Sequence record: OL362041.1
Length of the DNA stretch: 64,000 nucleotides
Source of the DNA: Escherichia phage vB_Eco_OMNI12
Strand: one strand, 5' to 3'
In this document: positions 1-64,000 of the stretch, one piece after another
Layout of the letters: every line of letters begins with the position of its first letter
How positions within the stretch are numbered: position 1 is the first letter of the stretch
Notes under the pieces: model-generated
Databases searched by the model: none
What the model was told of the DNA's origin: nothing
The model's input: the letters and a program-made list of their open reading frames with translations, nothing else
Translations under genes and position numbers: made by a program

Positions 1-10
1 ATTTTCCTTA

Positions 11-2188
11 TTAGGCCGCAAGGGCCTTCATAGTTTTAGCGATTTGAGAAACTTCATCATCACTTAAAGAGTTGCGATATCCGATGAAGTCGGAAACAAT
101 ACGGAATTTCTTGGTAAACTCAGCAACCATTTTATCACTGTTTTTTGAAGCATTATTTGATAATACATCAAAAAGATTAGTTACTGTCCAGATGTCATGA
201 CCAATGGTATCTTTTCCACCATTAAAATATACACCGCGCAATGAACTAACTATATTAGCGAGTCGTGTATATTCTTCAGAAACTTCATCTGTACTGAAGT
301 ACTTCATCATAAAATCTAACTCAGGATACTTGATAATTTTATCAATATATCGTTGAGCTGAACTTGAATAACCTACGTACTTATCATAATCTACATCATC
401 AAAAGCATCTACATATAAATCACGCAAAGTTTCAAAAATACATTGGCACTGACCGAGTTCTTTTACCTTTTTCTGTAAAAGCGGACGAATAACATAAAAT
501 TCATTAATGCCAATAAGATTAGCCATACGAATCAAAATATTCATAGATGGATGACAAAGAGATGTAGTACCATCCATAGAGAAAATATCAGAACGATGCA
601 TATACGCTACATAACCAGTAATTTCATCTGCTTCTGATGTGAGCGTAAATAATTCCTCTTTTTCCCAGCGCCCGTCTTTAATTTCAAACTTAAATGCTGT
701 AGCAGCTTTAGGACGAGGAGCTTTACTTTTAACTACCTTTGGAATATAGCTTTTAACTAAAGCTTCGATTTCTGACAAATAATGAATGTTAACTTCATCA
801 TTTTCAAACATTGCCATAATATCAGGGAGTAAATCAATCTGTGATTCTACTTCCGGATTAATAAACAGAAGACGCTCATTATGATGAATATTCAAAGTGT
901 TATTAAATTCACTATCATCTAACGCATGTGCTAATCCACGGACAATATTAACACGATTTTTAATATTATCAATAACGATATTAATTTTTGTTGCATTAAT
1001 ACCAAACAGACGATAACTTGATGCAACGGCTGAAGTTTCATGACTTTGCTTAATGCGCTTCAGTCGAGGGTCAAGATTTACTTCATACACAACTCCTGCA
1101 TTGCATAACTTACTATCAGGTTCAAACATGCTTTGCATCTTCTTATATGACAGATTTTTAGTCGTAAATTTGACTGAATTACTAATCATATAATCTCGAG
1201 CAGAATACCCCATCTTCATCAATTCACGATATGTATGACGGGGAGATGTGGATTCTTTAAATCGTTTTACATCTTCATTAAATGCTTTCTCACTGAGTTC
1301 TTTAACTCGTTCAATAATATTTTTACGAGTACGATCATCCAGTGAAAGAGCCTCGCGAGATGGAGCAATATCAAGTGAACCCATTGGAAACTTAATGTAA
1401 TTCACTTCATTGCGAATGCTTAGCCAGTTACGGTCTCTAATAACACCATCGATAGGATAAACAATACCGCCATAGATAGCATATAATCCACCACGATCAG
1501 GCCAGTATCTTTCTGGATTTATGCCGTAATAATCATCAAAATCCGGAAAATAATCAATTTCGCGGTCAAGACCATTAATGATAGCCAAATCTTTGAACGG
1601 TCGCATGATATAAGAAACTTCATAAGCAAAGTTTCTAAAGTCTTTTTCTTCAACTGGAACTACAATTTCAATACCAGTTTTATCGTCTGGACCCATTTCC
1701 TTTACGAATGTAGGTTTAATCTGCGGACCATCACCATCCATGTAAGCTACATAACCACGAATTTCACCTTTATGATACGAAGTAATACTAAACGTATCAG
1801 TATAACTAAACGGAGATTTAGAACCTAAACCAAATCCGCCAATAAAGTCATTAGATTCAGCTTTAGATGAACTGAAGTATGAATTATACAACCCAGGAGA
1901 ATTATCATCACCCTGAATATCAAAATCACTCATACCCGGACCAAAATCTCGACAAACAAATCGTGGGTCTAAACGTCCAGGAACTTGAATGATAAATTTT
2001 TCAGGATTTCCATTGAGAGCATGGGCATCAATCATGTTGGTAATCAATTCACGGACTACTGCGCGAATCTTGTTTGTGTACAAATCAGATGATAGAATTT
2101 TAAATACTTTAGGAGATGCTGTGATGCTAAATGCTTTTGATTTAGAACCATTGCCAAGAATTGTTTCTTTTTCAGTGGTGATAATCAT
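11..2188 (-). CDS. rIIA: rIIA protein (725 aa, GHKL-ATPase-like N-terminus)
   Basis: 725-aa ORF, ATG at 2188 preceded by GAGGA; length and position match T4 rIIA. Confidence 0.9.
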
Positions 2189-2198
2189 AATTTCCTCA

Positions 2199-2402
2199 TT
2201 AATTCATATTACGCTTAATAACTTCAGCAACTTCTAGTAATTCATCTTTAGTTGCAGTGTCGGATTGAATTTTATCTCTAATATCTTTAAAGCGGTTTTT
2301 AAATTCTTCGGCTTCTCCCATATCGAAAAAGCGTTGAATGATTCTATATTCTCGATGAACTGCTTTATCAAAAAGTTCTAAATTTACTTTATATGATTTC
2401 AT
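2199..2402 (-). CDS. rIIA.1: rIIA.1-like small protein (67 aa)
   Basis: Small ORF directly upstream of rIIA, ATG with GAGGA SD; position as in T4. Confidence 0.65.
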
Positions 2403-2427
2403 TTCAATATCCTCATTTGCCCAATTA

Positions 2428-2457
2428 ATTATACCACATCCTTGTGGTAAAGTAAAC
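2428..2457 (-). promoter_or_regulatory. T4-type early promoter upstream of rIIA.1/rIIA
   Basis: Minus strand reads GTTTAC, 18-nt spacer, TGGTATAAT; plus-strand text attataccacatccttgtggtaaagtaaac. Confidence 0.6.
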
Positions 2458-4274
2458 TACTGGCTCATCCATTCTTTACGAAGGTCAGCATTATCTCCCA
2501 TGAGCATTTCAAAAAGCTCTTTCCAGTTCTCAGGAAGTTTAACAACATCATATACTGGATTTTGAATCATCTCACGATATTCAGATTTTTCCAAAGAGCC
2601 AAGTCCTTTAATATAACGGATGCTATGTTTAGGTAGAGCATCTTTAGCACTCTCATATTCAGCGACTGTATAAAACCATTCTTGTTTTTTACCAATCTGT
2701 GCGATGATTACAGGAGTTTTGACAAAGCGAATTCGTCCTTGCTCAAACAGTTCTGGCCAATTACTAAAAAATCCAAGCAGAGAAGGATAAATGCTTCCTA
2801 GACCATCATGGTCAGCATCAGTCATAATAGCAATATTATGATAATTCAAGTTTTCAGCTTTTTCACCGAGAACTAATCCAGTGATTGCGCAAATATCAAA
2901 CAGTTCTTTGTTTTTAAGCATGTCAGCATATGACATACCCCAACTGTTGAGAACTTTACCACGTAATGGATAACCACCGTGAAGTTCTTTATCACGAACA
3001 TCAATAAGATATCCGATAGCCGAATCACCCTCAGTCAAGAAAAGAGTAGTATCAGCATCTTTACCACAAAGATTCGCTTTAATATGTTTATGAACCTTAG
3101 CTTTAGAAGCCTTTTTAGCTGCTTTAGTTTCTGCTGCTTTTTCTGCCGCTAATTTACGAGCCAAAGCAGCTTCAATAATCGGCATTAGAATTGCTTCATT
3201 ATTTAGAATAGCACGTGAAATCTTTTTAGCATCAAGTTGAATATGACTACGGATTTCACCAAATGGAGAAGTCAAACGCTCTTTAGTTTGAGAATCAAAT
3301 CGCATGTTTTTCATATCACGAACAAACATAACGATTGTCAAACATTCTTTAACGCGTGCTTTAGTCACATCAATTTTGAACTTACGTTTGATTTGTGGAA
3401 TAAGGTCTTCACAAATATCATCCATAACACAGTCAATGTGATGGCCACCATTCTTAGTATGAATGTTATTAACGTATGTTAATTGACGAAAACCATCCGG
3501 TGAACGACCAACTGCAATAGAACAGTTTTCTTGTTCTTGAACGATAGCATGCTCATCATATTGGCGTGCATATTTCTTAAAATTGCCCTGAACCTTTTTA
3601 CCATTAAAGGTAAATTGAATATCAGGATAAACAACAGCAAGTGTCTGGAGACGATCTAATGTAATGTCAAGATAAACTTGAGATAATTCATTAGTTTCAA
3701 ATGACATAAAATCTGGAATGAAAGTAACACGAGTTCCTTTCCATTTTCCAGGAATAGTTTCCCATGATTTATTTTCCATGCCATTTGAACAACGAACTAC
3801 AATATTATTTTGACCATCGCCAGTTTCACCGACAAACATCACAGAAAAAATGTTAGTTAAACTAGAACCAACACCATTCATACCACCGGTGACGCGTTCT
3901 TTATCATCACCAAAGTTACCACCTGCTTTTGGAATAGTCCACGCAGCAACTGGACCAGGAATTTCTTCACCGGTAGGTGTTTTGACCATCGCTTGTGGAA
4001 TACCACGACCGTTATCTTCAACTGTTACTTGATTGTTTTTAATAGTAACATTAATTTTATTTGCGAATTTAAACTTAGTACGAATACCTTCATCTACTGA
4101 GTTATCGATAATTTCATCAATAAGCTTAACAAGACCAGGTACATACTGAACACTTTCCCATTTACCAAACAGAAAGCGCTCATGCATTTCATTAGCGGAA
4201 GAGCCAATGTACATGCCGCTACGCTTTTTGATATGTTCAATATCGCTCAGAATTTTAATTTCATTCTTAATCAT
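2457..4274 (-). CDS. 39: DNA topoisomerase II large subunit (GyrB-like ATPase plus Toprim), uninterrupted gene 39 form
   Basis: About 605 aa from ATG at 4274 (track start at 4277 is GTG); GHKL ATPase and Toprim motifs; one continuous ORF spanning what T4 splits into genes 39 and 60. Confidence 0.9.
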   Translation of the reverse strand: MIKNEIKILSDIEHIKKRSGMYIGSSANEMHERFLFGKWESVQYVPGLVKLIDEIIDNSVDEGIRTKFKFANKINVTIKNNQVTVEDNGRGIPQAMVKTPTGEEIPGPVAAWTIPKAGGNFGDDKERVTGGMNGVGSSLTNIFSVMFVGETGDGQNNIVVRCSNGMENKSWETIPGKWKGTRVTFIPDFMSFETNELSQVYLDITLDRLQTLAVVYPDIQFTFNGKKVQGNFKKYARQYDEHAIVQEQENCSIAVGRSPDGFRQLTYVNNIHTKNGGHHIDCVMDDICEDLIPQIKRKFKIDVTKARVKECLTIVMFVRDMKNMRFDSQTKERLTSPFGEIRSHIQLDAKKISRAILNNEAILMPIIEAALARKLAAEKAAETKAAKKASKAKVHKHIKANLCGKDADTTLFLTEGDSAIGYLIDVRDKELHGGYPLRGKVLNSWGMSYADMLKNKELFDICAITGLVLGEKAENLNYHNIAIMTDADHDGLGSIYPSLLGFFSNWPELFEQGRIRFVKTPVIIAQIGKKQEWFYTVAEYESAKDALPKHSIRYIKGLGSLEKSEYREMIQNPVYDVVKLPENWKELFEMLMGDNADLRKEWMSQ

Positions 4275-4326
4275 CACTTATCCTCGTTTGGTTTCGGGAA
4301 TATTATACTCCGGTAATCATAAAGCT

Positions 4327-4344
4327 AAAGGCCCGAAGGCCTTT
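4327..4344 (-). terminator. GC-rich hairpin with CGAA/UUCG tetraloop after the lipoprotein gene
   Basis: aaaggcc cgaa ggccttt inverted repeat immediately after the stop codon; weak U-tract, may be a stabilising hairpin rather than a strong terminator. Confidence 0.4.
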
Positions 4345-4604
4345 TATTTAAAACGAATAGTTGAATCCTTAAAGAACAGCCCAGAACATACTGTTCCTTC
4401 TACTTTCTGCCCAGTAGGTCCAATAGCACGAAATCCAGTATGTTGGAAATCATTTTCAGAACAACCGAACCAGTTATATCCAGTGATTTCAATATTAGTA
4501 AAACCGCTTGAAGACAAAACTTTGGTTGCATTATCAGCATCAGTACATCCTACTAAAGACACTGCTAATACTAATGCCGCGATAGAACGATTAACATATT
4601 TCAT
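4344..4604 (-). CDS. Small lipoprotein (86 aa)
   Basis: N-terminal signal peptide ending in lipobox LVGC; position of T4 39.1. Confidence 0.6.
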   Translation of the reverse strand: MKYVNRSIAALVLAVSLVGCTDADNATKVLSSSGFTNIEITGYNWFGCSENDFQHTGFRAIGPTGQKVEGTVCSGLFFKDSTIRFK

Positions 4605-4608
4605 AATT

Positions 4609-4980
4609 TCACTTAAATTTAATGGCTTGAAGGAGACTAATAATTCTCAAGCGACTTCCTTCATCTTTAACTGTAAATGAAAGAGGGTCGCCAGATTTCA
4701 TAGTGATGGTGCATTCAAAATCAAAATCTTCTGCAACTTCTTCGAATAGGTCAAATTCTTCATCATAAATTAGAACATTACTCTGAAAACTGTGAAGAAT
4801 TTTTCCATCATTTCCAGATGCTGTACTAATCACTGTAACATTATTACCTTTCATATCTTCAACGATAAATTCGCTTGTAGATATTACAGCATTAATAGAA
4901 CCATTCCTATAAATAGCAGAAAATAGATATTTCTTTTCTTCACCTTCGCGAATGCGATATTTCTTACCGATTTTAAACAT
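4609..4980 (-). CDS. Hypothetical protein (123 aa)
   Basis: ORF with ATG at 4980 and AAAGGG SD, tightly packed in operon. Confidence 0.5.
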   Translation of the reverse strand: MFKIGKKYRIREGEEKKYLFSAIYRNGSINAVISTSEFIVEDMKGNNVTVISTASGNDGKILHSFQSNVLIYDEEFDLFEEVAEDFDFECTITMKSGDPLSFTVKDEGSRLRIISLLQAIKFK

Positions 4981-4982
4981 AA

Positions 4983-5159
4983 TTACCCTTTAAGTAAGTC
5001 GTAAAATCCGCCATTCACATGCTTAGGGGCAGAGACTAACCGAATAGCAATCCGATGACAATCAGGACATACATCAGTATCTCTTTCAGAAATTTTCTTG
5101 ATTTTTTCGTATTCTTTTGCGCAGTCTTTTGATTGACATTTATAATCATAAAGCGGCAT
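4983..5159 (-). CDS. Small zinc-ribbon protein (58 aa, CxxC...CPDC)
   Basis: Below the 60-aa track cutoff; ATG at 5159; translation MPLYDYKCQSKDCAKEYE...DVCPDCHR resembles FmdB-type zinc ribbons; fills the gap between two track ORFs. Confidence 0.5.
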   Translation of the reverse strand: MPLYDYKCQSKDCAKEYEKIKKISERDTDVCPDCHRIAIRLVSAPKHVNGGFYDLLKG

Positions 5160-5161
5160 AA

Positions 5162-5575
5162 TTATTCCTTAAAGTGAGCTTTCAACATCTGATACAAGGA
5201 CCATGCCTGTTCATCATTTTCAATAGTAACTTTCATTACAGGGAATTTAGATTGATCAGTTATCGGTGCAGATTCTTCCTGCTCTTCAGCTGCCTGGTAT
5301 GGATTTTCAACTTCATTAAAGAATTCAGCTTCATTCGATGAAAGCCAAATAAAATCTTCATCCAAAATATCTTTACCAGAAGATAGTACTAAATTTCCAG
5401 CAAATGACATAATTTTAATAGGACGCCCAAGAGCATCCACATCTAAAATTTTAAAAGGATGCATACCTAAACGGCGTGCATAGATTCCGTTATCAGTATG
5501 GTCTTTAATAAAATTTTCTTGAGCTTGTTTATTTTTAAATTGATACCATTTATTAACTTCAAATTTAATAGCCAT
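5162..5575 (-). CDS. Hypothetical protein (137 aa), positional equivalent of T4 goF
   Basis: ORF size and position between gene 39 region and cef-like ORF; no motif recognised. Confidence 0.45.
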
Positions 5576-5793
5576 TAATAAATTTCCTTCCAGTAAGTTG
5601 TACCATCTTCAGTGATTTCACGAAATACACCGTAAATTGGTTGTTTATCCCCAACCTTTTCATACACATAAACCGAAGTCAAGTGAGTAAACTTAGCAGT
5701 GTGTTCCTTTTGAACTACTACCAAATCTGGATCGAATAATACATCTTCAAATTCATCATTAGTGCAATTCTGAACAATTTTACGTTTCATCAT
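5575..5793 (-). CDS. Small protein (71-72 aa), positional equivalent of T4 cef
   Basis: Size and position only. Confidence 0.45.
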
Positions 5794-5962
5794 AATTTCC
5801 TCATTAATTGAACATTGGAGCGATGCGTTTCAGAAGAGTAGCAGCACCTTTGGCGAATTATCCATTTTATTCTCCAAGTTGTTTTCTGTATCAGTAGTTG
5901 ATATTGATATAGTACCATAATCAACTACTGATGTATATAGTTTTATGAAAAAATTTTAAACT

Positions 5963-6454
5963 TTATGCATAGCGAGCTTTGCTGTAGTGTTTAATCCAAC
6001 TTTCAGGAATGACTTTGTATGTTCCTAAAAATACCGCGTTGTATAACTTAACGCCATCTTCTACCCATTGATCAGTAATGTATGCACACATAGCGCGAGT
6101 ACGCCGAGGAAGTGGCTGTCCACCTTCGATAAATTCAAACTCATAAGGAGCAATGAACTTAATAGCTTGACCGAGTTTCCACTTAAAGTCTACACCTACA
6201 TGTGAAGTATCAATCGTTTCAATTCCTTTAGCGGGAACAGCTTTCAAAAACGCAGATTCAAGAAATTTCGCGCGAACATAACCAAACTGAGGTTTAGACT
6301 TTCCATCTTTAGGAATGATACGCACTTTTACTTCAGAATCTTCATCTTTAACGCCGTGTTTAAGCTGAATGCTTACAATTTCGACCAATTTTCCTGCTGC
6401 TTTAGAACGGGATTTATCAGATACACGAGCAATTTCACCAATATTAATAATCAT
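5963..6454 (-). CDS. motB: MotB-like DNA-binding protein (163 aa)
   Basis: Size (T4 MotB 162 aa) and position between cef and dexA; own early promoter upstream. Confidence 0.55.
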   Translation of the reverse strand: MIINIGEIARVSDKSRSKAAGKLVEIVSIQLKHGVKDEDSEVKVRIIPKDGKSKPQFGYVRAKFLESAFLKAVPAKGIETIDTSHVGVDFKWKLGQAIKFIAPYEFEFIEGGQPLPRRTRAMCAYITDQWVEDGVKLYNAVFLGTYKVIPESWIKHYSKARYA

Positions 6455-6498
6455 AGTTATCTCTCACTTGTTAAAAAGATTTTATACTCCACAGGACC

Positions 6499-6528
6499 AT
6501 TATACTCTGGTCCCAAGAGTTTGTAAAC
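6499..6528 (-). promoter_or_regulatory. T4-type early promoter upstream of motB
   Basis: Minus strand GTTTAC then 18 nt then TATAAT (plus attata ... gtaaac). Confidence 0.55.
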
Positions 6529-6530
6529 TA

Positions 6531-7076
6531 TTAATTCAAAATAGCTACCACCGCACTACGAGGTACTACACTAAAATCTCCTGCATGGACAACGTTCAGA
6601 AGCTCAACACCATCTTCAATCCACTGGTCTGTTACCCAACCACAGATAGGATTATCAAAAGGACGACGGATAGACACAGCAGCACACAACAGGTCTGTAG
6701 GGTCTTGTTCTTCAACTTCTTGGAACAGGATGAACTCATCTTCATAAACCAGGTTTTTCTTTATTTTGTTATTATCTAACCGGCGACCGTGGATGACGTA
6801 AGATTTGTCAAACCACTCACTTTTGGCAAATTCTTCAACAATAAATTCGCCTTCGCCAAAAACATCAGTCAGAGTTTTATGACCAGAAATCAAGGCATTA
6901 GTTTTAATTTTAGGTTCAACCAGTTTGTAGATTTTGCCGATTTCAATAGCGGTAGTCATAGTAGGTTCCTTAATTTCCAGTGGTTTAACAGGGCATACAT
7001 AAGTGCTTACAACATCAAAATCAATCAGTTTAGCTACCGGATTTGGTATGTATTCAGGATTATAATTAAATTTCAT
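6531..7076 (-). CDS. MotB paralog (181 aa)
   Basis: C-terminal region ...ICGWVTDQWIEDGVELLNVVHAGDFSVVP... aligns with MotB ...MCAYITDQWVEDGVKLYNAVFLGTYKVIP... Confidence 0.55.
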   Translation of the reverse strand: MKFNYNPEYIPNPVAKLIDFDVVSTYVCPVKPLEIKEPTMTTAIEIGKIYKLVEPKIKTNALISGHKTLTDVFGEGEFIVEEFAKSEWFDKSYVIHGRRLDNNKIKKNLVYEDEFILFQEVEEQDPTDLLCAAVSIRRPFDNPICGWVTDQWIEDGVELLNVVHAGDFSVVPRSAVVAILN

Positions 7077-7078
7077 AA

Positions 7079-7579
7079 TTATCTCATTTCAATAAAATCT
7101 ACGAGTTCAGCATGCGATTTGCGGAACATTACTTGGTGCCCACCAATGATAACTTCATCTTCAGGAACTTCGTATACAGCGAGATAAAATCCTTTAGAAG
7201 ATAATTCTTCCCGCTCTTCTCGTGTGAACCATCTCATCATATCATACTCACTAGCGAAAGCAAAATGATAAAGAGCTATAAACCATCCTGGAATATGATA
7301 TTCTACTCCAACATAATCTTTCTTGAACTTAGTATTAATTACTATATTAGCGTTTTTAACTAATAGTTTATCTTCGTGTGGTAAAGGAATTCTTTTATTA
7401 TTATCGCTATGATGCATAAAATTAGGTCTGTCATAACCTACGTGTAATAGCCACTCTTCGCTCCATGGATCTATTATACTCCTGTACGGCGTTATTTGAA
7501 CACAAAGATTTCGACGTATTGTTATAGCATCTTCATAATCAAGAATACTAAACGATGATTCAACACGATAAATTTTCAT
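7079..7579 (-). CDS. Hypothetical protein (about 166 aa)
   Basis: Track ORF starts with TTG inside the promoter; the internal ATG at 7579 has a GAGGA SD 8 nt upstream. Confidence 0.5.
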   Translation of the reverse strand: MKIYRVESSFSILDYEDAITIRRNLCVQITPYRSIIDPWSEEWLLHVGYDRPNFMHHSDNNKRIPLPHEDKLLVKNANIVINTKFKKDYVGVEYHIPGWFIALYHFAFASEYDMMRWFTREEREELSSKGFYLAVYEVPEDEVIIGGHQVMFRKSHAELVDFIEMR

Positions 7580-7604
7580 TTTATTATCCTCAGTAGCTAT
7601 GGTG

Positions 7605-7636
7605 TTATAATACCACAACTAACCGAGGAAGTAAAC
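7605..7636 (-). promoter_or_regulatory. T4-type early promoter
   Basis: Minus strand GTTTAC ... TGGTATTATAA. Confidence 0.5.
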
Positions 7637-7642
7637 AACTTT

Positions 7643-8326
7643 TTATCGTTTTGTTGGAAGAGATAGAGGATCGCAATCTTCCTCTGATGGAGCATCTTCA
7701 AGACCCATAGCATATCGCAAAGCGTACTTCATCATCAGGATGTCTTTCGCACAGTCATGAATAGAATCATGCGCAACGAATCCATCTAAAGTTCCTTTTG
7801 GAAGAGGACACGTGGTCATATCACGAACAAGCAGAAGTGCTTCAATTCTGGTACGAATATCACGCTGATTCCAGAATTTACATGGTTCTAACTTAAATGT
7901 GTCAAGTTCATTCTCAGAAACACCATTAAGACGTTGAATATCACGAATGAGATCGACTAAAATTGGAAAATCAAACGACATTCCACGGCACCAGCCTTGA
8001 GATTTCCAAGGATCGATATTATGTGCATTGATGTAATCATTAAATTTCGCAATACCGTCGATAGTGCTTACATCTTCATCGGACGGTGCAATATTTTTTC
8101 GAGCTTCAGGAGACTGATTTTTCCACCATTCGATAGTGCTTTTAGTAAAAAGACGATGTCCTTTTTGGCTTTTTAAATCAAATTTGATTTTAATGCCGCG
8201 TGAAACTAATTCATCAAATGTTTCAACTACTTCTGGGTTAGGGTCAAAAGCAATTACAGCTAAATCAATAACAGCTGCTTTTTCACCACTTCCCATTGTT
8301 TCAAAATCTATAATAAAATCAAACAT
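7643..8326 (-). CDS. dexA: Exonuclease A (DEDD 3-5 exonuclease, 227 aa)
   Basis: 227 aa as T4 DexA; N-terminal DFET acidic motif; position before dda. Confidence 0.85.
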   Translation of the reverse strand: MFDFIIDFETMGSGEKAAVIDLAVIAFDPNPEVVETFDELVSRGIKIKFDLKSQKGHRLFTKSTIEWWKNQSPEARKNIAPSDEDVSTIDGIAKFNDYINAHNIDPWKSQGWCRGMSFDFPILVDLIRDIQRLNGVSENELDTFKLEPCKFWNQRDIRTRIEALLLVRDMTTCPLPKGTLDGFVAHDSIHDCAKDILMMKYALRYAMGLEDAPSEEDCDPLSLPTKR

Positions 8327-8601
8327 TAAATTTTCCTCGCTAAATCACGAATTTGACCTACAGTATAGTCTTGAATATAAACTTTATTGATAGGCTCATC
8401 AATAAATTTTGCCATAGATTCAATATCTTTTTGTATTTCTTCAAGACTGTATACTATCTTTAAAGCTTTTTCGCGAATAGTAATATTTTCAGGACCAGAA
8501 TTTTTCTCAATGACAGCTTTAACATTTGTCATAAGAGATTTAAACTGACACCAACTTAATTCAATCATTAATAATCGCCTTATAAAGATAGCTAATTTCA
8601 C
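8326..8601 (-). CDS. Small protein, member of tandem paralog trio (91 aa)
   Basis: Shares LEEIxxD...V.I.DY..G.I motif with the next ORF; stop overlaps dexA start. Confidence 0.5.
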   Translation of the reverse strand: MKLAIFIRRLLMIELSWCQFKSLMTNVKAVIEKNSGPENITIREKALKIVYSLEEIQKDIESMAKFIDEPINKVYIQDYTVGQIRDLARKI

Positions 8602-8821
8602 CTAAAATATAATCATTGATTGTAACAGTTTTCACTTCACCACAAAAGAATTCTAACGCAATTAAATCTCGTTCAATTTCTTCTAATTGAAGCCTCAACT
8701 TACTAGATTCTATTTTTACAGTTTCACGATTTTTGCTATAAGCAATTTCATAAATTTCGCTTACTTTATCTTGAAGAAGATAAAACTGATCTTTAGTTAT
8801 TTCCACGAATAGCTTCCTCAA
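8561..8821 (-). CDS. Small protein, member of tandem paralog trio (86 aa)
   Basis: Paralogous to flanking ORFs; about 40-nt overlap with each neighbour. Confidence 0.5.
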   Translation of the reverse strand: MRKLFVEITKDQFYLLQDKVSEIYEIAYSKNRETVKIESSKLRLQLEEIERDLIALEFFCGEVKTVTINDYILGEISYLYKAIIND

Positions 8822-9053
8822 ATTTAATTAGTAATTTACAGACACTTTCATCTAATGTAATTACCGTATCTGTATTACTGTGATATGATTGTTTTTCAAT
8901 TCGTTTAATTGCTAATATAGTATCACTTATAAGATAAAGCTTATGAAGGAGCTCAGCTCCTGTTACCATAACATTAAGATTATCTTGCTTATTAGTATGC
9001 TTCCTTATACCATCTATTAGACGATTTAAATATTTTGAATTGATGTTAATCAT
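8793..9053 (-). CDS. Small protein, member of tandem paralog trio (86 aa)
   Basis: Weaker similarity to the other two (IKRIEKQ ... TVITLDES). Confidence 0.45.
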   Translation of the reverse strand: MININSKYLNRLIDGIRKHTNKQDNLNVMVTGAELLHKLYLISDTILAIKRIEKQSYHSNTDTVITLDESVCKLLIKFEEAIRGNN

Positions 9054-9059
9054 ATATCC

Positions 9060-10379
9060 TCACACATAAAATACGTCATAACGACCACGGGTAACACCAA
9101 CATAAAGAAGTTGTTGAGCCAATTCAGCATCTGCATAATGAATACAAGGTGTATAGATGAAAGCACGGTCTACAGACATACCCTGCGCTTTATGGAATGT
9201 TGATGCAGGAAGTGCTTTCACTTTACTAAACTGTGATTTAGCATCCCAAAAATCACTCCATGGAGCTTTTCCACCCTTATTCCAGTTTTTATAAGTTTCT
9301 GCTGTTTTACCTAAAAATAGGTTAAACTTATATAGCTCTTCATCAGATGAAATTATTTTAATCTTTTCACGATAATATTCATCATCGCCGTAAGTTTCTA
9401 CTGTTAAATCCCAATGACGAATTAGATATTCTCCAGAAACACCACGAGCTTTAACAAATGTTGATGTATACTCTGCTTCTATAATACGAACTAATTGTCC
9501 GTTATTAAAAATAATTTCTGACACAGGCTTTCCATCAATTTTATATGTTTTAATTAATGGTTCCTGCATTACAATAATTTCACCGACAATAAAATCTTTA
9601 TCAGTTTCAAAAATCTTTTTACGAATAATGCTATTTAACTTGTCAACAGATTTATTCGTAAATGCCATTACGCGATTTTCAAACAAATCATCTAGAGATT
9701 TTACGATTGAAAAATAATTTACCATAAAATCGCGTAAAGCGGTATCACCTGTAAATCCACGTACTCCATGCCCGTCAACAATTTTATCATAAATCCACTT
9801 ACCGTTACGAACGTCAGTAGCTACATCAATAATAGGAGCATTACTGCGTTTAACTTCAGTGAGTTCACACTGATAAAAATCTTTATGTGTAAAGAATGGA
9901 CTGATATAAGCAGTATTTTCTCCTGGATCAACAGGTCTAATTTGCTTATTATCACCTATTCCAATTATAGTACACCACGGCGGGATAGTTGAAAGCAGAA
10001 TTTTAAATAGCTTTCTATCATACATTGACACTTCGTCGCAGATTAATACCCTGCATTTAGCTAAATCTGGTACTTCCTTCTGTTCAAAAAGAACGTTTTC
10101 TTCATACGTAACTGGGTTAATTTTAAGAATACTGTGAATAGTACTCGCTTCTTTCCCCGACAGTTTTGAAAGAATCTTTTTAGCTGCATGTGTAGGAGCT
10201 GCTAAAATAATACCAGTTTCACCCGTAGATATTAAAGCTTCAATGATGAACTTAGTAAGAGTAGTCTTACCGGTACCAGCAGGTCCATTAATAGTTACAT
10301 GATGTTTCTTTTCTTTAATAGCCCTCATAACGATGTTAAAGGCATTTTTCTGGCCTTCGGTCAAATCATCAAATGTCAT
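9060..10379 (-). CDS. dda: Dda SF1B 5-3 DNA helicase (439 aa)
   Basis: Nearly identical to T4 Dda as I recall it (MTFDDLTEGQKNAFNIV..., Walker A GPAGTGKT). Confidence 0.95.
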   Translation of the reverse strand: MTFDDLTEGQKNAFNIVMRAIKEKKHHVTINGPAGTGKTTLTKFIIEALISTGETGIILAAPTHAAKKILSKLSGKEASTIHSILKINPVTYEENVLFEQKEVPDLAKCRVLICDEVSMYDRKLFKILLSTIPPWCTIIGIGDNKQIRPVDPGENTAYISPFFTHKDFYQCELTEVKRSNAPIIDVATDVRNGKWIYDKIVDGHGVRGFTGDTALRDFMVNYFSIVKSLDDLFENRVMAFTNKSVDKLNSIIRKKIFETDKDFIVGEIIVMQEPLIKTYKIDGKPVSEIIFNNGQLVRIIEAEYTSTFVKARGVSGEYLIRHWDLTVETYGDDEYYREKIKIISSDEELYKFNLFLGKTAETYKNWNKGGKAPWSDFWDAKSQFSKVKALPASTFHKAQGMSVDRAFIYTPCIHYADAELAQQLLYVGVTRGRYDVFYV

Positions 10380-10687
10380 CGTAAATTCCCTGCAATTGGT
10401 ATACTAACAATACGCCCAGTATCTAAAATTCGCTGATATAATCTTTGTGTGTCTACATCAGGCTTAACATGTTTAACTTCTATTTTATTAAACCAAAATT
10501 TACGTGGAGTCTCAACTAATCTTGGAATTCCCTTGCCTAAAGCTAGTTGATACTGCTCTTTAAGAGTGGTAAATACTTTGTCAGCAATATTCCATTCAAA
10601 AAATACAGCAGGACGATGTTCATCAAGCGGAACTGGCGCCGTAAATCCGTCTTTGTCTCGGTAAACTATCGCATATACATAAACCAT
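10376..10687 (-). CDS. dda.1-like hypothetical protein (103 aa)
   Basis: Stop overlaps dda start; position as T4 dda.1. Confidence 0.55.
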   Translation of the reverse strand: MVYVYAIVYRDKDGFTAPVPLDEHRPAVFFEWNIADKVFTTLKEQYQLALGKGIPRLVETPRKFWFNKIEVKHVKPDVDTQRLYQRILDTGRIVSIPIAGNLR

Positions 10688-10688
10688 A

Positions 10689-11435
10689 TTATCCTCGGAT
10701 AAGTTTAAAAATTGAACAATTTAGCGGATATCCTCTTTTCAGTTTAAGTTTATCAATAAAAGACAAGTTTTGATACCGCTCTACACCTTGAATAATTTTA
10801 TCACACATATCATATTGCATTTCTGCTTCTGACAACTTTTTCACAGTTTTCCAATCCGAGCCTTTAAGAAGAACGTTCAATTTAACAACTTCAGCGCCTT
10901 CTGCTATACGAGAACCATCAATACGAGCTTTGAGTGCTATAATCGTTAGCTTAACGTCAGAAGTTTGTTTTGATTTAGAAAGCTGAGAAATGTGCTCAAT
11001 TCGGTTTTCACGTTTTTTCTGTATAGCTTTAATTTGATTATAAGTCTTTTTGATTTTAGCCCATTTCTTTTCATCTAAATTTAGTTTATGAACTTTTTTC
11101 GCAGATGAACGACCAATTCGCAAAGCAAATAAATCACGCTTTTCAATCAACTCTTCTAAAGTATAATCAGAACGAAATGTATTGTACTTTTTCTTTACTG
11201 CAATAACATTCCCTTTAATGTATCCAACGTTATTATCAAAACGTTCTAATGATAATTTCTCTCCTTCAATACGATTATCAAAAGGTTCTCCTGAGTAAGC
11301 GCAAACTTTCTGATCTAAAATGTTCTTAATGTAATTGAAGTCTAAGTTAAAATCTTTAGAACGTCTTTTAGCAGATGCCTGAGTATGCTCTAGACGACGT
11401 GTAATTTTACGAATTTGATTTTTAGACAGTTTCAT
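10689..11435 (-). CDS. srd: Srd-like protein (248 aa, basic)
   Basis: Size and position between dda.1 and modA as in T4. Confidence 0.65.
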   Translation of the reverse strand: MKLSKNQIRKITRRLEHTQASAKRRSKDFNLDFNYIKNILDQKVCAYSGEPFDNRIEGEKLSLERFDNNVGYIKGNVIAVKKKYNTFRSDYTLEELIEKRDLFALRIGRSSAKKVHKLNLDEKKWAKIKKTYNQIKAIQKKRENRIEHISQLSKSKQTSDVKLTIIALKARIDGSRIAEGAEVVKLNVLLKGSDWKTVKKLSEAEMQYDMCDKIIQGVERYQNLSFIDKLKLKRGYPLNCSIFKLIRG

Positions 11436-11470
11436 ATTTTTCTCACATCTTACAGACGGTTAACTACTTA

Positions 11471-11501
11471 TACTATAACATTTTTACTTTAACTTGTAAA
11501 C
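11471..11501 (-). promoter_or_regulatory. T4-type early promoter upstream of srd
   Basis: Minus strand GTTTAC ... TATAGT. Confidence 0.45.
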
Positions 11502-11515
11502 AACTTTATGAAAAA

Positions 11516-11540
11516 TGCTTTAAAACTTTCATGGTATAAT
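11516..11540 (+). promoter_or_regulatory. Plus-strand MotA-box middle-promoter-like element (TGCTTTA, 12 nt, TATAAT)
   Basis: Plus-strand aatgctttaaaactttcatggtataat matches the T4 middle promoter architecture but points antisense to modA. Confidence 0.3.
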
Positions 11541-11557
11541 GAATCTAAGTCCTTCCA

Positions 11558-12160
11558 TTATAGATTAAATCCTTCAAAATCAAGAGTATAGATAGTGTAT
11601 GTTGAATACTTTTTATACTCGTATCTATCCGCAATTCTAAATACACTTCCAGCTGGTATCATTACTTCTTGTTCATCTGAAACTAATTCCATATTACGAT
11701 AACGATGGCTATCCGGAAACTTAAAACTTGGACTGTATTCTTTACAACGTAGAGCTTTTATAGCATACTCCTGAAAATTAAATACCATAGGAGCTTTGAA
11801 TTCAAAAATAACTTGCGTGTTGTATTCTAATCCAGAAGCAAAATGTAGAGCTATATTTTTATCATATGAAGCTGATACTACTTTATCAAATGTAATAATA
11901 TCAATTCCTTGATTTAACACCTGCTTAGTCTCAACTGGAACACCTCTCCAAAGAGGTTTATCGTTTGGAACCAAACGAGATTTGATTATTTCATTTAACC
12001 AAGAATGATCGTTTGGCTTATTAGTAATACAATGAATTAAAAGTTCAATTTCGGATAAATTAAATCCTTCAGAAAGTAATTCTTCACGAATAGAAGCACG
12101 CACCGATGCATCCATTGATTTGATTTTAAAATCTTTTAATTGCATTGCTGAATATTTCAT
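11558..12160 (-). CDS. modA: ModA ADP-ribosyltransferase (200 aa)
   Basis: 200 aa as T4 ModA; position; paralogous to adjacent ModB. Confidence 0.8.
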   Translation of the reverse strand: MKYSAMQLKDFKIKSMDASVRASIREELLSEGFNLSEIELLIHCITNKPNDHSWLNEIIKSRLVPNDKPLWRGVPVETKQVLNQGIDIITFDKVVSASYDKNIALHFASGLEYNTQVIFEFKAPMVFNFQEYAIKALRCKEYSPSFKFPDSHRYRNMELVSDEQEVMIPAGSVFRIADRYEYKKYSTYTIYTLDFEGFNL

Positions 12161-12780
12161 TCAACTACCTCAATATCATACACTTTAAATGTTCCAAACG
12201 AATCGTGTAATTTTTCTTTTGAAATAGAAGTTATTTTATACTTTCCAATTGGAATCATCCATTCTTGTTCACGCACAATCATCATTAAGTTATCAGTACG
12301 TTCTGAATCTAATCCATCAGTATCTTCGTATGTATACTTAAACTCAGTATTAGGAGAAGAAAGTATAATATCGCTGATATGGTCAGAATAATTAAAAGCT
12401 TTATCAGTTTTTAAGCGAAATATTATTTCAGTGGAATATTCAACATAAGAAAAACCGCATGCTGTGTGCAAACTAGTAGTAAATGAATCTACTCTGTTCG
12501 TTGAAAACACTTCTCCGACTTGTAAATCTTTAATGAGTTCTTTTGTCGATTTTGATATACCACGATATAGCTGATAAGGCGATTTAGTTAAATGCTTTTT
12601 AACGATTTTATTCAACTGCCGATGAAGAGCTTCATTCTTTTTGGCTTCCATACATTGCCAAAGAACTGACTGTTCAAAGTCAGTAAATTTTTCACAGACT
12701 TTTTTATACATATCATATTGAAAATCAACACTTTCAGCTTTTATAGATAATTGTTCAACATCTGCAAGATTAATAATCAT
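12157..12780 (-). CDS. modB: ModB ADP-ribosyltransferase (207 aa from ATG at 12780)
   Basis: Internal ATG with GGAGG SD gives 207 aa as in T4 ModB; stop overlaps modA start. Confidence 0.8.
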   Translation of the reverse strand: MIINLADVEQLSIKAESVDFQYDMYKKVCEKFTDFEQSVLWQCMEAKKNEALHRQLNKIVKKHLTKSPYQLYRGISKSTKELIKDLQVGEVFSTNRVDSFTTSLHTACGFSYVEYSTEIIFRLKTDKAFNYSDHISDIILSSPNTEFKYTYEDTDGLDSERTDNLMMIVREQEWMIPIGKYKITSISKEKLHDSFGTFKVYDIEVVE

Positions 12781-12806
12781 GATAGCCTCCATATACTTCA
12801 GAAGCT

Positions 12807-12836
12807 ATCATATCATTGTTAGGAAGGAAAGTAAAC
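12807..12836 (-). promoter_or_regulatory. T4-type early promoter upstream of modB
   Basis: Minus strand GTTTAC, 18 nt, TATGAT. Confidence 0.45.
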
Positions 12837-12847
12837 AACTTTTTGAA

Positions 12848-13030
12848 TTATTTTGCCCAAGGAGCCCAAGGCGGAGGGTCAAGATGGTATGAAGCTAGTT
12901 CTTCTAGAAGAGCATCTGGGGCTTCAATTCCATAATTCTGTAATACTATACGGTACTCTTTCTTATAATCACTAGAATCATTCTGGATATTCGTAGAATG
13001 ATTATCTTCTAACATCTCAAATAAATCCAT
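12848..13030 (-). CDS. Hypothetical small protein (60 aa)
   Basis: ORF in operon context. Confidence 0.4.
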   Translation of the reverse strand: MDLFEMLEDNHSTNIQNDSSDYKKEYRIVLQNYGIEAPDALLEELASYHLDPPPWAPWAK

Positions 13031-13038
13031 ATTAATTC

Positions 13039-13509
13039 CTAGCGATAAAAACCAAAATAACGATTAGTTTCAATAATCTTTCTTTCTTCTTCGGACATTC
13101 TCCAGCGTAGTCCAACATCAAAATGAGCCCAGACCATCTTAACAAATGCATTTATATCTTTAATATCTTCAATAATGAATGTTTTACTTTTAGAAGGTTG
13201 ACTCACTAATTTAATCTTATCATCTTCAAACAGGTCAAAAAGACCATATTCATGAGCTCTTTTATAGCCTTTAATAGTTAAAGCTTCAGAAGAAGAAAAC
13301 GGTGAATCAGTATTCTGCAAAATATCTTCAGTATGCTTTATAATTAGAATAACATTTTCTGGATATTTTCTTTCTTTTATATCTTTAATTAAAATATCCG
13401 GATTTTCTGCTAAAGGAATAATTAATGAGCATTTTTTATCAAGTGTATTTACTGATTTACCTTCTTTAGACATAAATTCTATTGAATAATGTTTTGCTAC
13501 TTCAATCAT
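13039..13509 (-). CDS. Hypothetical protein (156 aa)
   Basis: ORF with ATG at 13509. Confidence 0.5.
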
Positions 13510-13666
13510 GTGATTTCCTTTTGCCTACTAATGGACCATCGGGAATTTTGTTTTCCTGGATATATTTCTCATTTTCTTCCATCATTTTACTGCCGATTTT
13601 AAGAAGCAAATTCAGTGCTTCATTTGCTTTAGCCTTGGCCTCTTCTAACGTTATATCTTTGTTCAT
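13502..13666 (-). CDS. Hypothetical small protein (54 aa)
   Basis: Below track cutoff; start and stop overlap its neighbours in ATGA fashion. Confidence 0.3.
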
Positions 13667-13866
13667 GATTTATCACCATAGATGTCTCTCATTAATTTAA
13701 GCGCTGAGCGTTCTAATTTCTTTTCTTTCTCAGCACTAATCATTGATTTCATCCATTCTTCCGATTCGTTCTGCATTTCTTTATTTGCTTGTTCAACCCA
13801 ACCATCATCAATATACATCGAGTTTGGTCTATTGAACCATTCAAGCATCTTCTTCAGAACTTTCAT
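13663..13866 (-). CDS. Hypothetical small protein (67 aa)
   Basis: ORF in operon context. Confidence 0.4.
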
Positions 13867-14338
13867 TTGTTTTACCTAAAACGACAGTAGGAGCATCGTC
13901 AAATTCATGAATTTTTAGCAAATTTGGATGTAAACTATTCCATACAGAAGAAATAAAGTATGATAAAGCGTCTTCACTCGCAATTATAAATTTATTTCCT
14001 TTATCTATTTTCCAACTATATAATGAATCATACGAATAGAAAGATAAAGGTTTATCATTATATTGTTCTGCGCTAACATTAATGTATTCGGATTTAGTAA
14101 ATGCTTCAATTGCTCTAAATGGAATATTTGGCACAGTTTCAATAATACCAATCTTTTTAAGTTTTATTTCAGCATCTTCTGGAACTGGCATTGAAACGAA
14201 ATTTTCTACGAGATACATTGGGTCACAATAACCCTTATCAATCATTACTGCTACAGTAATTGGAACATCTTTAGCAAACGACATGCTATTACTGCTAATA
14301 TACATTTCAAACAAAATCGCTTCCATAATTTTCCTCAA
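13841..14338 (-). CDS. Hypothetical protein (165 aa), mrh-region
   Basis: ORF; position of T4 mrh cluster. Confidence 0.45.
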
Positions 14339-14676
14339 TCACAAGATGTAGATGAACAACTAGAATCACAAGAACTTCCACATGAATCGCCTTCCCATAC
14401 ATGAACAGGAACATTAGTATCATATGAATCAGAACTAGACTGTGTATTCTGCGTATTAGATGATGTAGTAGGTGTTGACCAGCGCCAAGGATTTTTATAA
14501 TATTCTTGGGCTTCTTCATAAGTCATAGTAACTGCTTCTACTGTTCCATCTCCCATATAAACATACTCAACTACAGTTAAAGGAAGATAGTCATTTGAAA
14601 TAGGAACTACACCTTCTCCAGGAGTCGTAGAGAAAAAATCCGTAAAGAAACTTTTAAACCAATTGAAGATAAACAT
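14335..14676 (-). CDS. Hypothetical protein with Cys/Ser-rich C-terminal tail (113 aa)
   Basis: C-terminus ...[18 protein letters not shown]. Confidence 0.5.
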
Positions 14677-14882
14677 TACAAAAAGCCTCTCTTAAATTCG
14701 ACTTGCTTCTCGCCATAATCATATCGAATCTCTGCATTAAATTCAACAGAACCATCTGCGTACATCATAAATGAATGCACAACAACTTCTGTAGACCATG
14801 GCTGTAGTTCATATTTCTTCATTACATGCCGTGAAATGATAATATCTAAATCTTCATTTGGTTTAATCCAGCGATTTAACAT
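14676..14882 (-). CDS. Hypothetical small protein (68 aa)
   Basis: ATG with GAGGAG SD downstream of an early promoter. Confidence 0.45.
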   Translation of the reverse strand: MLNRWIKPNEDLDIIISRHVMKKYELQPWSTEVVVHSFMMYADGSVEFNAEIRYDYGEKQVEFKRGFL

Positions 14883-14907
14883 AGTGCTCTCCTCTATAAG
14901 ATAATTT

Positions 14908-14938
14908 TATTATACCATACTCATTTTGGAAAGTAAAC
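14908..14938 (-). promoter_or_regulatory. T4-type early promoter
   Basis: Minus strand GTTTAC ... TGGTATAATAA. Confidence 0.5.
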
Positions 14939-14947
14939 CATTTAAAT

Positions 14948-14973
14948 GAAAAAAGGACTCCCGAAGGAGTCCT
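14948..14973 (-). terminator. Rho-independent terminator after soc (UUCG tetraloop)
   Basis: 8-bp stem aggactcc/ggagtcct with cgaa loop (UUCG on transcript), followed by a U-run on the minus strand. Confidence 0.7.
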
Positions 14974-14978
14974 TAAAT

Positions 14979-15224
14979 TTATTCACCAGTTACTTTCCAC
15001 AAATCTTCGTTTGCAGTAATCCATTCAGTACGTTGATTTTCTTCATATACTGTAGAATATGCTGCTTTTTCTGAAGGGAATATCTGATAATGAGCTCCAG
15101 AAATTTTATGAACGTCAGAATAAAGAGGGAAAGCTACGGAAATTTCCTTTCCTTCAATTTTCTTATTTCCATCTAATTTTTGCTCAAATGTTTTAATATT
15201 AACATAACCGCGAGTACTAGCCAT
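14979..15224 (-). CDS. soc: Small outer capsid protein Soc
   Basis: 81-aa ORF nearly identical to T4 Soc as recalled (MASTRGYVNIKTFEQ...). Confidence 0.9.
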   Translation of the reverse strand: MASTRGYVNIKTFEQKLDGNKKIEGKEISVAFPLYSDVHKISGAHYQIFPSEKAAYSTVYEENQRTEWITANEDLWKVTGE

Positions 15225-15240
15225 GTAATTCTCCTTTTAT

Positions 15241-15450
15241 TTAAATTACATGACTATTTATAATAAATTCTCGCGGAACGTTAAAATACCCAATTTTAGT
15301 TAATATAACAACATCGCCGTTAATAATTACCGGAGAATAATCTTCTGGAGCATTAAATTTCCAATGGGCTCTAATATTATATCCATCAGAACCAAATGCT
15401 CGACTAGCCGGTCTCCCGGCTTTTTGCCATGCATAAAAATCAAATTTCAT
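15241..15450 (-). CDS. Hypothetical small protein (69 aa)
   Basis: ORF between soc and gene 56. Confidence 0.4.
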   Translation of the reverse strand: MKFDFYAWQKAGRPASRAFGSDGYNIRAHWKFNAPEDYSPVIINGDVVILTKIGYFNVPREFIINSHVI

Positions 15451-15641
15451 TTTGAATGCTCTATAATTAATTTTAAAGCTTCTTCACTGACAAAAATTTC
15501 GTCAGGACCTTCTATAACTTCAACCATACGAAGTTGATTAGTTAAGAGCTCACACACGAGCTCTTTGTTATAATCTTTAAATAGCTGGTCAATACGTTTC
15601 TTATGGGCTTTCTTAAGCTGACGCTTATTTAAACGAGCCAT
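15447..15641 (-). CDS. Hypothetical small basic protein (64 aa)
   Basis: ORF; stop overlaps gene 56 start region. Confidence 0.4.
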   Translation of the reverse strand: MARLNKRQLKKAHKKRIDQLFKDYNKELVCELLTNQLRMVEVIEGPDEIFVSEEALKLIIEHSK

Positions 15642-16159
15642 TAATAACCTCGGTCTTGACGAGCGAAGTTTTCAGCATTTTTCAGATAATAAAGTTTAAA
15701 GATTTCTTCAGCCGTAAGACCGAGACCTTGGAACATGTTCAGAACGAAATGAAGAATATCAATCATTTCGAATTTAATTTCCAACTGGTCTTGTGGAGAC
15801 AAATCAGTAATCAGAGTTTCACGTCGTTCACCATGTTGAGCTTTCCAAGGCTTCCATACAGCAGATGCATCTTTTTCACCATTGCTCATACCACCAAGAG
15901 AAGTCAATAGTTCGCGGAATTCATCATCAATATAATCTTTCTGATTACGCAGCCAATCAACAACTTCACCCGCAGTAGCCAAATCATCAGGATGACGGTT
16001 ATATTCAGGTTTATCTTTAGCTAAACGAACCTGTAGAGATTTCTGCATATCAAGCATAACCTGCAGCGGGTCTTTTTCATCACCGAGAATATCCCAGTAT
16101 TCATTTTGAGCTTTATCAGCGCCTTCGATCAGTTGACTACATTCGTTAAAGTAAGCCAT
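15641..16159 (-). CDS. 56: dCTPase/dUTPase (MazG-like), gene 56
   Basis: Track start at 16174 is TTG; the ATG at 16159 with AAAGGA SD gives about 172 aa (T4 gp56 171 aa). Confidence 0.8.
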   Translation of the reverse strand: MAYFNECSQLIEGADKAQNEYWDILGDEKDPLQVMLDMQKSLQVRLAKDKPEYNRHPDDLATAGEVVDWLRNQKDYIDDEFRELLTSLGGMSNGEKDASAVWKPWKAQHGERRETLITDLSPQDQLEIKFEMIDILHFVLNMFQGLGLTAEEIFKLYYLKNAENFARQDRGY

Positions 16160-16219
16160 TATTTTTCCTTTCAATTCATTAATAAGTTAAATAATTATAT
16201 CATTTGAATATGTAAGCAA

Positions 16220-17559
<1,340 letters not shown>

Positions 17560-17582
17560 TATATCATCCTCAGCAATTTATT

Positions 17583-17614
17583 TTATAATACCATAACAAG
17601 CTGAGAAAGTAAAC
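17583..17614 (-). promoter_or_regulatory. T4-type early promoter upstream of the 186-aa ORF and dam
   Basis: Minus strand GTTTAC ... TGGTATTATAAAA. Confidence 0.5.
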
Positions 17615-17658
17615 AAATTTATGAAATTTGTGATAAATATTAATTTAAAGGAGGACAT

Positions 17659-17859
17659 ATGGCACAAAAATTAATGGCACTTGTTAATGCCATCAAAGGT
17701 AATAAGAAACGTATAGCTTTTACTATTTCTGCTATGGTAGGAATTTTACTCTGGAACTTTATTTTATCACCAATTACAATTGCGCATGGTGTTAATATTC
17801 CAGTAGTTACTCTTGATACATTCGTAGATCTAGCATTTGCTTTAGTTGGGTTAATTTAA
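17659..17859 (+). CDS. Small hydrophobic membrane protein (66 aa), plus strand
   Basis: ATG preceded by AAAGGAGGA; predicted transmembrane segments; convergent with gene 61 and overlapping its stop. Confidence 0.45.
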   Translation: MAQKLMALVNAIKGNKKRIAFTISAMVGILLWNFILSPITIAHGVNIPVVTLDTFVDLAFALVGLI

Positions 17860-18884
17860 ATCTTGGCATATTTAGATAACCGCATTTTAGCCATTAACCC
17901 CTGGGCAATATTATTTTTCATATATTCCATAATTTGTTCAGGGGTTGCACCTTCCTTTCTAATCATATCATTAACATCTTTTGATTTCCAGGGAGATTTA
18001 TCCCAAAACATAACCCTTTCTCCTGCATCAACTAATTTAGTCATTCGCTTGATAGTGTCAGGGTGACGAGGTTCATTATCTAAAACCCACACTCGTCTAT
18101 CTTTAAATGGAACAACTTCTAGGTCTAATTGACCACCCGTAATAGCTATACCATTTTCAATAAAAAGTGAATCTATAGGTCCTTCTAGAACATATACATC
18201 ACCATCTTTAACTCGTTCGACTCCATATATTTTTGTTGCCTCAGGATAAGCTTTGATGGTGATATATTTTTGAGGAGCATCTTTCTTTAATGCACGTCCT
18301 TGAAAAGACTCAGCTTTTCCATTAGCATTATAAATTGGAATAACAAGACGAGGCTCAGAAATTTCCTTTTTGTATGTTCCCGGTGCTATGCTATTAACTA
18401 ATTTAGGCCATTCGGTTGTAAACCAAAGATATTTCCATTTATCCTTTGGAATACAACGAGCTTTTACATATTTTATAATTGGATGGTCTTCCGCCAATTT
18501 ATCTAATCTGATGCATGACGGAAGAGATTTAATTATTTTCTTCTCAGGTTGTTTAGGAAGTTCTTTAGGTTTTTCTACTGGACGACTTTTACCTTTTTCT
18601 TTTCTTATTTCAAAGATATACTCACGATATAAATCAGGTTCAAACTCCTTTAAATATATTCCGATTGGTGCATGATAGTTACAGTTATAACAATGAATAT
18701 TTCCTTCATTATTATCGCCATAATACCATCCACGGGCTTTATTTTGGTCGGTTTTTGAATCTCCACAAACTGGGCATCTAAACCGTAATTTAAAAGTTGA
18801 ACTATTATTTACTTGTGTGAATTTAGGTAAATGAGCTAATGCACGGTATGCAAACTCATTATCAATCCAAGGTATTGATGACAT
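17856..18884 (-). CDS. 61: DNA primase gp61 (zinc-binding)
   Basis: 342 aa as T4 gp61; CPVCGDS...CYNC zinc motif and Toprim region. Confidence 0.9.
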   Translation of the reverse strand: MSSIPWIDNEFAYRALAHLPKFTQVNNSSTFKLRFRCPVCGDSKTDQNKARGWYYGDNNEGNIHCYNCNYHAPIGIYLKEFEPDLYREYIFEIRKEKGKSRPVEKPKELPKQPEKKIIKSLPSCIRLDKLAEDHPIIKYVKARCIPKDKWKYLWFTTEWPKLVNSIAPGTYKKEISEPRLVIPIYNANGKAESFQGRALKKDAPQKYITIKAYPEATKIYGVERVKDGDVYVLEGPIDSLFIENGIAITGGQLDLEVVPFKDRRVWVLDNEPRHPDTIKRMTKLVDAGERVMFWDKSPWKSKDVNDMIRKEGATPEQIMEYMKNNIAQGLMAKMRLSKYAKI

Positions 18885-18886
18885 TT

Positions 18887-19051
18887 TTACTCTTCTTTTT
18901 CTTTAGATTCCTCTTTTTTCTTTTTAGGAATCTGTTCAGGACCTTTATTTACTACAGCACCTGATATTGTTCCAGTAGAGATATTTTCAGGATTACCACC
19001 TGAATCTCCAGCAACCATATCTTCTTTGATAAATTCTTTATATGTTTTCAT
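18887..19051 (-). CDS. Small protein (54 aa), 61.1 position
   Basis: Below track cutoff; ATG at 19051, stop abuts gene 61 start. Confidence 0.4.
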   Translation of the reverse strand: MKTYKEFIKEDMVAGDSGGNPENISTGTISGAVVNKGPEQIPKKKKEESKEKEE

Positions 19052-19052
19052 A

Positions 19053-19409
19053 TTAACCTCTATTCATAAAAGCATTAAAAATTTGGTCATCAATAGATGG
19101 AATAGCAACCTTTTCGGCATCATTTAGCAAATCATTAATTTCATCAGATAGCATAACACATGTGCCTTTATTTCCTGTAATTGTTACTGCACAATTACGA
19201 ACGTTTTCTTTATCAAATTTTAGGTTAATATTTTCGTAGTGAAAATCCTTTAATGCCGAATATATCTTTAAAATGAAATTGTCTTTTACTACAATAAACC
19301 CAACCTCACTATTAAAACGTGGTTCATGGAAACTGTAATAAACCTTTTCATCTATAAAATCGTATGAAATTTTTTCCATTTTTAAATATGAAAATTCAGA
19401 ACTATGCAT
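19053..19409 (-). CDS. Hypothetical protein (118 aa), 61.2 position
   Basis: ORF between 61.1-like ORF and sp; T4 61.2 is the anti-DarTG factor AdfA (positional inference only). Confidence 0.45.
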   Translation of the reverse strand: MHSSEFSYLKMEKISYDFIDEKVYYSFHEPRFNSEVGFIVVKDNFILKIYSALKDFHYENINLKFDKENVRNCAVTITGNKGTCVMLSDEINDLLNDAEKVAIPSIDDQIFNAFMNRG

Positions 19410-19421
19410 ACTAACCTCTAA

Positions 19422-19715
19422 TTACTCACCTACCACTTCAGCGATGATATTTTTGTTATTAAAGTTTTTATCGCAATACAGAACATAATTATACTGCATT
19501 ACACCACCAGACTTAAGCTGTTTTTGCACTTCAGCTTTCATTTCAGGACGATCGCGCTCAACGATATTCATAATATCTGCTTCAATTTGGGTTTCAACCT
19601 CAGTCTGATCCGCAGTCATAGACCATTCGCACAAATCTTTATCATAACCTGCCATAGCAGGCTGAGCAGCACAAGAAGCTAAAGCAAAAATTGTGGCAAA
19701 GATAAATTTTTTCAT
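19422..19715 (-). CDS. sp: Spackle periplasmic protein (97 aa)
   Basis: 97 aa with signal peptide; position between 61 and 41 as T4 sp. Confidence 0.75.
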   Translation of the reverse strand: MKKFIFATIFALASCAAQPAMAGYDKDLCEWSMTADQTEVETQIEADIMNIVERDRPEMKAEVQKQLKSGGVMQYNYVLYCDKNFNNKNIIAEVVGE

Positions 19716-19742
19716 GATAATCTCCTCAGTAGTTTATGTTTA

Positions 19743-19773
19743 TATAGTATCTCAATTTCCAACAAAAGTAAAC
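19743..19773 (-). promoter_or_regulatory. T4-type early promoter upstream of sp
   Basis: Minus strand GTTTAC ... TACTAT. Confidence 0.45.
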
Positions 19774-19775
19774 AA

Positions 19776-20033
19776 CTATTTTAAAACTTTTGCATAATCA
19801 CATGTTACAAACTGTTTCTCTAGCTTGACGATTTTACGAAAGTATCTTTTGCATTGGCGAATCTGCCGCTTCGTAGGGCGAACAGCAAACTTAATAAATT
19901 CCACTCGACCAAATGGAGGACTTTCTTCTGCTGGAATATCTAGCACCAATTCCCACGTATCTGCAATAAGTGCTTTGAATTGTGTATTTTTCCTAACGTT
20001 ATACGGAGTAGGTTTAAATAAAACAATATGCAT
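19776..20033 (-). CDS. Hypothetical protein (85 aa from internal ATG), 61.4 position
   Basis: Track ORF overlaps dmd; the internal Met (MHIVLFK...) removes the overlap; possibly TifA-like, by position only. Confidence 0.4.
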   Translation of the reverse strand: MHIVLFKPTPYNVRKNTQFKALIADTWELVLDIPAEESPPFGRVEFIKFAVRPTKRQIRQCKRYFRKIVKLEKQFVTCDYAKVLK

Positions 20034-20034
20034 A

Positions 20035-20217
20035 TTATCCTCGGCAATCCACTTCACACACTTTCTTGTCATCAATGAAAGCTTTAACTAATGCTTTATT
20101 AACTTCAGCATACTGAGTAGTAGCCCATTGAACGTCATCTTTCATCATTGTGGTTTCTTTAGTAAACATGCTTTCATTCTTAAACCACCCCATAAAAACT
20201 ACCTTTACCAATTCCAT
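20035..20217 (-). CDS. dmd: Dmd antitoxin (60 aa)
   Basis: 60 aa, MELVKVVFMGWF...; position next to gene 41; GAGGAG SD. Confidence 0.75.
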   Translation of the reverse strand: MELVKVVFMGWFKNESMFTKETTMMKDDVQWATTQYAEVNKALVKAFIDDKKVCEVDCRG

Positions 20218-20245
20218 AACAATCTCCTCATTTAACCAACAAGAC

Positions 20246-20276
20246 TACTATACCATAGTCTTGTCAGCTTGTAAAC
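20246..20276 (-). promoter_or_regulatory. T4-type early promoter upstream of dmd
   Basis: Minus strand GTTTAC ... TGGTATAGTAG; -35 overlaps gene 41 stop. Confidence 0.5.
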
Positions 20277-21703
20277 TAAAATTTTAATTCATTTGCCAAA
20301 GCATCTAACTGAGCTCGAGTCGATTCGTTTCTTTGATAGCGATTCTGCTCAGCTTGTATCTGTTGTGAACCTGCTACCTCACTCACTTCAGTTGGAGTAG
20401 AATCTTGTTCAATTTCTACCCATTTCTGATTTCCTTTTTGAACACCCATCAAAAACTTATTCCATTTATTCTTATCACCATATCGTGATTTGATTTGCTT
20501 AATAAGTTGTTGTTCAGCAGCTGCTAACTCCTCGGTTTCAATGACCGCAAGCATAAAATCAGCTGTTGCTGGAAGACCGGCAGATTCTGCAATATCGCTC
20601 ATGTTAACATCAGAAGAATCCCAAGCTTGTTTACCAACCTGTGCTGCAGTCCAAAGAACAGTTTCGGTTTCAACAGCAAGAGCACGTAATTCCTCTGCAA
20701 TGGCTTTAACAGTTGTGTAACTATTTTCTGAGTAAACTCTAATGCGGCAAGATTTACAAATACCTAGATAGTCGACAATAATGATTGTTGGAACAAAATT
20801 CTTCTTGAGCTTTAATTCGTTTAAAAGCGATCGAAATGTATTAGCATCTGCTCCACCAGTAGGATACTGTTTAACTATTAAACGACCGAGAGTAGATTTC
20901 TCGCGCCATTTTTCCATTTTTCCTTTATACTCAGCGTAAGAAATATGCCCGTCATCAATGTCATCAAGAGAAACATCAAGCATATTAGCATCAATACGTT
21001 TAGCACAGACTTCTTCTGCCATTTCCATGGAGATATAAAGAACGTTATGACCAAGCTGTAAATAATCCGCTGCTAATGAACAAAGTCCTAATGATTTACC
21101 AACGTTAACGCCAGCCATTAAAACGTTCAGTGTTCCAGTCTCAGCTCCGCCTTTAGTAATTTTGTTTAGAATTCTGAGTTTAAATGGAACCTTACGAGCT
21201 TTATTCATATAAGATAGCCAACGCGCTTCATAGTCATCCATCCAATCATGACCAACGTAGCTATCAAATGAAATTGATAATGCTTGGCGCATGATGTCAG
21301 GAATAGCACCTACATCTGGCATTTTCTTATTTCGTTTTTCCGGAGGAAGCTCAGCATTAGTTTGAATTTCGATTATTTTAGACGTAGCATTAAACATCGC
21401 CCTTTGCTGAACATATTTTTCTGTTTCTTTTACTAACCAACTGTGGTCTTCTGGAGAATCGGCTAGTTTTGAAATAAGTGTTTTTACACCAGAATATTCT
21501 GTTTCAGTAAATGAACTATTTTCTAATGCAACATTTAACGCATTAATAGATGGAACGCTATGATACTCATTAACATGAGATTTAATTAATTTGAACGTAT
21601 TTTTAGCTGGACCACTTTCAAAATATTCTGAATCCATATATGGCCAAACTTTTGAAAAATAAGCTTGATCAAATATGAGATGAGAAAGAATAATTTCTAC
21701 CAC
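20276..21703 (-). CDS. 41: Replicative DNA helicase gp41 (DnaB-like)
   Basis: 475 aa, Walker A GVNVGKS; matches T4 gp41 size and position. Confidence 0.9.
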   Translation of the reverse strand: MVEIILSHLIFDQAYFSKVWPYMDSEYFESGPAKNTFKLIKSHVNEYHSVPSINALNVALENSSFTETEYSGVKTLISKLADSPEDHSWLVKETEKYVQQRAMFNATSKIIEIQTNAELPPEKRNKKMPDVGAIPDIMRQALSISFDSYVGHDWMDDYEARWLSYMNKARKVPFKLRILNKITKGGAETGTLNVLMAGVNVGKSLGLCSLAADYLQLGHNVLYISMEMAEEVCAKRIDANMLDVSLDDIDDGHISYAEYKGKMEKWREKSTLGRLIVKQYPTGGADANTFRSLLNELKLKKNFVPTIIIVDYLGICKSCRIRVYSENSYTTVKAIAEELRALAVETETVLWTAAQVGKQAWDSSDVNMSDIAESAGLPATADFMLAVIETEELAAAEQQLIKQIKSRYGDKNKWNKFLMGVQKGNQKWVEIEQDSTPTEVSEVAGSQQIQAEQNRYQRNESTRAQLDALANELKF

Positions 21704-21712
21704 ACTTACTCC

Positions 21713-22057
21713 TTAAAAGAATTTAAACTTTTTCTTTGACCTTTTATTAAATGCATCTTGTAGTTGCATTGTAATACATTTTTCTACATGAGGAGCTAAC
21801 TCAGCTTTTCTTTCTTGGTCAAGAACAGCAAAGTCCATTACGACTTTTCCATCAACCCAATCTAATTTTGTCACATACACAATGTGTGTAGAACCATCTT
21901 CTAGTTTAATGACAATCTCCTGGATAACATTTTCCATGGCAGATTTAATTATCTTAAGAGATTCATTAAAAAGACGTTCTTTTCTTTCTTCTTCCCCCTC
22001 CGAAGAGGGGGATTCATCGATAATTTCTAGATCTAAATCTAAATCATCTTTATTCAT
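21713..22057 (-). CDS. 40: gp40 head-assembly protein (about 114 aa)
   Basis: Track start is GTG overlapping uvsX; the ATG at 22057 avoids overlap. Confidence 0.65.
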   Translation of the reverse strand: MNKDDLDLDLEIIDESPSSEGEEERKERLFNESLKIIKSAMENVIQEIVIKLEDGSTHIVYVTKLDWVDGKVVMDFAVLDQERKAELAPHVEKCITMQLQDAFNKRSKKKFKFF

Positions 22058-23231
22058 TAAATTCTTCCATATCACTTAACTGCTCGAGGTCAGTTTCTAA
22101 ATCAGCAGCTGATTTACTTTTACTTTCTGGAGATTTAAATTTTTCAACCTTTGAGTTAATCAATTCATCAACTTCAGCTTCAACAATTTCATTACTATCA
22201 ATAGCACCTAACTGATAAGCACGTTTAATAGCATCTCGGAATGGTTGATGCTTAAATAAAGGACCCCAGAATGTAGTGCAGTTGGTATCTTTTGCACGCC
22301 AAGATTTTTCTTCGCGAATCATCTCGCCGGTTTCTTCATCAAGAAATTCACGAGCATACCAACCATTTTTAGGTTTTACTACAAATCCTAATTCTAGAGC
22401 CATATCTAACAATCCAGAATAAGGATCAATACCACCGTCAAATTTAACATCAATAAAGAATTTACTTTTTTCTTTAACGGTACGAGATTTTTCTACATTT
22501 AGAACAAATTGATACCCCTGAAGATCAGAACCATCTTTAATCTGACGCTTACCGATAATGAATACAGTATCAGCCGAATACATTACGCCTGTACCACCCG
22601 TCATCACGGTTTTACTAAACATTTCAATTGTTTCAATTGTATGGTTAACCGCAACACATGGAATATTTTTAATGCTAAAGTAAGGAGTAACAATACGGAA
22701 TAATGACTTCAGTGATTTAGCACGAGTCATATCTGCCACAGATTTTTCATTCAAGGCATCTTCAGTTTCTTTCTTAGAAGCCATATTACCGATTGAGTCG
22801 ATGAATACAATAACTTTTTCACCGCGCTCAATAGCTTCAAGCTGGTTCACCATATCAATTTTCAGTTGTTCAACTGACTGAATCGGCGTATGAATTACTC
22901 GTTCCGGGTCAACTCCCATGGATCGCAAATAAGCTGGAGTAATACCAAATTCGCTATCATAGAATAGACAAACCGCGTCTGGATATTTGTTCAAATATGC
23001 CGCAACCATAGTCAAAGACATATTTGATTTAAAGTGTTTAGAAGGCCCTGCGAAAATAGTTAAACCAGACTGCATACCGCCATCAATCGCACCAGAAATA
23101 GCAATATTAAGCATTGGAATTTTTGTACGAATTACATCCTTTTCATTAAAGAATTTAGATGTAGTCAGTTCAGCAGTCATTTTAGAAGTGGAAGCTTTAA
23201 TCAAACGGGATTTTAAATCTGCAATAGACAT
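22050..23231 (-). CDS. uvsX: UvsX RecA-like recombinase
   Basis: 393 aa, very close to T4 UvsX as recalled; Walker A GPSKHFKS. Confidence 0.9.
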   Translation of the reverse strand: MSIADLKSRLIKASTSKMTAELTTSKFFNEKDVIRTKIPMLNIAISGAIDGGMQSGLTIFAGPSKHFKSNMSLTMVAAYLNKYPDAVCLFYDSEFGITPAYLRSMGVDPERVIHTPIQSVEQLKIDMVNQLEAIERGEKVIVFIDSIGNMASKKETEDALNEKSVADMTRAKSLKSLFRIVTPYFSIKNIPCVAVNHTIETIEMFSKTVMTGGTGVMYSADTVFIIGKRQIKDGSDLQGYQFVLNVEKSRTVKEKSKFFIDVKFDGGIDPYSGLLDMALELGFVVKPKNGWYAREFLDEETGEMIREEKSWRAKDTNCTTFWGPLFKHQPFRDAIKRAYQLGAIDSNEIVEAEVDELINSKVEKFKSPESKSKSAADLETDLEQLSDMEEFNE

Positions 23232-23309
23232 TCATTTTTTTCCATAGGCATCATTATATTTTCCTCACTGGTTAAAGATAGAGTAATTATAACACAATAA
23301 ATTTAGGCA

Positions 23310-24158
23310 TTAATCAACTGCTATTGGATGAATAGCATTAAACTTATGAAATGCTTCTGATTTTTCTTTACGCGAAACACACATGCGAAGAACCTTTAAT
23401 GGCTCGTCTTCTTCACCCAACGATTTTCTCTTTTCAATATTAGAAGTTTTCCAACGAGCTTGCTCTGGAAACTCTCTATTGATTTGCTCAAGAGCTCTAT
23501 TATGTTTTGAATTACTACGAATTGAACTACATCCGCCAGGAGCCTGCGCTTTTCCAGACACAACCAGATATTTGAACAAAGCCAAATGCGGATAACCTTG
23601 ATTAATTAAATTGAGAAATGCATACATATCTTCGCATAAATCAATTTTTCCATACCCAATTTGTTCTGTGGTAAGTTTTCCGAGGTCATACCATGTATTC
23701 GTGAATCCATATGAATTTTCACGATAATTACCCCAAGATGAAGTAATTTTAAAAATTGGTAGACGAGCATGACCATGATAATACCCGCAATCCATGGCAT
23801 CCTCAACGTATTGAATCAATTCATAGAACTGTTCACGAGTTAATTGATTAATTTTATCTACGCGCCGTTTATCGTCTCTCTTTCGTATTGAACTCATACG
23901 AATAGTAGTATCATCGTCAATCATCCAGATTCGTTGACCTGCATACATATCAGTAATTGCTTTACGAGTACCGGCAATTCCGTTTACATCATCAGGAATA
24001 GTTATAATTTTAGCTCTAGACCCATAGGCATCATAATAAGCTTTTTCTTCGTGTTCACGCACTACAATATGGGGTTCATAATCAGTCGGAAACATATCAA
24101 GGGCAGAAACTGCCCCTACACGTTGATAGCTTGGAATTACGAATTGAATCATTTCCAC
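23310..24158 (-). CDS. Glycosyltransferase (282 aa) at the beta-gt locus, not T4 beta-gt
   Basis: DxD-like IDDD motif; sits between uvsX and 42 where T4 has 351-aa beta-gt; sequence unlike T4 beta-gt. Confidence 0.55.
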   Translation of the reverse strand: MEMIQFVIPSYQRVGAVSALDMFPTDYEPHIVVREHEEKAYYDAYGSRAKIITIPDDVNGIAGTRKAITDMYAGQRIWMIDDDTTIRMSSIRKRDDKRRVDKINQLTREQFYELIQYVEDAMDCGYYHGHARLPIFKITSSWGNYRENSYGFTNTWYDLGKLTTEQIGYGKIDLCEDMYAFLNLINQGYPHLALFKYLVVSGKAQAPGGCSSIRSNSKHNRALEQINREFPEQARWKTSNIEKRKSLGEEDEPLKVLRMCVSRKEKSEAFHKFNAIHPIAVD

Positions 24159-24889
24159 TCACCGTTATAATCTTTTTTCACAATATGAGTTTCGCCAGTA
24201 TTCCACCAATGATCAACCAAGTAAAAATGACGAGAATATACATGAAGACTTCCAACATTCCATATAATAGAACCTGCTTTATACTGACGAGTTGAATCGC
24301 CTGCATTCAAATCAGATACTAATTTATCTAATACGTATTTTTGCCATGCATAATCATTACGGAATCCGAAGACCACGTCATTTGAGCGCATGCTTACTAC
24401 TGCATTGACTTTCTTATCACGAATCAGGTACTGTACTGTATTAGTACACATGAAATCTGACATACCATCTTTATTGTAGTCAAATTGCATGGATGGACGA
24501 GTATAAATCATGATACCACGCCGAGAATCAGGATTTTGACCAAGTTCAGCTAAACACATATCATACTGGGCATAGTTATCTTCTGACCAAATAGCCCAAC
24601 CATAATTCGAGTTAATTTCGCCTTTAGAAGATGCTACCTGCTGCCAAATCTTTGGTGTTTCACCTGGAATATCTTTAACAAACAAGCTCTTAGATTTATA
24701 CCATTCAAGTTCACGCTGAATGTATTCATCATTAAGAGCGCCAAAAATAAATGGTTCATCTGCTACAAATGATGCGCCAATAATTTCAATAGTTTTAACA
24801 CCAGTTTTATCAACTACGAAATCTTTTTCTTTTAATGCAAGCCCCAAATGAAGACGGATTTCTTCAACTGTCATAGAGTCACTAATCAT
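24149..24889 (-). CDS. 42: dCMP hydroxymethylase gp42
   Basis: 246 aa; thymidylate-synthase-like fold, matches T4 gp42. Confidence 0.9.
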   Translation of the reverse strand: MISDSMTVEEIRLHLGLALKEKDFVVDKTGVKTIEIIGASFVADEPFIFGALNDEYIQRELEWYKSKSLFVKDIPGETPKIWQQVASSKGEINSNYGWAIWSEDNYAQYDMCLAELGQNPDSRRGIMIYTRPSMQFDYNKDGMSDFMCTNTVQYLIRDKKVNAVVSMRSNDVVFGFRNDYAWQKYVLDKLVSDLNAGDSTRQYKAGSIIWNVGSLHVYSRHFYLVDHWWNTGETHIVKKDYNGEWK

Positions 24890-25042
24890 TTAAACCTCAA
24901 TTGATACATTCATATTTAACTTGTAACAGTAATAAACCCCACCCTATGATAAGAGTTGGAATCATAGCAGGAACTGTTACGCTATAGTATATACTTATTA
25001 TAACCATCAAGATTAAAAGCAATGCTGTTATAATTTTGCTTT

Positions 25043-25294
25043 TCATTCCTTCTCTCTGATGATAATTACCTGGTTTGGTTGTGCAGACTTTTTAGTTTCA
25101 CCCGCAATTGACCAAATAAATGTAATAAACCAACCAATAATTGACCAGTTAAACAGTAAAGATGTGAAAAAGATTCCTACTGTCGATTTTGACCCACGCA
25201 TCAAGGCGATGAACCATGGAAGCATGTATATAATAATAGCCAACACACCTGAAACTAAAACCATAAAAATTGAACCTGCTACTAAAGTTTCCAT
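25043..25294 (-). CDS. imm: Imm superinfection immunity membrane protein
   Basis: 83 aa, two hydrophobic segments, position after gene 42. Confidence 0.8.
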   Translation of the reverse strand: METLVAGSIFMVLVSGVLAIIIYMLPWFIALMRGSKSTVGIFFTSLLFNWSIIGWFITFIWSIAGETKKSAQPNQVIIIREKE

Positions 25295-25301
25295 GTTTTC
25301 C

Positions 25302-25682
25302 TCACTTAGTCAAATTTTTTACACATGAATTATAAGAATTCACTACATACTCCATCGGAGCATTTTTACCGGTACGCCATTGGTAATTATTAGCCCAATT
25401 TGCCCAAAGCTCGGCGCAGTAGTTTTCAATTTTTTCTTCGCGTGTAATTACATCAGAATTACGATATGCTTGAGCAGATTCATCTGGACGAATAGCCTCG
25501 TCAAAATTCGCCTGCATTTGTTCTACTGTCTGTTTTGGAGCTTCTTTATAACACTTGACATTAGGATTATAAAATTTGCTTGAACAGTTTGCAATTTTTC
25601 CTACATCAGACTGATTTACTACCGGTCCTTGAGCTACACAACCAGTAAGACCTAATGCAATAACCAAAATAGCGATTTTCAT
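25302..25682 (-). CDS. imm.1-like lipoprotein (126 aa)
   Basis: Signal peptide with lipobox LTGC. Confidence 0.55.
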   Translation of the reverse strand: MKIAILVIALGLTGCVAQGPVVNQSDVGKIANCSSKFYNPNVKCYKEAPKQTVEQMQANFDEAIRPDESAQAYRNSDVITREEKIENYCAELWANWANNYQWRTGKNAPMEYVVNSYNSCVKNLTK

Positions 25683-25692
25683 AATAATTTCC

Positions 25693-25929
25693 TCAAATAC
25701 AAGTAGTAATTACTCCAGTAGTGCTTACACAGATATTACCTAATTGAACACCCAGCGTTCCATTAGTATTCACATGAAGATTATCATCAATTTTAACTGA
25801 TATTTTACCATTAGTGTGAATAACGGTGCTAGATTCAATCACAGGTTGAGTATCATTTTCAACACTAACAAATGGAACTGCTGCTAATGCAACTAAACAA
25901 ACTGCTAAGCATCCCATAACAATTTTCAT
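25693..25929 (-). CDS. Small secreted protein (about 78 aa)
   Basis: Track start is TTG inside the promoter; ATG at 25929 with GGAG SD; signal-peptide-like N-terminus. Confidence 0.45.
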   Translation of the reverse strand: MKIVMGCLAVCLVALAAVPFVSVENDTQPVIESSTVIHTNGKISVKIDDNLHVNTNGTLGVQLGNICVSTTGVITTCI

Positions 25930-25965
25930 TTTATTCTCCAAATCTGTATCAGTAGTTGATAGTTG

Positions 25966-25996
25966 TATAGTACCATAGAAGAACAGAGATGTAAAC
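25966..25996 (-). promoter_or_regulatory. T4-type early promoter with conserved leader motif
   Basis: Minus strand GTTTAC ... TGGTACTATAC followed by leader AACTATCAACTAC. Confidence 0.5.
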
Positions 25997-26079
25997 AGTT
26001 TTGTGAAAAAATTTTTAGGGAATCCAAAGGGTCCAGAATCATCTCTTTTTCATAAGTATAGATTTATATTACTTGTATG

Positions 26080-26100
26080 AAAAAGGGACCTGGAGGTCCC
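26080..26100 (-). terminator. Rho-independent terminator after gene 43
   Basis: gggacc tgga ggtccc hairpin followed by a U-run on the minus strand. Confidence 0.65.
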
Positions 26101-26113
26101 TAGATTTATTCTA

Positions 26114-28810
26114 TCAGCCAAACAGGAAGTCTAACGAAGCTTTTTCTTCATAGTCCATGCCAGCCGATTCACACATACCCGCAAGCGGTTTAACAAACGA
26201 TTTTTGGAACAAAGTTGAGTAGTCAATCCAAGATAGTACATCAGAACGAATTTCTTTTGGAAGTTCTGTACCCGACGGCCAAGCAATGCACTTGTCGCCA
26301 AATGGATTTCCTTCACGTAATGGAAGAACCATTACCTTATTTCCATCCAAAATTGGAGCTACACCCAAACCACTAACAGCTCGACGATAAGTTAGCACAC
26401 CGCGAATATGGAACGGGCATTTAAACCCTGGCCAACCTTTATCATCATATTTCGCTATATCGTTCGCAGTTTTTACTTCAGCAATAACTTTATAGTCAAG
26501 TTGACGATATTCTTTCTCGAAGTTCTTGTAATATTCTTGGACAGACTCTTCACCTTCCTGAAGAATACGACGAATACTTTCTTCAAGAGCTTCTTGTACT
26601 GCTTTTGGTGTTGAACTTTGCTGAGTTTCCATACCCATGATTTTTAGATGCGGTTCAGCAAATCGCTTATCTTCCATATCATAAACGTTCAGAGCATAAC
26701 GTTTTTTCGCTTTCCAAAATCCACCAACACCCTTTGAACCGAGCGGAGGACAAGAAATAGCTTCACGGTCCATATGCATCAGATGCTCGCGGTTATTCAT
26801 ATAGTCACATAACTCACGATATGCAACATCAATCATAGGTTCCATCTTTTTCTTACCGAACTGATTCATGAATTCAACTAAATCGTTCTGCTCTTTGAAT
26901 CGGTCAAGACCAACTTTTTCAATAACTTTATCTACACAAACATATACCGAATCAGTATCACCTGCTGCGATGAAATCTTCACCATTAGTTCCGCATACTT
27001 TATTCAGATATTCATTAATTTTACGAGCAATCCACTGAATACCGACTTGGCCGAAAATTGTGATAGCAGTAGCATTTCGCAAATCATAGTAACGGAAATG
27101 AATATTACCAAGAGCACCATAAAGACTATTAATGAGAATTTTACGGTTCAGCTGATTTGTGTTAGCAAGTGTAGCCGCTTTTTCACATTCTTCAATCAAA
27201 CTATTGAGAACAGATTCAGTATAATTCGATAGTTCATTTAAGAAATCATCACTGAACTTAACATATCGTTCAACTTCAGGTTTAGTTGAACAAGACCCTG
27301 CGCCTTTCATAATAATCTTTTTAATAGCTTCGGCATTCATTTCTTCAGCGAACATTTTCTTTTTCCAATCTTTACGCTGGAAAAATACTTTAGCGATTTC
27401 CTTTGGAATGATACCTTCTTGATGCTTATCATACATCCATCCATTCGGAGAACAAGAATATTCATCACTTGGTTTAGGAGCTGTTCCTGCGATATATTCA
27501 TGAATTGGATGAACTTTAAACTGACCACGAATAGTTTCAGGACTAATGTTAACCTGACGAATAATGCTCGGATACAGAGACGTCAAGTCAAAACTCATAA
27601 TATATCGACGAGCAATTGGTTTAGGTTCAAATACAAATGCACCCGGAAAACTCTGTTTAACGTGCGAACCTTGTTGAGGAATAACCTTATGTTCACCTTT
27701 CAATGAGTTAAAAATAATAGCATCCCAAGTTTTAATAGGACTCATTACACCAGAAAAAGGCATTTTGGCGTAATAAGACATACTTAAAACTAGATCGATA
27801 AACCCACGAATTTTATCAATTGCTTGAACTGATTCTACGTCAATGATGTTATAACTAATGTATCGTTGATGATTAGTCTCACGAAGTTTATTAATAGGAC
27901 CGTCGTATGGTAATTTACCTTTTTTGGTTTCATGCTGAGCAACTGATTCCAAAGAGAATGACGGCAAATTAGTAAAAGCAAATTTCTTGTACAAATCTAA
28001 ATAATCAAGAATAGATACGCCATCAATAGAATAAATTTCTTTGCTACCGTACATATTTTGAATTAGTTTAGATTTTACCCGACCGATTGGAGAGAAGCGT
28101 TTCATACTACGTTCACCGAGAACCATTTTAACGCGATTCATGATATACGGAACGTCAAATCCCTCAATATTCCAACCAGTAAAAATAGCAGGTCGTTTCT
28201 GTTCCCAAAGATTGATATATTCCATGAGCATATCACGCTCATTATCGAATGGCATATAAATTACTCGGTCAAGAATTTCTTGAGGAACTTCATCACCACC
28301 TTCACAGTCAAGCTTAGCAGCTAACTTTGCATCCCATTTTGATACTGAACCGTACATTGAATTCAAAAGGTCGAAAACATAAAAACGATCATCAATTGAA
28401 TCGTAATGAGTGATAGCATCAATTTCATATTCAGCTTTCATTGGGTCAGGAAATTTATCACCAGTAACCTCAATGTCACAGTTAGCTACACGAACAAATT
28501 TTCGGTCATAAACAATTTCTGAACCATATGTATCACTGATATAAGCGAGTTTAAAATCGTTCATACCGAGAGCTTCGAGACCGATGTCTTCCATTCGCTT
28601 CATCCAATCTCGAGCATCTTTCATTGATGGAAATTTTTGAGGAGCGCAATTTTTACCATAGATGTCTTTGTACTTTGACTCTTCCTTACAATGCCTAAAC
28701 ATAGTTGGAAGATATTCTACTTCACGAGTACGTTCCTTTCCGTTTTCATCAATATAACGTTCAACAATGTTATTTCCGACTGTTTCAATAGAGATATAAA
28801 ATTCTTTCAT
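26114..28810 (-). CDS. 43: DNA polymerase gp43 (family B, with 3-5 exonuclease)
   Basis: 898 aa as T4 gp43; exo motifs and polymerase motifs (DxxSLYPS, YGDTDS). Confidence 0.95.
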   Translation of the reverse strand: MKEFYISIETVGNNIVERYIDENGKERTREVEYLPTMFRHCKEESKYKDIYGKNCAPQKFPSMKDARDWMKRMEDIGLEALGMNDFKLAYISDTYGSEIVYDRKFVRVANCDIEVTGDKFPDPMKAEYEIDAITHYDSIDDRFYVFDLLNSMYGSVSKWDAKLAAKLDCEGGDEVPQEILDRVIYMPFDNERDMLMEYINLWEQKRPAIFTGWNIEGFDVPYIMNRVKMVLGERSMKRFSPIGRVKSKLIQNMYGSKEIYSIDGVSILDYLDLYKKFAFTNLPSFSLESVAQHETKKGKLPYDGPINKLRETNHQRYISYNIIDVESVQAIDKIRGFIDLVLSMSYYAKMPFSGVMSPIKTWDAIIFNSLKGEHKVIPQQGSHVKQSFPGAFVFEPKPIARRYIMSFDLTSLYPSIIRQVNISPETIRGQFKVHPIHEYIAGTAPKPSDEYSCSPNGWMYDKHQEGIIPKEIAKVFFQRKDWKKKMFAEEMNAEAIKKIIMKGAGSCSTKPEVERYVKFSDDFLNELSNYTESVLNSLIEECEKAATLANTNQLNRKILINSLYGALGNIHFRYYDLRNATAITIFGQVGIQWIARKINEYLNKVCGTNGEDFIAAGDTDSVYVCVDKVIEKVGLDRFKEQNDLVEFMNQFGKKKMEPMIDVAYRELCDYMNNREHLMHMDREAISCPPLGSKGVGGFWKAKKRYALNVYDMEDKRFAEPHLKIMGMETQQSSTPKAVQEALEESIRRILQEGEESVQEYYKNFEKEYRQLDYKVIAEVKTANDIAKYDDKGWPGFKCPFHIRGVLTYRRAVSGLGVAPILDGNKVMVLPLREGNPFGDKCIAWPSGTELPKEIRSDVLSWIDYSTLFQKSFVKPLAGMCESAGMDYEEKASLDFLFG

Positions 28811-28870
28811 AGATATTCCTTAGTTTATAGCCCGAGTTATTAGGCTCTTGATATATTATACTCCAAATAA

Positions 28871-28884
28871 GGGGCCGAAGCCCC
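28871..28884 (-). terminator. Hairpin after regA (GGGGC UUCG GCCCC)
   Basis: ggggc cgaa gcccc inverted repeat just after the regA stop. Confidence 0.55.
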
Positions 28885-28889
28885 CTTGC

Positions 28890-29258
28890 TTAATTACCAA
28901 TCGTATATTTAGGAACGAGTTTCCATTCATGTTTTTGTTTAAAAGAAATAACTCGGAAGTTATTAGTTAAATCTTTCATAAAAGTTCTTTGACCAGGGAC
29001 GATTTCAATCAGTCCCCAATCTTCTAACAGCCATGCAATCGAATCACGACGAACTTCATCTTCTTCTGTCATTTCAACTTGACGGCCATCCATACGAAGC
29101 ATTTCTTTAAAATGAACGATATAGTATAGTCCTTTTTTCTGAAGAATATGACAGGACTGATACAGAACTTTATCTTTATTATTAGCAATTCCCATACGAG
29201 TCAAAGTTTCTTTTACTTTCAGAAAATCTTCAGGTTTTTTAAGAGTAATTTCAATCAT
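28890..29258 (-). CDS. regA: RegA translational repressor
   Basis: 122 aa as T4 RegA; position between 62 and 43. Confidence 0.85.
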   Translation of the reverse strand: MIEITLKKPEDFLKVKETLTRMGIANNKDKVLYQSCHILQKKGLYYIVHFKEMLRMDGRQVEMTEEDEVRRDSIAWLLEDWGLIEIVPGQRTFMKDLTNNFRVISFKQKHEWKLVPKYTIGN

Positions 29259-29259
29259 T

Positions 29260-29823
29260 TTACCATTCCAATGCTAGTTTTTTGAGTTGTTTCTGTTCTT
29301 TTACGTTCTTAGTCACTTCTTTCAAAAAATCATCCGTGACTAAACCTTTTAGTTCTTTTAATACTAAAGGAAGTTTTCCATTTTTAGTAAGAATTGATTT
29401 ATAGTTAATTGCATCATTTGTATTAACTTGATACCGTTTAGCAAGTAACTTAATAATCAATACTTCAGTGGAATCTTCAACCAGTTTTGCCCATTTACCA
29501 TATCTTTTACCCCGAGGAACAGCAGCCATCAGATAATTAAAATGGGCTTCATCACTTAAACCTGATCCAATTAAATTCATAGCATATACAGCTGGCATGC
29601 ATTCAGGAAATTGTGATAATGCATTCTCAACCATGTATTTTGAATAATCTTTTTGAGCAATAGAGCATTTAGTTTTATTATTAATAGCTCCAATTATTTC
29701 AAAAAATTCATTTTCAGCTTTTTCTTTAAAAGAATCAGCAGCGGATTGGACAGCTGTCCAATCTTTTGAATACCAAGCAACTTGATGCTCGTTTAATTGA
29801 ATATCATCTTCAAATAAGCTCAT
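29260..29823 (-). CDS. 62: Clamp loader small subunit gp62
   Basis: About 187 aa from ATG at 29823; overlaps gene 44 stop. Confidence 0.85.
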
Positions 29824-29824
29824 A

Positions 29825-30784
29825 TCACTTCCACTGCATTTCACATGCCAATTGAATGAAAAGATATGCTAAATGTAATTCAGTATTAGCCGCAATTCCA
29901 TGATACTGGTTATTTTCACCAACAATTTCATACATACGAATAATACTCTGCGGAGTTACGCGTGTATAGATTTCTTCGGCAAGTTTACCTACGAACCACG
30001 AATAATCAGCTGCATATTTTGGTGCTAAAGCTCTGAGCTGTTTAACATCTTTATTTTTGAGAGACTCAAGAACATCATCAATAGCACCACGATCGTTAGT
30101 AACCAGTGATAAAATACCAGCATCCAAAACACCTTTAGATGAATAACTATCGAGCTCACCAATAGTTTTACGAAAATCAGGAAAATTCTTTTTAACCAAA
30201 GCTGCTACAACTTTCATATCAGCTATAGCAATTCCTTCATGCTTGCAGATTTCAGTCAATCGACGAATCATCTGCTTCATCATTTCAATTTTATCTTCAT
30301 CGGTCGGTTGACCGAACGTAATAACTCGGCAGCGTGACTGAAGCGGTTTAATAATACCATCAATATTGTTAGCAGTAATAATAATACTACAGTTTGAACT
30401 ATAAGCTTCCATAAAGGAACGAAGATGTCGCTGAGACTCTGCTAATCCTGAACGGTCAAATTCATCAATAACAATTACTTTTTGACGACCATCAAATGAA
30501 GCTGCACTAGCAAAATTAGTCAAAGGACCGCGAACGAAATCAATTTTACAATCTGACCCATTCACAAACATCATATCAGCATTTACATCATGGCACAATG
30601 CTTTTGCTACGGTTGTTTTACCTGTTCCCGGAGAAGGAGAATGAAGAATAATATGTGGAATCTTACCTTTACTTGTAATAGATTTAAAGGTTTCTTTATC
30701 AAAGGCGGGAAGAATACATTCATCGATAGTAGATGGACGATATTTCTGTTCAAGAATGTGTTCTTTTTCATTTACAGTAATCAT
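29825..30784 (-). CDS. 44: Clamp loader AAA+ subunit gp44
   Basis: Track start is TTG; ATG at 30784 gives 319 aa as T4 gp44; Walker [10 protein letters not shown]. Confidence 0.9.
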
Positions 30785-30818
30785 AATTTCCTCATTCAAG
30801 TTTTAGTGTAAATTATAA

Positions 30819-30832
30819 AGGGCCGAAGCCCT
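30819..30832 (-). terminator. Hairpin after gene 45
   Basis: agggc cgaa gccct inverted repeat between gene 45 stop and gene 44 start. Confidence 0.5.
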
Positions 30833-30835
30833 CTA

Positions 30836-31522
30836 TTAAAAATCGTGGGTAGAATCAGCTTCAAGAGCTACTACATAATTCGCGTGTTCACCTTCAAATT
30901 TAGCAGCACCTTGTTTACCTTTTGCCCAGAGCAGAAGTTTATAATTTCCTGGTTGCATTTTCATATTTGCCATATTGATAATGAAATTAAATGTATTTTC
31001 ACCATCATAATCACCAAGAGTCAAAGAATATTTAACACGGGTCAGAGCAGAATCTTCTACTTTATTAAAACCGTTAATTACGATTTTACCTTCTTTTACC
31101 GTGATAGCAATTGTATCAATTTGCAGACCACGAGATACACGCAACAGTTGTTGAAGGTCTTCAGCTTTAATTTCAGTAACAACAGATGCTACCGGGAATG
31201 GAATTGGTTTATTAGGAGCAACTACTGTACTCGGATCGGCTGCTGGCCAAAAAATTGTTGAGCGGGCATCAGCAATTTTAATATTTCCATCTTCTGACTG
31301 GGAAATTTCTGCATCATCATTAACTAGAGACAGAATACCGAGAAAACCGTTCAAATCGTAAATTGCTACATCAAAATCAATAACGTCAGAAATATTTGCT
31401 TCCGCATAAGTTGTACCATTAACTGCGCGAGTCATAATAAATTGACCGGATTTAAGCATAATACCAGAGTTAATAGTAGCGAAATTTTTAAGCAGAGCAG
31501 TAGTATCTTTAGACAGTTTCAT
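30836..31522 (-). CDS. 45: Sliding clamp gp45
   Basis: 228 aa as T4 gp45; position. Confidence 0.9.
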   Translation of the reverse strand: MKLSKDTTALLKNFATINSGIMLKSGQFIMTRAVNGTTYAEANISDVIDFDVAIYDLNGFLGILSLVNDDAEISQSEDGNIKIADARSTIFWPAADPSTVVAPNKPIPFPVASVVTEIKAEDLQQLLRVSRGLQIDTIAITVKEGKIVINGFNKVEDSALTRVKYSLTLGDYDGENTFNFIINMANMKMQPGNYKLLLWAKGKQGAAKFEGEHANYVVALEADSTHDF

Positions 31523-31577
31523 GTAATTTCCTTCAATTCAAATGAGATTTAATTTTATAACTAATTTAATAAAGCAA

Positions 31578-31967
31578 TTAACGATTAAAATCGGCAGCAA
31601 TTGTTTCCGCAACAAGTTGAGCAGCAACAATTAGACGTTCATCTGCATTACCGCAATAATCATCTTCAAGGCGCTCACCACATGAAGTCATAATAAATTT
31701 AGCACCAGCATTTAAAGATTCTGTCGTATGTTTGCGCATTAGTTCAATCCATTTATTACTTACTTCACGATCGATAGCTTCATAATACGCATGACGAGCA
31801 GGTGCAGATTTAATTTTGTTCTGAATAACTTCCATTGCGTTATCAGAAAGAGACAAAACCCATGCTCGACGAATTTTATTTTGGTTTTGCGGATTTGATT
31901 CAGAACGCACGTGTTTTGGCTGAATATCTTTTACATCAACAGTATAATTCACAGTAATTTTAGTCAT
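31578..31967 (-). CDS. rpbA: RNA polymerase binding protein RpbA
   Basis: 129 aa, position upstream of gene 45. Confidence 0.7.
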
Positions 31968-31976
31968 AATACACCT

Positions 31977-32165
31977 TTAGTCATAATAATCAGTAACAGT
32001 CCAAGCTTCATTCCTGTTGGACATTATTTTCGTATATTCTGATTTAAATGCATTCTTAAGCATAGATTCAGTAACTATATGCTCTTCATTAGAAAAATTA
32101 TTTCTCAGAATATATCGTTTTATTTCAGGAACAGTTAATAGATGCTGTCCAGTTGAATATTCCAT
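31977..32165 (-). CDS. 45.2-like small protein (62 aa)
   Basis: Size and position. Confidence 0.5.
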   Translation of the reverse strand: MEYSTGQHLLTVPEIKRYILRNNFSNEEHIVTESMLKNAFKSEYTKIMSNRNEAWTVTDYYD

Positions 32166-32220
32166 GTTTTTCCTCCATAGAGATTATACTCTAATAAATT
32201 AAAGCATAATCTCTTATAAA

Positions 32221-33903
32221 TTAAACCATTACAGTAAACCGACCAACTTTCTTCATTTGAAGATGCTGACCATATGCTTGTGGGTCATGGTCTCTATGCG
32301 AAATAACAAAAACGTTAGTATTTTTTAAACTATCTAAAATAGTTGAAATAGCTTTTACACCTTCAACATCAGTTGCTGAATCAAAAACTTCATCAAGAAT
32401 TAGTGTGTTTATTTTAACACCTGAAACTTTTTCAGCAATATCACGCCAAGTAAATAAAAGCGCAATATCAATTCGTGCTTTTTCACCTTGACTAAATGAA
32501 GCATAACTAAAATCTTCACGACCACGGGATTTAATTGTCTCATTAAATTCTTCATCTAATGTAAACACATAATCCGCTTCCATTATTTTAAGATAATGGT
32601 TAATCTGCTTATTAAATAATGGAATGTACTTTTTAATAATAGCACCTTTAATACCAGAATCTTTGAGCATGTCAGTCAAAATTCCTCTGTGGTATTTTTC
32701 CATTACTAAATTAGTTTTTGTCTTAACAATTTTATCAAGTTCTTCTTGAAGCAGTGCTATTTCATCAGCATGGTCAATAAACTCAGATGATGCTTTTTCT
32801 ATAGCCGCTTTAACTTTTTTAGCTTTATCTACCGTCGTGATTAAGGATTGCTTTTTATTGCGAATATCATTCGCCAACGTCTGCTGGGTTTTAATATTAT
32901 CTCGGTATTCATCAACAAGAACTTTTAAATTATCACGATGTGTTGAAAGCTGTTCAAACGAATGCGTGCATTCAGAAACTTTATCTTTAATTTTAGAAAC
33001 AACTTTATCACCGGAACTTAATTGTGACAAACAGGTTGGACATAATCCACCTTCGTGATACATATTAATGACTTTATTATACGAGTCAATTTTTGATTTA
33101 ATTAAAAATGCTTCTTGACCGATTTTATTAAATGCATCAGTTGGGTCTTCATCCAAAACAATATTAACTAATCTTTCGTTAGCTTCTTCTATTTCCGATT
33201 TTAGCGTTCTAGCTTCTTTTGCCAAATCATCATACATATTTTGTAGACGAGTAAGGTTGTCACCCGTTAATTTTTTCTGGCGTTCAACGTTATCATTATA
33301 TATTTTAATTTGTTGGATAATACTATCTTTTTTAACATCAAGCACTTGGTTTTGTGAATTTAATTCACGTATTAGTGCTTTATTAAGCTTATCCATTTCA
33401 GCTAATGTTCCTACCTCAAGCAGGTCTTCCACAAGCTTTCTTCGCGCCGGGGTCGACAAACCCATGAAAGGGGTATACCCTGCTGTACCAAGGACAACAA
33501 TCTGCTTGAAACTGGCATATGACATTCCGATAAGCTGTTCAAATTCTGCTTGGAAATCTTTACTGCTGGCAGATTCATTAAGACGTGTACCGTTAACGGT
33601 GATTTCGAAAACGTTTGGTTTTTGTCCTCTTTTGATATAGTACTTTTTCTCATCATATTCCATCCACAGTTCAACTAAAAGTTCTTTCTTATTTGTGCTG
33701 TTTATTAATTGACCTTTCTTTACATCACGAAATGGCTTGCCAAAAAGCCCAAATGTGATGGCTTCTAACATAGTAGACTTACCACCGCCATTTCGTCCAG
33801 TAATAAGAGTTTTTTGAACCTTATCTAATTGAATGTCAACTCCATTTTGACCAACTGACATTATATTTTTATATTTTACTCTATTAAGTTTAAATGATTT
33901 CAT
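32221..33903 (-). CDS. 46: Recombination nuclease subunit gp46 (SbcC/Rad50-like ATPase)
   Basis: 560 aa; Walker A GRNGGGKST, coiled-coil middle with CPTC zinc hook, Walker B LILDEVFD. Confidence 0.9.
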   Translation of the reverse strand: MKSFKLNRVKYKNIMSVGQNGVDIQLDKVQKTLITGRNGGGKSTMLEAITFGLFGKPFRDVKKGQLINSTNKKELLVELWMEYDEKKYYIKRGQKPNVFEITVNGTRLNESASSKDFQAEFEQLIGMSYASFKQIVVLGTAGYTPFMGLSTPARRKLVEDLLEVGTLAEMDKLNKALIRELNSQNQVLDVKKDSIIQQIKIYNDNVERQKKLTGDNLTRLQNMYDDLAKEARTLKSEIEEANERLVNIVLDEDPTDAFNKIGQEAFLIKSKIDSYNKVINMYHEGGLCPTCLSQLSSGDKVVSKIKDKVSECTHSFEQLSTHRDNLKVLVDEYRDNIKTQQTLANDIRNKKQSLITTVDKAKKVKAAIEKASSEFIDHADEIALLQEELDKIVKTKTNLVMEKYHRGILTDMLKDSGIKGAIIKKYIPLFNKQINHYLKIMEADYVFTLDEEFNETIKSRGREDFSYASFSQGEKARIDIALLFTWRDIAEKVSGVKINTLILDEVFDSATDVEGVKAISTILDSLKNTNVFVISHRDHDPQAYGQHLQMKKVGRFTVMV

Positions 33904-33918
33904 TTTGTATCCAATTGT

Positions 33919-34773
33919 TCACAATGAAGAAAATTCTTTAACTAAAGCCTGTAATGAAGCCTCTATTGGATATCCATTCTTAACTAACATTTTCCTAAAC
34001 ATTACATGTTTAGGACGATTATATGATATCCACAATTCATACAATTTATCTTTATTATCCCAATGATAGCCTTTTCGTCGAGATGCTATATGAGCTTTTC
34101 TAATCTCCGGATTTTTCCAACTAGCAGCTACTGAATTTGATATAGCTATTTTATATTCAGGTTTTGATAAAGCAGCACGAACAGCCTTTTGGTGTTTAAT
34201 TTTATTTTCTTCGTTATTAAACCATTCCCTTGAAGCCATTGAAATTTTTTGTTTTGTTTTAAAATTATTTAATCTTTCTTTATTATCTTTCCTATTTTTT
34301 GCTACTGAAAAATATTTTAATGCCCTTTCTCTAGCAGCATTTCTATTTTGCGGATTTGAATAATACTGTTGAAGCCTTTTTGATATTGTGTCACTTACAT
34401 CTTGTTTTATAAAACTATATTCAGCAGCTATTAAATCAACTTCGGCTAAAGATAAATTTTTATATGTTTTTCCTGACATCATTCTGTTTAAAGCATTTAA
34501 CATTTTTCCATTTTTACCTTTTGCTAATAAGAAGTGTGCTTTAAAATGATTAAAATGACTTAAATTAACTAAATTCCATGTAGATTTTAAATATTCAGGA
34601 AATATTGATTTAGGAAGCACGTGGTGTGCTTCCGTTTTACCTGGAGTTTTAACAGTTGAATTCACAGAAATAAAATTAATGTAAGACTTGGCGTCTTCTT
34701 CACTCAACGCTAATTTTTCAACTAATTCCTTTATTAAAAATTCATCATTAATGTCAAGTTTAAAATTCTTCAC
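33919..34773 (-). CDS. Free-standing HNH homing endonuclease (Mob-like, 284 aa)
   Basis: HNH motif TEAHHVLPKSIFPEY...WNLVNLS...H shared with the mobD-like ORF at 42417; GTG start overlapping the upstream stop. Confidence 0.75.
   Translation of the reverse strand: MKNFKLDINDEFLIKELVEKLALSEEDAKSYINFISVNSTVKTPGKTEAHHVLPKSIFPEYLKSTWNLVNLSHFNHFKAHFLLAKGKNGKMLNALNRMMSGKTYKNLSLAEVDLIAAEYSFIKQDVSDTISKRLQQYYSNPQNRNAARERALKYFSVAKNRKDNKERLNNFKTKQKISMASREWFNNEENKIKHQKAVRAALSKPEYKIAISNSVAASWKNPEIRKAHIASRRKGYHWDNKDKLYELWISYNRPKHVMFRKMLVKNGYPIEASLQALVKEFSSL
33919..34773 (-). mobile_element. Homing endonuclease gene inserted between 46.1-like ORF and gene 46
   Basis: HNH ORF at a position that holds only small ORFs in the T4 arrangement. 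Confidence 0.55.
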
Positions 34774-35033
34774 AAAAGATTCCTTTTAATGTATCTTTTA
34801 GACCATTCTATCATATCATCATAATCTAAAAAGTATTCATCAAATTCAGCCATGCAAACAACACCTTGTGCTGCTTTTGATGTGATATAAATTATTCCAA
34901 CATATCTAGAATCTTCTTCGGTGTATTCAATATTTGCTATGAATTCATCGTTAATGTCAAATGTCGAAAACTTCACAGTATGCATCCTTAATACAAGATA
35001 CGGCCATATCTCGCAATGATTTAGGTGTGTCAT
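34770..35033 (-). CDS. Hypothetical small protein (46.1 position)
   Basis: ORF; internal segment resembles the N-terminus of the downstream HNH protein; start uncertain. Confidence 0.4.
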   Translation of the reverse strand: MTHLNHCEIWPYLVLRMHTVKFSTFDINDEFIANIEYTEEDSRYVGIIYITSKAAQGVVCMAEFDEYFLDYDDMIEWSKRYIKRNLL

Positions 35034-35220
35034 TATCTAAAATGTTGAAGTTAAAAGATACAGCCCAATCTGTACAGACCGTAACTTTTTTAATACAATT
35101 ATCTTCAACCTCTAGCGGTTCAAACCAATATTCAATAATTTCTTTATGCCCAATATCATCTTTTACTTCACATTCAAAATGCTGACTCATCATAACATTT
35201 TTAAATTCATCAAAAGTCAT
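34957..35220 (-). CDS. Hypothetical small protein (46.2 position)
   Basis: ORF overlapping gene 47 start and the next ORF in another frame. Confidence 0.4.
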   Translation of the reverse strand: MTFDEFKNVMMSQHFECEVKDDIGHKEIIEYWFEPLEVEDNCIKKVTVCTDWAVSFNFNILDNDTPKSLRDMAVSCIKDAYCEVFDI

Positions 35221-36236
35221 TGTGTTGCCTCTACATATAACTGATTTGCATATTGAATAAGTGCTTCACGGTCAGAATCAGTGATGTCTGGAATTGCATT
35301 AATGTATTCTTCCATCAACGTCTGAAGAGATTGAACTTCAACTTCTTCACTGTCATCTGACTCGACAGAGTTATCAATCTTTGACACAACTCGTAATGAA
35401 TGCACAACTTTTTCTAGTTCAGATTCGAACTTCGTTAGATTTTTGTCTACTTCAGTTACTATAACACGTACTGATAGATTTGTAAAATCTTTATAGTCAA
35501 TTTTTCCTTTAAATGGATAATGAATTCTACGATGCCAGGTAGTGTTGTTTGGAATAAATTCCATTCGTTCTGTTTCTGTATCAAACATCCAGAACCCACG
35601 AGGGTCATTCTCGTCACCTGCAGTTAGTGTCCATGGTGTCCCAATATATCTGACGTTAGCAGCCTCAGAGATAGTATGGAAGTGACCAGACCACACCTCT
35701 TTATAAGTCTTAAGGAAATCAGGTTCAAGACCGTGAGATTTCATTCCTTTATAAAAATAAAATCCATTCAGTTCCCAGTGACCGACGCAAAAAGAAGCAG
35801 ATGAAGTTTTGATGTGCTCAAGAATTTCACCAGTATTTTCTTCACACATCCAAGGAATTAAATCAATTAAACATCCGTCAAAATCTACTGTAGTAGGCTT
35901 ATCATATACTTTAACATTAGGATATTTAGCCAAAAGCTCAGTAGAGGCATTTGGAGTTAAAGTATTTTTAAAGTGCATATCATGGTTTCCTACAACAGTA
36001 TGTAGGGTAATACCATCATCATCAAGCATTTGAACTATTTCACGAGCGAACTCCATAGTTTTATGCGTGATTGCTTTTCGCACATCAAAAATATCGCCGT
36101 ATTGAATCCATGTAGTAATTCCATTTTTCTTAGAATATTCTATTGCTTGTTTAATTCCATCCAACTGAATGGATTGAACCCACTCATCATCGGCTTTAAC
36201 GCCTAAATGCCAATCACCTAAATTTAAAATTTTCAT
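35217..36236 (-). CDS. 47: Recombination nuclease subunit gp47 (Mre11-like phosphoesterase)
   Basis: 339 aa as T4 gp47; metallophosphatase motifs (GDWHLG, GNHD). Confidence 0.9.
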   Translation of the reverse strand: MKILNLGDWHLGVKADDEWVQSIQLDGIKQAIEYSKKNGITTWIQYGDIFDVRKAITHKTMEFAREIVQMLDDDGITLHTVVGNHDMHFKNTLTPNASTELLAKYPNVKVYDKPTTVDFDGCLIDLIPWMCEENTGEILEHIKTSSASFCVGHWELNGFYFYKGMKSHGLEPDFLKTYKEVWSGHFHTISEAANVRYIGTPWTLTAGDENDPRGFWMFDTETERMEFIPNNTTWHRRIHYPFKGKIDYKDFTNLSVRVIVTEVDKNLTKFESELEKVVHSLRVVSKIDNSVESDDSEEVEVQSLQTLMEEYINAIPDITDSDREALIQYANQLYVEATQ

Positions 36237-36396
36237 ATATCAAGAACCGTCATTGAAATGCAAAATAAAATTATTGAAATAAACCCATCTGGCGTGCTAA
36301 AGAAACCAATCCAGCATGCTCTAGTGAATAGATAAAATGCAAGAAAAAGTATCACATATCCAAGAAATATCATTATATCAAACTCCGTATAAAGCT

Positions 36397-36414
36397 AAAG
36401 GGCCGAAGCCCTTT
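36397..36414 (-). terminator. Hairpin after alpha-gt
   Basis: aaagggc cgaa gcccttt inverted repeat at the agt stop. Confidence 0.5.
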
Positions 36415-37615
36415 ATTTTGTAATAATGTCAAACTGTTCTTTAAAGCAGAAGCTTGAATCTTGATGCTGATACAAAAATTCATATGCTTTTTCTCGCTCA
36501 CGGTCATAAAGAGCTCGGTCAGATGACAGTTCTTTAATACGTTCAAACGTTGATTCCATATCATTTTCATCAAACCAAATGATACCGCTATCATGCGAGG
36601 TCAAAGGAGTATTATCAACACGGAATTTTAAATTTTCGCCAGTAGATTTCCAAAATACCGGAATTGTTCCACATGCACCAAGCTCGAGATGAGTATATTC
36701 TAAAGAACGTTGTAGATATTTTTTGTCCAACTTACTCAGCTGATAACCAAATCCGGATTTACTCATGCGTTCAAGCATTTCGCTATTTACATAACGGTCA
36801 AGAATTTGCGTTGGCAAATTAGGAGCAATTTTAATTTGGTCTACTTGATGAAGACGATAATACTCGTATGGAATTCCTTTTTCTTTAATAGGAATGAACG
36901 CTGGAGAACGTTCCAGACCTTCCATAATAGTACTTAGTCCTGCAGGTTTAAGATGTTTTTCATGAAAATCAAACATCTGATAAAAACCTTTCCATGTAGT
37001 CGTACGACCAATCCAACGGTTAACATTCATGTTAATTTCAGAAACATCTTTCCAGTAGGTTGATCGAACCTTCGCAATATCCATTGGAGGCTGAAAGTTA
37101 TATACTGTCGGTGCTTCTTCAATATCATCAAACAGAGAAACAGTTTCTGGATACCATTCTTTCATCAGAACTTTATTAAAATCACCATTATCAGAATGGC
37201 TAAAAATAACATCAGCTCGACGAACAGTTTCTTCTAATCCCAAATTTCGGCGCAAAGAAAGAGAAGAATGGTCATGTTGATAAACTACAACACGAACCGA
37301 AGGTTTAATATTATCAATAATTTTTTTATAGTTATTAATAGTGTCTTCTTCAACTGAAGTAGCAGGAACGGAATTGATAATTAGAATATCACAATCATTT
37401 ACCAGCTTAAGTGTTTTATCGTATTCTTTTGCCAATAAAACCGGAATTGAAAATGATTTATAATCATGCGCACAATTACGAGTAAATGATTTATCTTTAG
37501 CATAAACCAAAGTTACTTCATGACCATTTTTAATAAACCAATCACGCTGCTCAAGAGAAAATTTAGTTACACCGCAACCTTCAAGACCTCGAGCCATAAA
37601 AATACATACTTTCAT
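36413..37615 (-). CDS. agt: DNA alpha-glucosyltransferase
   Basis: 400 aa as T4 alpha-gt; position between 47 and 55. Confidence 0.85.
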   Translation of the reverse strand: MKVCIFMARGLEGCGVTKFSLEQRDWFIKNGHEVTLVYAKDKSFTRNCAHDYKSFSIPVLLAKEYDKTLKLVNDCDILIINSVPATSVEEDTINNYKKIIDNIKPSVRVVVYQHDHSSLSLRRNLGLEETVRRADVIFSHSDNGDFNKVLMKEWYPETVSLFDDIEEAPTVYNFQPPMDIAKVRSTYWKDVSEINMNVNRWIGRTTTWKGFYQMFDFHEKHLKPAGLSTIMEGLERSPAFIPIKEKGIPYEYYRLHQVDQIKIAPNLPTQILDRYVNSEMLERMSKSGFGYQLSKLDKKYLQRSLEYTHLELGACGTIPVFWKSTGENLKFRVDNTPLTSHDSGIIWFDENDMESTFERIKELSSDRALYDREREKAYEFLYQHQDSSFCFKEQFDIITK

Positions 37616-37667
37616 TTAATATCCTCTTTGTTTTGGTTTATTTTACCAAAAATTTATAAAGCAATAT

Positions 37668-37683
37668 AGGAGCCGAAGCTCCT
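37668..37683 (-). terminator. Hairpin upstream of agt
   Basis: aggagc cgaa gctcct followed by a U-rich tract on the minus strand. Confidence 0.5.
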
Positions 37684-37873
37684 ATCCACATAATACGCCA
37701 TACAGAGGCTCGTTAGAACTTTTAAATTTTATGCGCTTATATTTTATAGTTCCTTCTGCTTTAGCTTTATCATGAGACTCTTTAAAGCGTCTCATCATTT
37801 CCTCTTGAGAGGAACGAATTTTATTATAATCTATTTCAGAAGTCTGGTGTTCATCTTTCATAACTGCCACCAT
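37682..37873 (-). CDS. Hypothetical small protein (63 aa)
   Basis: ORF. Confidence 0.4.
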   Translation of the reverse strand: MVAVMKDEHQTSEIDYNKIRSSQEEMMRRFKESHDKAKAEGTIKYKRIKFKSSNEPLYGVLCG

Positions 37874-38064
37874 TTTTTGACTTGATAAGAATCAACCCAC
37901 ACTTTCATATTAGGGTCTGCTCTTACAATAGGAGGATTAACTTCTTTAATTGAACTATCATGGTATTCTTTTTCAGAAATTTTCACACAAAGATGACCAT
38001 TCAAAGATTCAGTAAATCCTGCATTAATTTTAAGACGCTTGAATTTTACGTGTGTAAGCATCAA
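37858..38064 (-). CDS. Hypothetical small protein (68 aa)
   Basis: ORF. Confidence 0.4.
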   Translation of the reverse strand: MMLTHVKFKRLKINAGFTESLNGHLCVKISEKEYHDSSIKEVNPPIVRADPNMKVWVDSYQVKKWWQL

Positions 38065-38347
38065 TCATATCCTCAATCTGCGATCTAGTAGTCTTCCAAA
38101 GAATACTGATGAGTTCATCGTTATATGGCTGTTTCAGAATATCCCGACTTTTCTTGATAGCATATTCGTATTGAGCAAAATTATTGTTTTCAGCTGCGAT
38201 CTGAGCGTGCTTATAAAGACGATTCAGTTCGCGTTTGTTTTTAGACAATAACTTATTTGCTTTTCTTTCTGCTTCAAGACGGTTCTTTTCTTCAATAGAA
38301 GAAATAAGCTTTTCCACTTCATCATTAATTTCGGGTTTATCAGTCAT
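38030..38347 (-). CDS. Hypothetical protein (105 aa, coiled-coil-like)
   Basis: ORF. Confidence 0.4.
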   Translation of the reverse strand: MTDKPEINDEVEKLISSIEEKNRLEAERKANKLLSKNKRELNRLYKHAQIAAENNNFAQYEYAIKKSRDILKQPYNDELISILWKTTRSQIEDMIDAYTRKIQAS

Positions 38348-38348
38348 A

Positions 38349-38567
38349 TTATTTCTCTAATATAAAATAAAAATCATCATCTGTTAAATGATACCGATAG
38401 TTTAATTCTACACCATTAGATTTAAAAGCGGTATCATACGGATTTTCTGGATCAATATCAATGTCAAGAGCTAAAACTTCCCTGAGATACATTTTAAGTA
38501 AATAGGGAATAGCTTCAACTTCAGGTATTTCTTCCAAGAATCCGGAGAGGTTAATCGTTAGCCTCAT
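38349..38567 (-). CDS. Hypothetical small acidic protein (72 aa)
   Basis: ORF; overlaps gene 55 start. Confidence 0.4.
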
Positions 38568-39108
38568 ATAAAAAATCCAAACTAGGAGAATCGTCTACAA
38601 CACTTTTCTTTTCAGCCCCCGGTGTTCTATAGGTTGATTCTTCGTAATGCGTCATTTTATCGTAGATGTCTTGAATAAAAGTTTCATCTACTAACGCAAC
38701 CATATCGTCGTCACGACTGTCATAGACATTGTGAACGAAGTAACTATATTTCTTTGCAACTTCCTTACGTTCTTTTTTAATACGTTGGACAAATGCATTA
38801 AAACAAGCTTGAGTTATATACGCATGTGGGTTTTTATATTTCGTTTCATCAAAATTGTGAAGCCCCTTAATAGAAGCTTCTATACCATCTGCAATCATTT
38901 CTTGTTTCCAAGACTGGGTGTATCCTGAAAAGTTGAAACGTTTAGATAAGCCTTCTGCAATAAGCATAATGGCTAATCCGATAGTATCATTCTGACGAAC
39001 TACTTTATTTGGGTCTTTATTATTTGCTAATTCTGTTTTCCAATCAATAATAGCTTGTAAAAGCTCTTTATTGTTTACGTAATTATATTTAGGCTTAGTT
39101 TCTGACAT
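38551..39108 (-). CDS. 55: Late sigma factor gp55
   Basis: 185 aa from ATG at 39108 (track start is GTG); matches T4 gp55 as recalled ([20 protein letters not shown]...). Confidence 0.85.
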
Positions 39109-39186
39109 TTTCACCTCTTAGCTCAATTCATAGATCTATTATATCATAATATTTGAAGATCTATCTTAAAGCATAGAGGATATCAG

Positions 39187-39456
39187 TTATCTAAGTAAGC
39201 AGTATGCTTGGAACACTTTCTCCATCATCTTTTTAAATTCATGAATATCTATGTAATGATCATTAATATCAGCGCGATATAAAAAGTCTAAAAACTTTTT
39301 ATGGGTATTAGAATATTTACTTCCAGTTAATTCAGAAACATGGCTTTCCCAATATCCAACACCAGTTTTATTTGGGAAAAATGAAATTTTCATGTATTGG
39401 TCAACATAGAAAATACCAAAATTTTCAATAGCAATAGAAATATTAATTAATTTCAT
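39187..39456 (-). CDS. Hypothetical protein (89 aa)
   Basis: ORF. Confidence 0.4.
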   Translation of the reverse strand: MKLINISIAIENFGIFYVDQYMKISFFPNKTGVGYWESHVSELTGSKYSNTHKKFLDFLYRADINDHYIDIHEFKKMMEKVFQAYCLLR

Positions 39457-39668
39457 ACATTCATCAACTTAGCCGCTTCAAGAGCTGCATCTAGTGAATC
39501 AAATTGGTCAACATATTCAATCAATTCGCCGTAATTGGCATATAACCACCATTGGCTAAATTCATACTCAAGGATGAATCCGTTTCCTTCAATTTGAGTT
39601 AAACCAATGCCATTTGTATTTACTTCATATCCAGCAAGACGCAAATCGTTAATAAGAGCTTCGTTCAT
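39453..39668 (-). CDS. Hypothetical small acidic protein (71 aa)
   Basis: ORF. Confidence 0.4.
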   Translation of the reverse strand: MNEALINDLRLAGYEVNTNGIGLTQIEGNGFILEYEFSQWWLYANYGELIEYVDQFDSLDAALEAAKLMNV

Positions 39669-39670
39669 AA

Positions 39671-39997
39671 TTATACCTTAGTAATTTTCAGGTCTGCAAA
39701 TTTTTTCTTACGTTGATTTTTCATGCGACGAATAGTTTTATCGGAAATTTCATGCTTTTGATAAGCTTTAGATTCTACACCAAAAGCTTTAACATCAAAT
39801 TCTGACAAGATATATTGAACCAACAATTCACGGACAGTATTGCGTCCAATCTTCTGATCATTCTGTTTCATCGTCTGATGAAGCTCTTTTTCCCATTTAT
39901 CCAAAATTTGAGGAGTTACAATATCGCCTTTTTCTAGCAAAGAAACTACTTTATCATATGCGTAAGAATTGATGGCGTTTTTAATTTGAATAGTCAT
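39671..39997 (-). CDS. Hypothetical protein (108 aa)
   Basis: ORF. Confidence 0.45.
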   Translation of the reverse strand: MTIQIKNAINSYAYDKVVSLLEKGDIVTPQILDKWEKELHQTMKQNDQKIGRNTVRELLVQYILSEFDVKAFGVESKAYQKHEISDKTIRRMKNQRKKKFADLKITKV

Positions 39998-40032
39998 ACA
40001 TTATCCTCAATTACGTTAAAATTTTATTATCC

Positions 40033-40051
40033 AAAAAGGGCCGAAGCCCTT
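40033..40051 (-). terminator. Rho-independent terminator (UUCG tetraloop)
   Basis: aagggc cgaa gccctt followed by a U-run on the minus strand. Confidence 0.6.
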
Positions 40052-40250
40052 AGCTAAACTTTTTGGCACCCTTCCAGCCTTCGTACATCATTGCGACTGA
40101 CAATGACAAAGCTCCTTCACATGCTGTGTACTTATTATTCCAGAACCAATTTAGAAAAACTTCGTCCTCAATACCATTGTGTTTCATGTTCTGGAAAAAT
40201 TTGGCGCGTTCTTCAGCAATTCGCTGCGATAATTTAGATTCAGGATTCAT
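40050..40250 (-). CDS. Hypothetical small protein (66 aa)
   Basis: ORF. Confidence 0.4.
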   Translation of the reverse strand: MNPESKLSQRIAEERAKFFQNMKHNGIEDEVFLNWFWNNKYTACEGALSLSVAMMYEGWKGAKKFS

Positions 40251-40382
40251 TTAAATTTTCCAATTACCGTTTTCATCAATGAATTTAATCCAGTCATTTA
40301 CTGACCACTTAGTTGTATCACCTTTTGGAGTAACATTTAAAGTGTATAGCCCTTGCTTAAAAAGCATTCGCTTGATATTCAT
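40251..40382 (-). CDS. Hypothetical small protein (about 43 aa from internal ATG)
   Basis: Internal ATG with GAGGA SD avoids overlap with the upstream ORF. Confidence 0.3.
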   Translation of the reverse strand: MNIKRMLFKQGLYTLNVTPKGDTTKWSVNDWIKFIDENGNWKI

Positions 40383-40389
40383 ATTTTCC

Positions 40390-40722
40390 TCAGCTGTAAC
40401 GATAACACTCGTTTGATTTACGTTTAGCAACTCGTTGAGAAGTATTATAATCAAAATCATCGTCAATGTAAACTGATTTTTTCAACTTTCTTACTTCACC
40501 ACGTAATTGGCGATTTAGCTCATCTTTAACTTCTGAATCAATACCTTTCATTCTACGCCATTTATCTGAGCGAAAAATGTTTTCAACCATATCTTTATGA
40601 CTTACACCATCAGGAGCTTTACGCTTTCCGAAATAGTCATAATCACGAACTTTCAAGTCTTTACGACGATACGTTTTACCCATGGAGTTTAATTTCCTTA
40701 GCAACTGAACTAAATGCAGCAC
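40390..40722 (-). CDS. Hypothetical basic protein (110 aa)
   Basis: ORF. Confidence 0.4.
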   Translation of the reverse strand: MLHLVQLLRKLNSMGKTYRRKDLKVRDYDYFGKRKAPDGVSHKDMVENIFRSDKWRRMKGIDSEVKDELNRQLRGEVRKLKKSVYIDDDFDYNTSQRVAKRKSNECYRYS

Positions 40723-40858
40723 GATCGCAAATCATGCGTTTATGTAACTTGAGTATAATATAGCAAACTTCAAAACTATTTACATGAGTAACACGAACAG
40801 CATTACCATTAATGAGATAATACTGTCCCTTTTTAATTTCTTTATCAACCATAACCAT
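40676..40858 (-). CDS. Hypothetical small protein (60 aa)
   Basis: ORF downstream of an early promoter. Confidence 0.4.
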   Translation of the reverse strand: MVMVDKEIKKGQYYLINGNAVRVTHVNSFEVCYIILKLHKRMICDRAAFSSVAKEIKLHG

Positions 40859-40887
40859 ATCAATTCCTCAAAGGCAATTCATATGTT

Positions 40888-40918
40888 AATAATACCACAG
40901 TTTGAGCTCGTTGTAAAC
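40888..40918 (-). promoter_or_regulatory. T4-type early promoter
   Basis: Minus strand GTTTAC ... TGGTATTATTAA. Confidence 0.5.
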
Positions 40919-40991
40919 AACTTTGTGAAAAATATTTTAGGGAATGATAAGAAAGGAACGATAACTTAGAATGGTAATATACAGAATGTGA

Positions 40992-41013
40992 GAAAGAAAG
41001 GCCCAGAGGGCCC
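40992..41013 (-). terminator. Rho-independent terminator after nrdH
   Basis: ggccc aga gggcc hairpin followed by a U-rich tract on the minus strand. Confidence 0.55.
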
Positions 41014-41016
41014 GTC

Positions 41017-41340
41017 TTAATCTTCTATGATATCTCTATCATATCCAAGTGAAATGAGAGTTTCTTTGAAGTGTTTAATGTTCTTTTGTCTAGAATCATT
41101 AATGAAAATGACTGGATAACGAATGTTAAGAGATGTGAATCCAGCGCGTTTAGCAAGAGATACAATCAGCGGACGATCATACTCAATCTTACCATTATTT
41201 GTAAGAACTTTATAGAAAGTAAAAGGAGCATTGAGCTCCTTTAGAAGTTTTGTAACTGATTGACATCCAGGACAACGACCTACTTCATCTGGAATTCCAT
41301 AGACTTCAATCTTATTCTTTAAGTTCGAGTTTTGTTCCAC
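41017..41340 (-). CDS. nrdH: NrdH-like glutaredoxin (CPGC redox motif)
   Basis: CxxC motif YGIPDEVGRCPGCQ; the track ATG gives an N-terminal extension overlapping the upstream ORF; a GTG with AAGGA SD near 41340 is more plausible; start uncertain. Confidence 0.6.
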   Translation of the reverse strand: MEQNSNLKNKIEVYGIPDEVGRCPGCQSVTKLLKELNAPFTFYKVLTNNGKIEYDRPLIVSLAKRAGFTSLNIRYPVIFINDSRQKNIKHFKETLISLGYDRDIIED

Positions 41341-41623
41341 GAGAAATAATTCCTTGGTAAGCCCAATAAGGAGGATTAACAGAATCCTCGCCAGAGTTTT
41401 CTTCAGGAAAATAAACCTGGATAACAAATCCAGATGCATCAAAGGTAAAATAAACCGTAGGCAGTTCACCTAACAATTCGGCACGAGCATTAATTTCTTC
41501 GAGATCTCGTTCACGTCCAGCCCAAAAACTAGGATTTAGACTACATTCGTAAAAATAATAGTCATTACCGAACATATCAAAACCCTTCCAACTCTCTACC
41601 ACATACCGCTCAAAACTAATCAT
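41312..41623 (-). CDS. Hypothetical protein (103 aa)
   Basis: ORF. Confidence 0.4.
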   Translation of the reverse strand: MISFERYVVESWKGFDMFGNDYYFYECSLNPSFWAGRERDLEEINARAELLGELPTVYFTFDASGFVIQVYFPEENSGEDSVNPPYWAYQGIISRGTKLELKE

Positions 41624-41625
41624 AA

Positions 41626-41841
41626 TTAAGCCTTTTTATCAAGAACAGAATTCAGCTTGTTAGTAATTTTATCCAGACGCTCATTGAACTCGCTAGAAGA
41701 TAAACCCTTTTCTGGAGAAATCAAACTAATCACGAAAAATATAGCAATAAAAGGAATAAGGAAAATAGCTCCAACTGCCATAAACAGAAAGAATGTTACA
41801 GTTGTAAGAAAATCAGCTAAACCTTTACGAAATTTATACAT
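41626..41841 (-). CDS. Small membrane protein (71 aa)
   Basis: Long hydrophobic segment. Confidence 0.45.
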   Translation of the reverse strand: MYKFRKGLADFLTTVTFFLFMAVGAIFLIPFIAIFFVISLISPEKGLSSSEFNERLDKITNKLNSVLDKKA

Positions 41842-41956
41842 ATTTTACCCTTAATTGATTAACCAAGCATTGATAAGCACTAAACTATACTGTGAATAAA
41901 ATTCTGGACCAAAATGAAAAATCATATCATTTATAGTATCCATAATGTAATTCAAT

Positions 41957-42427
41957 TTAATCATGTTTCCACACCCCATCGGTATTTGACCAAAGCCGCT
42001 GATTATCTGATCCTCTCCACAGCTTTTTGGTCGGAAGATTTTTCTCATACTTCCCATCAATAATAACATCAACATATTTAAGCATTTCTAGTTGTTTAAT
42101 ATCTTCAAACTTATATCCTGTCCACAACCAAATGCTTTTATTTGGATAAAGATTTTTTACTGTTTGAACAATGCAATGAATAACATCTCGATTATCAGGA
42201 TAGAGAGGGTCTCCTCCAGTTATAGTTAATCCTTCTATATAATCATTATTCAAACATTCAATTAATTGTTCTAGTGTTTCACCAGTGAATGGAATACCAT
42301 TTCTAGCATTCCATGTTGATTTATTATAACACCCTTCGCATTTATGCAAACAACCTGTAACGAAAAGAACGGTCCTGCATCCAGGACCATTCACAAAGCA
42401 GCACGGGTATATTCTGTCATAATTCAT
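41957..42427 (-). CDS. nrdG: Anaerobic ribonucleotide reductase activating protein NrdG (radical SAM)
   Basis: 156 aa; CxxxCxxC-type cluster GCLHKCEGCYN. Confidence 0.9.
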   Translation of the reverse strand: MNYDRIYPCCFVNGPGCRTVLFVTGCLHKCEGCYNKSTWNARNGIPFTGETLEQLIECLNNDYIEGLTITGGDPLYPDNRDVIHCIVQTVKNLYPNKSIWLWTGYKFEDIKQLEMLKYVDVIIDGKYEKNLPTKKLWRGSDNQRLWSNTDGVWKHD

Positions 42428-43256
42428 TTATATATTTCCAATTATAGCCTTCAACACTTTTACGTTCGCCATTTAAACATTTTAAAATATTTCCTTTGCT
42501 AGAAATATTAAAATATTTTGCTGCGTCTGGTATATAATTAAATGTTTTTAAAAGAACACCATCTTTATATGCGCCAAATAAATTAAGAGTATATTTTTCT
42601 CGAAGACGCTGATGTTTCCTTTTCATAACCTCAGGATTTGCATACGCCAACCTCAATGAATTTCTATGTTTTTCTTTTACTTCAGGTTTTTGCATTGCTA
42701 ACTTAGTTAGCCTGGAAATTTTATTTCTAACTTCGTCAGTTTTCATTGCATTTGACAAATTTAATAAAGTTTTATTTCTAACTTCAGGTTTTTGCATTGC
42801 TAACTTAGTTAGTTCTCTATGTCTTTTTCTAAAATCGTCATCCTTCCATATATTTTTCGATAATTTTGACATAGAGCGGTGAAATAATTCCTTTTCACTG
42901 GAATACAATTTAAAAATTTCATCCAATTCATCCGCATTAAATCTATCGGTATTCGAGTTTATCATTCTATGAAAGGCATAACACATTTTACTATTGCTTG
43001 TTTTAGCTAAATAGTAATGAGCTAACGCATGGTCATAATATGACAAATTAACAATATTCCATTTATCTGTTTTATATTCAGGAAATATAGATTTGGGAAG
43101 CACGTGATGTGCTTCCGTTTTTCCTTTTATTTTAGGATTATTATAATTTTTTGTTATCAAATCAACATATGACAATAGTAAATCATTATTTTCTTCAAAT
43201 ATTAAAGCTAATTTATCATTCACAAAATCGCAAGGATAAAATCTATCATAATTCAT
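42417..43256 (-). CDS. MobD-like HNH homing endonuclease (279 aa)
   Basis: HNH motif KTEAHHVLPKSIFPEY...WNIVNLS...H; between nrdD and nrdG as T4 mobD. Confidence 0.75.
   Translation of the reverse strand: MNYDRFYPCDFVNDKLALIFEENNDLLLSYVDLITKNYNNPKIKGKTEAHHVLPKSIFPEYKTDKWNIVNLSYYDHALAHYYLAKTSNSKMCYAFHRMINSNTDRFNADELDEIFKLYSSEKELFHRSMSKLSKNIWKDDDFRKRHRELTKLAMQKPEVRNKTLLNLSNAMKTDEVRNKISRLTKLAMQKPEVKEKHRNSLRLAYANPEVMKRKHQRLREKYTLNLFGAYKDGVLLKTFNYIPDAAKYFNISSKGNILKCLNGERKSVEGYNWKYINEL
42417..43256 (-). mobile_element. Free-standing homing endonuclease gene between nrdD and nrdG
   Basis: HNH ORF; its first 13 codons near-duplicate those of nrdG. Confidence 0.55.
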
Positions 43257-45070
43257 TGGTGTTTAACCCTATGCATGATTTCTTTATTTTTACCGAGATT
43301 AAATCCGCGTTCGTTCGGATTTCCCAAATAACCACATGTTCTTCTTATTGTATTCATCTTTTTAGGATCAGTTTCTCCACAAATAGAACAAACAAATCCG
43401 TTTTCAGTAGGAGTCATTTCATGGGTACTTCCACACGTAAAACATTTATCTACCGGCATGTTAACACCAAAATAATCTAAATGTTGTGCAGCATAATCCC
43501 ATACGGCCTCAAGACCTTTCAAGTTATTTTTCATATCAGGAAGTTCAACATAAGAAATGTGACCACCTGTCGCAATGAAATGATATGGCGCTTCACGAGA
43601 AATCTTTTCAAACGGAGTAATATTTTCTTCTACTGAGACATGGAAACTGTTAGTGTACCAGCCTTTATCGGTAACATCTTTTACGCTTCCATATTTTTCT
43701 GTATCGAGTTTACAGAAGCGATAACAAAGGTTTTCAGCAGGAGTCGAATATAAACTAAAAGCAAATCCGGTTCTTTCAGTCCACTGTTTAAGATGAGCAT
43801 TCATTTTAGTTAAAATTTCTCGTCCAATATCACGACCGACAAGAATATTCAATTCGTGAATACCAATGTATCCTAAAGACACTGAACTTCTACCGTTTTT
43901 AAATAACTCAATTATATCGTCATCAGGTTTAAGACGAACCCCAAATGCACCTTCTTGGTAAAGAATAGGAGCAACAGTAGCTTTAACTCCTTTTAAGGAA
44001 CTAATTCTACACATCAAAGCTTCAAAACATAAATCCATTCGTTCATTGAACAATTCAACAAATTTCTGTTCATTGAACTGTGTTCCAATATAAGAATCTA
44101 ACGCGATGCGAGGAAGATTCAGTGTTACAACACCAAGATTATTACGTCCATCAAGAATTTCATTACCAGTCGAATCTTTCCATACGCCCAAGAAACTACG
44201 GCAACCCATTGGAGAAACAGGAACAGATGAACCAGTGATAGCTTTATTGTTCTTAGCTGAAATAATATCAGGATACATCCTTTTGCTTGCACACTCTAGA
44301 GCAAGCTGCTTAATATCATAGTTCGGATCGTCTTTATAAAGATTAACACCTTCTTCAACGAACATAACAAGCTTAGGGAAAATAGGAGTTATTCCATCAC
44401 GACCAAGACCTTTAATACGATTTTTCAGAATTGCTTTCTGAATCATTCGTTCAGTCCAGTCAGTTCCTGTACCAAATGTAATTGTTACAAAAGGTGTTTG
44501 TCCGTTTGAACTAAAGAGAGTATTTACTTCATATTCATAAGCTTGGAATGCATCGTATACATCTTTTTCTGTTTTAGATTGAGCATAATTCAACACATCA
44601 GCGATTTGCCATTTTTCTGCATCCTCAATATGTTTTGCATAGGTGCGTTTAACATAAGGAGAAAGTACTTTATCGACATTAGCAAATGTAGTTCCGCCAT
44701 ATTGGTGAGAAGCAACCTGTGCAGTAATTTGTGCCATAATTGCAGTAGCAACGCCAATTGATTTAGGAGTTTCAATCTGTGCATTACCAAGCTTAAATCC
44801 GTTCTCAAGCATTCCTTTTAAATCTACTAAACAGCAATTAGTAAATGGAAGAGCAGGGGAATAATCAATATCATGGAAATGAATAATTCCGCTTTCATGC
44901 GCTTTCATAATAAAAGACGGGACCATATTTTTGGCAATGTGTTTAGACACAATACCAGCCATAAGGTCCCGTTGAGTTGGAAAAACACGAGAATCTTTAT
45001 TAGCATTCTCGTTTAAAAGGTCTTTATTAGTTTTATGAATCAATCCTTCAATTTCTTTTTCAATTGTCAT
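43253..45070 (-). CDS. nrdD: Anaerobic ribonucleotide reductase NrdD (glycyl radical enzyme), intronless
   Basis: Continuous 605-aa ORF; C-terminal glycyl radical motif RRTCGYLG; Cys-rich zinc site. Confidence 0.95.
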   Translation of the reverse strand: MTIEKEIEGLIHKTNKDLLNENANKDSRVFPTQRDLMAGIVSKHIAKNMVPSFIMKAHESGIIHFHDIDYSPALPFTNCCLVDLKGMLENGFKLGNAQIETPKSIGVATAIMAQITAQVASHQYGGTTFANVDKVLSPYVKRTYAKHIEDAEKWQIADVLNYAQSKTEKDVYDAFQAYEYEVNTLFSSNGQTPFVTITFGTGTDWTERMIQKAILKNRIKGLGRDGITPIFPKLVMFVEEGVNLYKDDPNYDIKQLALECASKRMYPDIISAKNNKAITGSSVPVSPMGCRSFLGVWKDSTGNEILDGRNNLGVVTLNLPRIALDSYIGTQFNEQKFVELFNERMDLCFEALMCRISSLKGVKATVAPILYQEGAFGVRLKPDDDIIELFKNGRSSVSLGYIGIHELNILVGRDIGREILTKMNAHLKQWTERTGFAFSLYSTPAENLCYRFCKLDTEKYGSVKDVTDKGWYTNSFHVSVEENITPFEKISREAPYHFIATGGHISYVELPDMKNNLKGLEAVWDYAAQHLDYFGVNMPVDKCFTCGSTHEMTPTENGFVCSICGETDPKKMNTIRRTCGYLGNPNERGFNLGKNKEIMHRVKHQ

Positions 45071-45540
45071 TTTAAACTCTTTCTAAGCTGCTTCTTAAAT
45101 GAAGCTATTAACTGTGTTTTGGTGTCAGATTCATTATATTCAAATCCTCTTTGAAGCATCTCGGCCATCATTTCCTCTTTTCCTAAACGAGAAAATTCCT
45201 TTGATTTATCTCCAACAAAGTTAGGGTGAATATTATTTTGGGTGTAATCGGATTTTAAATAAGTAAGTAAATTTTCTAACCATTCAAGATAATCAACACC
45301 TTGTCCCTTTAAGCCAGAACGATTAAATTTATGCTTCATTTGACCTTCTGCGGCATTGCAGAGATTACAAAGCAATCCACGTATCTTTCCTGCTTTTGGT
45401 CCATTTAATTCATGGTCATGATCAAGATGATTAGCTTGAACATCAGGATTTAGTTCTCGTTGGCAAATTAAACATTTACCGTTTTGTGCATCATAAAATT
45501 TCTGTTTTTCTTCTTTATATAATTTGCCAGTCAATAACAT
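45067..45540 (-). CDS. 49: Endonuclease VII (Holliday junction resolvase) gp49
   Basis: 157 aa as T4 gp49; Cys-rich HNH-type zinc motif. Confidence 0.9.
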   Translation of the reverse strand: MLLTGKLYKEEKQKFYDAQNGKCLICQRELNPDVQANHLDHDHELNGPKAGKIRGLLCNLCNAAEGQMKHKFNRSGLKGQGVDYLEWLENLLTYLKSDYTQNNIHPNFVGDKSKEFSRLGKEEMMAEMLQRGFEYNESDTKTQLIASFKKQLRKSLK

Positions 45541-45546
45541 AATAAA

Positions 45547-45571
45547 ACCCTTACCTTAAATAGATAAGGGT
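45547..45571 (-). promoter_or_regulatory. Hairpin sequestering the gene 49 Shine-Dalgarno
   Basis: accctta ... taagggt inverted repeat; TAAGGGT sits about 7 nt upstream of the gene 49 ATG. Confidence 0.5.
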
Positions 45572-45582
45572 ATTTATTATTT

Positions 45583-45759
45583 TTAAGTATTGTAAAACAT
45601 TCGATGCAATCGTTTATACTGTCGAATCATCTTTTTAGTAGGACGAGAATAGGTTCCTACGCAAGTTGTCATATGAGGGTCCGTAGAATGTCCTTTAATA
45701 AAAAGTTTCCAAACCTTACCGCCATTTAACTTTTCAGTATAAACCAATTCGGTTTTCAT
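45583..45759 (-). CDS. Small ORF (about 58 aa) whose C-terminus duplicates the Pin C-terminus
   Basis: Ends ...MIRQYKRLHRMFYNT versus Pin ...KIRQYKRLHQMFYNT; lies between 45-bp direct repeats; possibly a duplication remnant rather than a functional gene. Confidence 0.3.
   Translation of the reverse strand: MKTELVYTEKLNGGKVWKLFIKGHSTDPHMTTCVGTYSRPTKKMIRQYKRLHRMFYNT
45584..45628. repeat. 45-bp direct repeat, copy 1
   Basis: taagtattgtaaaacattcgatgcaatcgtttatactgtcgaatc; about 90 percent identical to copy 2. Confidence 0.6.
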
Positions 45760-45795
45760 TAAAATGTCCTGTCAGAAAAAGAATTTTGAGTTTTT

Positions 45796-46299
45796 TCAAG
45801 TATTGTAAAACATTTGATGCAATCGCTTATATTGCCGAATCTTTTGGTCAGAAAAAGAAATTTGAGTTTCAAGCCATTCAATGTACTCTGCGGCAGCTTG
45901 CATCAGGTTACCTTCATAGCCATCGTTATTTTCTTGCGCAGCTAATTTAGCTAATGCGTATGAAATACGTTCACCTTGAAAAGCGGCTTTAGGCTTCTGA
46001 ACATCTTGGCTAGTTCTCTCTACAACTTCTTCAATTTCACCATTTTCAACGGATTCAGTATTCCACAAACACCAGTATGTAATTGGCTTATCATAGATGT
46101 TAATAATCTTTCCGTCGGAAAGTTCAATTTCAATAATTCCAGTATCAGGTTCTATATCATCTTCACATTCTTTTACAAGTTCACGAACTTTAAAGACAGT
46201 ACCTGCACTAAGTTCCGGCCAGTAATTACATAGCCCTGTATCAACACGATTAATTCTAAACCACTTATCTACTGTAATCATGTCCCATCTCCATATCAA
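45796..46299 (-). CDS. pin: Pin-like protein (protease inhibitor position, 167 aa)
   Basis: Size and position next to gene 49 as T4 pin; track start is TTG. Confidence 0.5.
   Translation of the reverse strand: MIWRWDMITVDKWFRINRVDTGLCNYWPELSAGTVFKVRELVKECEDDIEPDTGIIEIELSDGKIINIYDKPITYWCLWNTESVENGEIEEVVERTSQDVQKPKAAFQGERISYALAKLAAQENNDGYEGNLMQAAAEYIEWLETQISFSDQKIRQYKRLHQMFYNT
45797..45841. repeat. 45-bp direct repeat, copy 2 (3-prime end of pin)
   Basis: caagtattgtaaaacatttgatgcaatcgcttatattgccgaatc. Confidence 0.6.
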
Positions 46300-46403
46300 T
46301 TAAGTCATTTATCGTTGGTTCATTATATACTGTTTCTTCATCAGTGTAAACCGGTTCTTCCGGCTCTGGCTCTACAGTTTCCCATCTAGCCGCCCACCAA
46401 GGT

Positions 46404-46613
46404 TTAACCCCGAAGCTTATTAAGTTCTTCATAATCAATCCAGGATTCTAATCCTGATGGCAAATCAGATTCAATTTCCCAAAGAAGCTCTTCAATTTTC
46501 TGAAGACGATCTAGTTCTTCGGCTGGAATAGTAACCATTGACGGAGCTCGTGATACATTAATATCGTAAATCATATTTACCCCAGTTTGACCATGCAATC
46601 GCCGTATTTCCAC
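46404..46613 (-). CDS. Hypothetical small protein (69 aa)
   Basis: ORF. Confidence 0.4.
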   Translation of the reverse strand: MEIRRLHGQTGVNMIYDINVSRAPSMVTIPAEELDRLQKIEELLWEIESDLPSGLESWIDYEELNKLRG

Positions 46614-46792
46614 TTAGAAATAGACTTTTCGCCATTAGAATAATAAACTTCGAGTTTAGCACGATTATTTTTAATTTGAATAACCTTGGCTGTCATCAAA
46701 GTTCCATACCCATAATAAACTGCAACTTCATCACCTACATATACCGCGCTTCCGCGATAATCATGAATATAGTCAGTTCCTTCGAGCATCAT
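46577..46792 (-). CDS. Hypothetical small protein (71 aa)
   Basis: ORF. Confidence 0.4.
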   Translation of the reverse strand: MMLEGTDYIHDYRGSAVYVGDEVAVYYGYGTLMTAKVIQIKNNRAKLEVYYSNGEKSISKWKYGDCMVKLG

Positions 46793-47052
46793 TTAAAATA
46801 TTCTCGCAGTTGGTCAAATCCACCAATATGACTTCCATCAGGAGCAAATACCTGAGGCATTGTTAAGCCGATTTGAGTATCACGACCTAGTTTAGTCAGA
46901 AGCTCAGCGATTTTCTCATCATCAAAAACACCTTTTTCCGGCATAATGTTGATAAATTCAAACGGCTGTTTCTTCACAGTCAAAAGACGTTTTGCATTAT
47001 CACAATACACACATTTGTGGATGTTGCTATCATAACCATATACTTTAAACAT
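46789..47052 (-). CDS. nrdC: NrdC thioredoxin/glutaredoxin (CVYC)
   Basis: 87 aa as T4 NrdC; redox motif CVYC. Confidence 0.85.
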   Translation of the reverse strand: MFKVYGYDSNIHKCVYCDNAKRLLTVKKQPFEFINIMPEKGVFDDEKIAELLTKLGRDTQIGLTMPQVFAPDGSHIGGFDQLREYFK

Positions 47053-47053
47053 A

Positions 47054-47296
47054 TTATTCCTTAATTCCTAGTACTTGTTTAAAAGTCTCGTCGTAATCAA
47101 GACTTTGACCTGTTTGTTCTTTATGTTTGTATATAATATCACTTACTTCTGATAGCATATTTTTATATGAACGAGTTAAAGCAGATTTAAGCACGCTGTA
47201 TCTATCAGGAAATTTACCATGTTCATTATAATAAGCTATTGCTAATTCACGGACTGCCTTTTCAGCAGCCTCCATATATTCTTTACGCTTGGTCAT
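47054..47296 (-). CDS. Hypothetical protein (80 aa)
   Basis: ORF. Confidence 0.45.
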
Positions 47297-47298
47297 TT

Positions 47299-47688
47299 TT
47301 AATCCAAAATATTATTAGGCATTGGTTGAACACTCACAAGTTCTTTAAAGAACTCAGTAGAGTCAGGCAATTTAACCATTTCCGGAGCATGCTTACTGAA
47401 TTTATGTTTACATTGACGGCATTTATATTCAAGCTCTGGTTTACGCCAGTTAATCAACTGAACTTGTTCAGTACCGCATTCAGGGCAATTAGGAACGTTT
47501 TTAGAAGCTCTTTCACGTCGTTCAACCATAGCCATAATAGCATCCCATGCTGGAGGTTTAAAATCTAAATCGTCGCAGCCGTGAATCTTTCCACGCATTT
47601 CCATATCATCTTCCTCACCAGCCATAATAATTTTAATTAAACTGGAATTACTTGAAGCTGCAATGTCTTCTAATAAACGCTTTTTCAT
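47299..47688 (-). CDS. Zinc-ribbon protein (129 aa)
   Basis: CPECG ... CRQC motif. Confidence 0.5.
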
Positions 47689-48614
47689 TTCAATACCTCA
47701 ATAGCATTACGTAAACCATTTGCTTTTGCATTAAGAGCTTTTAACAATTTGGTGTGTTCTGCAATTTGGGCTTCAACTTCAATCAAACGGGCATTGAGAT
47801 ATTCACGTTCTTCACTCAGATTATCAACCTTTTCTACTTTAGGCTCTTTTACAACTGTCTTATATGTATTAGGGTTCTTCAGTTTAATTAGAATGCGTGA
47901 ACTGTATAACATTGAACCATTATCTTCGGTTTCGTCATACATTTCCACTACGTCCATAATTTTTAACATCATGCGGAGTTTATAAGACAACGAACGAATA
48001 GTTTTGTTGTGCTTATTAATTTCTTTAGCTGTCATGGTGCCAAGATTACGTGAGTAATAATAAGGAACCTGGATATTAATTAATACTGATGAACCACCTG
48101 GCTTGTGTGTTACTTCATCAGCAATAACCCAGTCCTTAACATGAACTGTATTTGTACGGTCATCGCCCGCGGTAAATAGTTTGCGAGCATGCTTAAAAAG
48201 CATATTCACTTGGTCATTGAATTGACAAGCAAATTTATCAGCAAATTTAGTTTCAGGAATGGTAGAAAACCAATCAGCCAAATGAGTCTTTTTAACATCA
48301 TTAACAATAGTAAATTCAACCAAATCGGTTATAGATGTCTCAGATTTAATGAAGCTCGGCTTCATAAAGTTTTTAATGTTCTCATGAGCTACAGTAGAAG
48401 ATAACATACGAGAACGTTTAAACCATTCAAGCAAATTGCCTAACGAATGAGAATACGCATTTTGTGTATCTTTACAAATATGGTTTTCCCATCCAATATA
48501 GTCTAAAAAATCACGAAGAATATTATTGATTACTGCTCTGTGTCCTATCTGATAATTACGATGTTTAGTAATAAGACTGTCAAAATAATCAATATAATGT
48601 TTACGAGTTTTCAT
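47685..48614 (-). CDS. Paralog-family protein A with C-terminal coiled coil (309 aa)
   Basis: MKTR N-terminus, internal K.MDVV segment and coiled-coil C-terminus shared with neighbours. Confidence 0.55.
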   Translation of the reverse strand: MKTRKHYIDYFDSLITKHRNYQIGHRAVINNILRDFLDYIGWENHICKDTQNAYSHSLGNLLEWFKRSRMLSSTVAHENIKNFMKPSFIKSETSITDLVEFTIVNDVKKTHLADWFSTIPETKFADKFACQFNDQVNMLFKHARKLFTAGDDRTNTVHVKDWVIADEVTHKPGGSSVLINIQVPYYYSRNLGTMTAKEINKHNKTIRSLSYKLRMMLKIMDVVEMYDETEDNGSMLYSSRILIKLKNPNTYKTVVKEPKVEKVDNLSEEREYLNARLIEVEAQIAEHTKLLKALNAKANGLRNAIEVLK

Positions 48615-48666
48615 GTTCTTCTCACTTGGTTAATGATTTATACTCCGAGCCATCCTTGGCTTTAAA

Positions 48667-49668
48667 TTACTTAATTAACTGTAAAGCTTGTTCCAGACGA
48701 TCCAGGCGATTAACAGATTCTTCCCAAATCCTTTTAGACTGCTCATATTCTTTCTGTGCTTTATTAGAAATTTCTAGAACTTCTTTATAAGCTTTTTCTA
48801 ATGCAATAACTTCTGGACGAATTTCTACCGGTTCAGGTGAATCGTCAAGACATTCCATTAGTTCCTCAAGGGTGGTTTCTTCTTTAGGAGTATTCACAAT
48901 TTCATCACATTTTTGCTGGTAAATTTCTTTATCAGTCGGTGAGTACGCACACTTTACTTCACGAAGACTAACTACAATTTTATATCCTTCCCAGCCGCAT
49001 ATATTCTTAAAAGGATAAGTATGAATATTTTCTACTGTTTCCATACAAAGTAATGCGGTCTCTAATTGACGAGTTATAGTGCTAGCAATTGAGAAAAATT
49101 TATTAATGTTCTTTTGGTTAGTTTCTGGTGTAAAAAATCCATAATTCACAAAAAAGCTTACTTTATTTTTATCAAGTTCATATTCTTTTATGATAATCAT
49201 ATCAGAAGCCAAAGGATGAATTTGACGATAATCGCCATAACATAATTTAGAAGCTGATTTTAGAATCTGTCCTTTGAAAAGTCTGAAATTACTAATCCAA
49301 CGACGAGTAAAAATATTCTCAGGGTCTTCTTTATTATTAAGATGATAAGAATTAACATCACCGAACCAATTATATCCTACTACATCTTTGGTTCGTTTAA
49401 TTTCTTTCCCAAAATTACCAAGAATATCCCGATTAACCAAATATGAAAGAAGACGAGACTCTTTAAAGGTTTTCTTGATAACATCTTTATCTACACGGCT
49501 AGAAATTTTACGAATTTCATGAATAAATTTAGTAGAAGAAACAATACTTGCATCAACACTATTGAGCCATTGATTGATAATAGAAAGAACGCTATTTTGG
49601 CCAAACATCGGTATAGCTTTATCATCAATAACGCTATTGAATGATTTGATATATTCGTTACGAGTCAT
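48667..49668 (-). CDS. Paralog-family protein B with C-terminal coiled coil (about 333 aa)
   Basis: Track start is TTG inside a promoter; ATG at 49668 with GAGGAG SD. Confidence 0.55.
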   Translation of the reverse strand: MTRNEYIKSFNSVIDDKAIPMFGQNSVLSIINQWLNSVDASIVSSTKFIHEIRKISSRVDKDVIKKTFKESRLLSYLVNRDILGNFGKEIKRTKDVVGYNWFGDVNSYHLNNKEDPENIFTRRWISNFRLFKGQILKSASKLCYGDYRQIHPLASDMIIIKEYELDKNKVSFFVNYGFFTPETNQKNINKFFSIASTITRQLETALLCMETVENIHTYPFKNICGWEGYKIVVSLREVKCAYSPTDKEIYQQKCDEIVNTPKEETTLEELMECLDDSPEPVEIRPEVIALEKAYKEVLEISNKAQKEYEQSKRIWEESVNRLDRLEQALQLIK

Positions 49669-49696
49669 AATAATCTCCTCAGTAGAAAGTAAGAAC

Positions 49697-49726
49697 ATTA
49701 TACCACATCCTTGTGGCAAAGTAAAC
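49697..49726 (-). promoter_or_regulatory. T4-type early promoter, near-identical to the rIIA.1 promoter
   Basis: attataccacatccttgtggcaaagtaaac versus attataccacatccttgtggtaaagtaaac at 2428. Confidence 0.55.
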
Positions 49727-50751
49727 TAGTTCAGTGCATTTAGTGCATTGTTCAGTTTAGAACGTTGCTTTGTCAGATTTTGAACCCTTGACTGAGCTTG
49801 TTCTAACGCCTTTTCAACTTCTAGCATTTCATTGGTCGCTTTAACGAGTTCATCATCTACTGCCTTAAGAGACTTTTCAATCGCATCAGCGTGCCATTTT
49901 TCTACAGGTTTAAAATTTGAATTTTCAGTAGGAAGAAAACTCACTTTATTAAGTTTACATGCATCTATGTTACTTGAACTGTACATCCAACATTTAGGAT
50001 CGTTTGATAAGTAATTGGATAAATTTAAATTTAAGGTATCTTGCACTTCCTGCTTTTTCTCTTGAACAATTTCATCCTTTCTCAAAAATTCATATTTAAA
50101 TGAAACGATCATATCAAGTTCATATGTTGTTGTATGTTCCCAATTTCGCTCAAAACGAGGTAAAATCTTAGATTGAACAGCGGCAACAACATCCATATAC
50201 TTAAATGCTTCTGTCAACTGTGATTTAAGGCATTCACAAATTGAAAGAGAATTTTTTGTATTAGGTTTAAAGCTAATTCGTGCAGTTCTGTTATTTTCTT
50301 TTAATGGTCTTACTTCCATCTGAAGAGTATAACCATCAAATTTCAGGTTCTTTAAGTTAATATCAGAACCTTTTAATCGACTAGCCGTCGACAAAATTTG
50401 CTTTAATTGTCTACGGAACAGAGCAATAAATCTCCATTCAATACGATAATGATTTGGATTAAAAAATCCAGATGATAAATTAACCTTACTCTGACCAACG
50501 CCTTGAACAAATAGAGGATTTTTATAATCAATAGTTTTACCGAAATCGGTGAGCTGCTCACGAGCAGTCATTTGTGTAATATACCCCGCTTTACTAAAAT
50601 GACGTAACCATTCACTGCTATTCATATATTTAAAGTGAATATCACGATTAACTTTATCAGGGTCTAAATTATTTTGGCACAAAAATGTCATAACATCACG
50701 AGTATAGCTGGCATTACGAACCATATCTTCAATTTGAGAACGAGTTTTCAT
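49726..50751 (-). CDS. Paralog-family protein C with C-terminal coiled coil (341 aa)
   Basis: MKTR N-terminus; ATG with AAGGA SD. Confidence 0.55.
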   Translation of the reverse strand: MKTRSQIEDMVRNASYTRDVMTFLCQNNLDPDKVNRDIHFKYMNSSEWLRHFSKAGYITQMTAREQLTDFGKTIDYKNPLFVQGVGQSKVNLSSGFFNPNHYRIEWRFIALFRRQLKQILSTASRLKGSDINLKNLKFDGYTLQMEVRPLKENNRTARISFKPNTKNSLSICECLKSQLTEAFKYMDVVAAVQSKILPRFERNWEHTTTYELDMIVSFKYEFLRKDEIVQEKKQEVQDTLNLNLSNYLSNDPKCWMYSSSNIDACKLNKVSFLPTENSNFKPVEKWHADAIEKSLKAVDDELVKATNEMLEVEKALEQAQSRVQNLTKQRSKLNNALNALN

Positions 50752-50759
50752 AGTGTTCC

Positions 50760-51647
50760 TTAAGATTTAAGTAAATCAACAATTTTAATTAACTTTTCAC
50801 GCTCAGATTTAGCTTTACTACTCAGTCCAGATAGTCTGAAAATTTCATCATCATATTGCTGAATAGAAATATTCAGCTCTTCAATCTGCTTATTAAAATA
50901 ATCAATTTGTTCAGAATGTTTTTCGTTACTACGAACTGGTACAGGTTTTGTAGGTAATTTAGATGAACTGGATTCATCCTGGCGATAAATTAAAATACAA
51001 CTTGAACCAATTGGACATTTTGCACCAGATGAATATTCTAATGTTCCAGCTTCTTTTAAAACTTCAAAAGCTAAACAGAGATGATGCCCCATATTGACAT
51101 AATCTGTAGAGCGAGCTCTGACGTAATAATCATCTCCGCGAATACTAAATTTAAAGCATTTAAGGTCTTCTGTATTATTGGTCTTAAAAATCATTTGTTT
51201 ATCTAGACCCTTAGCTAATCGAGCGCCTAATGCTAATAATCGTCGTTGATTTTCCCACAAATCCTCAATCATTTGATCGAATGATAATTTTGGCATTAGT
51301 CGACCATAAAGGTCATATCCTTTATTATAATTACGAAGGATTTCACTCGCGTTAATACGAGACAACGCTCCAATTTTATTAAGGGCTTTCATGATGCGAT
51401 TAGATAAACCCATTCCAGACCCGTTTGTTCGTTGTAAATGTTTTTCTAATCCAAACCCAATATCAACTTTAAATTTATCTAAAATTTCAGCATGAACGTC
51501 TCTGTCAATAACATTCAAATCCAAAGTTGGGTTAAATCTATGAAAAAATTTATCTGGCTCTCCACGACGAAGTACAGTCCATTCATTCAATTTTTTATTA
51601 ACTAAAGATTTAATTACTGCATTGACATTATTAATTACTACTGACAT
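50760..51647 (-). CDS. Possible fourth paralog with C-terminal coiled coil (about 295 aa)
   Basis: Track start is GTG; ATG at 51647 with GAGGA SD; similarity to A-C weaker. Confidence 0.5.
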   Translation of the reverse strand: MSVVINNVNAVIKSLVNKKLNEWTVLRRGEPDKFFHRFNPTLDLNVIDRDVHAEILDKFKVDIGFGLEKHLQRTNGSGMGLSNRIMKALNKIGALSRINASEILRNYNKGYDLYGRLMPKLSFDQMIEDLWENQRRLLALGARLAKGLDKQMIFKTNNTEDLKCFKFSIRGDDYYVRARSTDYVNMGHHLCLAFEVLKEAGTLEYSSGAKCPIGSSCILIYRQDESSSSKLPTKPVPVRSNEKHSEQIDYFNKQIEELNISIQQYDDEIFRLSGLSSKAKSEREKLIKIVDLLKS

Positions 51648-51654
51648 ATTTTCC

Positions 51655-52062
51655 TCACTCAATTTCAATTTTACTAAATACACAGAATAAGATAGAACAG
51701 ACTATATAAGCACCACACACAGATTGAACTAATACCATTCCAAAGAACCAAACAATATTATCAAACAATGTCTGTTTTACGTCGAAAGGACGTAAACTTA
51801 CAGTAATATTATCGCCTTTTTCTATTGATGAATACATCTCTGGTGAAATATATTCGCTAAATCTATAACCGTCTTTGAGTTCATATACGGCAATAAACGA
51901 TAAACTAGACCCCTTTCCTTGAGTTCCTGTAAGGGTATTAACTACAGTAACATCATAATCTTTATAATGCATATAATCATTAATAGCATAATAACCATAT
52001 GCAACTACTACACATAAACAGCATATCAATAAATTCAATCTTTTAATTATCAACTGTTTCAT
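51655..52062 (-). CDS. Membrane protein (135 aa)
   Basis: N- and C-terminal hydrophobic segments. Confidence 0.5.
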   Translation of the reverse strand: MKQLIIKRLNLLICCLCVVVAYGYYAINDYMHYKDYDVTVVNTLTGTQGKGSSLSFIAVYELKDGYRFSEYISPEMYSSIEKGDNITVSLRPFDVKQTLFDNIVWFFGMVLVQSVCGAYIVCSILFCVFSKIEIE

Positions 52063-52117
52063 AATAATCTCAATTAAAAGGGCTTAGAACCATTATACCA
52101 TCCTTGGTATAAAGCGG

Positions 52118-52645
52118 TTATGCGAGTACCGTCTTTAACCGTTCTTCAAACTTCCGAAGAGTATTCTGGCGTTCAGCTCTTTGCTTTTTGTAAGTTTCAA
52201 TACGCTCTGAAATGAGAGTGTATCGTTCATTTACTGATTCTTTCATAAAATCAGGAATTTCACGAGAAGCTTTAATCTCGTCAAATTTATCAATAACAGC
52301 TTGCTCTTCAGCAATTAAGTTATCATACATCAAAATATCTTTCTTGATGAACTCAATATCTTCTTGAGTTACACGAGATAATTTAGATGCTTTATCCTTT
52401 TTGTACTGTTCGTTAGTATCACGAGACCAGTGTAATGTACGATTTTTATTCGTATTCTTATAAATTTCTACAATACCAATCTCATCAATAATAACGATCC
52501 AATTCCAACGGGATTTGTAAATTTGTCCTCCATCAACCGTGATTTCACCTCCGATTGAGATGTCATTAAAGAACTTGCTTTGTGCTTCAGATTTAAATTT
52601 ACCATCGTTGTAATTTACCAGGTTGAAAATATCTTTAGCGTTCAT
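52118..52645 (-). CDS. Hypothetical protein (about 175 aa)
   Basis: Track start is TTG inside a promoter; ATG at 52645 with GGAGGA SD. Confidence 0.5.
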   Translation of the reverse strand: MNAKDIFNLVNYNDGKFKSEAQSKFFNDISIGGEITVDGGQIYKSRWNWIVIIDEIGIVEIYKNTNKNRTLHWSRDTNEQYKKDKASKLSRVTQEDIEFIKKDILMYDNLIAEEQAVIDKFDEIKASREIPDFMKESVNERYTLISERIETYKKQRAERQNTLRKFEERLKTVLA

Positions 52646-52672
52646 TTTGTGTTCCTCCGTAGTTGATAGTTG

Positions 52673-52703
52673 TATAGTACCACAGAGGAACGGTCTTGTA
52701 AAC
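52673..52703 (-). promoter_or_regulatory. T4-type early promoter with conserved leader
   Basis: Minus strand GTTTAC ... TGGTACTATAC then AACTATCAACTAC. Confidence 0.5.
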
Positions 52704-52705
52704 AA

Positions 52706-53020
52706 CTAAAAGAAACTTCTTTCACAATTTTTTCCACTGAACCACGCACTCACTGCTTTCTTAGTCTCAGGAGCAGTGTTATCCATAAACCATTCAAAGG
52801 CAGCCTTTTTATGATTCTGGAGGGCTTCTCGGGCTTTAATCTGCTCACGGTCTATTAACACTAACATATGAGCCTTTCTTGTCACCAAGGGCTTCTTATG
52901 ATTTTTTGAATATTCCCAATCATTTGTCCAGCGCATCGTTGTTGCGAACTGAAATACTGCTTCTTTAATTTTAGTTTCGTAAATTTCACGAGCCTTTGAG
53001 TATAACATCATTACCTCCAT
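52706..53020 (-). CDS. Hypothetical protein (104 aa)
   Basis: ORF. Confidence 0.45.
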   Translation of the reverse strand: MEVMMLYSKAREIYETKIKEAVFQFATTMRWTNDWEYSKNHKKPLVTRKAHMLVLIDREQIKAREALQNHKKAAFEWFMDNTAPETKKAVSAWFSGKNCERSFF

Positions 53021-53110
53021 TTACCAGTTTAATTCTAGTCATCTTTTTGATGGCAGTCCATATAATCTATTTCTGAACTGCCTTTTTGTCTTAGAAGGCC
53101 TCTTATGAAT

Positions 53111-54079
53111 TTATTTCAGAAGAGTAACCTCAGCGATTTCTTGCCAACCGTTTTTGTCGGTCATAATAAAGTCAGCAAGATAAAGTGCAGTACGCAGTGA
53201 AACATTGCGTAAACGATTAACATTGACTTTCATCCATGATAATGCTTTATAAGTTTCTTCATCAGAAAGACCGCGCTTTTGCATCATGTCGGTTGAAAGA
53301 ATAACATCTTCAACCCTGACCATAATTTCTTCATTAGTGTGAACACCCAAATCTAAATAAACTGAGCGGGACACTAATGCTTGTAAATGTGGAGCAAGTT
53401 TAGTACCACGGTCTAATTCGCGGTCAATGTCAACGTTTGTGATAAAAACAATCGTTCCTTTAAATTCAAACTCACGCTCAATGCCTTTTTCTTCTAAGTA
53501 AGAAGATGCAGTGCTCCAGCAGACTTTACGGGTCTCTCCAGTGTCCAGAGCAGCTTTCAGAAGATTAAGAATGTCCATATCAGAGAAAACATCCACATCA
53601 TCAATCAAAAGGACAGAATTCTCTTCACGATTATTCCAAAGTTGTTCATAAAGACCGATACCGGAGATTTTACCGTTAATGCTTTTATATTCAATGTATC
53701 CATTATCATTTGCTTTATTCAAAGCTTTATCTAAAGAATACGTTTTACCAATACCCGCCGCACCAGAGATAATTAATGAACGAATGTTTCCGTTAATAAT
53801 ACCATTCGTCATCATTCCCATAACATTAAATCTTTTATTAATGCGGGTTTTCATATCTTCATATGATTCTTTAACTTCTTCAACTTTTACACCATCATAT
53901 GAAATGTCTGATTTGTAAACCCAAACACCGCGACGCTTACCGTCAATTTCAACAAAAACTTTACCATCTCCTTGTGCATCTACCGGAGCATTATCTGGGA
54001 ACCATTCACCTAAGAGCTCAAAAGTTCCAGAGATTTCTTTACCGAAGTAGATACCCTTATTGATAGTTACAGTTTTCAT
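53111..54079 (-). CDS. P-loop ATPase (AAA-like; Walker A GAAGIGKT, Walker B LLIDDVD)
   Basis: Track start is GTG; ATG at 54079 with GGAG SD. Confidence 0.6.
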   Translation of the reverse strand: MKTVTINKGIYFGKEISGTFELLGEWFPDNAPVDAQGDGKVFVEIDGKRRGVWVYKSDISYDGVKVEEVKESYEDMKTRINKRFNVMGMMTNGIINGNIRSLIISGAAGIGKTYSLDKALNKANDNGYIEYKSINGKISGIGLYEQLWNNREENSVLLIDDVDVFSDMDILNLLKAALDTGETRKVCWSTASSYLEEKGIEREFEFKGTIVFITNVDIDRELDRGTKLAPHLQALVSRSVYLDLGVHTNEEIMVRVEDVILSTDMMQKRGLSDEETYKALSWMKVNVNRLRNVSLRTALYLADFIMTDKNGWQEIAEVTLLK

Positions 54080-54113
54080 TTTATTCTCCAATCTCACATT
54101 TGTTTTGATAGGG

Positions 54114-54145
54114 TAATAGTATCACACTACTACCCTTCTGTAAAC
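54114..54145 (-). promoter_or_regulatory. T4-type early promoter
   Basis: Minus strand GTTTAC ... TACTAT. Confidence 0.4.
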
Positions 54146-54148
54146 AAT

Positions 54149-54412
54149 TTATTTTAACGTTCGCCAAATTTTTACTGCTTCACGGCGAGATACTTCTACA
54201 GCTCCAAGTTCTACAGCTTTTTGGCGTCGGCGAGCGTGTAAGTCATAATGTTTAATGCGTTTATCTTGAAACCAAGAACGTTTCATTCCTATTGCTTCTG
54301 CCATTTCATGAAGCTCTTCAATATCTCCATCAGTGAACATATGACAATTTTTAGTTGGATGACCGCGAAGTTTCCATCCATGATTCATTAAAACATCTAC
54401 GTAAACTGTCAT
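54149..54412 (-). CDS. Small conserved protein (87 aa), DUF4031-like by motif
   Basis: MTVYVD...GHP.K.CHM..D...ELH..A..IG.KR.WFQ...HYDL pattern recalled from a small DUF family; tentative. Confidence 0.4.
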   Translation of the reverse strand: MTVYVDVLMNHGWKLRGHPTKNCHMFTDGDIEELHEMAEAIGMKRSWFQDKRIKHYDLHARRRQKAVELGAVEVSRREAVKIWRTLK

Positions 54413-54558
54413 TGATTCTTCTCCAAATAAGTTTCGATAATTTTCTGAGCGAGATAAACTGCATTATCTTCAGTTGCATCTTCTAAGAAACTTTCAAAAC
54501 ACTCTGAAATTTCTTCTGTGTCAATCAACTTTTTTACTTCAATTGGTGTAATTTTCAT
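54409..54558 (-). CDS. Hypothetical small acidic protein (about 49 aa)
   Basis: Track ORF spans a promoter and a terminator, so the real start is probably the internal ATG near 54558. Confidence 0.3.
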   Translation of the reverse strand: MKITPIEVKKLIDTEEISECFESFLEDATEDNAVYLAQKIIETYLEKNQ

Positions 54559-54595
54559 TTTGTTTTTCCGTTTAAGTGTTTGTTTTGATAGTTGT

Positions 54596-54625
54596 ATAGT
54601 ACCATAAAGCTTTATGCTTGTAAAC
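54596..54625 (-). promoter_or_regulatory. T4-type early promoter with conserved leader
   Basis: Minus strand GTTTAC ... TGGTACTATAC. Confidence 0.5.
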
Positions 54626-54649
54626 AATTTTGTGAAAAATTTTTGAAAT

Positions 54650-54675
54650 AAAAAAAGGGAGCCCGAAGGCTCCCT
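54650..54675 (-). terminator. Rho-independent terminator after the NTase gene
   Basis: gggagcc cgaa ggctccc followed by a long U-run on the minus strand. Confidence 0.7.
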
Positions 54676-54676
54676 A

Positions 54677-55690
54677 TCATTTATAATAACTTCGGTGGTT
54701 TTCAAGATAAACCCTCTCAAGGAAGTCATCCCAGAAACCCATGTCTACTTTTTGCTGCATACCGTTCTTAGAAGCTTCAGTAGATGCTGCTTCTACTTGA
54801 TCGACCACATCTTCCAAAAACTCTTGAACCGTTTTAAATGGATGTTTACCCAACTTCACGTCGAGAATAAATGGAGCATCTTGGAGTGGATAAACCAAGT
54901 CACCAGTTTTGTAAATTTCCAATAGTTGGAGTCCACCACGGCAAGCATGACTCAGAGCTTTCCAGTCAATGCCCTCATTCGCTTCAGCCTTACGAGCACG
55001 TTCACCGTATTCAGCATCTAATTTGTTCAGTGACTGCTTAAGCTCAATAAGAGAAAGCGTTGTCTGATATTTACGACCCAACACTGTGTAGAACGTCTGT
55101 GGGCCTGTTTTCTCATGATTATGGAACACCCATTCACAGAATTCGTTTTCTGGAAGACGATGCTTAATATCTTCAACTTTAGTACGACGCTGCTTAATAG
55201 AACCATCTTCTTGGTAATCAACCCATTGCTCAGGGATTTCATTAACTACTTTCAATACATCACGTAATGCAGCCAAACGAGAACCCTTAACGCCGTATTT
55301 AGAAGCTTGCTTACGGACATATCCTAAATAGGATTTCATGTTAGTCGTATAAAAACGAGAACGGTTGTCTTGAATAAACTTCCACACATCAGGCAAATCA
55401 GATTTAACCACTAACTCAGGTGGAGTGTGAAGCATATCTAACGCTACAGTTTCACCATCTGCTGCTAATTTAAAGAAATATTTAAGACTGTATAGTTCAT
55501 GGTCAATATCATCTTTAGTGTTTTTAGATGATGTGTTGTTAGTGTTTTTACTCATGTGCTCTTTAACATTTCCAATAAGAATATCACGAGCAGGAGGAAC
55601 AAAGATTTCTTTAAAATCTACATCAGATTCTGGGGTAGAAGTTCCATAAAGATGACTACCAAAATAGCTTTTCATTACTGTTTTCATCAT
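54677..55690 (-). CDS. Predicted Pol-beta-superfamily nucleotidyltransferase (337 aa)
   Basis: N-terminal GS-x10-SDVD signature (FGSHLYGTSTPESDVDF); start overlaps stop of the upstream membrane-protein gene. Confidence 0.55.
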   Translation of the reverse strand: MMKTVMKSYFGSHLYGTSTPESDVDFKEIFVPPARDILIGNVKEHMSKNTNNTSSKNTKDDIDHELYSLKYFFKLAADGETVALDMLHTPPELVVKSDLPDVWKFIQDNRSRFYTTNMKSYLGYVRKQASKYGVKGSRLAALRDVLKVVNEIPEQWVDYQEDGSIKQRRTKVEDIKHRLPENEFCEWVFHNHEKTGPQTFYTVLGRKYQTTLSLIELKQSLNKLDAEYGERARKAEANEGIDWKALSHACRGGLQLLEIYKTGDLVYPLQDAPFILDVKLGKHPFKTVQEFLEDVVDQVEAASTEASKNGMQQKVDMGFWDDFLERVYLENHRSYYK

Positions 55691-56148
55691 TCAGCCTTAT
55701 ATTCAATAACAGGACATACTTTAGCTTTACGCGCTTTTAAAAATTCGACGATAATAGATTTCTTGGGTTGAATAGGAGGTAAACCTTTATACGCCCTATC
55801 AATATTTTCTACATGTAAAGCATAATCCTTTTTCCATTTATAATCTTTATATTTTTCACGCAAGTGTGCAGGAATAACAAATGAACCGATAATAAGTAAA
55901 ACAACCAAAAGTGCAAGTATAAATGCCGATGGAAGAAGAGTCCATAAACTACCAAAAATAAGCCATTTCTGTATGATTTCTGCACAGATAATAGTTAGAC
56001 CTGCGAGTATAGTACATCCGAAAAAAGAAACGAAAAATGTAGGGATAACAATAGACCAAAAGTATGCACACAGTGTCTTAGGTCGTTTCCATTCGTCGTT
56101 AAACAGTTTGAATAATTTATAGTGCCAAGAGTTTTCATTAATAATCAT
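55687..56148 (-). CDS. Membrane protein (153 aa, multiple transmembrane segments)
   Basis: Hydrophobic segments; translationally coupled to the NTase gene. Confidence 0.5.
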   Translation of the reverse strand: MIINENSWHYKLFKLFNDEWKRPKTLCAYFWSIVIPTFFVSFFGCTILAGLTIICAEIIQKWLIFGSLWTLLPSAFILALLVVLLIIGSFVIPAHLREKYKDYKWKKDYALHVENIDRAYKGLPPIQPKKSIIVEFLKARKAKVCPVIEYKAE

Positions 56149-56150
56149 AA

Positions 56151-56672
56151 TTATCCTTTCATTGAAGGTGTAACAGTTGTTAAATACTTAATCATAGCTT
56201 CAGCTTCTGATTTTGATAATGAAATTTCTTCATTGTTTTGACGAATAGAAATAAAATCCGGATGACGGTCACCACCAGCTTTTAAAACACACATATAAGT
56301 ATCAGTTTCATCTTCAATATCTGAAATGATTGAAGCAGTTCCACATGAATGTGGTTTTTGATAAATCAATACAGCTTTTCTTCCACCGTTTGACTGTTCA
56401 TAAACTTTTAACACATCAAACAAATCGCTTCTTTTATCAATAGCTAAGATGTTGTTTTCATCTTCAATATTAAATCCTTCGGATACTTCATAAAGTGTCA
56501 CCCATAAATCACCAATATCAATAACAGCGTTCACTTTTCCATGACTTTCAAGAGCATTACAAATTTTCTTAATTTCATCATAACTCATTTTAATAATATC
56601 ATCTCCTTGAATAAGGAAGATGTCATTTTTAAATTCAACACGAATTAAACCACTTCCACTTGAAATAAACAT
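56151..56672 (-). CDS. Hypothetical protein, paralog pair member (173 aa)
   Basis: C-terminus ...SKSEAEAMIKYLTTVTPSMKG resembles that of the next ORF. Confidence 0.5.
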   Translation of the reverse strand: MFISSGSGLIRVEFKNDIFLIQGDDIIKMSYDEIKKICNALESHGKVNAVIDIGDLWVTLYEVSEGFNIEDENNILAIDKRSDLFDVLKVYEQSNGGRKAVLIYQKPHSCGTASIISDIEDETDTYMCVLKAGGDRHPDFISIRQNNEEISLSKSEAEAMIKYLTTVTPSMKG

Positions 56673-56678
56673 ATTTCC

Positions 56679-57212
56679 TCACTTTGAAATCATAGTTGGA
56701 ATGACAGAATCGAGATAAGTCTTTAGCGCAATAGCTTCGTCTTTGGTAAATGTGACAATATGTGATCGAAAATCGTCGATTTGGCGAATAGTTAAGACAT
56801 CTCCCTCTTCATAACATTTTGATACGTTTAAAACAGTTTCATCATTCTGATTGCAAGCGTTAGTAATAATAGCATTGCAATTTTTGAGCCATTTTAAACT
56901 ATGTTTTCTTTCATTAGAATAATAAAAATATTTAATCTTATCTATAAAACTATCCCAATGGATAACTGATAAACACATTGACTCACTTTTAATATTAAAT
57001 CCTGGGCATGAAGAATAAAAATGAATTTTGTGCTCATCATTGATGCTTACTATTTTATCAGTATAAGGATATTCAATTTGGGTTAAATGAATGATTTCAC
57101 TAGGCGTAAAATATAGCATATCGTCTTCTTGTGTCAAACAATACATATTATTTACTTTTTCTATAGCTAATTCACCAAAAAGCGGACTAACTTCTAATAC
57201 TAATCGTTTCAT
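56679..57212 (-). CDS. Hypothetical protein, paralog pair member (about 177 aa)
   Basis: Track start is GTG; ATG at 57212; C-terminus ...TKDEAIALKTYLDSVIPTMISK. Confidence 0.5.
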   Translation of the reverse strand: MKRLVLEVSPLFGELAIEKVNNMYCLTQEDDMLYFTPSEIIHLTQIEYPYTDKIVSINDEHKIHFYSSCPGFNIKSESMCLSVIHWDSFIDKIKYFYYSNERKHSLKWLKNCNAIITNACNQNDETVLNVSKCYEEGDVLTIRQIDDFRSHIVTFTKDEAIALKTYLDSVIPTMISK

Positions 57213-57369
57213 ATTGATTCTCTTCGACTCACTCACAATTACATACTCCTTTGAATAATATCAATAATGTTGTTCACCAGATTATAAGTAAACATTGGAT
57301 AATTATATTGAATCATCACATACACAACAAACAAAACTTTCATTCTCTTCTCCTTGGCAGTTGACAAGA

Positions 57370-57401
57370 TTACTATACCATAACCTTGCCAACTTGTAAA
57401 C
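57370..57401 (-). promoter_or_regulatory. T4-type early promoter
   Basis: Minus strand GTTTAC ... TGGTATAGTAAT. Confidence 0.5.
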
Positions 57402-57566
57402 CGTTAAATGTTGTTTTCAATAAAATTCTGAAGCTTTGTGTGAGCATCAACCATGATTTTCATTTCTTCTTTGGCGAAAGCTGTACCTCTTTCCCGAGAA
57501 GAACACTCATAGTCAGAAACTGCATTAGCATATTCTTCAATTAGTTTCATTAAAAACATCTGCTTT

Positions 57567-57761
57567 TCAGTTTTCATTGTTCCACCTAATCATTTCAAGA
57601 TATTGAACTAACTTAGCTTTAGATTTATCCAAATCCTTTTTAGCTGCTTCTATACCATCGTATGAATATCCTTCACAATGCTCAACTGCTAATTGATATG
57701 AATCTATTTCAATATCACGTGCTAATTTAATGATTTTTTCAAACTGTTCGCGTGTTAGCAT
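57567..57761 (-). CDS. Hypothetical small protein (64 aa)
   Basis: ORF. Confidence 0.4.
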   Translation of the reverse strand: MLTREQFEKIIKLARDIEIDSYQLAVEHCEGYSYDGIEAAKKDLDKSKAKLVQYLEMIRWNNEN

Positions 57762-57763
57762 AC

Positions 57764-58003
57764 TTACACTCTCGTATTATGATCGATAATTTCATCAAGA
57801 AACATATCTAACGCTTCTATAGCATTATCCACTTTAGTTTCAAAGTCTTTAATGCCTTTATTCGAAATACCCGATGAATACCAAGCAAAGTCAATCAGCT
57901 CTTCATCTGCTTTGCGAATTGAAGCCACTAATTCCTTAATTTTATCTGCTTGTTCAATGCTAGTCATTATTCCACCACATATGAAAGAGAGAATATTGCA
58001 CAC
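57764..58003 (-). CDS. Hypothetical small protein (79 aa)
   Basis: ORF. Confidence 0.4.
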
Positions 58004-58155
58004 GCCATATGAGTTGCAGCTTCATCACACATATCATAACGTTTCTTAAGAAGTTCTACAAGTTCTTCACTAGTAACTTCATCCATGTCGACGAAAAAAT
58101 CACCATTAATGATGACGTAGATATTTCCTTCTTGATTGAGTGCTTCAATTTTCAT
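57967..58155 (-). CDS. Hypothetical small protein (about 62 aa)
   Basis: Track start lies inside a promoter; ATG at 58155 with AGGAG SD. Confidence 0.4.
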
Positions 58156-58183
58156 GATGTTCTCCTCTTTATCCGATGGTTGT

Positions 58184-58213
58184 ATAGTATCACAGCTCAA
58201 ATTGAAAGTAAAC
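58184..58213 (-). promoter_or_regulatory. T4-type early promoter
   Basis: Minus strand GTTTAC ... TGATACTATAC. Confidence 0.45.
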
Positions 58214-58222
58214 TGGTAAAAT

Positions 58223-58246
58223 GAAAAAAGTCTCCCGAAGGAGACT
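58223..58246 (-). terminator. Rho-independent terminator (UUCG tetraloop)
   Basis: gtctcc cgaa ggagac followed by a U-run on the minus strand. Confidence 0.65.
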
Positions 58247-58250
58247 AATG

Positions 58251-58637
58251 TTATTCGAGGGAAAGAAGATATTTGCTCTGGTAAAACATCCCAGTAATAT
58301 CATCTATCGTGCTTTGAATGGCTGGAGGCATTTCTTTATAAATGCTGTTAGATTGGTCTAGTATGCGATCAATCATTTTAATTGTGTCGGTAGGAAGTTT
58401 ACTGGCATCTGGAATAGAAGGCGTGTATTTTCTACCAGAATACCCCAAATATTGCTCACCAAATTTATCAATCAAATCTGGCAACTCAGAGAAAATAAAA
58501 TCGTATGCTTTGTGTCTAGCATAACTTTTAGTTTCAAAATGCGCAGAATGAAAATAAGCTTGTGCAGCCATTAATAAACCTAAGTATTCATCTGCCTTTG
58601 AAGGTTTTCCACTTTGTGAAAAGTCGCTGAATTTCAT
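58251..58637 (-). CDS. Hypothetical protein (128 aa)
   Basis: ORF. Confidence 0.45.
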
Positions 58638-58927
58638 TCAGTCTCCAATTTAATGTTCATAATTCTAGCGTATGATTGTGCCATCTCCGCGCCTCGCTCT
58701 ATACATTCAAAATCGGAAGAGCACGGGTCATTTTTATAAGTCGTTCGCATAAAACTATAGAACTGTTCAGATGATTCTACGCTTTTGTTTTCAAAAAGCA
58801 TATAAACGTGTCTAATACCAGATTCCATAAATTTATCAAAATGAGGATCGACATTCGCTTCAATTGGTGGAGATAAAGCAAACGCTAATCCTAGCATGGC
58901 AAATAGTGCCGTTGCTTTTAAGGCCAT
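58634..58927 (-). CDS. Secreted small protein (97 aa)
   Basis: N-terminal signal peptide. Confidence 0.45.
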   Translation of the reverse strand: MALKATALFAMLGLAFALSPPIEANVDPHFDKFMESGIRHVYMLFENKSVESSEQFYSFMRTTYKNDPCSSDFECIERGAEMAQSYARIMNIKLETE

Positions 58928-58939
58928 AAAGGCCTCCTA

Positions 58940-59152
58940 TCATTTTTGTCCTGTATTTACTTTATGCCGATGCACGGCCTTAACTTTATCAAGGTATTTT
59001 TCAAAATTTCGCAATCTAGTATAGTCTGCCGGAGATTGGTTGAGTGATACTTCTCGACGCAAAGCTGAAATGATATTTCCAACTTCCCTACGAATTTCAT
59101 CTAATTGAAGAACAGTAAGATTGCGAAGTTGCTTTTCAGTTAATTGTAGCAT
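58940..59152 (-). CDS. Hypothetical small protein (70 aa)
   Basis: ORF. Confidence 0.4.
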
Positions 59153-59194
59153 ATATACCCCTTTAGTTAGATAAACCTATTTATAACTTTTGCA

Positions 59195-59776
59195 CTAACC
59201 GAGCTTTTTAGTTAATTCATTCCAATGTTTTCTACACAAAGAAACATAAATTTCATCACCAATACAGATTTGATTACCTTCTTTAACTGGTGTTCCATCT
59301 TCCATTAATCGAGCTGTCATAATAGCTTTTTTACCACAATGACAAACTGCCTTTAGTTCAATAAGTTTATCTGCAATCGCCAAAAGTTCTTTAGAACCTT
59401 CAAATAATTTTCCAGCGAAATCAGTCCTTAGCCCATAAGCCATAACAGGAACATTATATGTATCAACAATTCGACTTAATTGATGCACCTGTTCAGTTTT
59501 TAAAAACTGAGCTTCATCTACAAATACACAATGAATATCTTTTTGTGCTTCAGCCCATTTATAGAACTCAAAAATATCCATATCATCCGTAATAATATTC
59601 GCTTCCTGCTTAATTCCAATGCGAGAAACGACTTCACAGACAGAATCGCGAGTATCAATAGCAGGCTTAAGAACTAATACACCCATTCCGCGTTCTTTAT
59701 AATTATGTGCAGCAGTCAAAAGAGAAGCAGATTTTCCAGCATTCATTGCTGCGTAAGTAAAAATTAAACTCGCCAT
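59195..59776 (-). CDS. tk: Thymidine kinase
   Basis: 193 aa as T4 Tk; P-loop AAMNAGKS; C-terminal zinc motif CHCGKKA...C. Confidence 0.9.
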   Translation of the reverse strand: MASLIFTYAAMNAGKSASLLTAAHNYKERGMGVLVLKPAIDTRDSVCEVVSRIGIKQEANIITDDMDIFEFYKWAEAQKDIHCVFVDEAQFLKTEQVHQLSRIVDTYNVPVMAYGLRTDFAGKLFEGSKELLAIADKLIELKAVCHCGKKAIMTARLMEDGTPVKEGNQICIGDEIYVSLCRKHWNELTKKLG

Positions 59777-59785
59777 ATCACCTTC

Positions 59786-59971
59786 TTAAAGCATATTCAC
59801 ATAAGCTATTAATTCGTTTTCTTTCTTATCAAACCGATCAGCAAATTCTTCTTGCTGTTCGGGAGATAGCGGGCCGTATTCATCATAAAAGGTGTTTGCT
59901 TCTGTATGCTCATCTAGAAGTTCATGGATAAGCTCAAACAATTTATCTTTTTGTTCTTTACTCAGACTCAT
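59786..59971 (-). CDS. Hypothetical small acidic protein (61 aa)
   Basis: ORF. Confidence 0.4.
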   Translation of the reverse strand: MSLSKEQKDKLFELIHELLDEHTEANTFYDEYGPLSPEQQEEFADRFDKKENELIAYVNML

Positions 59972-60137
59972 ATATTAATTTCCAGGAGTTTTAAAATAAT
60001 TCGCTTTTGCTTAAATATTTCCATAGTTAAATGACCAGTATCTTTTTGACCGATTCCAATGGCAAAACCTTTATTGACAGCGAGTTCAATTAAATTATCA
60101 AGCTCACGTAACACTTCATACTGTAACTCAAAACTAT

Positions 60138-60365
60138 TCATTTCGGTTTACCTTCTTTAACGAAATCAGGATAAGGATAAAATCCTGAATAAAATCCTTC
60201 ACCTTTATGATTGATGCATCCTTTATTAGAACAATAGCACCAATAATCGAAATCACAAGCCATTTCATCATTACATAAAGCAAAAACAACTGGCCATTCA
60301 CACTTTTCACAATGGGCATTTTTAAGAATACTAGTTTGGCTCATAACCATGTAACCTTTAAACAA
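60138..60365 (-). CDS. Cys-rich small protein (75 aa)
   Basis: Multiple Cys/His; preferred over the overlapping alternative-frame ORF. Confidence 0.4.
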   Translation of the reverse strand: MFKGYMVMSQTSILKNAHCEKCEWPVVFALCNDEMACDFDYWCYCSNKGCINHKGEGFYSGFYPYPDFVKEGKPK

Positions 60366-60553
60366 TATTCTTCTACATGTTGTTTACGACCTTTCCTATC
60401 AATAAAGGTATATTCAACGAATGTTCCAATATAGTCTTTATCTACATCATGTGGACTATTAATTGGGCATTTAGTACGGCAAATGCGTTCCCATTGACGA
60501 ATAATTTCCACTTTGTTTTTAGGATCAAACGGATGCGGGTAATGTACTTTCAT
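60341..60553 (-). CDS. Hypothetical small protein (70 aa)
   Basis: ORF. Confidence 0.4.
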   Translation of the reverse strand: MKVHYPHPFDPKNKVEIIRQWERICRTKCPINSPHDVDKDYIGTFVEYTFIDRKGRKQHVEEYCLKVTWL

Positions 60554-61004
60554 AATCCACCACTATTAAATCAATATCAGGAGTAAACATGTCGATTAAT
60601 TTAGAAACCTTATCCCAATCGCCGCCAGCAATACCGCAACCTATGCGTGGAATGTAAATTACTGGTTTAAACAAAAGGGTTTCTGCCTGTAGATTTAATT
60701 CTATCATGCAGTTTACTAAAGCACCATAATCAAGATTAGGACCCGGTTCGTATTGTGTATACAGGTTATAGCATATACCAAATCCCGTAGGGCTATGTTT
60801 AAAAACAATAGACATATCGCCTAATTTATCACGAGAACCGTACTCGGTAGTGGTTTTATCTATTTCTAAAATTTTGGGATAGGCTCTTGCTAATTGACCC
60901 GCTACGCCAGAGCCCATTGTGTGGAAGCAATTGCACCCGTGCGCAATAATATTACCTTGAAGAAATAGGGCGACAATATCGCCCTTGATATATTTTACAA
61001 TCAT
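60525..61004 (-). CDS. Macro-domain protein (ADP-ribose binding/hydrolase-like, 159 aa)
   Basis: Motifs GDI...QGNIIAHGCNC...MGSGVAGQ and GCGIAGGDW typical of macro domains. Confidence 0.65.
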   Translation of the reverse strand: MIVKYIKGDIVALFLQGNIIAHGCNCFHTMGSGVAGQLARAYPKILEIDKTTTEYGSRDKLGDMSIVFKHSPTGFGICYNLYTQYEPGPNLDYGALVNCMIELNLQAETLLFKPVIYIPRIGCGIAGGDWDKVSKLIDMFTPDIDLIVVDYESTLPASV

Positions 61005-61342
61005 CTAGTACTCAATCCTCGATTATAAGAATCTACTAAACGGTCAACCATTGAATGACAAGCGGCTTTATCTTTCTCCTCCGCAACTGAACATTCTAAG
61101 GTATTCCACTTTTTAGCATATCGTTTTAACAATGTATCATTTTTGTATCTGCTTGATTTATCTCTTTCTCCGTCTTTATATGCATATATTAATTTCTGCG
61201 CAAATTCAGCTTGGCATGCTTTATTTTTCCCGCAATAATCCGCTGCAGTACGGTTTACATACTCTCTAATTTCAGTATATGATGTATCTGCTAACACAGA
61301 AAATGAAATTAATCCTATACATAAAACCAAAATTTTAGTCAT
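61001..61342 (-). CDS. Secreted Cys-containing protein (113 aa)
   Basis: Signal peptide; position of T4 vs. Confidence 0.45.
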   Translation of the reverse strand: MTKILVLCIGLISFSVLADTSYTEIREYVNRTAADYCGKNKACQAEFAQKLIYAYKDGERDKSSRYKNDTLLKRYAKKWNTLECSVAEEKDKAACHSMVDRLVDSYNRGLSTR

Positions 61343-61880
61343 TTACTATTTCCAAAAGTTTATTATTTTTAAGGTAATTAGCCTTTTCTAGGACTTCAGA
61401 AGCATATTTAGAACCTGCTTTAACATTCCATCCCGAATTATAAGATGATATTGCTTTTCTTATATCACCCTTATGTATATTTAACCAATAAGAAAGTTCA
61501 ATGTACGCCCAGGAAGCTGAATTGGACCGTTTATTCAACATTCTTTTTATTTCAGCATCGGTCATATTATAACCAAGTTCCTTGACTCTCGCTCGCATAG
61601 TAGGCAAATAATTTTGGAACATTCCATAAGCGTGATGCTTTGGTTTAGATTTTAAATTAACTCCGCCAGAGCTTTCTTGCCATAAAATAGCAGCCATTAT
61701 ATGACCTAATCCGCTCTTGTGGATATTTTTGTGTGTTTTATATTTTCCATCCTTAGAAAATTGTTCCCCGAATTGATACGCGTAACGCATGTTATCGAGT
61801 TGGACATTACTGAAAGTATGCTCGGAGCTATGTGCCATCATTGAAATGGCCAATAGACCAGCGAGTAGTGCTTTTCTCAT
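61335..61880 (-). CDS. Secreted lytic-transglycosylase-like protein (181 aa)
   Basis: Signal peptide; AAILWQESSGG resembles the SLT catalytic ES motif. Confidence 0.5.
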   Translation of the reverse strand: MRKALLAGLLAISMMAHSSEHTFSNVQLDNMRYAYQFGEQFSKDGKYKTHKNIHKSGLGHIMAAILWQESSGGVNLKSKPKHHAYGMFQNYLPTMRARVKELGYNMTDAEIKRMLNKRSNSASWAYIELSYWLNIHKGDIRKAISSYNSGWNVKAGSKYASEVLEKANYLKNNKLLEIVND

Positions 61881-61887
61881 GCTTACC

Positions 61888-62349
61888 TCATTGAGTTTTA
61901 ATTACTGCTTTAGAAGCCTTTCCTGGTAAACGACGACTATTGATAATTGCCATCCTGCATTGAAGCGACGGGTCTTTGAACTTCGCATTAGGTTTACAAA
62001 CTGTAAATCCAAGCCAAAGATTTCCATCTGTGATTTCTAAACGTCCAGGACGGTATTCAACCCCATCAATAAAATCCTCATCAATGTCAGGACGCGGAGG
62101 CATACTCAGGAATTCATTAACTTCTAAAACATGGTCTTTTATTTTGTGGAATAATTCAAAAACATATGTCTCATCAATCTCCCGTTGAATTGCACGATCA
62201 AGAAGATGCTGAGAATATTTTAGATGAAACGATGAGACCCCTGCTGCTTTTGATGCCTCACGAATCTCATTGTTAATTTGACGAAACTCCGACTCAAAGT
62301 GACGACGAAGCTTATTTCGACGGATAAAAACTTCTGTATTGATAGTCAT
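61888..62349 (-). CDS. regB: RegB site-specific endoribonuclease
   Basis: 153 aa as T4 RegB; ATG with AGGAG SD and early promoter upstream. Confidence 0.85.
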   Translation of the reverse strand: MTINTEVFIRRNKLRRHFESEFRQINNEIREASKAAGVSSFHLKYSQHLLDRAIQREIDETYVFELFHKIKDHVLEVNEFLSMPPRPDIDEDFIDGVEYRPGRLEITDGNLWLGFTVCKPNAKFKDPSLQCRMAIINSRRLPGKASKAVIKTQ

Positions 62350-62376
62350 GTTGTTCTCCTCTTAACTGATAGAAAA

Positions 62377-62406
62377 ATTATACCACAGTCAAGAGGAAAA
62401 GTAAAC
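62377..62406 (-). promoter_or_regulatory. T4-type early promoter upstream of regB
   Basis: Minus strand GTTTAC ... TGGTATAAT. Confidence 0.55.
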
Positions 62407-62408
62407 AG

Positions 62409-62729
62409 TTATTCTTTAAATCTAATCAATTTATTCATAGACTTTGAAACTTCTGCACGAACCTCATGTAGATTTTTGAGCTGTTCAAGACGCTGCTCAT
62501 AGTAAGCAATTTCATCTTCTTCGAGACAGTCCTGTGAATCTTCTTTAAGATACCGTGCATAGTCCTGGAAAGCGTTACGGACTACTTCCTGGAAGTCATC
62601 AAGACTTTGAATTTTCTTAGGAGCAGCAGACACACGACGAGGGGCAGTATAATACTCATAACCAAACCCTGCGCTTAATTGAGCCATTAATATTTTTCCT
62701 CTGGTTGGAACACAGCACGACAAGCCCAC
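62409..62729 (-). CDS. Hypothetical protein (106 aa)
   Basis: ORF. Confidence 0.4.
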
Positions 62730-62989
62730 ATACTAGCTTCTTTGAGTTTCGTTTTAGCAATAGCTAACTGATCGAGGCTTTCAGCATAATTCTTCGCGAG
62801 TTCAAAGTCTTCGCAATTATCTAGTGCTTCCCAGAATTCATCATATAAAGCATCAAAGATAAGTCCTAAACGAACTTCAGCGTCTTTAATAGCATTTACT
62901 TTACCGATTTTTTCGTCGGTATGTGGCTTATAACCTTTAATATCTTCAATCATATTTGACTTCCTCACCAGTACATAAATCGTATTCAA
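62687..62989 (-). CDS. Hypothetical protein (100 aa)
   Basis: ORF. Confidence 0.4.
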
Positions 62990-63167
62990 CTAAACGAATA
63001 GGTTCATGAATGCCATATCCCTGAACAGAAATTTCTGTCGTAGGATAAATTCCACTAATATCACCCATATTCCACGCTTCATTAAATTGCTGTTCGCCTG
63101 AATTACTAAACCATTCTGCGAAAGCATTTAACACATCTTTAGAACCTTCAATAATTATCTTTGCCAT
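62946..63167 (-). CDS. Hypothetical small protein (73 aa)
   Basis: ORF. Confidence 0.4.
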   Translation of the reverse strand: MAKIIIEGSKDVLNAFAEWFSNSGEQQFNEAWNMGDISGIYPTTEISVQGYGIHEPIRLVEYDLCTGEEVKYD

Positions 63168-63529
63168 TACAAGCTCTCAGTAAAGGTACGAGCGATAACG
63201 TCGCGCTGCTGTTCCGGAGTCAGAGAGTTAAAGCGAACTGCATAACCGGATACACGGATGGTCAGCTGCGGATATTTTTCCGGATGCTTAACTGCATCTT
63301 CCAGAGTTTCACGACGCAGAACGTTAACGTTCAGGTGTTGACCACCTTCAATTTTAACTGTAGGCTGTTGCTCAATTTCAATTTCACGGGCATGCAAACC
63401 ATAGAAAATTTCTGGGTCTACAAAAGAGTCCTCTTTAAAGGTTTTAGAGACAATAATTCGTGCTTGAATACCATCTTCAAAATAAATAGTACCTTTATGT
63501 GTGCCTTCAAGAATTTGATATGCTTTCAT
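63167..63529 (-). CDS. Autonomous glycyl radical cofactor (GrcA/YfiD-like; T4 Y06I-type)
   Basis: C-terminal 60 aa essentially identical to E. coli GrcA including glycyl radical motif RVSGYAV; 3-prime half is GC-rich and host-like. Confidence 0.8.
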
Positions 63530-63535
63530 ATAACC

Positions 63536-63916
63536 TCAATTAGAAAATAATTTTATCCAAGATTGTTCTTTAATTAAAAATGGCTCAGAATCATATGCCA
63601 TTAAACTTTGAGTAATTAATCCTTTAAATGGTCCATCAATAAATTCCATGGTAAAATATGGAATTTTATTCATTAATCTTGCATTAGGAGCAGTGCACAA
63701 AACTCTGCATCCTTTGAATACACCTTTTTGTAATTTGTATTGCTTGGGATAAAATTCGCTCAAGACGTTGTTATTTGCCAAAATTTCAAAATGATTCACC
63801 AATTTATTTTTAATAGTTTTTGGCGAAAAATAAAGATATTCGAAAAGTTGCGTATCTGTCATCATTGCATTCCAATTACGAAAAACTGCGGACGAGTAAT
63901 ACCGCCAATGCAGCAT
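63536..63916 (-). CDS. Hypothetical protein (126 aa)
   Basis: ORF; start uncertain. Confidence 0.4.
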   Translation of the reverse strand: MLHWRYYSSAVFRNWNAMMTDTQLFEYLYFSPKTIKNKLVNHFEILANNNVLSEFYPKQYKLQKGVFKGCRVLCTAPNARLMNKIPYFTMEFIDGPFKGLITQSLMAYDSEPFLIKEQSWIKLFSN

Positions 63917-64000
63917 TTACTATTGCAGCAGTGTTGCACAGTTTCAATATGAATATCGTAAATCTTATCCATATCAGGAGATTTGACAGGCTCATCAATT

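Follow-up and report, generated by a model that had tools for sequence, protein, structure and literature searches.

How does a free-standing homing endonuclease gene come to begin with the opening codons of the gene that lies directly downstream of it, and which of the two copies is the original? The question is raised by the nrdD/nrdG junction in a 64,000-nt stretch of DNA (hereafter the window) from a T4-like phage (Tequatrovirus), whose best matches, AndreasVesalius and PST, are about 98-99% identical to it. A preliminary description of this junction had reported that an endonuclease ORF upstream of nrdG starts with a near-copy of nrdG's first 13 codons, and had read the resemblance as the footprint of a homing or recombination event or as capture of the host gene's translation-initiation region. 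The relevant features are the following.

45067-45540, minus strand: gene 49 (endonuclease VII)
43253-45070, minus strand: nrdD, large subunit of the anaerobic ribonucleotide reductase, a single 605-aa ORF with no intron
42417-43256, minus strand: HNH (Mob-class) free-standing homing endonuclease ORF at the T4 mobC position, 279 aa, starting MNYDRFYPCDFVN
43217-43256, minus strand: upstream copy of the repeat, native nrdG nt 1-40 (codons 1-13 and a G), which today form endonuclease codons 1-13; left homology arm and, putatively, the captured initiation site
43005-43124, minus strand: HNH core (GKTEAHHVLPKS...WNIVNLSYYDHALAHYYL), residues about 45-84
42669-42710 and 42771-42812, minus strand: paired 42-nt direct repeats within the endonuclease gene, encoding an LTKLAMQKPEV motif twice
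42441-42554, minus strand: C-terminal NUMOD1 / I-HmuI-like helix-turn-helix, a putative DNA-binding module, residues about 235-272
42417-42427, minus strand: endonuclease/nrdG overlap ATGAATTATGA, 11 nt, with the endonuclease C-terminus ..NEL and stop over nrdG codons 1-4
41957-42427, minus strand: nrdG, radical-SAM activase of NrdD, 156 aa, intact, starting MNYDRIYPCCFVN
42388-42427, minus strand: downstream copy of the repeat, the present nrdG start, nt 1-40
42398-42416, minus strand: re-coded patch, nrdG nt 12-30, with 8 substitutions including TTT>ATA (F6I) and GAT>TGC (D10C)
42367-42392, minus strand: 11-bp hairpin followed by a T-run, nrdG nt 36-61, a terminator-like match

The genes are tightly interlocked. 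The ATG of the endonuclease ORF overlaps the nrdD TGA stop as ATGA and, as had been described, its end overlaps the nrdG start, an 11-nt overlap that is also present in T4 mobC/nrdG. NrdG matches the Pfam families Fer4_12 (E 4.6e-48) and Radical_SAM (E 2.2e-7). Because the ORFs are contiguous and overlapping, and no Rfam family, group I introns included, matched at E<=1 in 41500-45600, we ruled out a group I intron-encoded endonuclease. RNA structure masking either start codon was also rejected, fold energies being no better than those of shuffles (z = -0.04 and +1.47), and a sigma-70 promoter scan gave sites no more numerous than in shuffles.

Counted from the ATG, the two copies of the repeat agree at 31/39 positions over codons 1-13 and at 32/40 up to the point beyond which they diverge completely, or at 33/41 when the A preceding each ATG is included. 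An independent repeat search returned the same element as a 41-nt direct repeat (42388-42428 / 43217-43257, 80% identical, spacing 829 nt), so that the reported near-copy persists on re-alignment. Under a binomial model, 33/41 or more matches would arise with a probability of ~3e-12. The sequences 5' of the two ATGs are unrelated, as had been stated: the adjoining 41 nt match at 15/41 positions, about what chance gives at a per-base match probability of 0.277. No further copy within 3 mismatches occurs in the 64-kb window, and none in 100 shuffles.

To place the duplication in evolutionary context, we used about 875 related phage records containing the nrdD/nrdG junction, of which ~25 junctions were read individually. 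In most of these records nrdD and nrdG overlap directly as ATGA and there is no repeat. The endonuclease is present in 31, always at the nrdD/nrdG junction, and its distribution is patchy. Compared with the endonuclease-free phage ASO78A, the window contains exactly one 829-bp insert with the two copies as its bounds; comparison with phages lacking the endonuclease, the route that the preliminary description had suggested for defining the insertion boundaries, thus bears out the footprint. At 40/40 positions, synonymous sites included, the upstream copy equals the ASO78A nrdG start, and it keeps its original position at the nrdD stop. On this evidence the native copy is the one that now belongs to the endonuclease, and the diverged copy is the present nrdG start.

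The divergence is itself confined. Over 471 nt, the window and ASO78A nrdG genes show 12 differences, all within nt 12-56, with nt 57-471 identical. Eight of these fall at nt 12-30 and constitute the re-coded patch, and the other four (nt 42, 48, 55 and 56) belong to a separate polymorphism of the nrdG hairpin that is also found in endonuclease-free phages. The hairpin exists as two haplotypes distinguished by a compensatory pair change, and the insertion junction, nt 40/41, falls within its 5' arm (nt 36-61). The fPS-2 record annotates this hairpin as a terminator. Together, these comparisons show where the boundaries of the cassette lie and from where each copy derives.

One amino-acid change in the patch, made by replacing the whole codon, alters a residue, D10, that is invariant in NrdG: Asp is found in 28/28 readable nrdG starts from IMG/VR, whose nrdG loci are almost all endonuclease-free and served as native references. 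A search of IMG/VR for the re-coded allele gave no match. Among the phage records, the re-coded allele occurs in 106 and native-type alleles in 654. Since nearly all of the 106 adjoin an endonuclease gene, the patch is clearly linked to endonucleases, and we regard it as a candidate immunity, or target-site, patch. It can persist without an endonuclease gene: in phages U5 and ESh24 the native nrdD end is joined straight to the re-coded 'CC' patch with no endonuclease between them. These two genomes would fit precise loss through the ATGAATTATGA repeat and could equally represent an ancestral donor type.

What kind of enzyme does the inserted ORF encode? Two PHROG families match the 279-aa product, 655 'homing endonuclease' (E 5.7e-37) and 12434 'HNH endonuclease' (E 4.7e-15), and the copy of the gene in the phage PST record is annotated mobC. 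Its catalytic motif, EAHHVLPKS...WNIVNLSYYDHALAH, includes H50, H51, N67, H76 and H80, all five unchanged across 7 homologues. None of the Pfam HNH models matched the protein at E<0.01, and its assignment to the HNH family is by the motif and the PHROG profiles. Two Pfam models match the C-terminal module with scores that fall short of their gathering thresholds, PF22083 (E 2.4e-4) and PF07453 (E 5.8e-3). The AlphaFold model, with a mean pLDDT of 69.8, places a strand-strand-helix at residues 47-51, 68-72 and 73-84; its top Foldseek match in the PDB is I-HmuI (1u3e), a weak one with probability 0.97 but E 0.26 and TM 0.2-0.3, and a phmmer search of the PDB returned noise and nothing meaningful. 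A metagenomic variant (P0002) is without the 34 aa that separate the two LTKLAMQKPEV repeats.

The label 'mobD-like' in the preliminary description does not suit this gene. Its locus, nrdD/nrdG, is the mobC position and not nrdC.11/mobD.1. By tblastn it matches mobD at 31.8% identity across 65% of the query (E about 9e-8), which is no better than MobC and less than the 36% over 233 aa seen with a Mob paralogue of T6 type located elsewhere, a protein closer by sequence than T4 MobC. We considered and rejected a common N-terminus with this paralogue: the alignment opens at query residue 4, but DEFLIKELV against DRFYPCDFVN agrees at 3/10 positions and the paralogue has a 9-residue leader of its own, so shared nrdG ancestry was discarded. 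Resemblance to T4 mobC is in design more than in sequence. Both genes occupy the nrdD/nrdG locus with an ATGA overlap at the nrdD stop and an 11-nt overlap with nrdG, both end in ..WKY-x-x-EL and a stop, both belong to PHROG 655, and both begin with nrdG codons that track the recipient's allele. They differ in protein length (279 aa here versus 210 aa), in the captured leader (13 codons versus 7) and in the re-coded stretch of nrdG (nt 12-30 versus nt 24-39). Orthology with T4 MobC was rejected because BLASTP aligns just 60 aa of HNH core (38% identity, E 1e-7); given this restricted match and the common locus and junction design, the window endonuclease is a positional analogue or distant family member of MobC, not its orthologue.

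Other carriers indicate which parts of the junction move. In the Klebsiella phage Roth77 the endonuclease is 85% identical to that of the window in nucleotides and 86% in amino acids, and it begins MNFDRIYPSDFVN. Its upstream copy agrees at 40/40 positions with the native nrdG start of Klebsiella-type loci that lack the endonuclease (L021/L030), and its nrdG has the MNYDRIYPCC patch for 30 nt and thereafter exactly the native Klebsiella-type sequence, with a perfect 10-nt repeat, TTTGTGAATG, at both edges. The Roth77 patch encodes the same amino acids as the coliphage version with different synonymous codons. These native flanks could stem from later recombination with local phages and not from the original homing event. 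Among coliphages, the upstream copies of TB004 and Ec_MI-02 carry the synonymous variants TAC, CCC and TGT, and these are the native nrdG start, 100% over 48 nt, of the endonuclease-free phages Sf22, Aplg8 and GiZh, a type found in 60 records within a band of at least 99% identity. Between coliphage and Klebsiella phage, nucleotide identity is 84.9% in the endonuclease body, 67.8% in nrdG and 76% in nrdD, which shows horizontal movement of the endonuclease, as judged from these alignments, to be independent of its flanking genes. The reading frame across the junction is kept in 10/10 carrier loci read (the window and 9 others), with three different upstream alleles. Concerted evolution of the two copies was entertained because codon 12 (GTG/GTT) seemed linked between them in the window and PST, and was rejected when TadeuszReichstein and Jbel broke the pattern.

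T4-type mobC behaves in the same manner. It starts with nrdG codons 1-7 (MNYDRIY) and its end overlies the nrdG start. In the Klebsiella phage Wolf_ER13, mobC is identical to T4 mobC at 620/622 nt (99.7%), the nrdD flank at just 78%, and MobC begins MNFDRIY, the local nrdG start, where T4 MobC has MNYDRIY. In Wolf_ER13 nrdG, at least the first 90 nt are T4-type, and an extra DUF7415 gene lies ahead of it. Because the Klebsiella-phage endonuclease and T4 mobC both begin with the local nrdG start, these junctions show that the upstream copy belongs to the recipient genome and that the re-coded patch travels with the endonuclease. Upstream of the mobC ATG, the T4-type donor and the Wolf_ER13 recipient share nothing, and therefore the captured nrdG codons are the only left-hand homology available to Wolf_ER13 mobC; the Klebsiella-phage junctions thus show that the captured start is all the left-hand homology that the element needs. 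A MobC homologue in the Slopekvirus KP27, an example drawn from GenBank, begins MNYQKIY. The endonuclease types each have their own re-coded stretch within the first 40 nt of nrdG, at nt 24-39 for T4 and nt 9-24 for KP27. RB43/Slopekvirus-type contigs in IMG/VR yielded no additional nrdG-adjacent endonucleases.

These observations lead us to a model in which the endonuclease gene resides inside the 5' part of the nrdG coding sequence, not in an intergenic space, and moves as a cassette by homing; taken as a whole, we consider this model probably correct. The mobile unit would be the endonuclease body, from codon 14 to the stop, plus a replacement nrdG start re-coded at nt 12-30. The recipient's original nrdG start would stay at the nrdD stop, fused in frame to the endonuclease, and would supply it with both an ATG and nrdD-coupled initiation. 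We infer translation from this captured ATG because the next in-frame ATG of the ORF comes only at about residue 91 and AlphaFold predicts a disordered leader (pLDDT <50 at residues 1-8). With the 40/40 native start in place at the nrdD stop, the element thus most likely captures nrdG's nrdD-coupled initiation site, as the preliminary description had suggested, and its footprint and capture readings are both supported by the alignments as two sides of one architecture. nrdG would then be re-started from the cassette-borne copy, whose new ATG lies in the 11-nt overlap with the end of the endonuclease ORF, and its translation may in turn be coupled to endonuclease termination. In a naive genome the enzyme would recognise an extended site near the start of nrdG that spans the nt 40/41 junction. 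In a carrier, the upstream copy would be safe because the insertion splits the recognition site, and the downstream copy because nt 12-30 are re-coded; protection in two parts would be needed because the upstream copy keeps native nt 12-30 intact. Repair of a cut naive allele from the carrier would copy in the endonuclease body and the patch together, as in intron-less homing.

The part of this model that meets the most serious competition is the role of the patch. mobC and segH are known free-standing endonuclease genes at nrdD/nrdG that replace one another. SegH, which stands in for mobC in T6 and its relatives, has NUMOD3 and I-TevI DNA-binding domain matches (PHROG 314). It occupies the same junction as the window endonuclease and adjoins an identical re-coded 'CC' nrdG start, but as a GIY-YIG enzyme it belongs to an unrelated nuclease family, and its gene is inserted before the nrdG ATG, uses no nrdG codons and has its own ATG within a re-coded nrdD tail. 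SegH is said to be an active endonuclease that cuts near its own gene. The identical 'CC' patch stands beside SegH in 71 records (T6 and 70 others), as against 31 Mob carriers, and the nt 1-60 haplotype is identical in T6 and the other SegH phages; the patch also accompanies some T4-type mobC copies (BEU50) and a deleted segH remnant (PD112). These distributions, the endonuclease-free U5 and ESh24 and the reported activity of SegH all favour a reading in which the architecture stands but the patch is immunity to SegH, or an old donor haplotype, and not immunity to the window enzyme: the Mob cassette would have arrived by recombination in, or beside, a background already of the 'CC' type, and its enzyme may be inactive or directed at a different site. 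We regard this as doubtful, though far from negligible. The 85%-identical Klebsiella-phage copy still comes with MNYDRIYPCC, encoded by other synonymous codons, and the sequence there is native past nt 30; with the patch preserved at the protein level and its codons changed, it would therefore have stayed with the endonuclease through a long divergence. The endonuclease protein is, moreover, under strong purifying selection (dN/dS 0.08 versus the Klebsiella-phage copy), which speaks against a dead gene. We hold that the re-coding most likely guards against cleavage, and the patch may have evolved as immunity to SegH and simply been inherited by the window endonuclease, or may have arisen against both enzymes.

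A second alternative is that the repeat is a scar left by a single illegitimate recombination event and now does nothing: the endonuclease would start at an internal codon, and the upstream copy would be a relic, either untranslated or of no consequence. In-frame TTG codons at about positions 28 and 33 would offer such starts, and the low model confidence at residues 1-8 suggests that the leader is dispensable for the fold. This explanation is nevertheless improbable, given that the first internal in-frame ATG lies at about residue 91, and given the extent of conservation. Mob paralogues elsewhere (P0004, P0005, P0007 and P0008), in which the refuting case named by the preliminary description, the same N-terminus away from nrdG, was looked for and not found, are without a MNYDRFYPCDFVN-type beginning; their homology begins at about residue 14, so that conserved sequence would be lost with initiation at codon 28 or beyond. 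A scar would also sit poorly with a junction frame kept in all 10 carrier loci read across three upstream alleles, and with an independent endonuclease, T4 mobC, of the same design. Finally, the idea that the common N-terminus is not a duplication but a functional peptide for both proteins (for instance a contact with NrdD) or a chance resemblance, to which the likeness itself would point, is exceedingly improbable in view of the 40/40 DNA identity to an endonuclease-free allele, synonymous sites included, a peptide that varies with the recipient genome, paralogues without it and the ~3e-12 probability of chance.

Endonucleases inserted into coding sequence have been described in other forms. 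The closest structural precedent is the group of endonuclease gene hybrids of fungal mitochondria (Allomyces atp6; Glomus atp6, atp9, cox2 and nad3), in which an in-frame endonuclease ORF is accompanied by a divergent terminal duplicate (PMC3630166). As in those mobile-ORF hybrids (PMC3630166), the native duplicate in the window equals that of element-free relatives (40/40), the inserted duplicate is divergent (32/40) and the fusion is in frame. In the fungal hybrids, however, the 3' end (C-terminus) is duplicated and the native fragment lies downstream, often unexpressed (PMC3630166), whereas the window presents a mirror image, at the 5' end and in a phage, with the native fragment reused as the endonuclease start. 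In Aeromonas phage Aeh1, a case of 'genes in pieces' (PMC3045599), mobE is likewise a Mob-class endonuclease gene inside a ribonucleotide-reductase coding sequence, nrdA, whose function is not destroyed, NrdA being made as two separately translated halves that reassemble; in the window, by contrast, nrdG is parted from just 13 codons, all of which are replaced. Like the intron-encoded I-TevI, I-TevII, I-TevIII and I-HmuI, the window endonuclease lies inside its target gene at or near the presumed recognition site, which the insertion would disrupt. Unlike them, it is not in an intron, and the continuity of nrdG would be secured by duplication and a new start codon in place of splicing.

According to a 2010 review, the activity of T4 MobC is 'not determined' (ND) and its target 'unknown'; MobE is the only T4 Mob endonuclease with a mapped target. 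We found no description of the shared MobC/NrdG N-terminus in the searchable literature, which did not extend to Sandegren et al. 2005, the segH/mobC study, and an earlier description is possible.

More tentatively, the HNH endonucleases of this site (the window Mob, T4 MobC and the KP27 type) may share a common way of life, a generalisation that we consider quite possible without favouring it. They would be obligately embedded in nrdG without an initiation codon of their own, acquiring at each transfer the recipient's nrdG start as an nrdD-coupled start and sole left homology arm. Their re-coded stretches (nt 12-30, 24-39 and 9-24) would then be a readout of their recognition sites, and the Asp10->Cys change would come from competition between selfish elements (Mob versus SegH) and not from enzyme function. 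If this is true, such obligately nrdG-embedded endonucleases could jump between phage genera with differing upstream genes.

The system is ordinary in kind, one of the intron-less homing cassettes, but its architecture is unusually clean and generalises to T4 mobC, whose NrdG-like beginning it explains. It illustrates how a free-standing endonuclease can inhabit a coding sequence with no intron around it: the start of the host gene is reused and a new one is supplied. It also carries a warning for annotation and phylogeny, since endonuclease codons 1-13 and nrdG codons 1-10 differ in history from the rest of their genes. The two copies define the cassette to the nucleotide and predict a recognition site extending from nrdG nt ~12 to beyond 40, together with the changes that would confer immunity, and natural allele pairs (ASO78A or T2 type versus U5 type) are suited to a cleavage assay. 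The locus thus yields a prediction of target site and immunity that can be tested directly, in a class of enzymes that has been hard to characterise.

Re-coded nrdG starts of the 'CC' type (MNYDRIYPCC, the candidate immunity patch that accompanies the Mob endonuclease) also occur in phages that lack an intact endonuclease gene. Phages U5 (locus L044, AY262145, 2466-2615) and ESh24 (locus L045, 1141-1290) are endonuclease-free and join a native nrdD 3' end to the 'CC' nrdG start. If the Mob cassette were lost precisely, through recombination within the 11-nt repeat ATGAATTATGA, exactly this arrangement would result; alternatively, the two phages represent the ancestral donor haplotype. PD112 (locus L034, about 737-968 in the nrdD-to-nrdG orientation) carries a 235-bp segH remnant between nrdD and a 'CC'-type nrdG, in which an internal deletion fuses the start to the C-terminal HTH. 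This is a decaying endonuclease gene whose putative immunity patch remains.

Intact SegH, the GIY-YIG endonuclease at the same junction, starts at ATGCATAGG and overlaps the nrdD stop in T6 (locus L043, AY262137, 1440-1560) and fPS-2 (locus L033); neither the GIY-YIG motif nor the correct start is captured by the fPS-2 annotation. Native nrdD also contains this 9-mer, where it lies in frame (MHR) and 15 nt further upstream, and the last 8 nrdD codons are nearly all re-coded in SegH phages (GKMKEMVKRVKHA versus GKNKEIMHRVKHQ). The SegH start may therefore have been borrowed from nrdD, as Mob's was from nrdG.

The Mob endonuclease gene itself contains a direct repeat that encodes LTKLAMQKPEV twice:

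42669-42710 and 42771-42812, direct repeat of 42 nt, 90% identical, inside the Mob endonuclease gene

The metagenomic variant P0002 (242 aa) is missing precisely the 34-residue stretch that separates the two repeats, presumably through repeat-mediated deletion.

Within the nrdG coding sequence lies a hairpin whose 5' arm contains the endonuclease junction:

42367-42392, minus strand, 11-bp hairpin GAATGGTCCTG / CAGGACCGTTC, then TTTTCGTT, with a terminator-like score (nrdG nt 36-61)

Two haplotypes are related by compensatory change (C42-G55 to T42-A55, and G.T to G-C) at the price of an amino-acid change, V19T; mixed and disrupted forms also occur (TB004, Ec_MI-02), and nrdG of the RB43/Slopekvirus type is without the hairpin. 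A terminator is annotated at this site in the fPS-2 GenBank record, and the hairpin might, by attenuation, hold nrdG expression below that of nrdD.

The nrdD gene in the window (43253-45070) is one unbroken ORF, unlike that of T4, which contains a group I intron with I-TevII. Compared with L021 and Roth77, nrdG of IMG/VR UViG_2974754850 (locus L030) has an apparent 1-nt deletion at about nt 270, so that either the read-out is in error or the gene is frameshifted.

Klebsiella-type phages carry a small gene between nrdD and nrdG that matches DUF7415 (Pfam E 7e-13) and overlaps both neighbours (Roth77, locus L036, 696-929; locus L046, 696-935), so that nrdD and nrdG are non-adjacent in this background; despite the intervening gene, endonuclease insertion is still at the nrdG start. 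The mobC copy of Klebsiella phage Wolf_ER13 (L046, 901-1533) is identical to that of T4 at 620/622 nt, whereas flanking nrdD is only 78% identical, a disparity that indicates very recent passage of mobC between phage genera.

Follow-up and report, generated by a model that had tools for sequence, protein, structure and literature searches.

How the last codons of one gene come to stand a second time, in the same frame, at the end of its neighbour is the question raised by the interval between pin and gene 49 in Escherichia phage vB_Eco_OMNI12 (sequence record OL362041.1), where a hairpin directly before gene 49 adds the question of regulation. The interval was analysed within a stretch of 64,000 nucleotides of this genome, here called the window, and is the pin-gene 49 junction of a Tequatrovirus, on the minus strand. 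Three co-oriented genes meet here, with gaps of 36 and 42 nt: pin (45796-46281), which encodes PinA, the inhibitor of the host Lon protease, in the fused T4-type form of 161 aa counted from its ATG; ORF58 (45583-45759), a 58-aa gene of the DUF7279 or phrog_3272 family; and gene 49 (45067-45540), which encodes the 157-aa recombination endonuclease VII (Pfam Endonuclease_7, E 1.5e-21; Endonuc-dimeris, E 1.5e-33). Many deposited Tequatrovirus genomes share 99.5% identity with the region, and the majority of them label the three genes protease inhibitor, hypothetical protein and endonuclease VII. Further along the minus strand, nrdD (43253-45070) is a single unbroken 605-aa ORF, whereas in T4 the gene is split by a group I intron encoding I-TevII, with mobC just downstream. 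Between nrdC and gene 49.1, two small minus-strand ORFs of 69 and 71 aa (46404-46792) replace T4 49.2 and 49.3; the 71-aa ORF matches DUF7205 (E 4e-11) and the 69-aa ORF has a weak, sub-threshold match to the T7 gp5.9 RecBCD-inhibitor family (20 bits against a cut-off of 24.5). Taken as a whole, the junction is best explained, with a probability of about 0.78, as a real DUF7279 gene set among the scars of recombination and followed by the gene 49 switch of T4.

The repeats and the DUF7279 gene

Two direct repeats occur in the interval, both far above chance. The longer one pairs 45580-45628 with 45793-45841 (49 nt, 44 of them identical, or 90%, at an offset of 213 nt), and its ungapped score of 34 compares with 9.8 +/- 1.2, and a maximum of 15, in 200 dinucleotide-preserving shuffles, which confirms the downstream recurrence of the pin 3' end that had been noticed in the original prediction. 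The shorter motif said to occur twice is found at 45771-45793 and 45847-45869 (GTCAGAAAAAGAA(T/A)TTTGAGTTT; 23 nt, 96% identical, spacing 76 nt). In the order of transcription the junction runs from pin, ending in repeat B, repeat A and the stop codon, through repeat B', the body of ORF58, repeat A' and a second stop codon to the hairpin and gene 49. On this minus strand, repeat A' (45583-45628) consists of the native last 15 codons and stop of the DUF7279 gene, inside the family profile, and repeat A (45796-45841) of the last 15 codons and stop of pin, which we read as a captured copy of the DUF7279 tail. The C-termini, MIRQYKRLHRMFYNT for ORF58 and KIRQYKRLHQMFYNT for Pin, and the 58-aa reading frame itself are as they had first been quoted. 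Repeat B (45847-45869) holds the pin codons ...TQISFSD directly before the captured tail, and B' with its linker (45760-45793) is a non-coding remnant of the ancestral kind of pin 3' end. In the pin frame B' still encodes TQNSFSDRTF and a stop, the TAA of which overlaps the ORF58 ATG (TAATG) as in phages of the OE5505 type; in OE5505 itself pin ends ...TQISFSDRAF with the same TAATG overlap. The B' region also carries the ORF58 Shine-Dalgarno sequence, AGGA at 45770-45767, 7 nt before the ATG. Other small repeats (D3, D4, I1-I3 and I5-I9) were at chance level or part of the gene 49 hairpin, and repeats A and B were judged not to be regulatory, as T4-type and Pu-Krd-type phages are without one or both copies.

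The reading frame that ends in A' belongs to a curated family. ORF58 matches Pfam DUF7279 (PF23945) over the whole domain and above the curated gathering threshold (E 3e-17, 62.7 bits against a cut-off of 24.5; residues 7-56 on profile positions 1-53 of 53) and phrog_3272 over residues 1-58 (E 3.4e-34); because both matches span it, the C-terminal tail is part of the family's own domain. Twelve homologues of ORF58 share 23 invariant columns, and its AlphaFold model (pLDDT 86) shows three beta-strands and then, at residues 42-55, a C-terminal helix, to which the repeated tail corresponds. The gene is annotated in about 180 Tequatrovirus genomes, already as hypothetical in more than 100, and is absent from T4. 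In Dhakavirus WG01 and two IMG/VR loci (L013, L018) a DUF7279 homologue stands directly upstream of gene 49 in genomes without pin at this place, and Dhakavirus-like loci (L011, L012, L014, L016, L022, L027, L028) combine the homologue with a pin remnant of only 57 aa. The family is small: an exhaustive representative search with ORF58 returned only eight matches, five of which were short multi-stretch matches to much longer proteins and were taken to be spurious. ORF58 had no match in NCBIfam, and a Foldseek search of the AlphaFold model found no PDB match below E 0.3. Judged by its family profile, homologues and predicted structure, ORF58 is a real small conserved gene and not a by-product of duplication.

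The position of the same tail in Pin is of another kind. The Inhibitor_I24 profile (PF10465) recognizes the window protein at residues 4-141 (E 7e-47, 159 bits against a cut-off of 27), well within family membership, and phrog_2167 does so at residues 1-146; residues 147-161 lie outside the PinA profiles and match positions 44-58 of phrog_3272. None of the PinA homologues outside Tequatrovirus, found among 44 IMG/VR loci from other genera, carries the tail, and many of them stop after ...FSDRAF, ...FSDKAF, ...FSDEAF or ...FNSRKF. Together, the ends of the profiles and the missing tail in other genera argue that pin acquired the tail from DUF7279 and not the reverse, and the T4-type pin would have gained its last 15 codons from that gene, most simply by a deletion of 137 nt. 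The description of the locus as a duplicated pin 3' end therefore stands for the short motif B' (45771-45793), which is a true duplicated remnant of the end of pin, but for the 45-nt repeat the polarity had been reversed.

It had been proposed that a local tandem duplication of the pin 3' end made the second copy, the 58-aa ORF then being a chimeric or accidental by-product. Two tails that are 90% identical and in the same frame, and the piece of pin that B' really does duplicate, are what such an event would leave. It would leave no account, however, of a curated family whose profile includes the tail, of DUF7279 homologues that adjoin gene 49 in phages without pin, of PinA proteins outside Tequatrovirus that end before the tail, or of the 137 nt between B' and A', which have no similarity to pin, and we regard this origin of an evidently independent, conserved gene as highly improbable.

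Capture of the tail by pin would mean that the laboratory-standard T4 PinA (161 aa) carries a 15-residue C-terminal helix from a neighbouring gene. In Tequatrovirus, a tail-less pin of 148 aa is present in about 130 genomes, and roughly 240 T4-type and 113 window-type genomes keep the tail conserved and in frame. That the captured helix is functional seems quite improbable; if it were, it might alter Lon binding, or let PinA mimic the DUF7279 protein or compete with it for a shared partner, and the pin/DUF7279/gene 49 junction would then consist of selected, recombination-driven, interchangeable alleles and not of neutral scars.

Structural alleles and the history of the junction

At least five structural alleles of the junction exist in Tequatrovirus, as seen when the interval that begins at a fixed point in pin and ends at the gene 49 ATG is compared between the window and T4, OE5505, Pu-Krd-SF2, YwIITB1 and L14. 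The OE5505 type measures 266 nt and has a 148-aa pin ending SDRAF, its TAA overlapping the ORF58 ATG; in the T4 type (128 nt) 137 nt are removed and pin is fused in frame to the last 15 codons of ORF58; in the Pu-Krd type (97 nt) 169 nt are removed between TTTTA(C)AAT microhomologies, so that ORF58 is deleted and pin stays at 148 aa. The window type (342 nt) has the T4-type pin end, then the vestige B', then an intact ORF58, and phage L14 is a window type of 347 nt in which the A run at the A-B' junction is expanded (L054, about 720-762). In YwIITB1 (282 nt) 17 nt of B and a tail of pin type come after the body of ORF58, with the frame shifted; in this phage, Ec_YwIITB1 (L053, about 1016-1290), the 17 nt of the pin end stand before the ORF58 tail and the frameshifted, annotated ORF runs into gene 49. 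The alleles differ in size by 76, 214/137 and 169 nt. Set against T4, as the original prediction had advised, the interval in the window is the longer: T4 is without the duplication and its interval is 214 nt shorter. Among 639 phage records that match the region, 180 carry ORF58 and 113 the window-type A-B' junction, which leaves about 67 genomes of the OE5505 type; an evenly spaced listing gives estimates of roughly 240 T4-type and 60 Pu-Krd-type genomes. Elsewhere, the IMG/VR contig L019 has, in the 800 nt upstream of gene 49, a 180-aa pin homologue flanked on both sides by DUF7279-like ORFs or fragments, an arrangement that suggests another rearrangement of the pin and DUF7279 genes.

The order of recombination events is drawn here from a few representative genomes and not from a phylogeny of all 639. 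Because the OE5505-type arrangement is common to other genera, where pin stop and DUF7279-like start codon overlap (L017 and L012), it is taken as ancestral. The ancestral order would thus be a 148-aa pin ending ...FSDRAF, a TAATG overlap with the DUF7279 gene, the late promoter, the hairpin and gene 49. An in-frame deletion of 137 nt would then have fused pin to the last 15 DUF7279 codons, lengthening it to the 161 aa found in T4. Recombination of such a T4-type pin end with a vestige-plus-DUF7279 module best explains the window allele: at a CTTGAA(A) microhomology the pin end would have met a module of ancestral type, in which an intact DUF7279 gene followed the final ~30 nt of pin. Such an event would have left the DUF7279 tail twice (A/A') and the pin end twice (B/B'), and B' would now give its AGGA ribosome site to an uncoupled ORF58. 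It is plausible that this AGGA of the B' linker would compensate for the lost stop-start coupling with pin.

Two details of the join bear on its course. The A-B' junction is not a clean microhomology join and contains three extra A's, and the B' linker of the window, AGGACA, differs at three of six positions from that of the sampled OE5505-type phages (CGAGCA or CGAGCG). No OE5505-type genome had the window linker, and an exact-pattern scan of IMG/VR for the B'-ORF58 junction returned only a window-type contig; because no donor with exactly this pin end was found, either the donor lineage is unsampled or the linker changed after the event. Conversely, the window allele might be the older one within Tequatrovirus, with recombination between A and A' yielding the T4 type and between B and B' the OE5505 type. 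The spacing of the repeats accounts exactly for the size differences (B/B', 76 nt; A/A', 213 (+1) nt), and direct repeats of 23-49 nt are plausible substrates for deletion. Yet the OE5505-type overlap, being present in L017 and L012 as well, predates Tequatrovirus, the linkers of that type do not match the one in the window, and the duplications of the window allele themselves need a prior event, all of which makes this order distinctly unlikely, although collapse of A and A' may convert window-type into T4-type phages as a secondary process.

Homing endonuclease genes are found nearby in relatives, namely mobC and I-TevII in T4, one gene beside gene 49 in Pu-Krd and a SegE-like gene in the Dhakavirus vB_EcoM-E33, and double-strand-break repair around such genes would be a plausible driver of the mosaicism. 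In E33 (L005, 395-1700) a 357-aa SegE-like GIY-YIG endonuclease gene occupies the slot of gene 49, downstream of the DUF7279 gene; before it stand a TAAATA of its own and a hairpin whose stem differs and is self-complementary (ACCUAUA/UAUAGGU). Mobile cassettes of T4-type phages called PeSL, reportedly described by Arbiol et al. in 2010, are said to consist of an early sigma-70-type promoter next to a stem-loop, the pair recurring on both sides of a shuffled ORF. This model was rejected for the present locus: a pattern scan found no sigma-70-like promoter inside 45541-45845, the stem-loop is single, and the repeats are coding fragments and not promoter cassettes. In our reading the locus illustrates cleanly how the fusion of genes and their re-insertion in T4-like phages can be traced in short repeats.

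The hairpin before gene 49

The inverted repeat that had been seen just ahead of the gene 49 ATG (45540-45538) is confirmed and proves longer than at first described. It spans 45539-45580 on the minus strand, and as RNA it reads AUAAUAAA-U-ACCCUUAUCU-AUUUA-AGGUAAGGGU-UUUAUUAU-G. The core has 10 bp (45571-45562 with 45556-45547), among them one G.U pair, around a 5-nt loop (45561-45557), and an A/U extension of 8 bp (45580-45573 with 45546-45539) reaches into the start codon and pairs the A and the U of the AUG. Structure prediction on an 81-nt context gives -20.4 kcal/mol (z = -3.9), a value that none of 200 shuffles equalled. The gene 49 Shine-Dalgarno sequence, read as UAAGGG at 45548-45553, 7 nt before the AUG, lies in the 3' arm, so that the locus has the stable hairpin, with Shine-Dalgarno and start codon in that arm, that defines the switch class. 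Gene 49 also lies downstream of same-strand genes, as in that class, and RNA reading through from them would be predicted. A late-promoter-like AATAAATA (45571-45578, minus strand) agrees with the T4 late consensus TATAAATA at seven of eight positions, and the 5' arm begins with its last A.

In T4 late promoters, transcription starts about 6 nt downstream of the motif. With this geometry applied to AATAAATA, a late start is expected near 45565, inside the 5' arm. Transcripts reading through from upstream would fold into the interrupted hairpin of 18 bp, which would bury the Shine-Dalgarno sequence and the AU of the AUG, and late transcripts that start inside the 5' arm could not fold and would be translated. 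The hairpin is the regulatory element of T4 gene 49, the translational effect and the transcript starts being those that sequence and geometry would predict here, and the proposal that it hides the gene 49 Shine-Dalgarno as in T4 is supported.

Conservation of the element was surveyed in the 44 IMG/VR loci, which encode gp49 relatives of 49-99% identity and extend to 233-kb Aeromonas phage contigs. Each of the 35 distinct gene 49 upstream regions folds to a hairpin with TAAATA at its start and the Shine-Dalgarno sequence inside its 3' arm, as an equivalent GAGG or GGGG in other genera, and TAAATA is invariant in the 26 regions that were aligned. The stems themselves vary widely (ACCC/GGGU, AGGUUC/GAACCU, ACGUUC/GAACGU, ACUC/GAGU, AGAGUC/GACUCU). 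In the 26-sequence alignment 88.8% of cells are paired, and sliding the partner by 1-3 columns lowers this to 34-52%; compensatory changes occur in six of ten pairs, with 51 doubly changed cells, and 0 of 500 shuffles reach the observed covariation. Rfam returned no family at its gathering score, and two sub-threshold matches of 26.5 and 21.6 bits against 50. The survey adds comparative support for TAAATA and a covarying stem that holds the Shine-Dalgarno sequence before gene 49, from Tequatrovirus to Aeromonas phages of Aeh1 size.

The hairpin might instead be mainly an intrinsic terminator that ends an early pin/ORF58 unit. To a pattern scan it looks like a terminator, with ten pairs, four of them G-C, followed by TTTATTATGT, and several GenBank records annotate it as such; but four G-C pairs among ten in the core would make a weak terminator at best, what is conserved is the TAAATA that adjoins the 5' arm and the Shine-Dalgarno sequence held by the 3' arm, and most other genera have no U tract, their AUG following directly on the 3' arm (e.g., GGUGAACCUAUG). 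As conservation of the U tract is confined to Tequatrovirus and Dhakavirus, termination would be a side function at most, and as the main role it is unlikely, while both roles could coexist in Tequatrovirus. Ribosomes terminating upstream could transiently open the hairpin and so produce translational coupling. The upstream ORF, whichever it is, stops 31-44 nt before the gene 49 ATG in about 38 of the 44 loci, near or overlapping TAAATA, and in the remaining loci further away, up to about 243 nt.

Comparison with known T4 systems

A regulatory hairpin with a late promoter at T4 gene 49 was reportedly described by Barth, Powell, Trupin and Mosig in 1988 (Genetics 120:329). The element in the window agrees with that of T4 in its position, in having the Shine-Dalgarno sequence within the 3' arm and in the AATAAATA that abuts the 5' arm, and its sequence differs only by one extra U between stem and AUG; the upstream neighbour is the DUF7279 gene in the window and pin in T4. 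Hairpins of the same logic precede the T4 genes e, soc, I-TevI, segB and mobE, but these are different genes with different sequences, and no sequence relationship is expected. Sequestration of the ribosome site in an RNA helix is listed in reviews for a group of T4 genes that includes gene 49 (PMC3014915; PMC2988022). As a general principle, RNA made early by read-through covers the ribosome site when it folds, and RNA made late begins inside the 5' arm or beyond it (PMC2988022; PMC3014915). The regulatory hairpin is thus already known and belongs to textbook T4 biology.

Within gene 49, the nested 12-kDa gp49 product of T4 starts at an internal GUG, which is replaced by ATA in the window. 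This codon 53 (45382-45384, minus strand) is GTG only in T4, GTA in four other sampled Tequatrovirus and GTT or GTC in other genera, and the nested product is, on codon identity, probably specific to T4.

For PinA the point of comparison is the T4 protein (UniProt P07068, Pfam Inhibitor_I24), which the full-length, 161-aa window protein resembles in being T4-type. Residues 147-161 of this type lie outside the family core and would derive from the neighbouring DUF7279 gene, in contrast to the 148-aa forms, which are without the tail. Nothing in the locus departs from the known biology of T4-like phages, and the probable foreign origin of the last 15 residues of T4-type PinA is the only new reading offered here, small and modest as it is; it is relevant to the design of constructs for structural or biochemical work on PinA and Lon.

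What the first reader, a model, noticed from the sequence alone, without database searches (positions are those of the whole stretch)
47685..51683. Tandem array of three, possibly four, paralogous 300-350-aa genes with C-terminal coiled coils
Four consecutive genes encode proteins of about 309, 333, 341 and 295 aa. Each ends in a heptad-like coiled-coil segment (for example LEKAYKEVLEISNKAQKEYEQSKRIWEESVNRLDRLEQALQLIK). Three start MKTR/MTR, and the first three share an internal K.MDVV-type segment. Membership of the fourth rests on size and coiled-coil tail only. One carries a promoter near-identical to the rIIA.1 promoter. Function is unknown; diversifying paralog arrays in phages are often anti-defence or host-takeover factors.
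Basis: seen in the sequence. Interest (0 to 1): 0.45.

Follow-up and report, generated by a model that had tools for sequence, protein, structure and literature searches.

The report
T4 nrdC.3–nrdC.6 anti-defence paralogue array
Four neighbouring genes of a T4-like phage are very divergent copies of one phage-only protein family, and because one copy is already known to switch off a bacterial immune protein (Dsr1), the other three are good candidates for blocking other bacterial defences.

Summary
Four consecutive minus-strand genes (309, 333, 341 and 295 aa) are the orthologues of T4 nrdC.3, nrdC.4, nrdC.5 and nrdC.6 in a Tequatrovirus. Each ends in a 48–59-aa tail with significant 3.5-residue hydrophobic periodicity.

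Pairwise BLAST links only nrdC.3 and nrdC.4. Profile-profile comparison with the tails removed links all four. It does so through single-copy relatives found in the same genomic slot of other T4-like genera: AB–C E=2e-6, and the bridging profile against AB, D and C gives 5e-9, 3e-6 and 6e-5. Reversed decoys never beat E=0.017. So the fourth gene is a member.

The family is confined to T4-like phages, has no solved or annotated relatives, and is split over at least three Pfam and eight PHROG families. Copy number varies by genus (1, 2, 3 or 4).

Function is partly known. T4 nrdC.5 counteracts the SIR2 defence protein Dsr1 (Srikant et al. 2022). Flanking genes nrdC.1 (anti-Septu), nrdC.8 (anti-Druantia III) and gp49.2 (anti-OLD) are also anti-defence genes. 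All four array genes are non-essential on a laboratory host.

The most likely reading is an expanded family of oligomeric inhibitors of immune sensors. That mechanism is inferred, not shown.

The parts
47685..48614 (-). Gene A, nrdC.3 orthologue (309 aa). This is the non-T4 allelic type, 62% identical to T4 NrdC.3 and 94-98% to NR1/Bas37-type phages.
   Evidence: ORF; phrog_1435 E=6e-116; annotated NrdC.3 in LR990704; allele comparison.
47688..47831 (-). A tail (residues 262-309), heptad-periodic, ending ...[10 protein letters not shown].
   Evidence: Periodicity p=0.025; dN/dS 0.07 against 0.29 for the body.
48667..49668 (-). Gene B, nrdC.4 orthologue (333 aa), 97.6% identical to T4 NrdC.4.
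   Evidence: phrog_1435 E=1.5e-167; PF26897.
48670..48813 (-). B tail (residues 286-333), heptad-periodic, ending ...RLEQALQLIK.
   Evidence: Periodicity p=0.0002; dN/dS 0.04.
49696..49726 (-). T4 early-type promoter (GTTTACT, 17 nt, TG-TATAAT) driving B and A. The spacer contains the inverted repeat CCACA-AGGA-TGTGG. A near-identical copy lies at 2427-2457(-) upstream of rIIA.1.
49726..50751 (-). Gene C, nrdC.5 orthologue (341 aa), Pfam DUF7235; 91.5% identical to T4 NrdC.5, the published anti-Dsr1 factor.
   Evidence: Pfam E=3e-113; phrog_2351.
49729..49905 (-). C tail (residues 283-341), a long predicted helix, ending ...QRSKLNNALNALN.
   Evidence: AF2 helix 282-340; periodicity p=0.0004.
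50760..51647 (-). Gene D, nrdC.6 orthologue (295 aa). Its start is translationally close-coupled to the end of nrdC.7, and C starts 8 nt after D's stop.
   Evidence: phrog_2257 E=1.4e-151; PF26899; AF2 model pLDDT 78.
50763..50921 (-). D tail (residues 243-295), heptad-periodic, ending ...EREKLIKIVDLLKS.
   Evidence: AF2 helices 242-271 and 276-294; periodicity p=0.003; dN/dS 0.01.
52118..52645 (-). Context, not a family member: the nrdC.8 orthologue, 99% identical to bas37_0203, which is reported to inhibit Druantia III.
   Evidence: hhalign against the family not significant.
47054..47296 (-). Context, not a family member: the nrdC.1 orthologue (98.8% to T4), reported to inhibit Septu.

Best explanation
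The locus is the nrdC.3-nrdC.4-nrdC.5-nrdC.6 block of a Tequatrovirus. The four genes are ancient, highly diverged paralogues of one family that is specific to T4-like phages. They share one architecture: an N-terminal helical domain, a beta-beta-alpha-beta-beta unit, a variable and probably disordered linker, and a 50-60-residue coiled-coil tail with a conserved C-terminal end. The genes are early, non-essential accessory genes inside an anti-defence island. NrdC.5 neutralises the SIR2 NADase defence protein Dsr1 (shown by others in T4). I infer that the whole family consists of stoichiometric inhibitors of host immune proteins. In this model the fast-evolving globular body provides target specificity. 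The strongly conserved tail oligomerises the inhibitor so that it can engage oligomeric sensors before the late phage proteins that trigger them appear (for Dsr1, the major capsid protein). Duplication and divergence would then have given E. coli-infecting genera three or four specificities. Shown here or elsewhere: gene identity, paralogy, tail periodicity, phylogenetic restriction, copy-number variation, and the published NrdC.5 phenotype. Inferred: anti-defence roles for A, B and D, direct binding, and oligomerisation.
For: Identity: 97% DNA identity to Tequatroviruses, with NrdC.3-.6 annotation. Paralogy with tails removed: A-B E=3.6e-14; AB-C 1.7e-6 over 170 columns; AB against D plus bridging sequences 1e-7. 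A bridging-only profile hits AB at 4.9e-9, D at 2.6e-6 and C at 5.8e-5. Leave-one-out keeps 1e-4 to 4e-7. 24 reversed decoys all give E>=0.017. Independent libraries: the Kanagawavirus homologue (phrog_26858) hits phrog_2257 at 7e-6 and DUF7235/phrog_2351 at 3e-7/1e-6; window B hits the phrog_26858 body at 1.3e-3. Shared motifs are in register across 14 representatives. The AF2 models of C and D have the same order of secondary-structure elements. The D model matches syntenic 300-335-aa proteins of distant T4-like phages, including a tandem pair in Acj61. Function: T4 nrdC.5 restores plating on Dsr1. Neighbours nrdC.1, nrdC.8 and gp49.2 are anti-defence genes. All four array genes are non-essential in T4. 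dN/dS is higher than in neighbours. The genes are individually dispensable in nature: frameshifts, fusions and genus-specific absence. Tails are under strong purifying selection (dN/dS 0.01-0.07). Dsr1 senses the capsid protein through a TPR sensor.
Against: No experiment addresses nrdC.3, nrdC.4 or nrdC.6. The HIDEN-SEQ text names other genes as hits, and nothing in its held supplements shows a phenotype for these three. D is not significantly similar to A, B or C directly (P=0.05-0.36). The C model is poor (pLDDT 51), and no A or B model was made, so a common fold is not shown structurally. Foldseek with the D model did not list T4-type NrdC.3/4/5 entries. No region has dN/dS above 1. The mechanism by which NrdC.5 blocks Dsr1 is unknown, and oligomerisation is only predicted from sequence periodicity.
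Confidence: 0.62

Rival explanations
1. Only NrdC.5 is an anti-defence protein. The other three paralogues have diverged to unrelated host-takeover or housekeeping roles, such as modulation of host or phage complexes, and share only a scaffold.
For: Extreme divergence between paralogues (below 25% identity). D and B orthologues are much better conserved across genera than C (HMM E=1e-134 to 1e-170 against 1e-13 to 1e-26), which suggests different selective regimes. No phenotype is reported for them.
Against: They are non-essential, variably present or inactivated in nature, flanked by validated anti-defence genes, and evolve faster than their neighbours. These are all typical of counter-defence accessory genes.
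Confidence: 0.22
2. The four proteins assemble through their related tails into one hetero-oligomeric complex that acts as a single machine.
For: All tails share a C-terminal signature, (Q/E)RxKLxxA(L/I/M)xxL(K/N), and a P-(V/I)-(E/K)...H...I(E/K) tail start. The genes are co-transcribed in two adjacent early units. Tails are highly constrained.
Against: Composition differs by genus: D-C-B, D-C-A, single copy, or two copies. Single members are lost or frameshifted in viable phages. NrdC.5 alone, expressed from a plasmid, complements a phage lacking it. Away from the terminal motif, tail sequences differ strongly between paralogues, which favours homotypic pairing.
Confidence: 0.1
3. The genes are unrelated, and the resemblance is convergent: similar length plus a generic coiled coil.
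For: No significant pairwise BLAST similarity except A-B. Pfam and PHROGs keep them in separate families.
Against: Tail-free profile comparisons are significant and collinear, robust to leave-one-out and far above decoys. Motifs shared across families are in register. Curated PHROG/Pfam cross-hits occur through the Kanagawavirus homologue. The slot is syntenic across genera.
Confidence: 0.05

Closest known systems
T4 NrdC.5 (Pfam DUF7235, PF23882), the anti-Dsr1 counter-defence factor of Srikant, Guegler & Laub 2022
   Same: Gene C is its orthologue (91.5% aa identity, same position, full-length DUF7235 match at E=3e-113). A, B and D are distant paralogues with the same architecture.
   Different: The window protein differs at about 8% of residues, mostly in residues 1-60 and 181-281, and its activity against Dsr1 is untested. 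A, B and D do not match the DUF7235 model and have no known target.
DSAD1, the anti-DSR2 protein of SPbeta-like phages
   Same: Functional analogy only: a phage protein that disarms a defence-associated sirtuin, known to bind the sensor region of DSR2 and compete with the activating phage structural protein.
Other paralogous or clustered counter-defence loci of T-even phages (internal proteins IPI/IPII/IPIII; the dmd-tifA-adfA 'anti-TA island')
   Same: Non-essential early or injected accessory genes, clustered, variable between related phages, each neutralising a different host defence.
   Different: Those proteins are small and unrelated in sequence. Here, four 300-340-aa proteins derive from one ancestral gene and carry a conserved coiled-coil tail.
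Thioredoxin/glutaredoxin (the label many GenBank records give these genes)
   Same: Nothing beyond the gene-name prefix 'nrdC.'.
   Different: No thioredoxin-fold Pfam match and no CxxC active site. The label is propagated misannotation.

Membership tests
DUF7235 / PF23882 / phrog_2351 (NrdC.5 family) | Full-length match to the family HMM above the gathering score | tested here: met
   Gene C: E=3e-113, 378.7 bits against cutoff 30, residues 1-341; phrog_2351 E=2.4e-165. Genes A, B and D do not match this model.
DUF7235 / NrdC.5 family | Counteracts Dsr1 (SIR2) defence | not testable with these tools
   Shown for T4 nrdC.5 only (PMC9391042). The window orthologue is 91.5% identical.
phrog_1435 / PF26897 (NrdC.3/NrdC.4 family) | Full-length match to the family profile | tested here: met
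   A E=5.7e-116 and B E=1.5e-167 to phrog_1435. B relatives carry PF26897. A-B hhalign E=3.6e-14 with tails removed.
phrog_2257 / PF26899 (NrdC.6 family) | Full-length match to the family profile | tested here: met
   D E=1.4e-151. All 105 relatives carry PF26899.
Proposed NrdC.3-6 superfamily | Significant similarity of the globular bodies, independent of the coiled coil | tested here: met
   Tail-trimmed hhalign: AB-C 1.7e-6; AB-Dx 1e-7; bridging-only profile against AB 4.9e-9, D 2.6e-6, C 5.8e-5; decoys >=0.017; robust to leave-one-out. Direct D against A, B or C is not significant.
Proposed NrdC.3-6 superfamily | Common three-dimensional fold | tested here: inconclusive
   C and D models share the order helical domain / b-b-a-b-b / linker / long helix, but the C model has pLDDT 51. 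No A or B model was made. The D model matches distant syntenic homologues at TM 0.37-0.50. The C-model search was uninformative.
Proposed NrdC.3-6 superfamily | Conserved genomic slot between nrdC and nrdC.10 in T4-like phages | tested here: met
   Found in Tequatro-, Mosig-, Dhaka- and VR-type phages, and in Kanagawa-, Jiaoda-, Moon-, Teguna-, Lasalle- and Lazarusvirus loci.
Coiled-coil proteins | Heptad (3.5-residue) hydrophobic periodicity in a long helix free of Pro and nearly free of Gly | tested here: met
   p=0.025, 0.0002, 0.0004 and 0.003 for A-D; helices predicted in C and D.
Coiled-coil proteins | Actual oligomerisation | not testable with these tools
   No multimer prediction or experiment was available.
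DSAD1-like sirtuin inhibitors | Sequence or fold homology to DSAD1 | tested here: not met
Thioredoxin/glutaredoxin | Thioredoxin-fold domain with a CxxC motif | tested here: not met
   No Trx/Grx Pfam or NCBIfam match in A-D. The true NrdC glutaredoxin is the separate 87-aa gene at 46789-47052.

The most novel reading that the evidence does not exclude
NrdC.3, NrdC.4, NrdC.5, NrdC.6 and their single-copy relatives across Straboviridae form one modular family of immune-sensor inhibitors. A conserved coiled-coil tail serves as a common oligomerisation or docking module, and a rapidly diverging body is retargeted by duplication to different host pattern-recognition proteins, for example different members of the Dsr1/Avs7 TPR-sensor clade that detect late structural proteins. 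If so, each E. coli T-even phage carries a small 'repertoire' of sensor blockers derived from one ancestral gene.
Probability: 0.3. Interest if true: 0.7.

Novelty: new member of a known kind. Interest (0 to 1): 0.5.

Why it matters
T4 is the best-studied phage, yet nrdC.3, nrdC.4 and nrdC.6 have no assigned function, and databases file the four genes in separate 'unknown' families or mislabel them as thioredoxins. Showing that they are paralogues of the anti-Dsr1 protein NrdC.5, inside an island where nrdC.1, nrdC.8 and gp49.2 also block defences, turns three orphan genes into specific, cheaply testable counter-defence candidates. It also defines the conserved and variable parts (core motifs, variable linker, constrained tail) needed for mechanistic work on how Dsr1 is inhibited. 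Finally, it gives a clear case of counter-defence diversification by tandem duplication, with genus-specific copy number.

Tried and rejected
1. My first C-family HMM hit A at 1e-9. This was an artefact of including P0056, a natural NrdC.5::NrdC.3 fusion protein. I removed it and repeated all comparisons.
2. Direct hhalign of D against A, B or C is not significant, with or without tails.
3. One iteration of HMM search from the D body reached the Jiaodavirus protein but not A, B or C above decoy level.
4. NrdC.8 also has a heptad tail, so I tested it as a possible fifth member. It is not significant.
6. Foldseek of the low-confidence C model gave TM below 0.27, which is uninformative.
7. The AFDB50 library was unavailable.
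8. PDB sequence searches and NCBIfam found nothing. The weak Pfam/NCBIfam hits (PHL domain, tyrosine recombinase N-terminus, DUF3905) are far below their cutoffs and I treat them as chance.
9. A search for positive selection found dN/dS below 1 in all regions.
10. The Acj61 tandem pair is unrecognisable by sequence against all four families. Its link rests on Foldseek and synteny only.
11. P0230 (NrdC.5 tail on an unrelated body, upstream of nrdC.4) lies on an 803-bp metagenomic contig and may be an assembly chimera, so I do not rely on it.
12. I checked whether bas37_0203 (anti-Druantia III) might be an array member. It is NrdC.8.
Full report
**What is there.** The window comes from a T4-like phage. 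The 5.8 kb around the finding is about 97% identical to many Tequatrovirus genomes. In Escherichia phage vB_Eco_NR1 and in T4 the four genes are annotated NrdC.3, NrdC.4, NrdC.5 and NrdC.6.

All four lie on the minus strand:
- A: 47685-48614, 309 aa.
- B: 48667-49668, 333 aa.
- C: 49726-50751, 341 aa.
- D: 50760-51647, 295 aa.

The ATG at 51647 follows a GAGG Shine-Dalgarno, and orthologues are 295-296 aa. The stated N-termini (MKTR/MTR) are correct. The MDVV segment is present in A and C, and appears as METV in B.

**Tails.** Hydrophobicity in the last 48-59 residues has a dominant period of 3.4-3.5. Against shuffles of each tail, p=0.025 for A, 2e-4 for B, 4e-4 for C and 3e-3 for D. In B, C and D no body window of the same protein scores higher. 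AlphaFold2 predicts C 282-340 and D 242-294 as long helices.

Right-aligned tails from 18 family members share two features: a terminal signature, roughly (Q/E)RxKLxxA(L/I/M)xxL(K/N)-COOH, and a P-(V/I)-(E/K)...H...I(E/K) motif at the start of the tail. Within orthologous groups the tails are the most constrained part of A, B and D, with dN/dS of 0.01-0.07.

**Promoter.** A T4 early-type promoter, GTTTACTTTGCCACAAGGATGTGGTATAATG, lies at 49696-49726(-), directly upstream of B. A copy with 2 mismatches lies at 2427-2457(-), directly upstream of the rIIA.1 orthologue, where none is expected by chance. D follows nrdC.7 closely, and C starts 8 nt after D's stop. The array is therefore read as two adjacent units, D-C and B-A.

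**Are they paralogues?** BLASTP links only A and B (E=2e-5). PHROGs places A and B in phrog_1435, C in phrog_2351 (Pfam DUF7235) and D in phrog_2257.

An early apparent C-A link was an artefact. The C alignment contained P0056, a natural NrdC.5::NrdC.3 fusion, which I removed.

I then collected the locus from other T4-like genera, using the family itself and the conserved neighbour NrdC.10 as anchors. With the last 62 residues removed from every sequence, hhalign gives these results:

| Comparison | E-value |
|---|---|
| A-B | 3.6e-14 |
| B-C | 7e-6 |
| AB-C (170 collinear columns) | 1.7e-6 |
| AB against D plus four single-copy 'bridging' proteins | 1e-7 |
| Bridging-only profile against AB | 4.9e-9 |
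| Bridging-only profile against B | 1e-7 |
| Bridging-only profile against A | 9e-7 |
| Bridging-only profile against D | 2.6e-6 |
| Bridging-only profile against C | 5.8e-5 |

The bridging proteins come from Yersinia fHe-Yen9-01, Enterobacter IME523, Klebsiella phiA85 and Salmonella KM16. Leaving out any one of them keeps AB-Dx at 1e-4 to 4e-7, in the same register. The 24 comparisons with column-reversed decoys never did better than E=0.017.

D compared directly with A, B or C is not significant (P=0.05-0.36), so its membership is transitive.

Curated libraries agree independently. The IME523 protein (phrog_26858) also hits phrog_2257 (E=7e-6, body plus tail) and phrog_2351/DUF7235 (1e-6 and 3e-7). 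Window B hits the phrog_26858 body at 1.3e-3.

A 14-sequence superfamily alignment shows motifs in register:
- M(K)TRxEY at the N-terminus.
- LSxxxAxxxLxNFGK.
- A(S/R)(K/R)LxxGxD followed by hxhK.
- The 'MDVV' helix.

**Structure.** The D model is usable (pLDDT 78, pTM 0.65). The C model is poor (pLDDT 51) apart from the tail and a moderately confident beta-beta-alpha-beta-beta unit. Both show the same order: helical N-domain, b-b-a-b-b, disordered linker, long helix.

Foldseek of D against BFVD finds 300-335-aa uncharacterised proteins of distant T4-like phages with 10-16% identity. These include IME523 at E=6e-7, PM2, fHyAci03, Acj9 and Mineola. Two of the hits are adjacent Acj61 proteins (E=3e-4 and 2e-3) that form a tandem pair in the same slot between nrdC and nrdC.10.

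**Distribution and dynamics.** A profile search of 1.84 billion representative proteins finds only 13 clusters for the C family. All relatives found are from T4-like phages.

Copy number varies by genus:

| Phage group | Array composition |
|---|---|
| Tequatrovirus | D-C-B-A |
| VR-type and Dhakavirus | D-C-B |
| Mosigvirus (phage 55) | D-C-A |
| Kanagawa-, Jiaoda-, Moon-, Tegunavirus | one copy |
| Acinetobacter phage Acj61 | two copies |
| Acinetobacter phage DLP1 | one copy |

Within Tequatrovirus, A exists as two alleles only 62% identical. The window carries the non-T4 type. C is the most variable orthologue: 465 of 535 records fall in the 80-95% identity band. Its variation is concentrated in residues 1-60 and 181-281, around an almost invariant core at 61-180.

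Array genes have dN/dS of 0.1-0.4, against about 0-0.1 for most neighbours at similar dS. No region exceeds 1.

Natural knock-outs and rearrangements occur:
- A frameshifted nrdC.4.
- A tail frameshift in the T4 RefSeq nrdC.6.
- An internal duplication in the Sf25 NrdC.6.
- The NrdC.5::NrdC.3 fusion.

**Function.** Srikant, Guegler and Laub (eLife 2022, PMC9391042) showed that a T4 deletion mutant cannot plate on E. coli carrying the SIR2 defence gene dsr1. Expression of T4 nrdC.5 alone restores plating. Gene C is 91.5% identical to that protein.

Dsr1 has a TPR sensor homologous to that of Avs7, and a phage major capsid protein triggers it (PMC12803255).

The neighbourhood is an anti-defence island:
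- gp49.2 inhibits OLD (PMC13096335).
- nrdC.1 inhibits Septu (HIDEN-SEQ preprint).
- bas37_0203 inhibits Druantia III. I identified it as the NrdC.8 orthologue, 99% identical to window 52118-52645.

HIDEN-SEQ supplementary tables class T4 nrdC.3, nrdC.4, nrdC.5 and nrdC.6 as non-essential on the laboratory host. I found no report on the function of nrdC.3, nrdC.4 or nrdC.6.

**Interpretation.** The best-supported reading is an expanded family of counter-defence proteins. Three points favour independently acting inhibitors over one hetero-complex: NrdC.5 complements on its own, the genes are individually dispensable, and composition differs by genus.

The proposed mechanism has two parts. The divergent body binds a host immune sensor early in infection, and the conserved coiled-coil tail oligomerises the inhibitor. 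This is an inference by analogy with DSAD1 acting on DSR2, to which these proteins are not homologous.

**Novelty and score.** The genes and the NrdC.5 phenotype are known. What appears new is the unification of four 'unknown' families into one superfamily containing the anti-Dsr1 protein, its architecture and motifs, and its copy-number pattern. I found none of this in the searched literature, and it is not reflected in Pfam or PHROGs. I rate it a new member of a known kind, of moderate interest: not startling to a specialist, but it makes the function of three orphan T4 genes directly testable.

Noticed in passing
window 2457-4277 (-): This is a single 606-aa ORF where T4 has the split topoisomerase genes 60 and 39 with the translational-bypass insertion. 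This phage appears to carry the unsplit gene.
   Followed up: partly
window 49696-49726 (-) and 2427-2457 (-): The two near-identical early promoters share an inverted repeat (CCACA-AGGA-TGTGG) inside the spacer. The terminator scan also flags it as a hairpin. Its possible dual role or regulatory meaning was not explored.
   Followed up: no
P0056 (metagenomic/phage protein, 299 aa): This is a natural in-frame fusion of the NrdC.5 body to the C-terminal two-thirds of NrdC.3, which implies deletion of nrdC.4. It contaminated my first C-family profile.
   Followed up: yes
L024 (T4 NC_000866) 5480-5700: The T4 RefSeq nrdC.6 is annotated as 275 aa because of a frameshift inside the tail. The +1 frame restores the full tail seen in the window, and the HIDEN-SEQ T4 annotation has an 891-bp gene.
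   Followed up: yes
P0121 (Shigella phage Sf25 NrdC.6, 378 aa); L006 7971-9003: The Sf25 NrdC.6 carries an internal duplication of about 83 aa. One Tequatrovirus contig has nrdC.4 split into 193-aa and 158-aa ORFs by a frameshift.
   Followed up: partly
window 47685-48614 and 47299-47688: nrdC.3 exists as two allelic types within Tequatrovirus (62% aa identity; 357 records at >=90% and 291 at 60-80%). The adjacent nrdC.2 is also dimorphic: the window has 129 aa with a CxxC...CxxC motif, against 104 aa in T4.
   Followed up: partly
window 52118-52645 (-) and 47054-47296 (-): The nrdC.8 orthologue is 99% identical to bas37_0203 (reported anti-Druantia III), and the nrdC.1 orthologue is 98.8% identical to T4 nrdC.1 (reported anti-Septu). 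Validated counter-defence genes therefore flank the array. NrdC.8 also has a heptad-like C-terminal tail but is not a family member.
   Followed up: yes
GenBank records: NrdC.3 to NrdC.10 are widely annotated as 'thioredoxin', apparently by propagation of the nrdC gene-name prefix. None has a thioredoxin domain.
   Followed up: yes
L025 (803-bp ENA contig), P0230: This 173-aa protein has an unrelated N-terminal region and a near-identical NrdC.5 tail, and sits directly upstream of an nrdC.4 start. It is either a body-swapped variant or an assembly chimera.
   Followed up: partly
phage records ACG-C40, Pinarejo, Manna: These phages retain only the tail-encoding fragment of nrdC.3, nrdC.6 or nrdC.4 respectively, which suggests deletions that end in or near the tails.
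   Followed up: no
L017-L020 (e.g. L017 12985-13755): A conserved, unrelated 256-263-aa gene (49-73% identical among four genera) precedes the single-copy family member in Kanagawa-, Jiaoda-, Moon- and Tegunavirus. Its function is unknown.
   Followed up: no

Follow-up and report, generated by a model that had tools for sequence, protein, structure and literature searches.

Probable recurrent conversion of the phage vs.6 gene by the grcA of its enterobacterial host

How does a virulent phage come to carry, inside one of its own genes, DNA identical to a chromosomal gene of its host? T4-type phages have a strictly lytic life cycle, break down the DNA of the host and build their own with modified cytosine, and their genomes are generally regarded as having little similarity to the host at the DNA level. 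The question is raised by a gene of Escherichia phage vB_Eco_OMNI12 (record OL362041.1) that lies close to the end of the 64,000-nucleotide stretch analyzed here, which we call the window. The first-pass annotation, made from the letters alone, described this gene as a grcA-like chimera in which a relatively recent host-derived segment was fused to a phage N-terminus.

The gene occupies positions 63167..63529 on the minus strand, starts with ATG, stops with TAA and encodes a GrcA-like (autonomous glycyl-radical cofactor) protein of 120 residues. Its nucleotide identity is 98.6% to T4 vs.6 and 100% to the gene of phage EC.W14-2, and the protein differs from T4 Y06I, UniProt Y06I_BPT4, by 2 amino acids (98% protein identity). 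Directly 5' of it lies a vs.7 homologue (63536..63916, minus strand, 95.8% nucleotide identity to T4 vs.7), and its stop codon overlaps the start of a vs.5 homologue (62946..63167, minus strand, 94.9% to T4 vs.5) in the sequence TAATG. By reading the sequence we located a putative Shine-Dalgarno motif, GAGG (63534..63537, minus strand), 4 nt upstream of the ATG and overlapping the TGA stop of vs.7. The genes around it, vs.7, vs.5, vs.4 and regB, are 95-97% identical to those of T4 and collinear with them, in the T4 order vs.7-vs.6-vs.5-vs.4-regB; vs.3 and vs.1 follow further downstream, and Pfam matches for RegB and SLT (vs.1) were found in the window. Given both its identity and its conserved position, the gene is a member of the T4 vs.6 orthologue group of the Tevenvirinae.

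We aligned the gene without gaps to E. coli grcA, anchoring the alignment at the stop codon. Over gene nucleotides 179-353 (63177..63351, minus strand) the two are identical at 175 of 175 positions. This tract encodes residues 60-118 (GrcA 67-125) and covers the structured glycyl-radical domain; the borders estimated beforehand, about 63170 to 63360, were right to within about 10 nt. The near-identity to GrcA that had been noticed from the motif RVSGYAVRF turned out to be complete, residues 61-120 corresponding to E. coli GrcA 68-127 with no differences. Extended to the stop codon (gene nucleotides 179-363) the segment is 98.9% identical to grcA in all 5,426 of the 5,426 complete E. coli genomes, the mismatches being confined to the last 10 nt, and the 175-nt tract itself is at least 99% identical in 5,156 of these genomes and 100% identical in many. 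When the whole window was compared with the same genomes by megablast, the tract was the only match.

Both ends of the tract are sharp. Upstream of gene nucleotide 178 a protein-guided alignment gave only 55 of 114 nt and 14 of 38 amino acids identical to E. coli grcA, and no similarity to the host was found in the DNA 3' of the vs.6 stop codon. The tract therefore begins where phage-host homology does and ends about 10 nt short of the stop codon. These last 10 nt (..G AGC TTG TAA; 63167..63176, minus strand) form the 3' boundary and contain two synonymous differences from E. coli, both of them phage-family states: the form GAG AGY YTR (GAG, AGT/TTG/CTA) is common to Slopek-, Pseudoteven- and Mosigviruses. 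They likely contain the ribosome-binding region of vs.5, and in Citrobacter phage Miller a ribosome-binding site is annotated at the equivalent position. By eye, no full Chi site was seen at the 5' junction, where GGTGG is present. About 640 phage records, including T4, T2 and the RB phages, carry the tract with the same 5' boundary. An assembly artefact or contamination was considered and rejected, the same in-frame patch being present in those approximately 640 independent records.

The composition of the gene is not uniform, as the first-pass annotation had proposed in contrasting a GC-richer 3' half with an AT-rich, phage-like 5' half. Gene nucleotides 1-178 (codons 1-59 and the first base of codon 60; 63352..63529, minus strand) have a GC content of 0.339 and a GC3 of 0.203, whereas the tract has a GC content of 0.49 and a GC3 of about 0.42-0.43, the same as E. 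coli grcA. No other 175-nt segment of the 64 kb reaches a GC content of at least 0.491 (background 0.341 +/- 0.041, z 3.7), and a GC step the size of that at the junction is encountered at 0.3% of the positions in the window. The same pattern is observed in the Jiaodavirus Nispero, where the tract has a GC3 of 0.667, that of K. pneumoniae, behind a 5' half at 0.24; across the phages of the E. coli and K. pneumoniae systems the 5' halves have a GC3 of 0.20-0.24. The patchiness of the gene thus matches the donor genome in each case, as in a host-phage mosaic.

Nucleotide identity might nevertheless have been produced by selection and not by transfer, through convergence of codon usage or because the grcA sequence has a function at the RNA level. 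Purifying selection on the protein is very strong, since 60 of 61 residues are those of the host and several phage genera have identical tail sequences. However, over the tract the homologues of Slopekvirus and Pseudotevenvirus have exactly this amino-acid sequence, and yet 28 of their 59 codons are not those of E. coli, for a nucleotide identity of about 83%. With 28 synonymous codons differing although the protein is the same, conservation of the amino acids does not account for the nucleotide identity, which lies above the level that such conservation gives; the host origin claimed in the first-pass annotation depended on this point. In addition, when the grcA genes of different bacteria were compared with one another, the longest in-register exact runs were shorter than the 175 nt seen in the phage gene (median 20 nt, 95th percentile 35, maximum 81). 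Residues identical to the host are encoded by identical codons at 58 of 60 positions in the C-terminal half and at 6 of 14 in the N-terminal half, which counts against a reading by selection only; within a single gene, identity to host DNA drops abruptly and by more than protein conservation accounts for, as expected of a mosaic. The tract is moreover that of E. coli in coliphages and corresponds to Klebsiella alleles in Klebsiella phages, species-specific synonymous variants included. We consider selection without transfer to be exceedingly improbable.

If the tract is host DNA, the next issue is what it was joined to. One possibility is a gene created de novo, by illegitimate recombination of a host grcA fragment with an unrelated phage ORF, and this would account for the sharp end of grcA nucleotide similarity at gene nucleotide 178 and for the strong difference in composition between the halves. 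The 5' half argues otherwise. In a profile-profile comparison of 10 phage N-terminal halves with 10 bacterial GrcA N-terminal halves, hhalign returned a probability of 97.2% (E 4e-11, 60 columns, 27% identity), and phmmer aligned residues 22-120 of the window protein to GrcA 28-127, which identifies the N-terminal half as a homologue, though a diverged one, of that of GrcA. Both halves were present in 18 of the 18 phage homologues first compared, including those of T5-likes, of Aeromonas T4-likes and of a jumbo Yersinia phage, in which the tails reach no more than 70-88% identity to any bacterial grcA, and the same two-part architecture occurs without host-identical DNA in distant phages (T5-likes, Aeromonas phages, Krischvirus and the jumbo phage). 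A DNA search of 50,697 phage records with the 5' half of E. coli grcA found nothing, and a scan of IMG/VR with the N-half profile recovered 16 loci, mostly known isolates. The phage-type last 10 nt, which make the host DNA an internal patch, also speak against a de novo chimera, as does the finding that phage 5' halves which are nearly the same are followed, in one and the same frame, by the tracts of different hosts. We thus regard de novo creation as very improbable. Taken together, the N-half homology, the presence of both halves throughout and the phage-type 3' end indicate that the phage gene already existed when a host copy was written over its 3' half. The event was therefore the replacement of a pre-existing homologous 3' half by an internal gene-conversion patch; of the chimera first proposed, the host-derived DNA stands and the fusion does not.

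The tract moved from host to phage. The reverse, in which bacterial grcA 3' halves would have been copied from phages, has a precedent in cyanophage psbA, for which intragenic recombination between host and phage has been reported both ways (PMC1484495). Here, however, the GC3 of the tract (0.43 or 0.67) fits the gene of each host and not the 0.20-0.24 of the phages, and E. coli grcA has diverged from that of other enterobacteria congruently in its two halves, 5' and 3'. The conservation of the allele across the E. coli genomes points the same way. Finally, phage variants mainly represent the host allele after GC>AT decay: changes away from E. coli number 13 GC>AT against 5, or 13 against 3 without the two boundary changes; a binomial test against base composition gave p = 0.06 for the first count and p = 0.011 for the second. 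The probability of transfer from phage to bacterium is in our judgment close to nil.

Has this happened once or many times? Host DNA might have been acquired a single time, in an ancestor of the E. coli-infecting Tevenvirinae, and been inherited vertically since then with slow evolution of the tract and no ongoing exchange. The 5' boundary shared by the approximately 640 records fits such a history, and so do the similar rates at which tract and 5' half diverge within the Mosigvirus group (3-5 and 4-6 differences). Between genera the picture is different. Compared with a Mosigvirus-type contig (L115), the window gene has 18 differences in the 178 nt of the 5' half and 0 in the 175 nt of the tract (p = 5e-6), and Tequatrovirus-Mosigvirus comparisons in general gave 18-19 differences in the 5' half against 0-4 in the tract. 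The 3' end-points of the tract also vary among Tequatroviruses (GiZh, UFV-AREG1, OES_C-2). The patch is thus far younger than the split between the two genera and has apparently been renewed repeatedly. It is "relatively recent", as first suggested, in this sense and not in that of being private to one phage, given the number of records that carry it.

The Jiaodaviruses provide the second line of evidence. Tequatro- and Mosigviruses have E. coli-type tracts, and Jiaodaviruses have tracts of K. pneumoniae and other Klebsiella-type alleles. With K. pneumoniae grcA taken from chromosomes mislabelled as plasmids in PLSDB, 106 Klebsiella-phage records were 95-99% identical to the K. pneumoniae grcA tail, and Jiaodavirus-type tracts matched it at 160 of 162 positions in KPV15 and 161 of 162 in a metagenomic phage (L134). 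In another metagenomic phage (L130), 155 nt in a row are identical to a different bacterial allele, that of L128 and L138, the latter on a 430-kb contig; the 5' halves of L130 and L134 differ at 3 of 178 sites, yet their tracts come from different bacterial alleles. Nispero and RCIP0102 have 4 and 5 diagnostic variants, respectively, in common with two further bacterial alleles. Two residues distinguish the E. coli and Klebsiella tracts (LEDAVK and LLDAVE). In a neighbor-joining tree the phage tails were not monophyletic (0% bootstrap), and Tequatro- and Mosigvirus tails grouped with E. coli at 97%. The bootstrap of an exact Jiaodavirus plus K. pneumoniae clade was low (18-25%) because the Jiaodavirus tails are mosaics, and donors were judged instead by nearest-neighbor bootstraps (KPV15 100%, Nispero 94%, RCIP0102 84%, PKO111 and KP179 only 51-68%) together with the comparison of diagnostic sites. 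The phylogeny is thus incongruent and the events are several and independent. Since Klebsiella phages carry the Klebsiella equivalent of the tract, the gene has been repeatedly overwritten by the copy of the host, and with several distinct Klebsiella-type alleles behind near-identical 5' halves a single ancient acquisition is, in our view, improbable.

For the Tequatrovirus-Mosigvirus pair, fresh conversion by E. coli would give the same sequence as the transfer of a previously converted tract from one co-infecting phage genus to another, so that the two are inseparable there. Transfer of this kind cannot explain the different Klebsiella-type donors.

What the overwritten part encodes is well defined. 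The sole Pfam match of the protein is Gly_radical (residues 60-101, profile positions 65-106 of 106, E 2.5e-18, 67 bits against a cut-off of 22.2), a stand-alone glycyl-radical domain without the catalytic barrel, as in the GrcA/YfiD type (PF01228, IPR011140). Residues 22-120 match the GrcA/YfiD structure 6OWR_A (E 9e-42) and residues 58-120 match the pyruvate formate-lyase (PFL) structures 1H16 and 2PFL (E 5e-26, PFL residues 697-759), and the C-terminal domain is predicted on this basis to be equivalent to PFL residues 693-759 or so (beta strand, Gly loop and C-terminal helix). The fingerprint RVxG[FWY] is present as RVSGYAV, lying within 60 residues identical to E. coli GrcA, and its Gly95 (codon GGT, 63245..63247, minus strand) is the predicted radical site. 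Because the alignment offset is 7 residues, Gly95 corresponds to GrcA G102, and it is equivalent to PflB G734, the position of the radical in PFL (PMC8683613). In YfiD, residues 61-127 form the structured half, which duplicates PFL 693-759, and the disordered N-terminal half is required for activation and for the binding of cleaved PFL (PMC8683613).

In vitro, both T4 Y06I and E. coli YfiD rescue O2-cleaved pyruvate formate-lyase, as the first-pass annotation had stated for Y06I (Wagner et al. 2001, as cited in PMC8683613). From its 98% protein identity to Y06I we infer a PFL-repair role for the window protein. O2 would cut host PflB at the glycyl radical, the C-terminal domain of the small protein would dock into the damaged enzyme, and the host activase PflA would place the radical on Gly95, so that PFL activity (acetyl-CoA and formate) would be regained. 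The formate produced by PFL serves the nrdD-encoded anaerobic ribonucleotide reductase as reductant. The window contains nrdD, 97.5% identical to that of T4, and a partial match to nrdG, the gene of its activase. We found no account of an in vivo role of vs.6 in phage growth in the accessible literature.

The present analysis establishes the identity and boundaries of the tract, the direction of its transfer and the multiplicity of the events. We conclude that, very probably, vs.6/Y06I is a full-length, diverged phage GrcA homologue whose 3' half is recurrently and host-specifically overwritten by host grcA through gene conversion. During infection, the corresponding part of the phage gene would be replaced with E. 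coli grcA sequence, either through homologous recombination or by copying from a host template. Because T4 degrades host DNA and carries modified cytosine, we propose that the host sequence must enter by copying, possibly as recombination-dependent replication of the T4 UvsX/gp46/47 type copies host fragments. The tract would then decay towards phage AT-richness until the next conversion. With recurrent host-specific tracts, the 3' half of Tevenvirinae vs.6 evolves in concert with the grcA of the infected host. Conversion may also bring a selective benefit. More tentatively, and with some doubt, this concerted evolution could be continuous and adaptive, conversion re-matching the spare-part domain to the PflB and PflA of the current enterobacterial host species and the host-identical tract easing further conversion in a self-reinforcing trap. 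If so, the tract would be a readable record of the recent host species of a virulent phage and a natural reporter of recombination rates from host to lytic phage.

A reference phage family thus contains a perfect 175-nt copy of a segment of a host gene, a copy that is repeatedly renewed and specific to the host species. This offers a clean natural system for studying the rate at which virulent phages copy host DNA and the homology needed, and a possible marker of the recent host species of uncultured Tevenvirinae. It also points to PFL repair as a function that phages keep closely matched to their host. A caution follows for the proposed use of grcA as a PCR/qPCR marker gene for Straboviridae (PMC12845203), since the 3' half has 98.9% identity with the chromosome in all the E. 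coli genomes compared. Neither the gene nor its function is new; a mosaic or host identity of the phage gene at the DNA level is not mentioned in PMC8683613, PMC1524935, PMC12845203 or PMC13450708, and we found no published account of recurrent host-specific patching, of which older or subscription literature may hold prior notice.

Several known systems bear comparison. The window gene resembles E. coli grcA in the identical C-terminal 60 residues, RVSGYAV included, the tract being the structured half of YfiD; it differs in its N-terminal half, which is about 27% identical, 7 residues shorter and corresponds to the disordered half of YfiD. Other phages have grcA-like genes as well, 1,591 phage records giving a tblastn match; Tequintavirus and other T5-likes, Krischvirus, Slopekvirus, Pseudotevenvirus, Aeromonas T4-likes and Eneladusvirus share the two-part protein with its almost invariant C-terminal glycyl-radical domain. 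A host-identical tract was not found in these groups, for which host sampling is thin; their 3' halves are only 70-86% identical to the best sampled bacterial grcA, with longest exact runs within the bacterial background. These genes represent the unconverted or long-ameliorated state. A parallel is offered by cyanophage psbA and psbD, where the pattern has been interpreted as an exchange of segments between host and phage copies of the genes (Zeidner et al. 2005; Sullivan et al. 2006, PMC1484495). There too, a host-like metabolic gene of T4-like phages has patchy %G+C, host-matching segments and an incongruent phylogeny. In vs.6, by contrast, there is a single, sharply bounded tract of 100% identity, which makes donor and direction unambiguous. 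It is always the same domain that is exchanged, in enterobacterial T-even phages including T4 itself, and the alleles of different host species stand behind almost identical phage flanks.

The whole window is a segment of a Tequatrovirus (T4-like) genome, and the gene at 63167-63529 (minus strand) is the orthologue of T4 vs.6, encoding a 120-residue protein whose sole Pfam match is Gly_radical (residues 60-101). Its DNA is 100% identical to that of Escherichia phage EC.W14-2 and 98.6% identical to T4 vs.6. The T4 gene order is kept around it (vs.7, vs.6, vs.5, vs.4, vs.3, regB, vs.1) and the vs.5 start overlaps the vs.6 stop codon (TAATG). Two genes downstream of vs.6, the vs.4 homologue (62687-62989, minus strand) matches the Pfam Acb2/Tad1 hairpin domain (E 2e-20), a family of phage "sponge" proteins sequestering cyclic-nucleotide immune signals. 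By phmmer, residues 22-120 of the Vs.6 protein align with residues 28-127 of the GrcA NMR structure 6OWR, and the predicted radical glycine, Gly95, is encoded at 63245-63247 (minus strand). Both vs.6 and the activity of its product in vitro are already known, and many phage records annotate the gene as GrcA. As the first-pass annotation had noted, its T4 product acts on oxygen-damaged pyruvate formate-lyase (PFL): Y06I (T4 Vs.6) and E. coli YfiD (GrcA) are the two experimentally validated PFL "spare part" proteins, reactivating O2-cleaved PFL (Wagner et al. 2001, via PMC8683613). In YfiD, residues 61-127 form the structured half, a duplicate of PFL 693-759, and the disordered N-terminal half is required for cleaved-PFL binding and efficient radical installation (PMC8683613).

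The correspondence of the C-terminal half to E. coli GrcA, proposed from the sequence by the first reading, extends to the DNA. In an ungapped alignment anchored at the stop codons, gene nucleotides 179-353 (window 63177-63351, minus strand) are identical to E. coli grcA at 175 of 175 positions, the only two mismatches downstream, both synonymous, lying inside the last 10 nucleotides of the gene. In the same alignment identity is near random upstream of nucleotide 178, and no similarity between phage and grcA was found past the stop codon. Blastn matched grcA in all 5,426 complete E. coli genomes, with 98.9% identity across gene nucleotides 179-363, and the 175-nt tract is at least 99% identical in 5,156 of them (100% in many). 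When the window was searched as three pieces against E. coli genomes, the tract was the sole site with megablast-level host similarity in the 64 kb. Base composition agrees with the description of a GC-richer, host-like 3' half behind an AT-rich 5' half: GC and GC3 are 0.339 and 0.203 in the 5' half and 0.49 and 0.42 in the tract, the latter being the E. coli grcA values, and the shift coincides with the identity junction. Composition is far from uniform, the tract being the only 175-nt stretch of the window with GC of at least 0.491 (z = 3.7). About 20 nucleotides upstream of the junction lies a short tandem GAAATT GAAATT GAG repeat (EIEIE; window 63371-63385, minus strand, gene nucleotides 145-159), an indel hotspot with one more 6-nt unit in vB_VIPECOOM03 (122 residues) and one less in OES_C-2 (118 residues); the codon after it is the most variable of vs.6 (Q/P/S/T/H54).

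This identity exceeds what protein conservation gives, because phages with the same protein differ from the host at many synonymous codons and because the 175-nt run is longer than any seen between bacteria. The Slopekvirus and Pseudotevenvirus homologues (Klebsiella phage 150040 and Enterobacter phage EC-F1) have exactly the E. coli amino acids across 59 codons, yet at 28 of these they use another synonymous codon than E. coli grcA, which leaves about 83% nucleotide identity. When grcA genes from different bacteria are compared in register, the longest exact run has a median length of 20 nucleotides and a 95th percentile of 35, and reaches 81 at most. Where residues are shared with the host, the codon is the same at 58 of 60 positions in the C-terminal half and at 6 of 14 in the aligned N-terminal half.

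The direction of transfer can be read from four features of the sequences, which together indicate that the host was the donor and the phage the recipient: the tract has host-like composition, unlike the phage; in E. coli grcA, divergence from other enterobacteria is congruent between the 5' and 3' halves; the allele is nearly invariant within E. coli; and phage differences from it are mostly GC>AT. The last bias, predicted by amelioration towards a 34% GC genome, amounts to 13 changes against 5 (binomial test against base composition, p = 0.06), or to 13 against 3 when two changes at the tract boundary are left out (p = 0.011).

About 640 phage records are at least 95% identical to the E. coli tail, and among the matches listed the alignments start at one common base (one base earlier in UFV-AREG1), which could suggest one old acquisition event. 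Against this, the Mosigvirus-type contig L115 from IMG/VR has 18 differences from the window over the 178 positions of the 5' half and none over the 175 of the tract (Fisher p = 5e-6), whereas within the Mosig group both parts diverge at similar rates; its tract is also identical to E. coli (0/175 differences) and its last 10 nucleotides are Mosig-type. Tequatroviruses differ in where identity to E. coli stops on the 3' side, the stretch being shorter in GiZh and in UFV-AREG1 but longer in OES_C-2, which also speaks against a single event. So does a neighbor-joining tree of the tract, in which Tequatro/Mosig tails cluster with E. coli at 97% bootstrap and monophyly of Tevenvirinae tails has 0% support. 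Tequatroviruses from Yersinia (PST, phiD1, fPS-2, ZN18) or Salmonella (SG1) carry the E. coli-type tract, and "Salmonella" phage PSE-D1 has a K. pneumoniae-type tract (97.1%); the tract may reflect the usual natural host rather than the host of isolation.

Klebsiella-type tracts from different donor alleles further counter a single old event. The K. pneumoniae grcA, taken from PLSDB chromosomes mislabelled as plasmids, is only 88% identical to E. coli in the tail, and 106 phage records are 95-99% identical to it, those among the matches listed being Jiaodavirus-type and mostly isolated on Klebsiella. One such entry, CP125156.1, is a 5.37-Mb K. pneumoniae replicon filed as "plasmid unnamed2" that looks like a mislabelled chromosome; LR134122.1, a 568-kb K. 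aerogenes "plasmid", carries the chromosomal genes grcA (with a 1-nt insertion in the record) and srmB. Among isolates the tract of KPV15 is nearest to K. pneumoniae grcA (160/162), despite a frameshift in the 5' half of its vs.6 homologue (NC_055715.1, 222-583), which is annotated as two ORFs and is either a pseudogene or a sequencing error. Tract identity between the window and KPV15, 87.7%, is exactly the E. coli versus K. pneumoniae figure, and in Nispero GC3 is 0.667 in the tract, the K. pneumoniae value, and 0.237 in the 5' half. A metagenome scan for Klebsiella-type grcA returned 42 bacterial copies in several alleles and two Jiaodavirus-type phage contigs. Metagenomic phage L134 matches the K. 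pneumoniae allele without a break over 158 nt, and L130 likewise matches bacterial allele L128/L138 over 155 nt (L138 lies on a 430-kb contig), an allele that is 90.7% identical to K. pneumoniae; the two phages differ at 3 of 178 positions in their 5' halves and 12 of 162 in their tracts. The distal tract of Nispero has four of four diagnostic variants common to bacterial alleles L132/L142, and RCIP0102 has five common to allele L165. By these allele matches several independent donors are involved. In related Klebsiella/Raoultella phage pairs, 3'-half differences in vs.6 also outnumber 5'-half ones (20 versus 8 for KP179 and PKO111; 13 versus 3 for 150040 and Rpl1), those of Rpl1 being concentrated in a stretch of about 20 nucleotides matching Klebsiella/Raoultella-type grcA (LLDAVEH), suggesting that short patches of conversion also arise outside Tevenvirinae.

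The first-pass annotation had read the gene as a host segment fused to a phage N-terminus. The host origin of the DNA stands, but three observations argue against a fusion and for replacement within a gene already present. First, profiles of the phage and bacterial GrcA N-terminal halves (n = 10 each) align over 60 columns (hhalign probability 97.2%, E 4e-11), identifying the N-terminal half of the window protein, at the profile level, as a diverged GrcA N-half. Second, among 1,591 phage records with a homologue (tblastn), all 18 extracted homologues encode the two-part protein; these cover Tequatro-, Mosig-, Jiaoda-, Slopek-, Pseudoteven- and Krischvirus, Aeromonas T4-likes, T5-likes and a jumbo Yersinia phage, and in most of them the 3' half shows no more than 70-88% identity to any of 58 grcA genes from bacteria. 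Third, the last 10 nucleotides of the window gene have GAG, AGY and YTR states common to Mosig-, Slopek- and Pseudotevenviruses, unlike E. coli, which makes the host DNA an internal patch. Within these nucleotides lie the probable ribosome-binding region of vs.5 and its overlapping start codon, which may explain why they stayed phage-type. Host-like 5'-half grcA DNA was found in no phage of the searched collection, and the tract coincides almost exactly with the structured half of YfiD, the diverged phage half matching the disordered one. These results point to repeated conversion of a pre-existing homologue and not to a one-off fusion.

The comparisons show that the 3' part of vs.6, where it is homologous to grcA, has repeatedly been overwritten by the host gene. 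The route would be the T4 recombination-dependent replication machinery, copying host DNA fragments, with the tract probably bounded on the 5' side where phage-host homology stops and on the 3' side by homology and the need to retain the vs.5 initiation region. A host-identical tract should ease further conversion, tying lineages to the host allele, whereas T5-likes, Krischvirus and other lineages, with tails that have fallen below about 85% identity, appear to have escaped this. From the literature on PFL repair, the phage protein would supply a replacement glycyl-radical domain (Gly95) to host PflB cleaved by O2 at G734, PflA would install the radical on it, and acetyl-CoA and formate production could go on during microaerobic infection. 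The window also has nrdD (97.5% identical to T4), nrdH and nrdC, all matched over nearly their full length, whereas nrdG is only partly matched (41957-42130, 174 of 471 nucleotides of T4 nrdG at 98.9%, blastn); compared with T4, the remainder of nrdG and the mobC region may have diverged or been rearranged. Since class III reductase uses formate as reductant, PFL repair may plausibly be linked to the dNTP supply of the phage.

There is a practical consequence for grcA as a phage marker: it was selected as a conserved PCR/qPCR typing marker for Straboviridae coliphages (PMC12845203, Pathogens 2026), and primers in its 3' half would have a match in all E. coli chromosomes examined as well. Our literature search found no published account of the vs.6 DNA-level mosaic or of its host-specific renewal, and earlier notice in the older T4 literature is possible. 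Within the T4 family the gene is an unusually clean and recurring example of gene conversion from host to lytic phage, with an established counterpart in cyanophage psbA and psbD, where intragenic recombination between host and phage has likewise left patchy G+C (PMC1484495).
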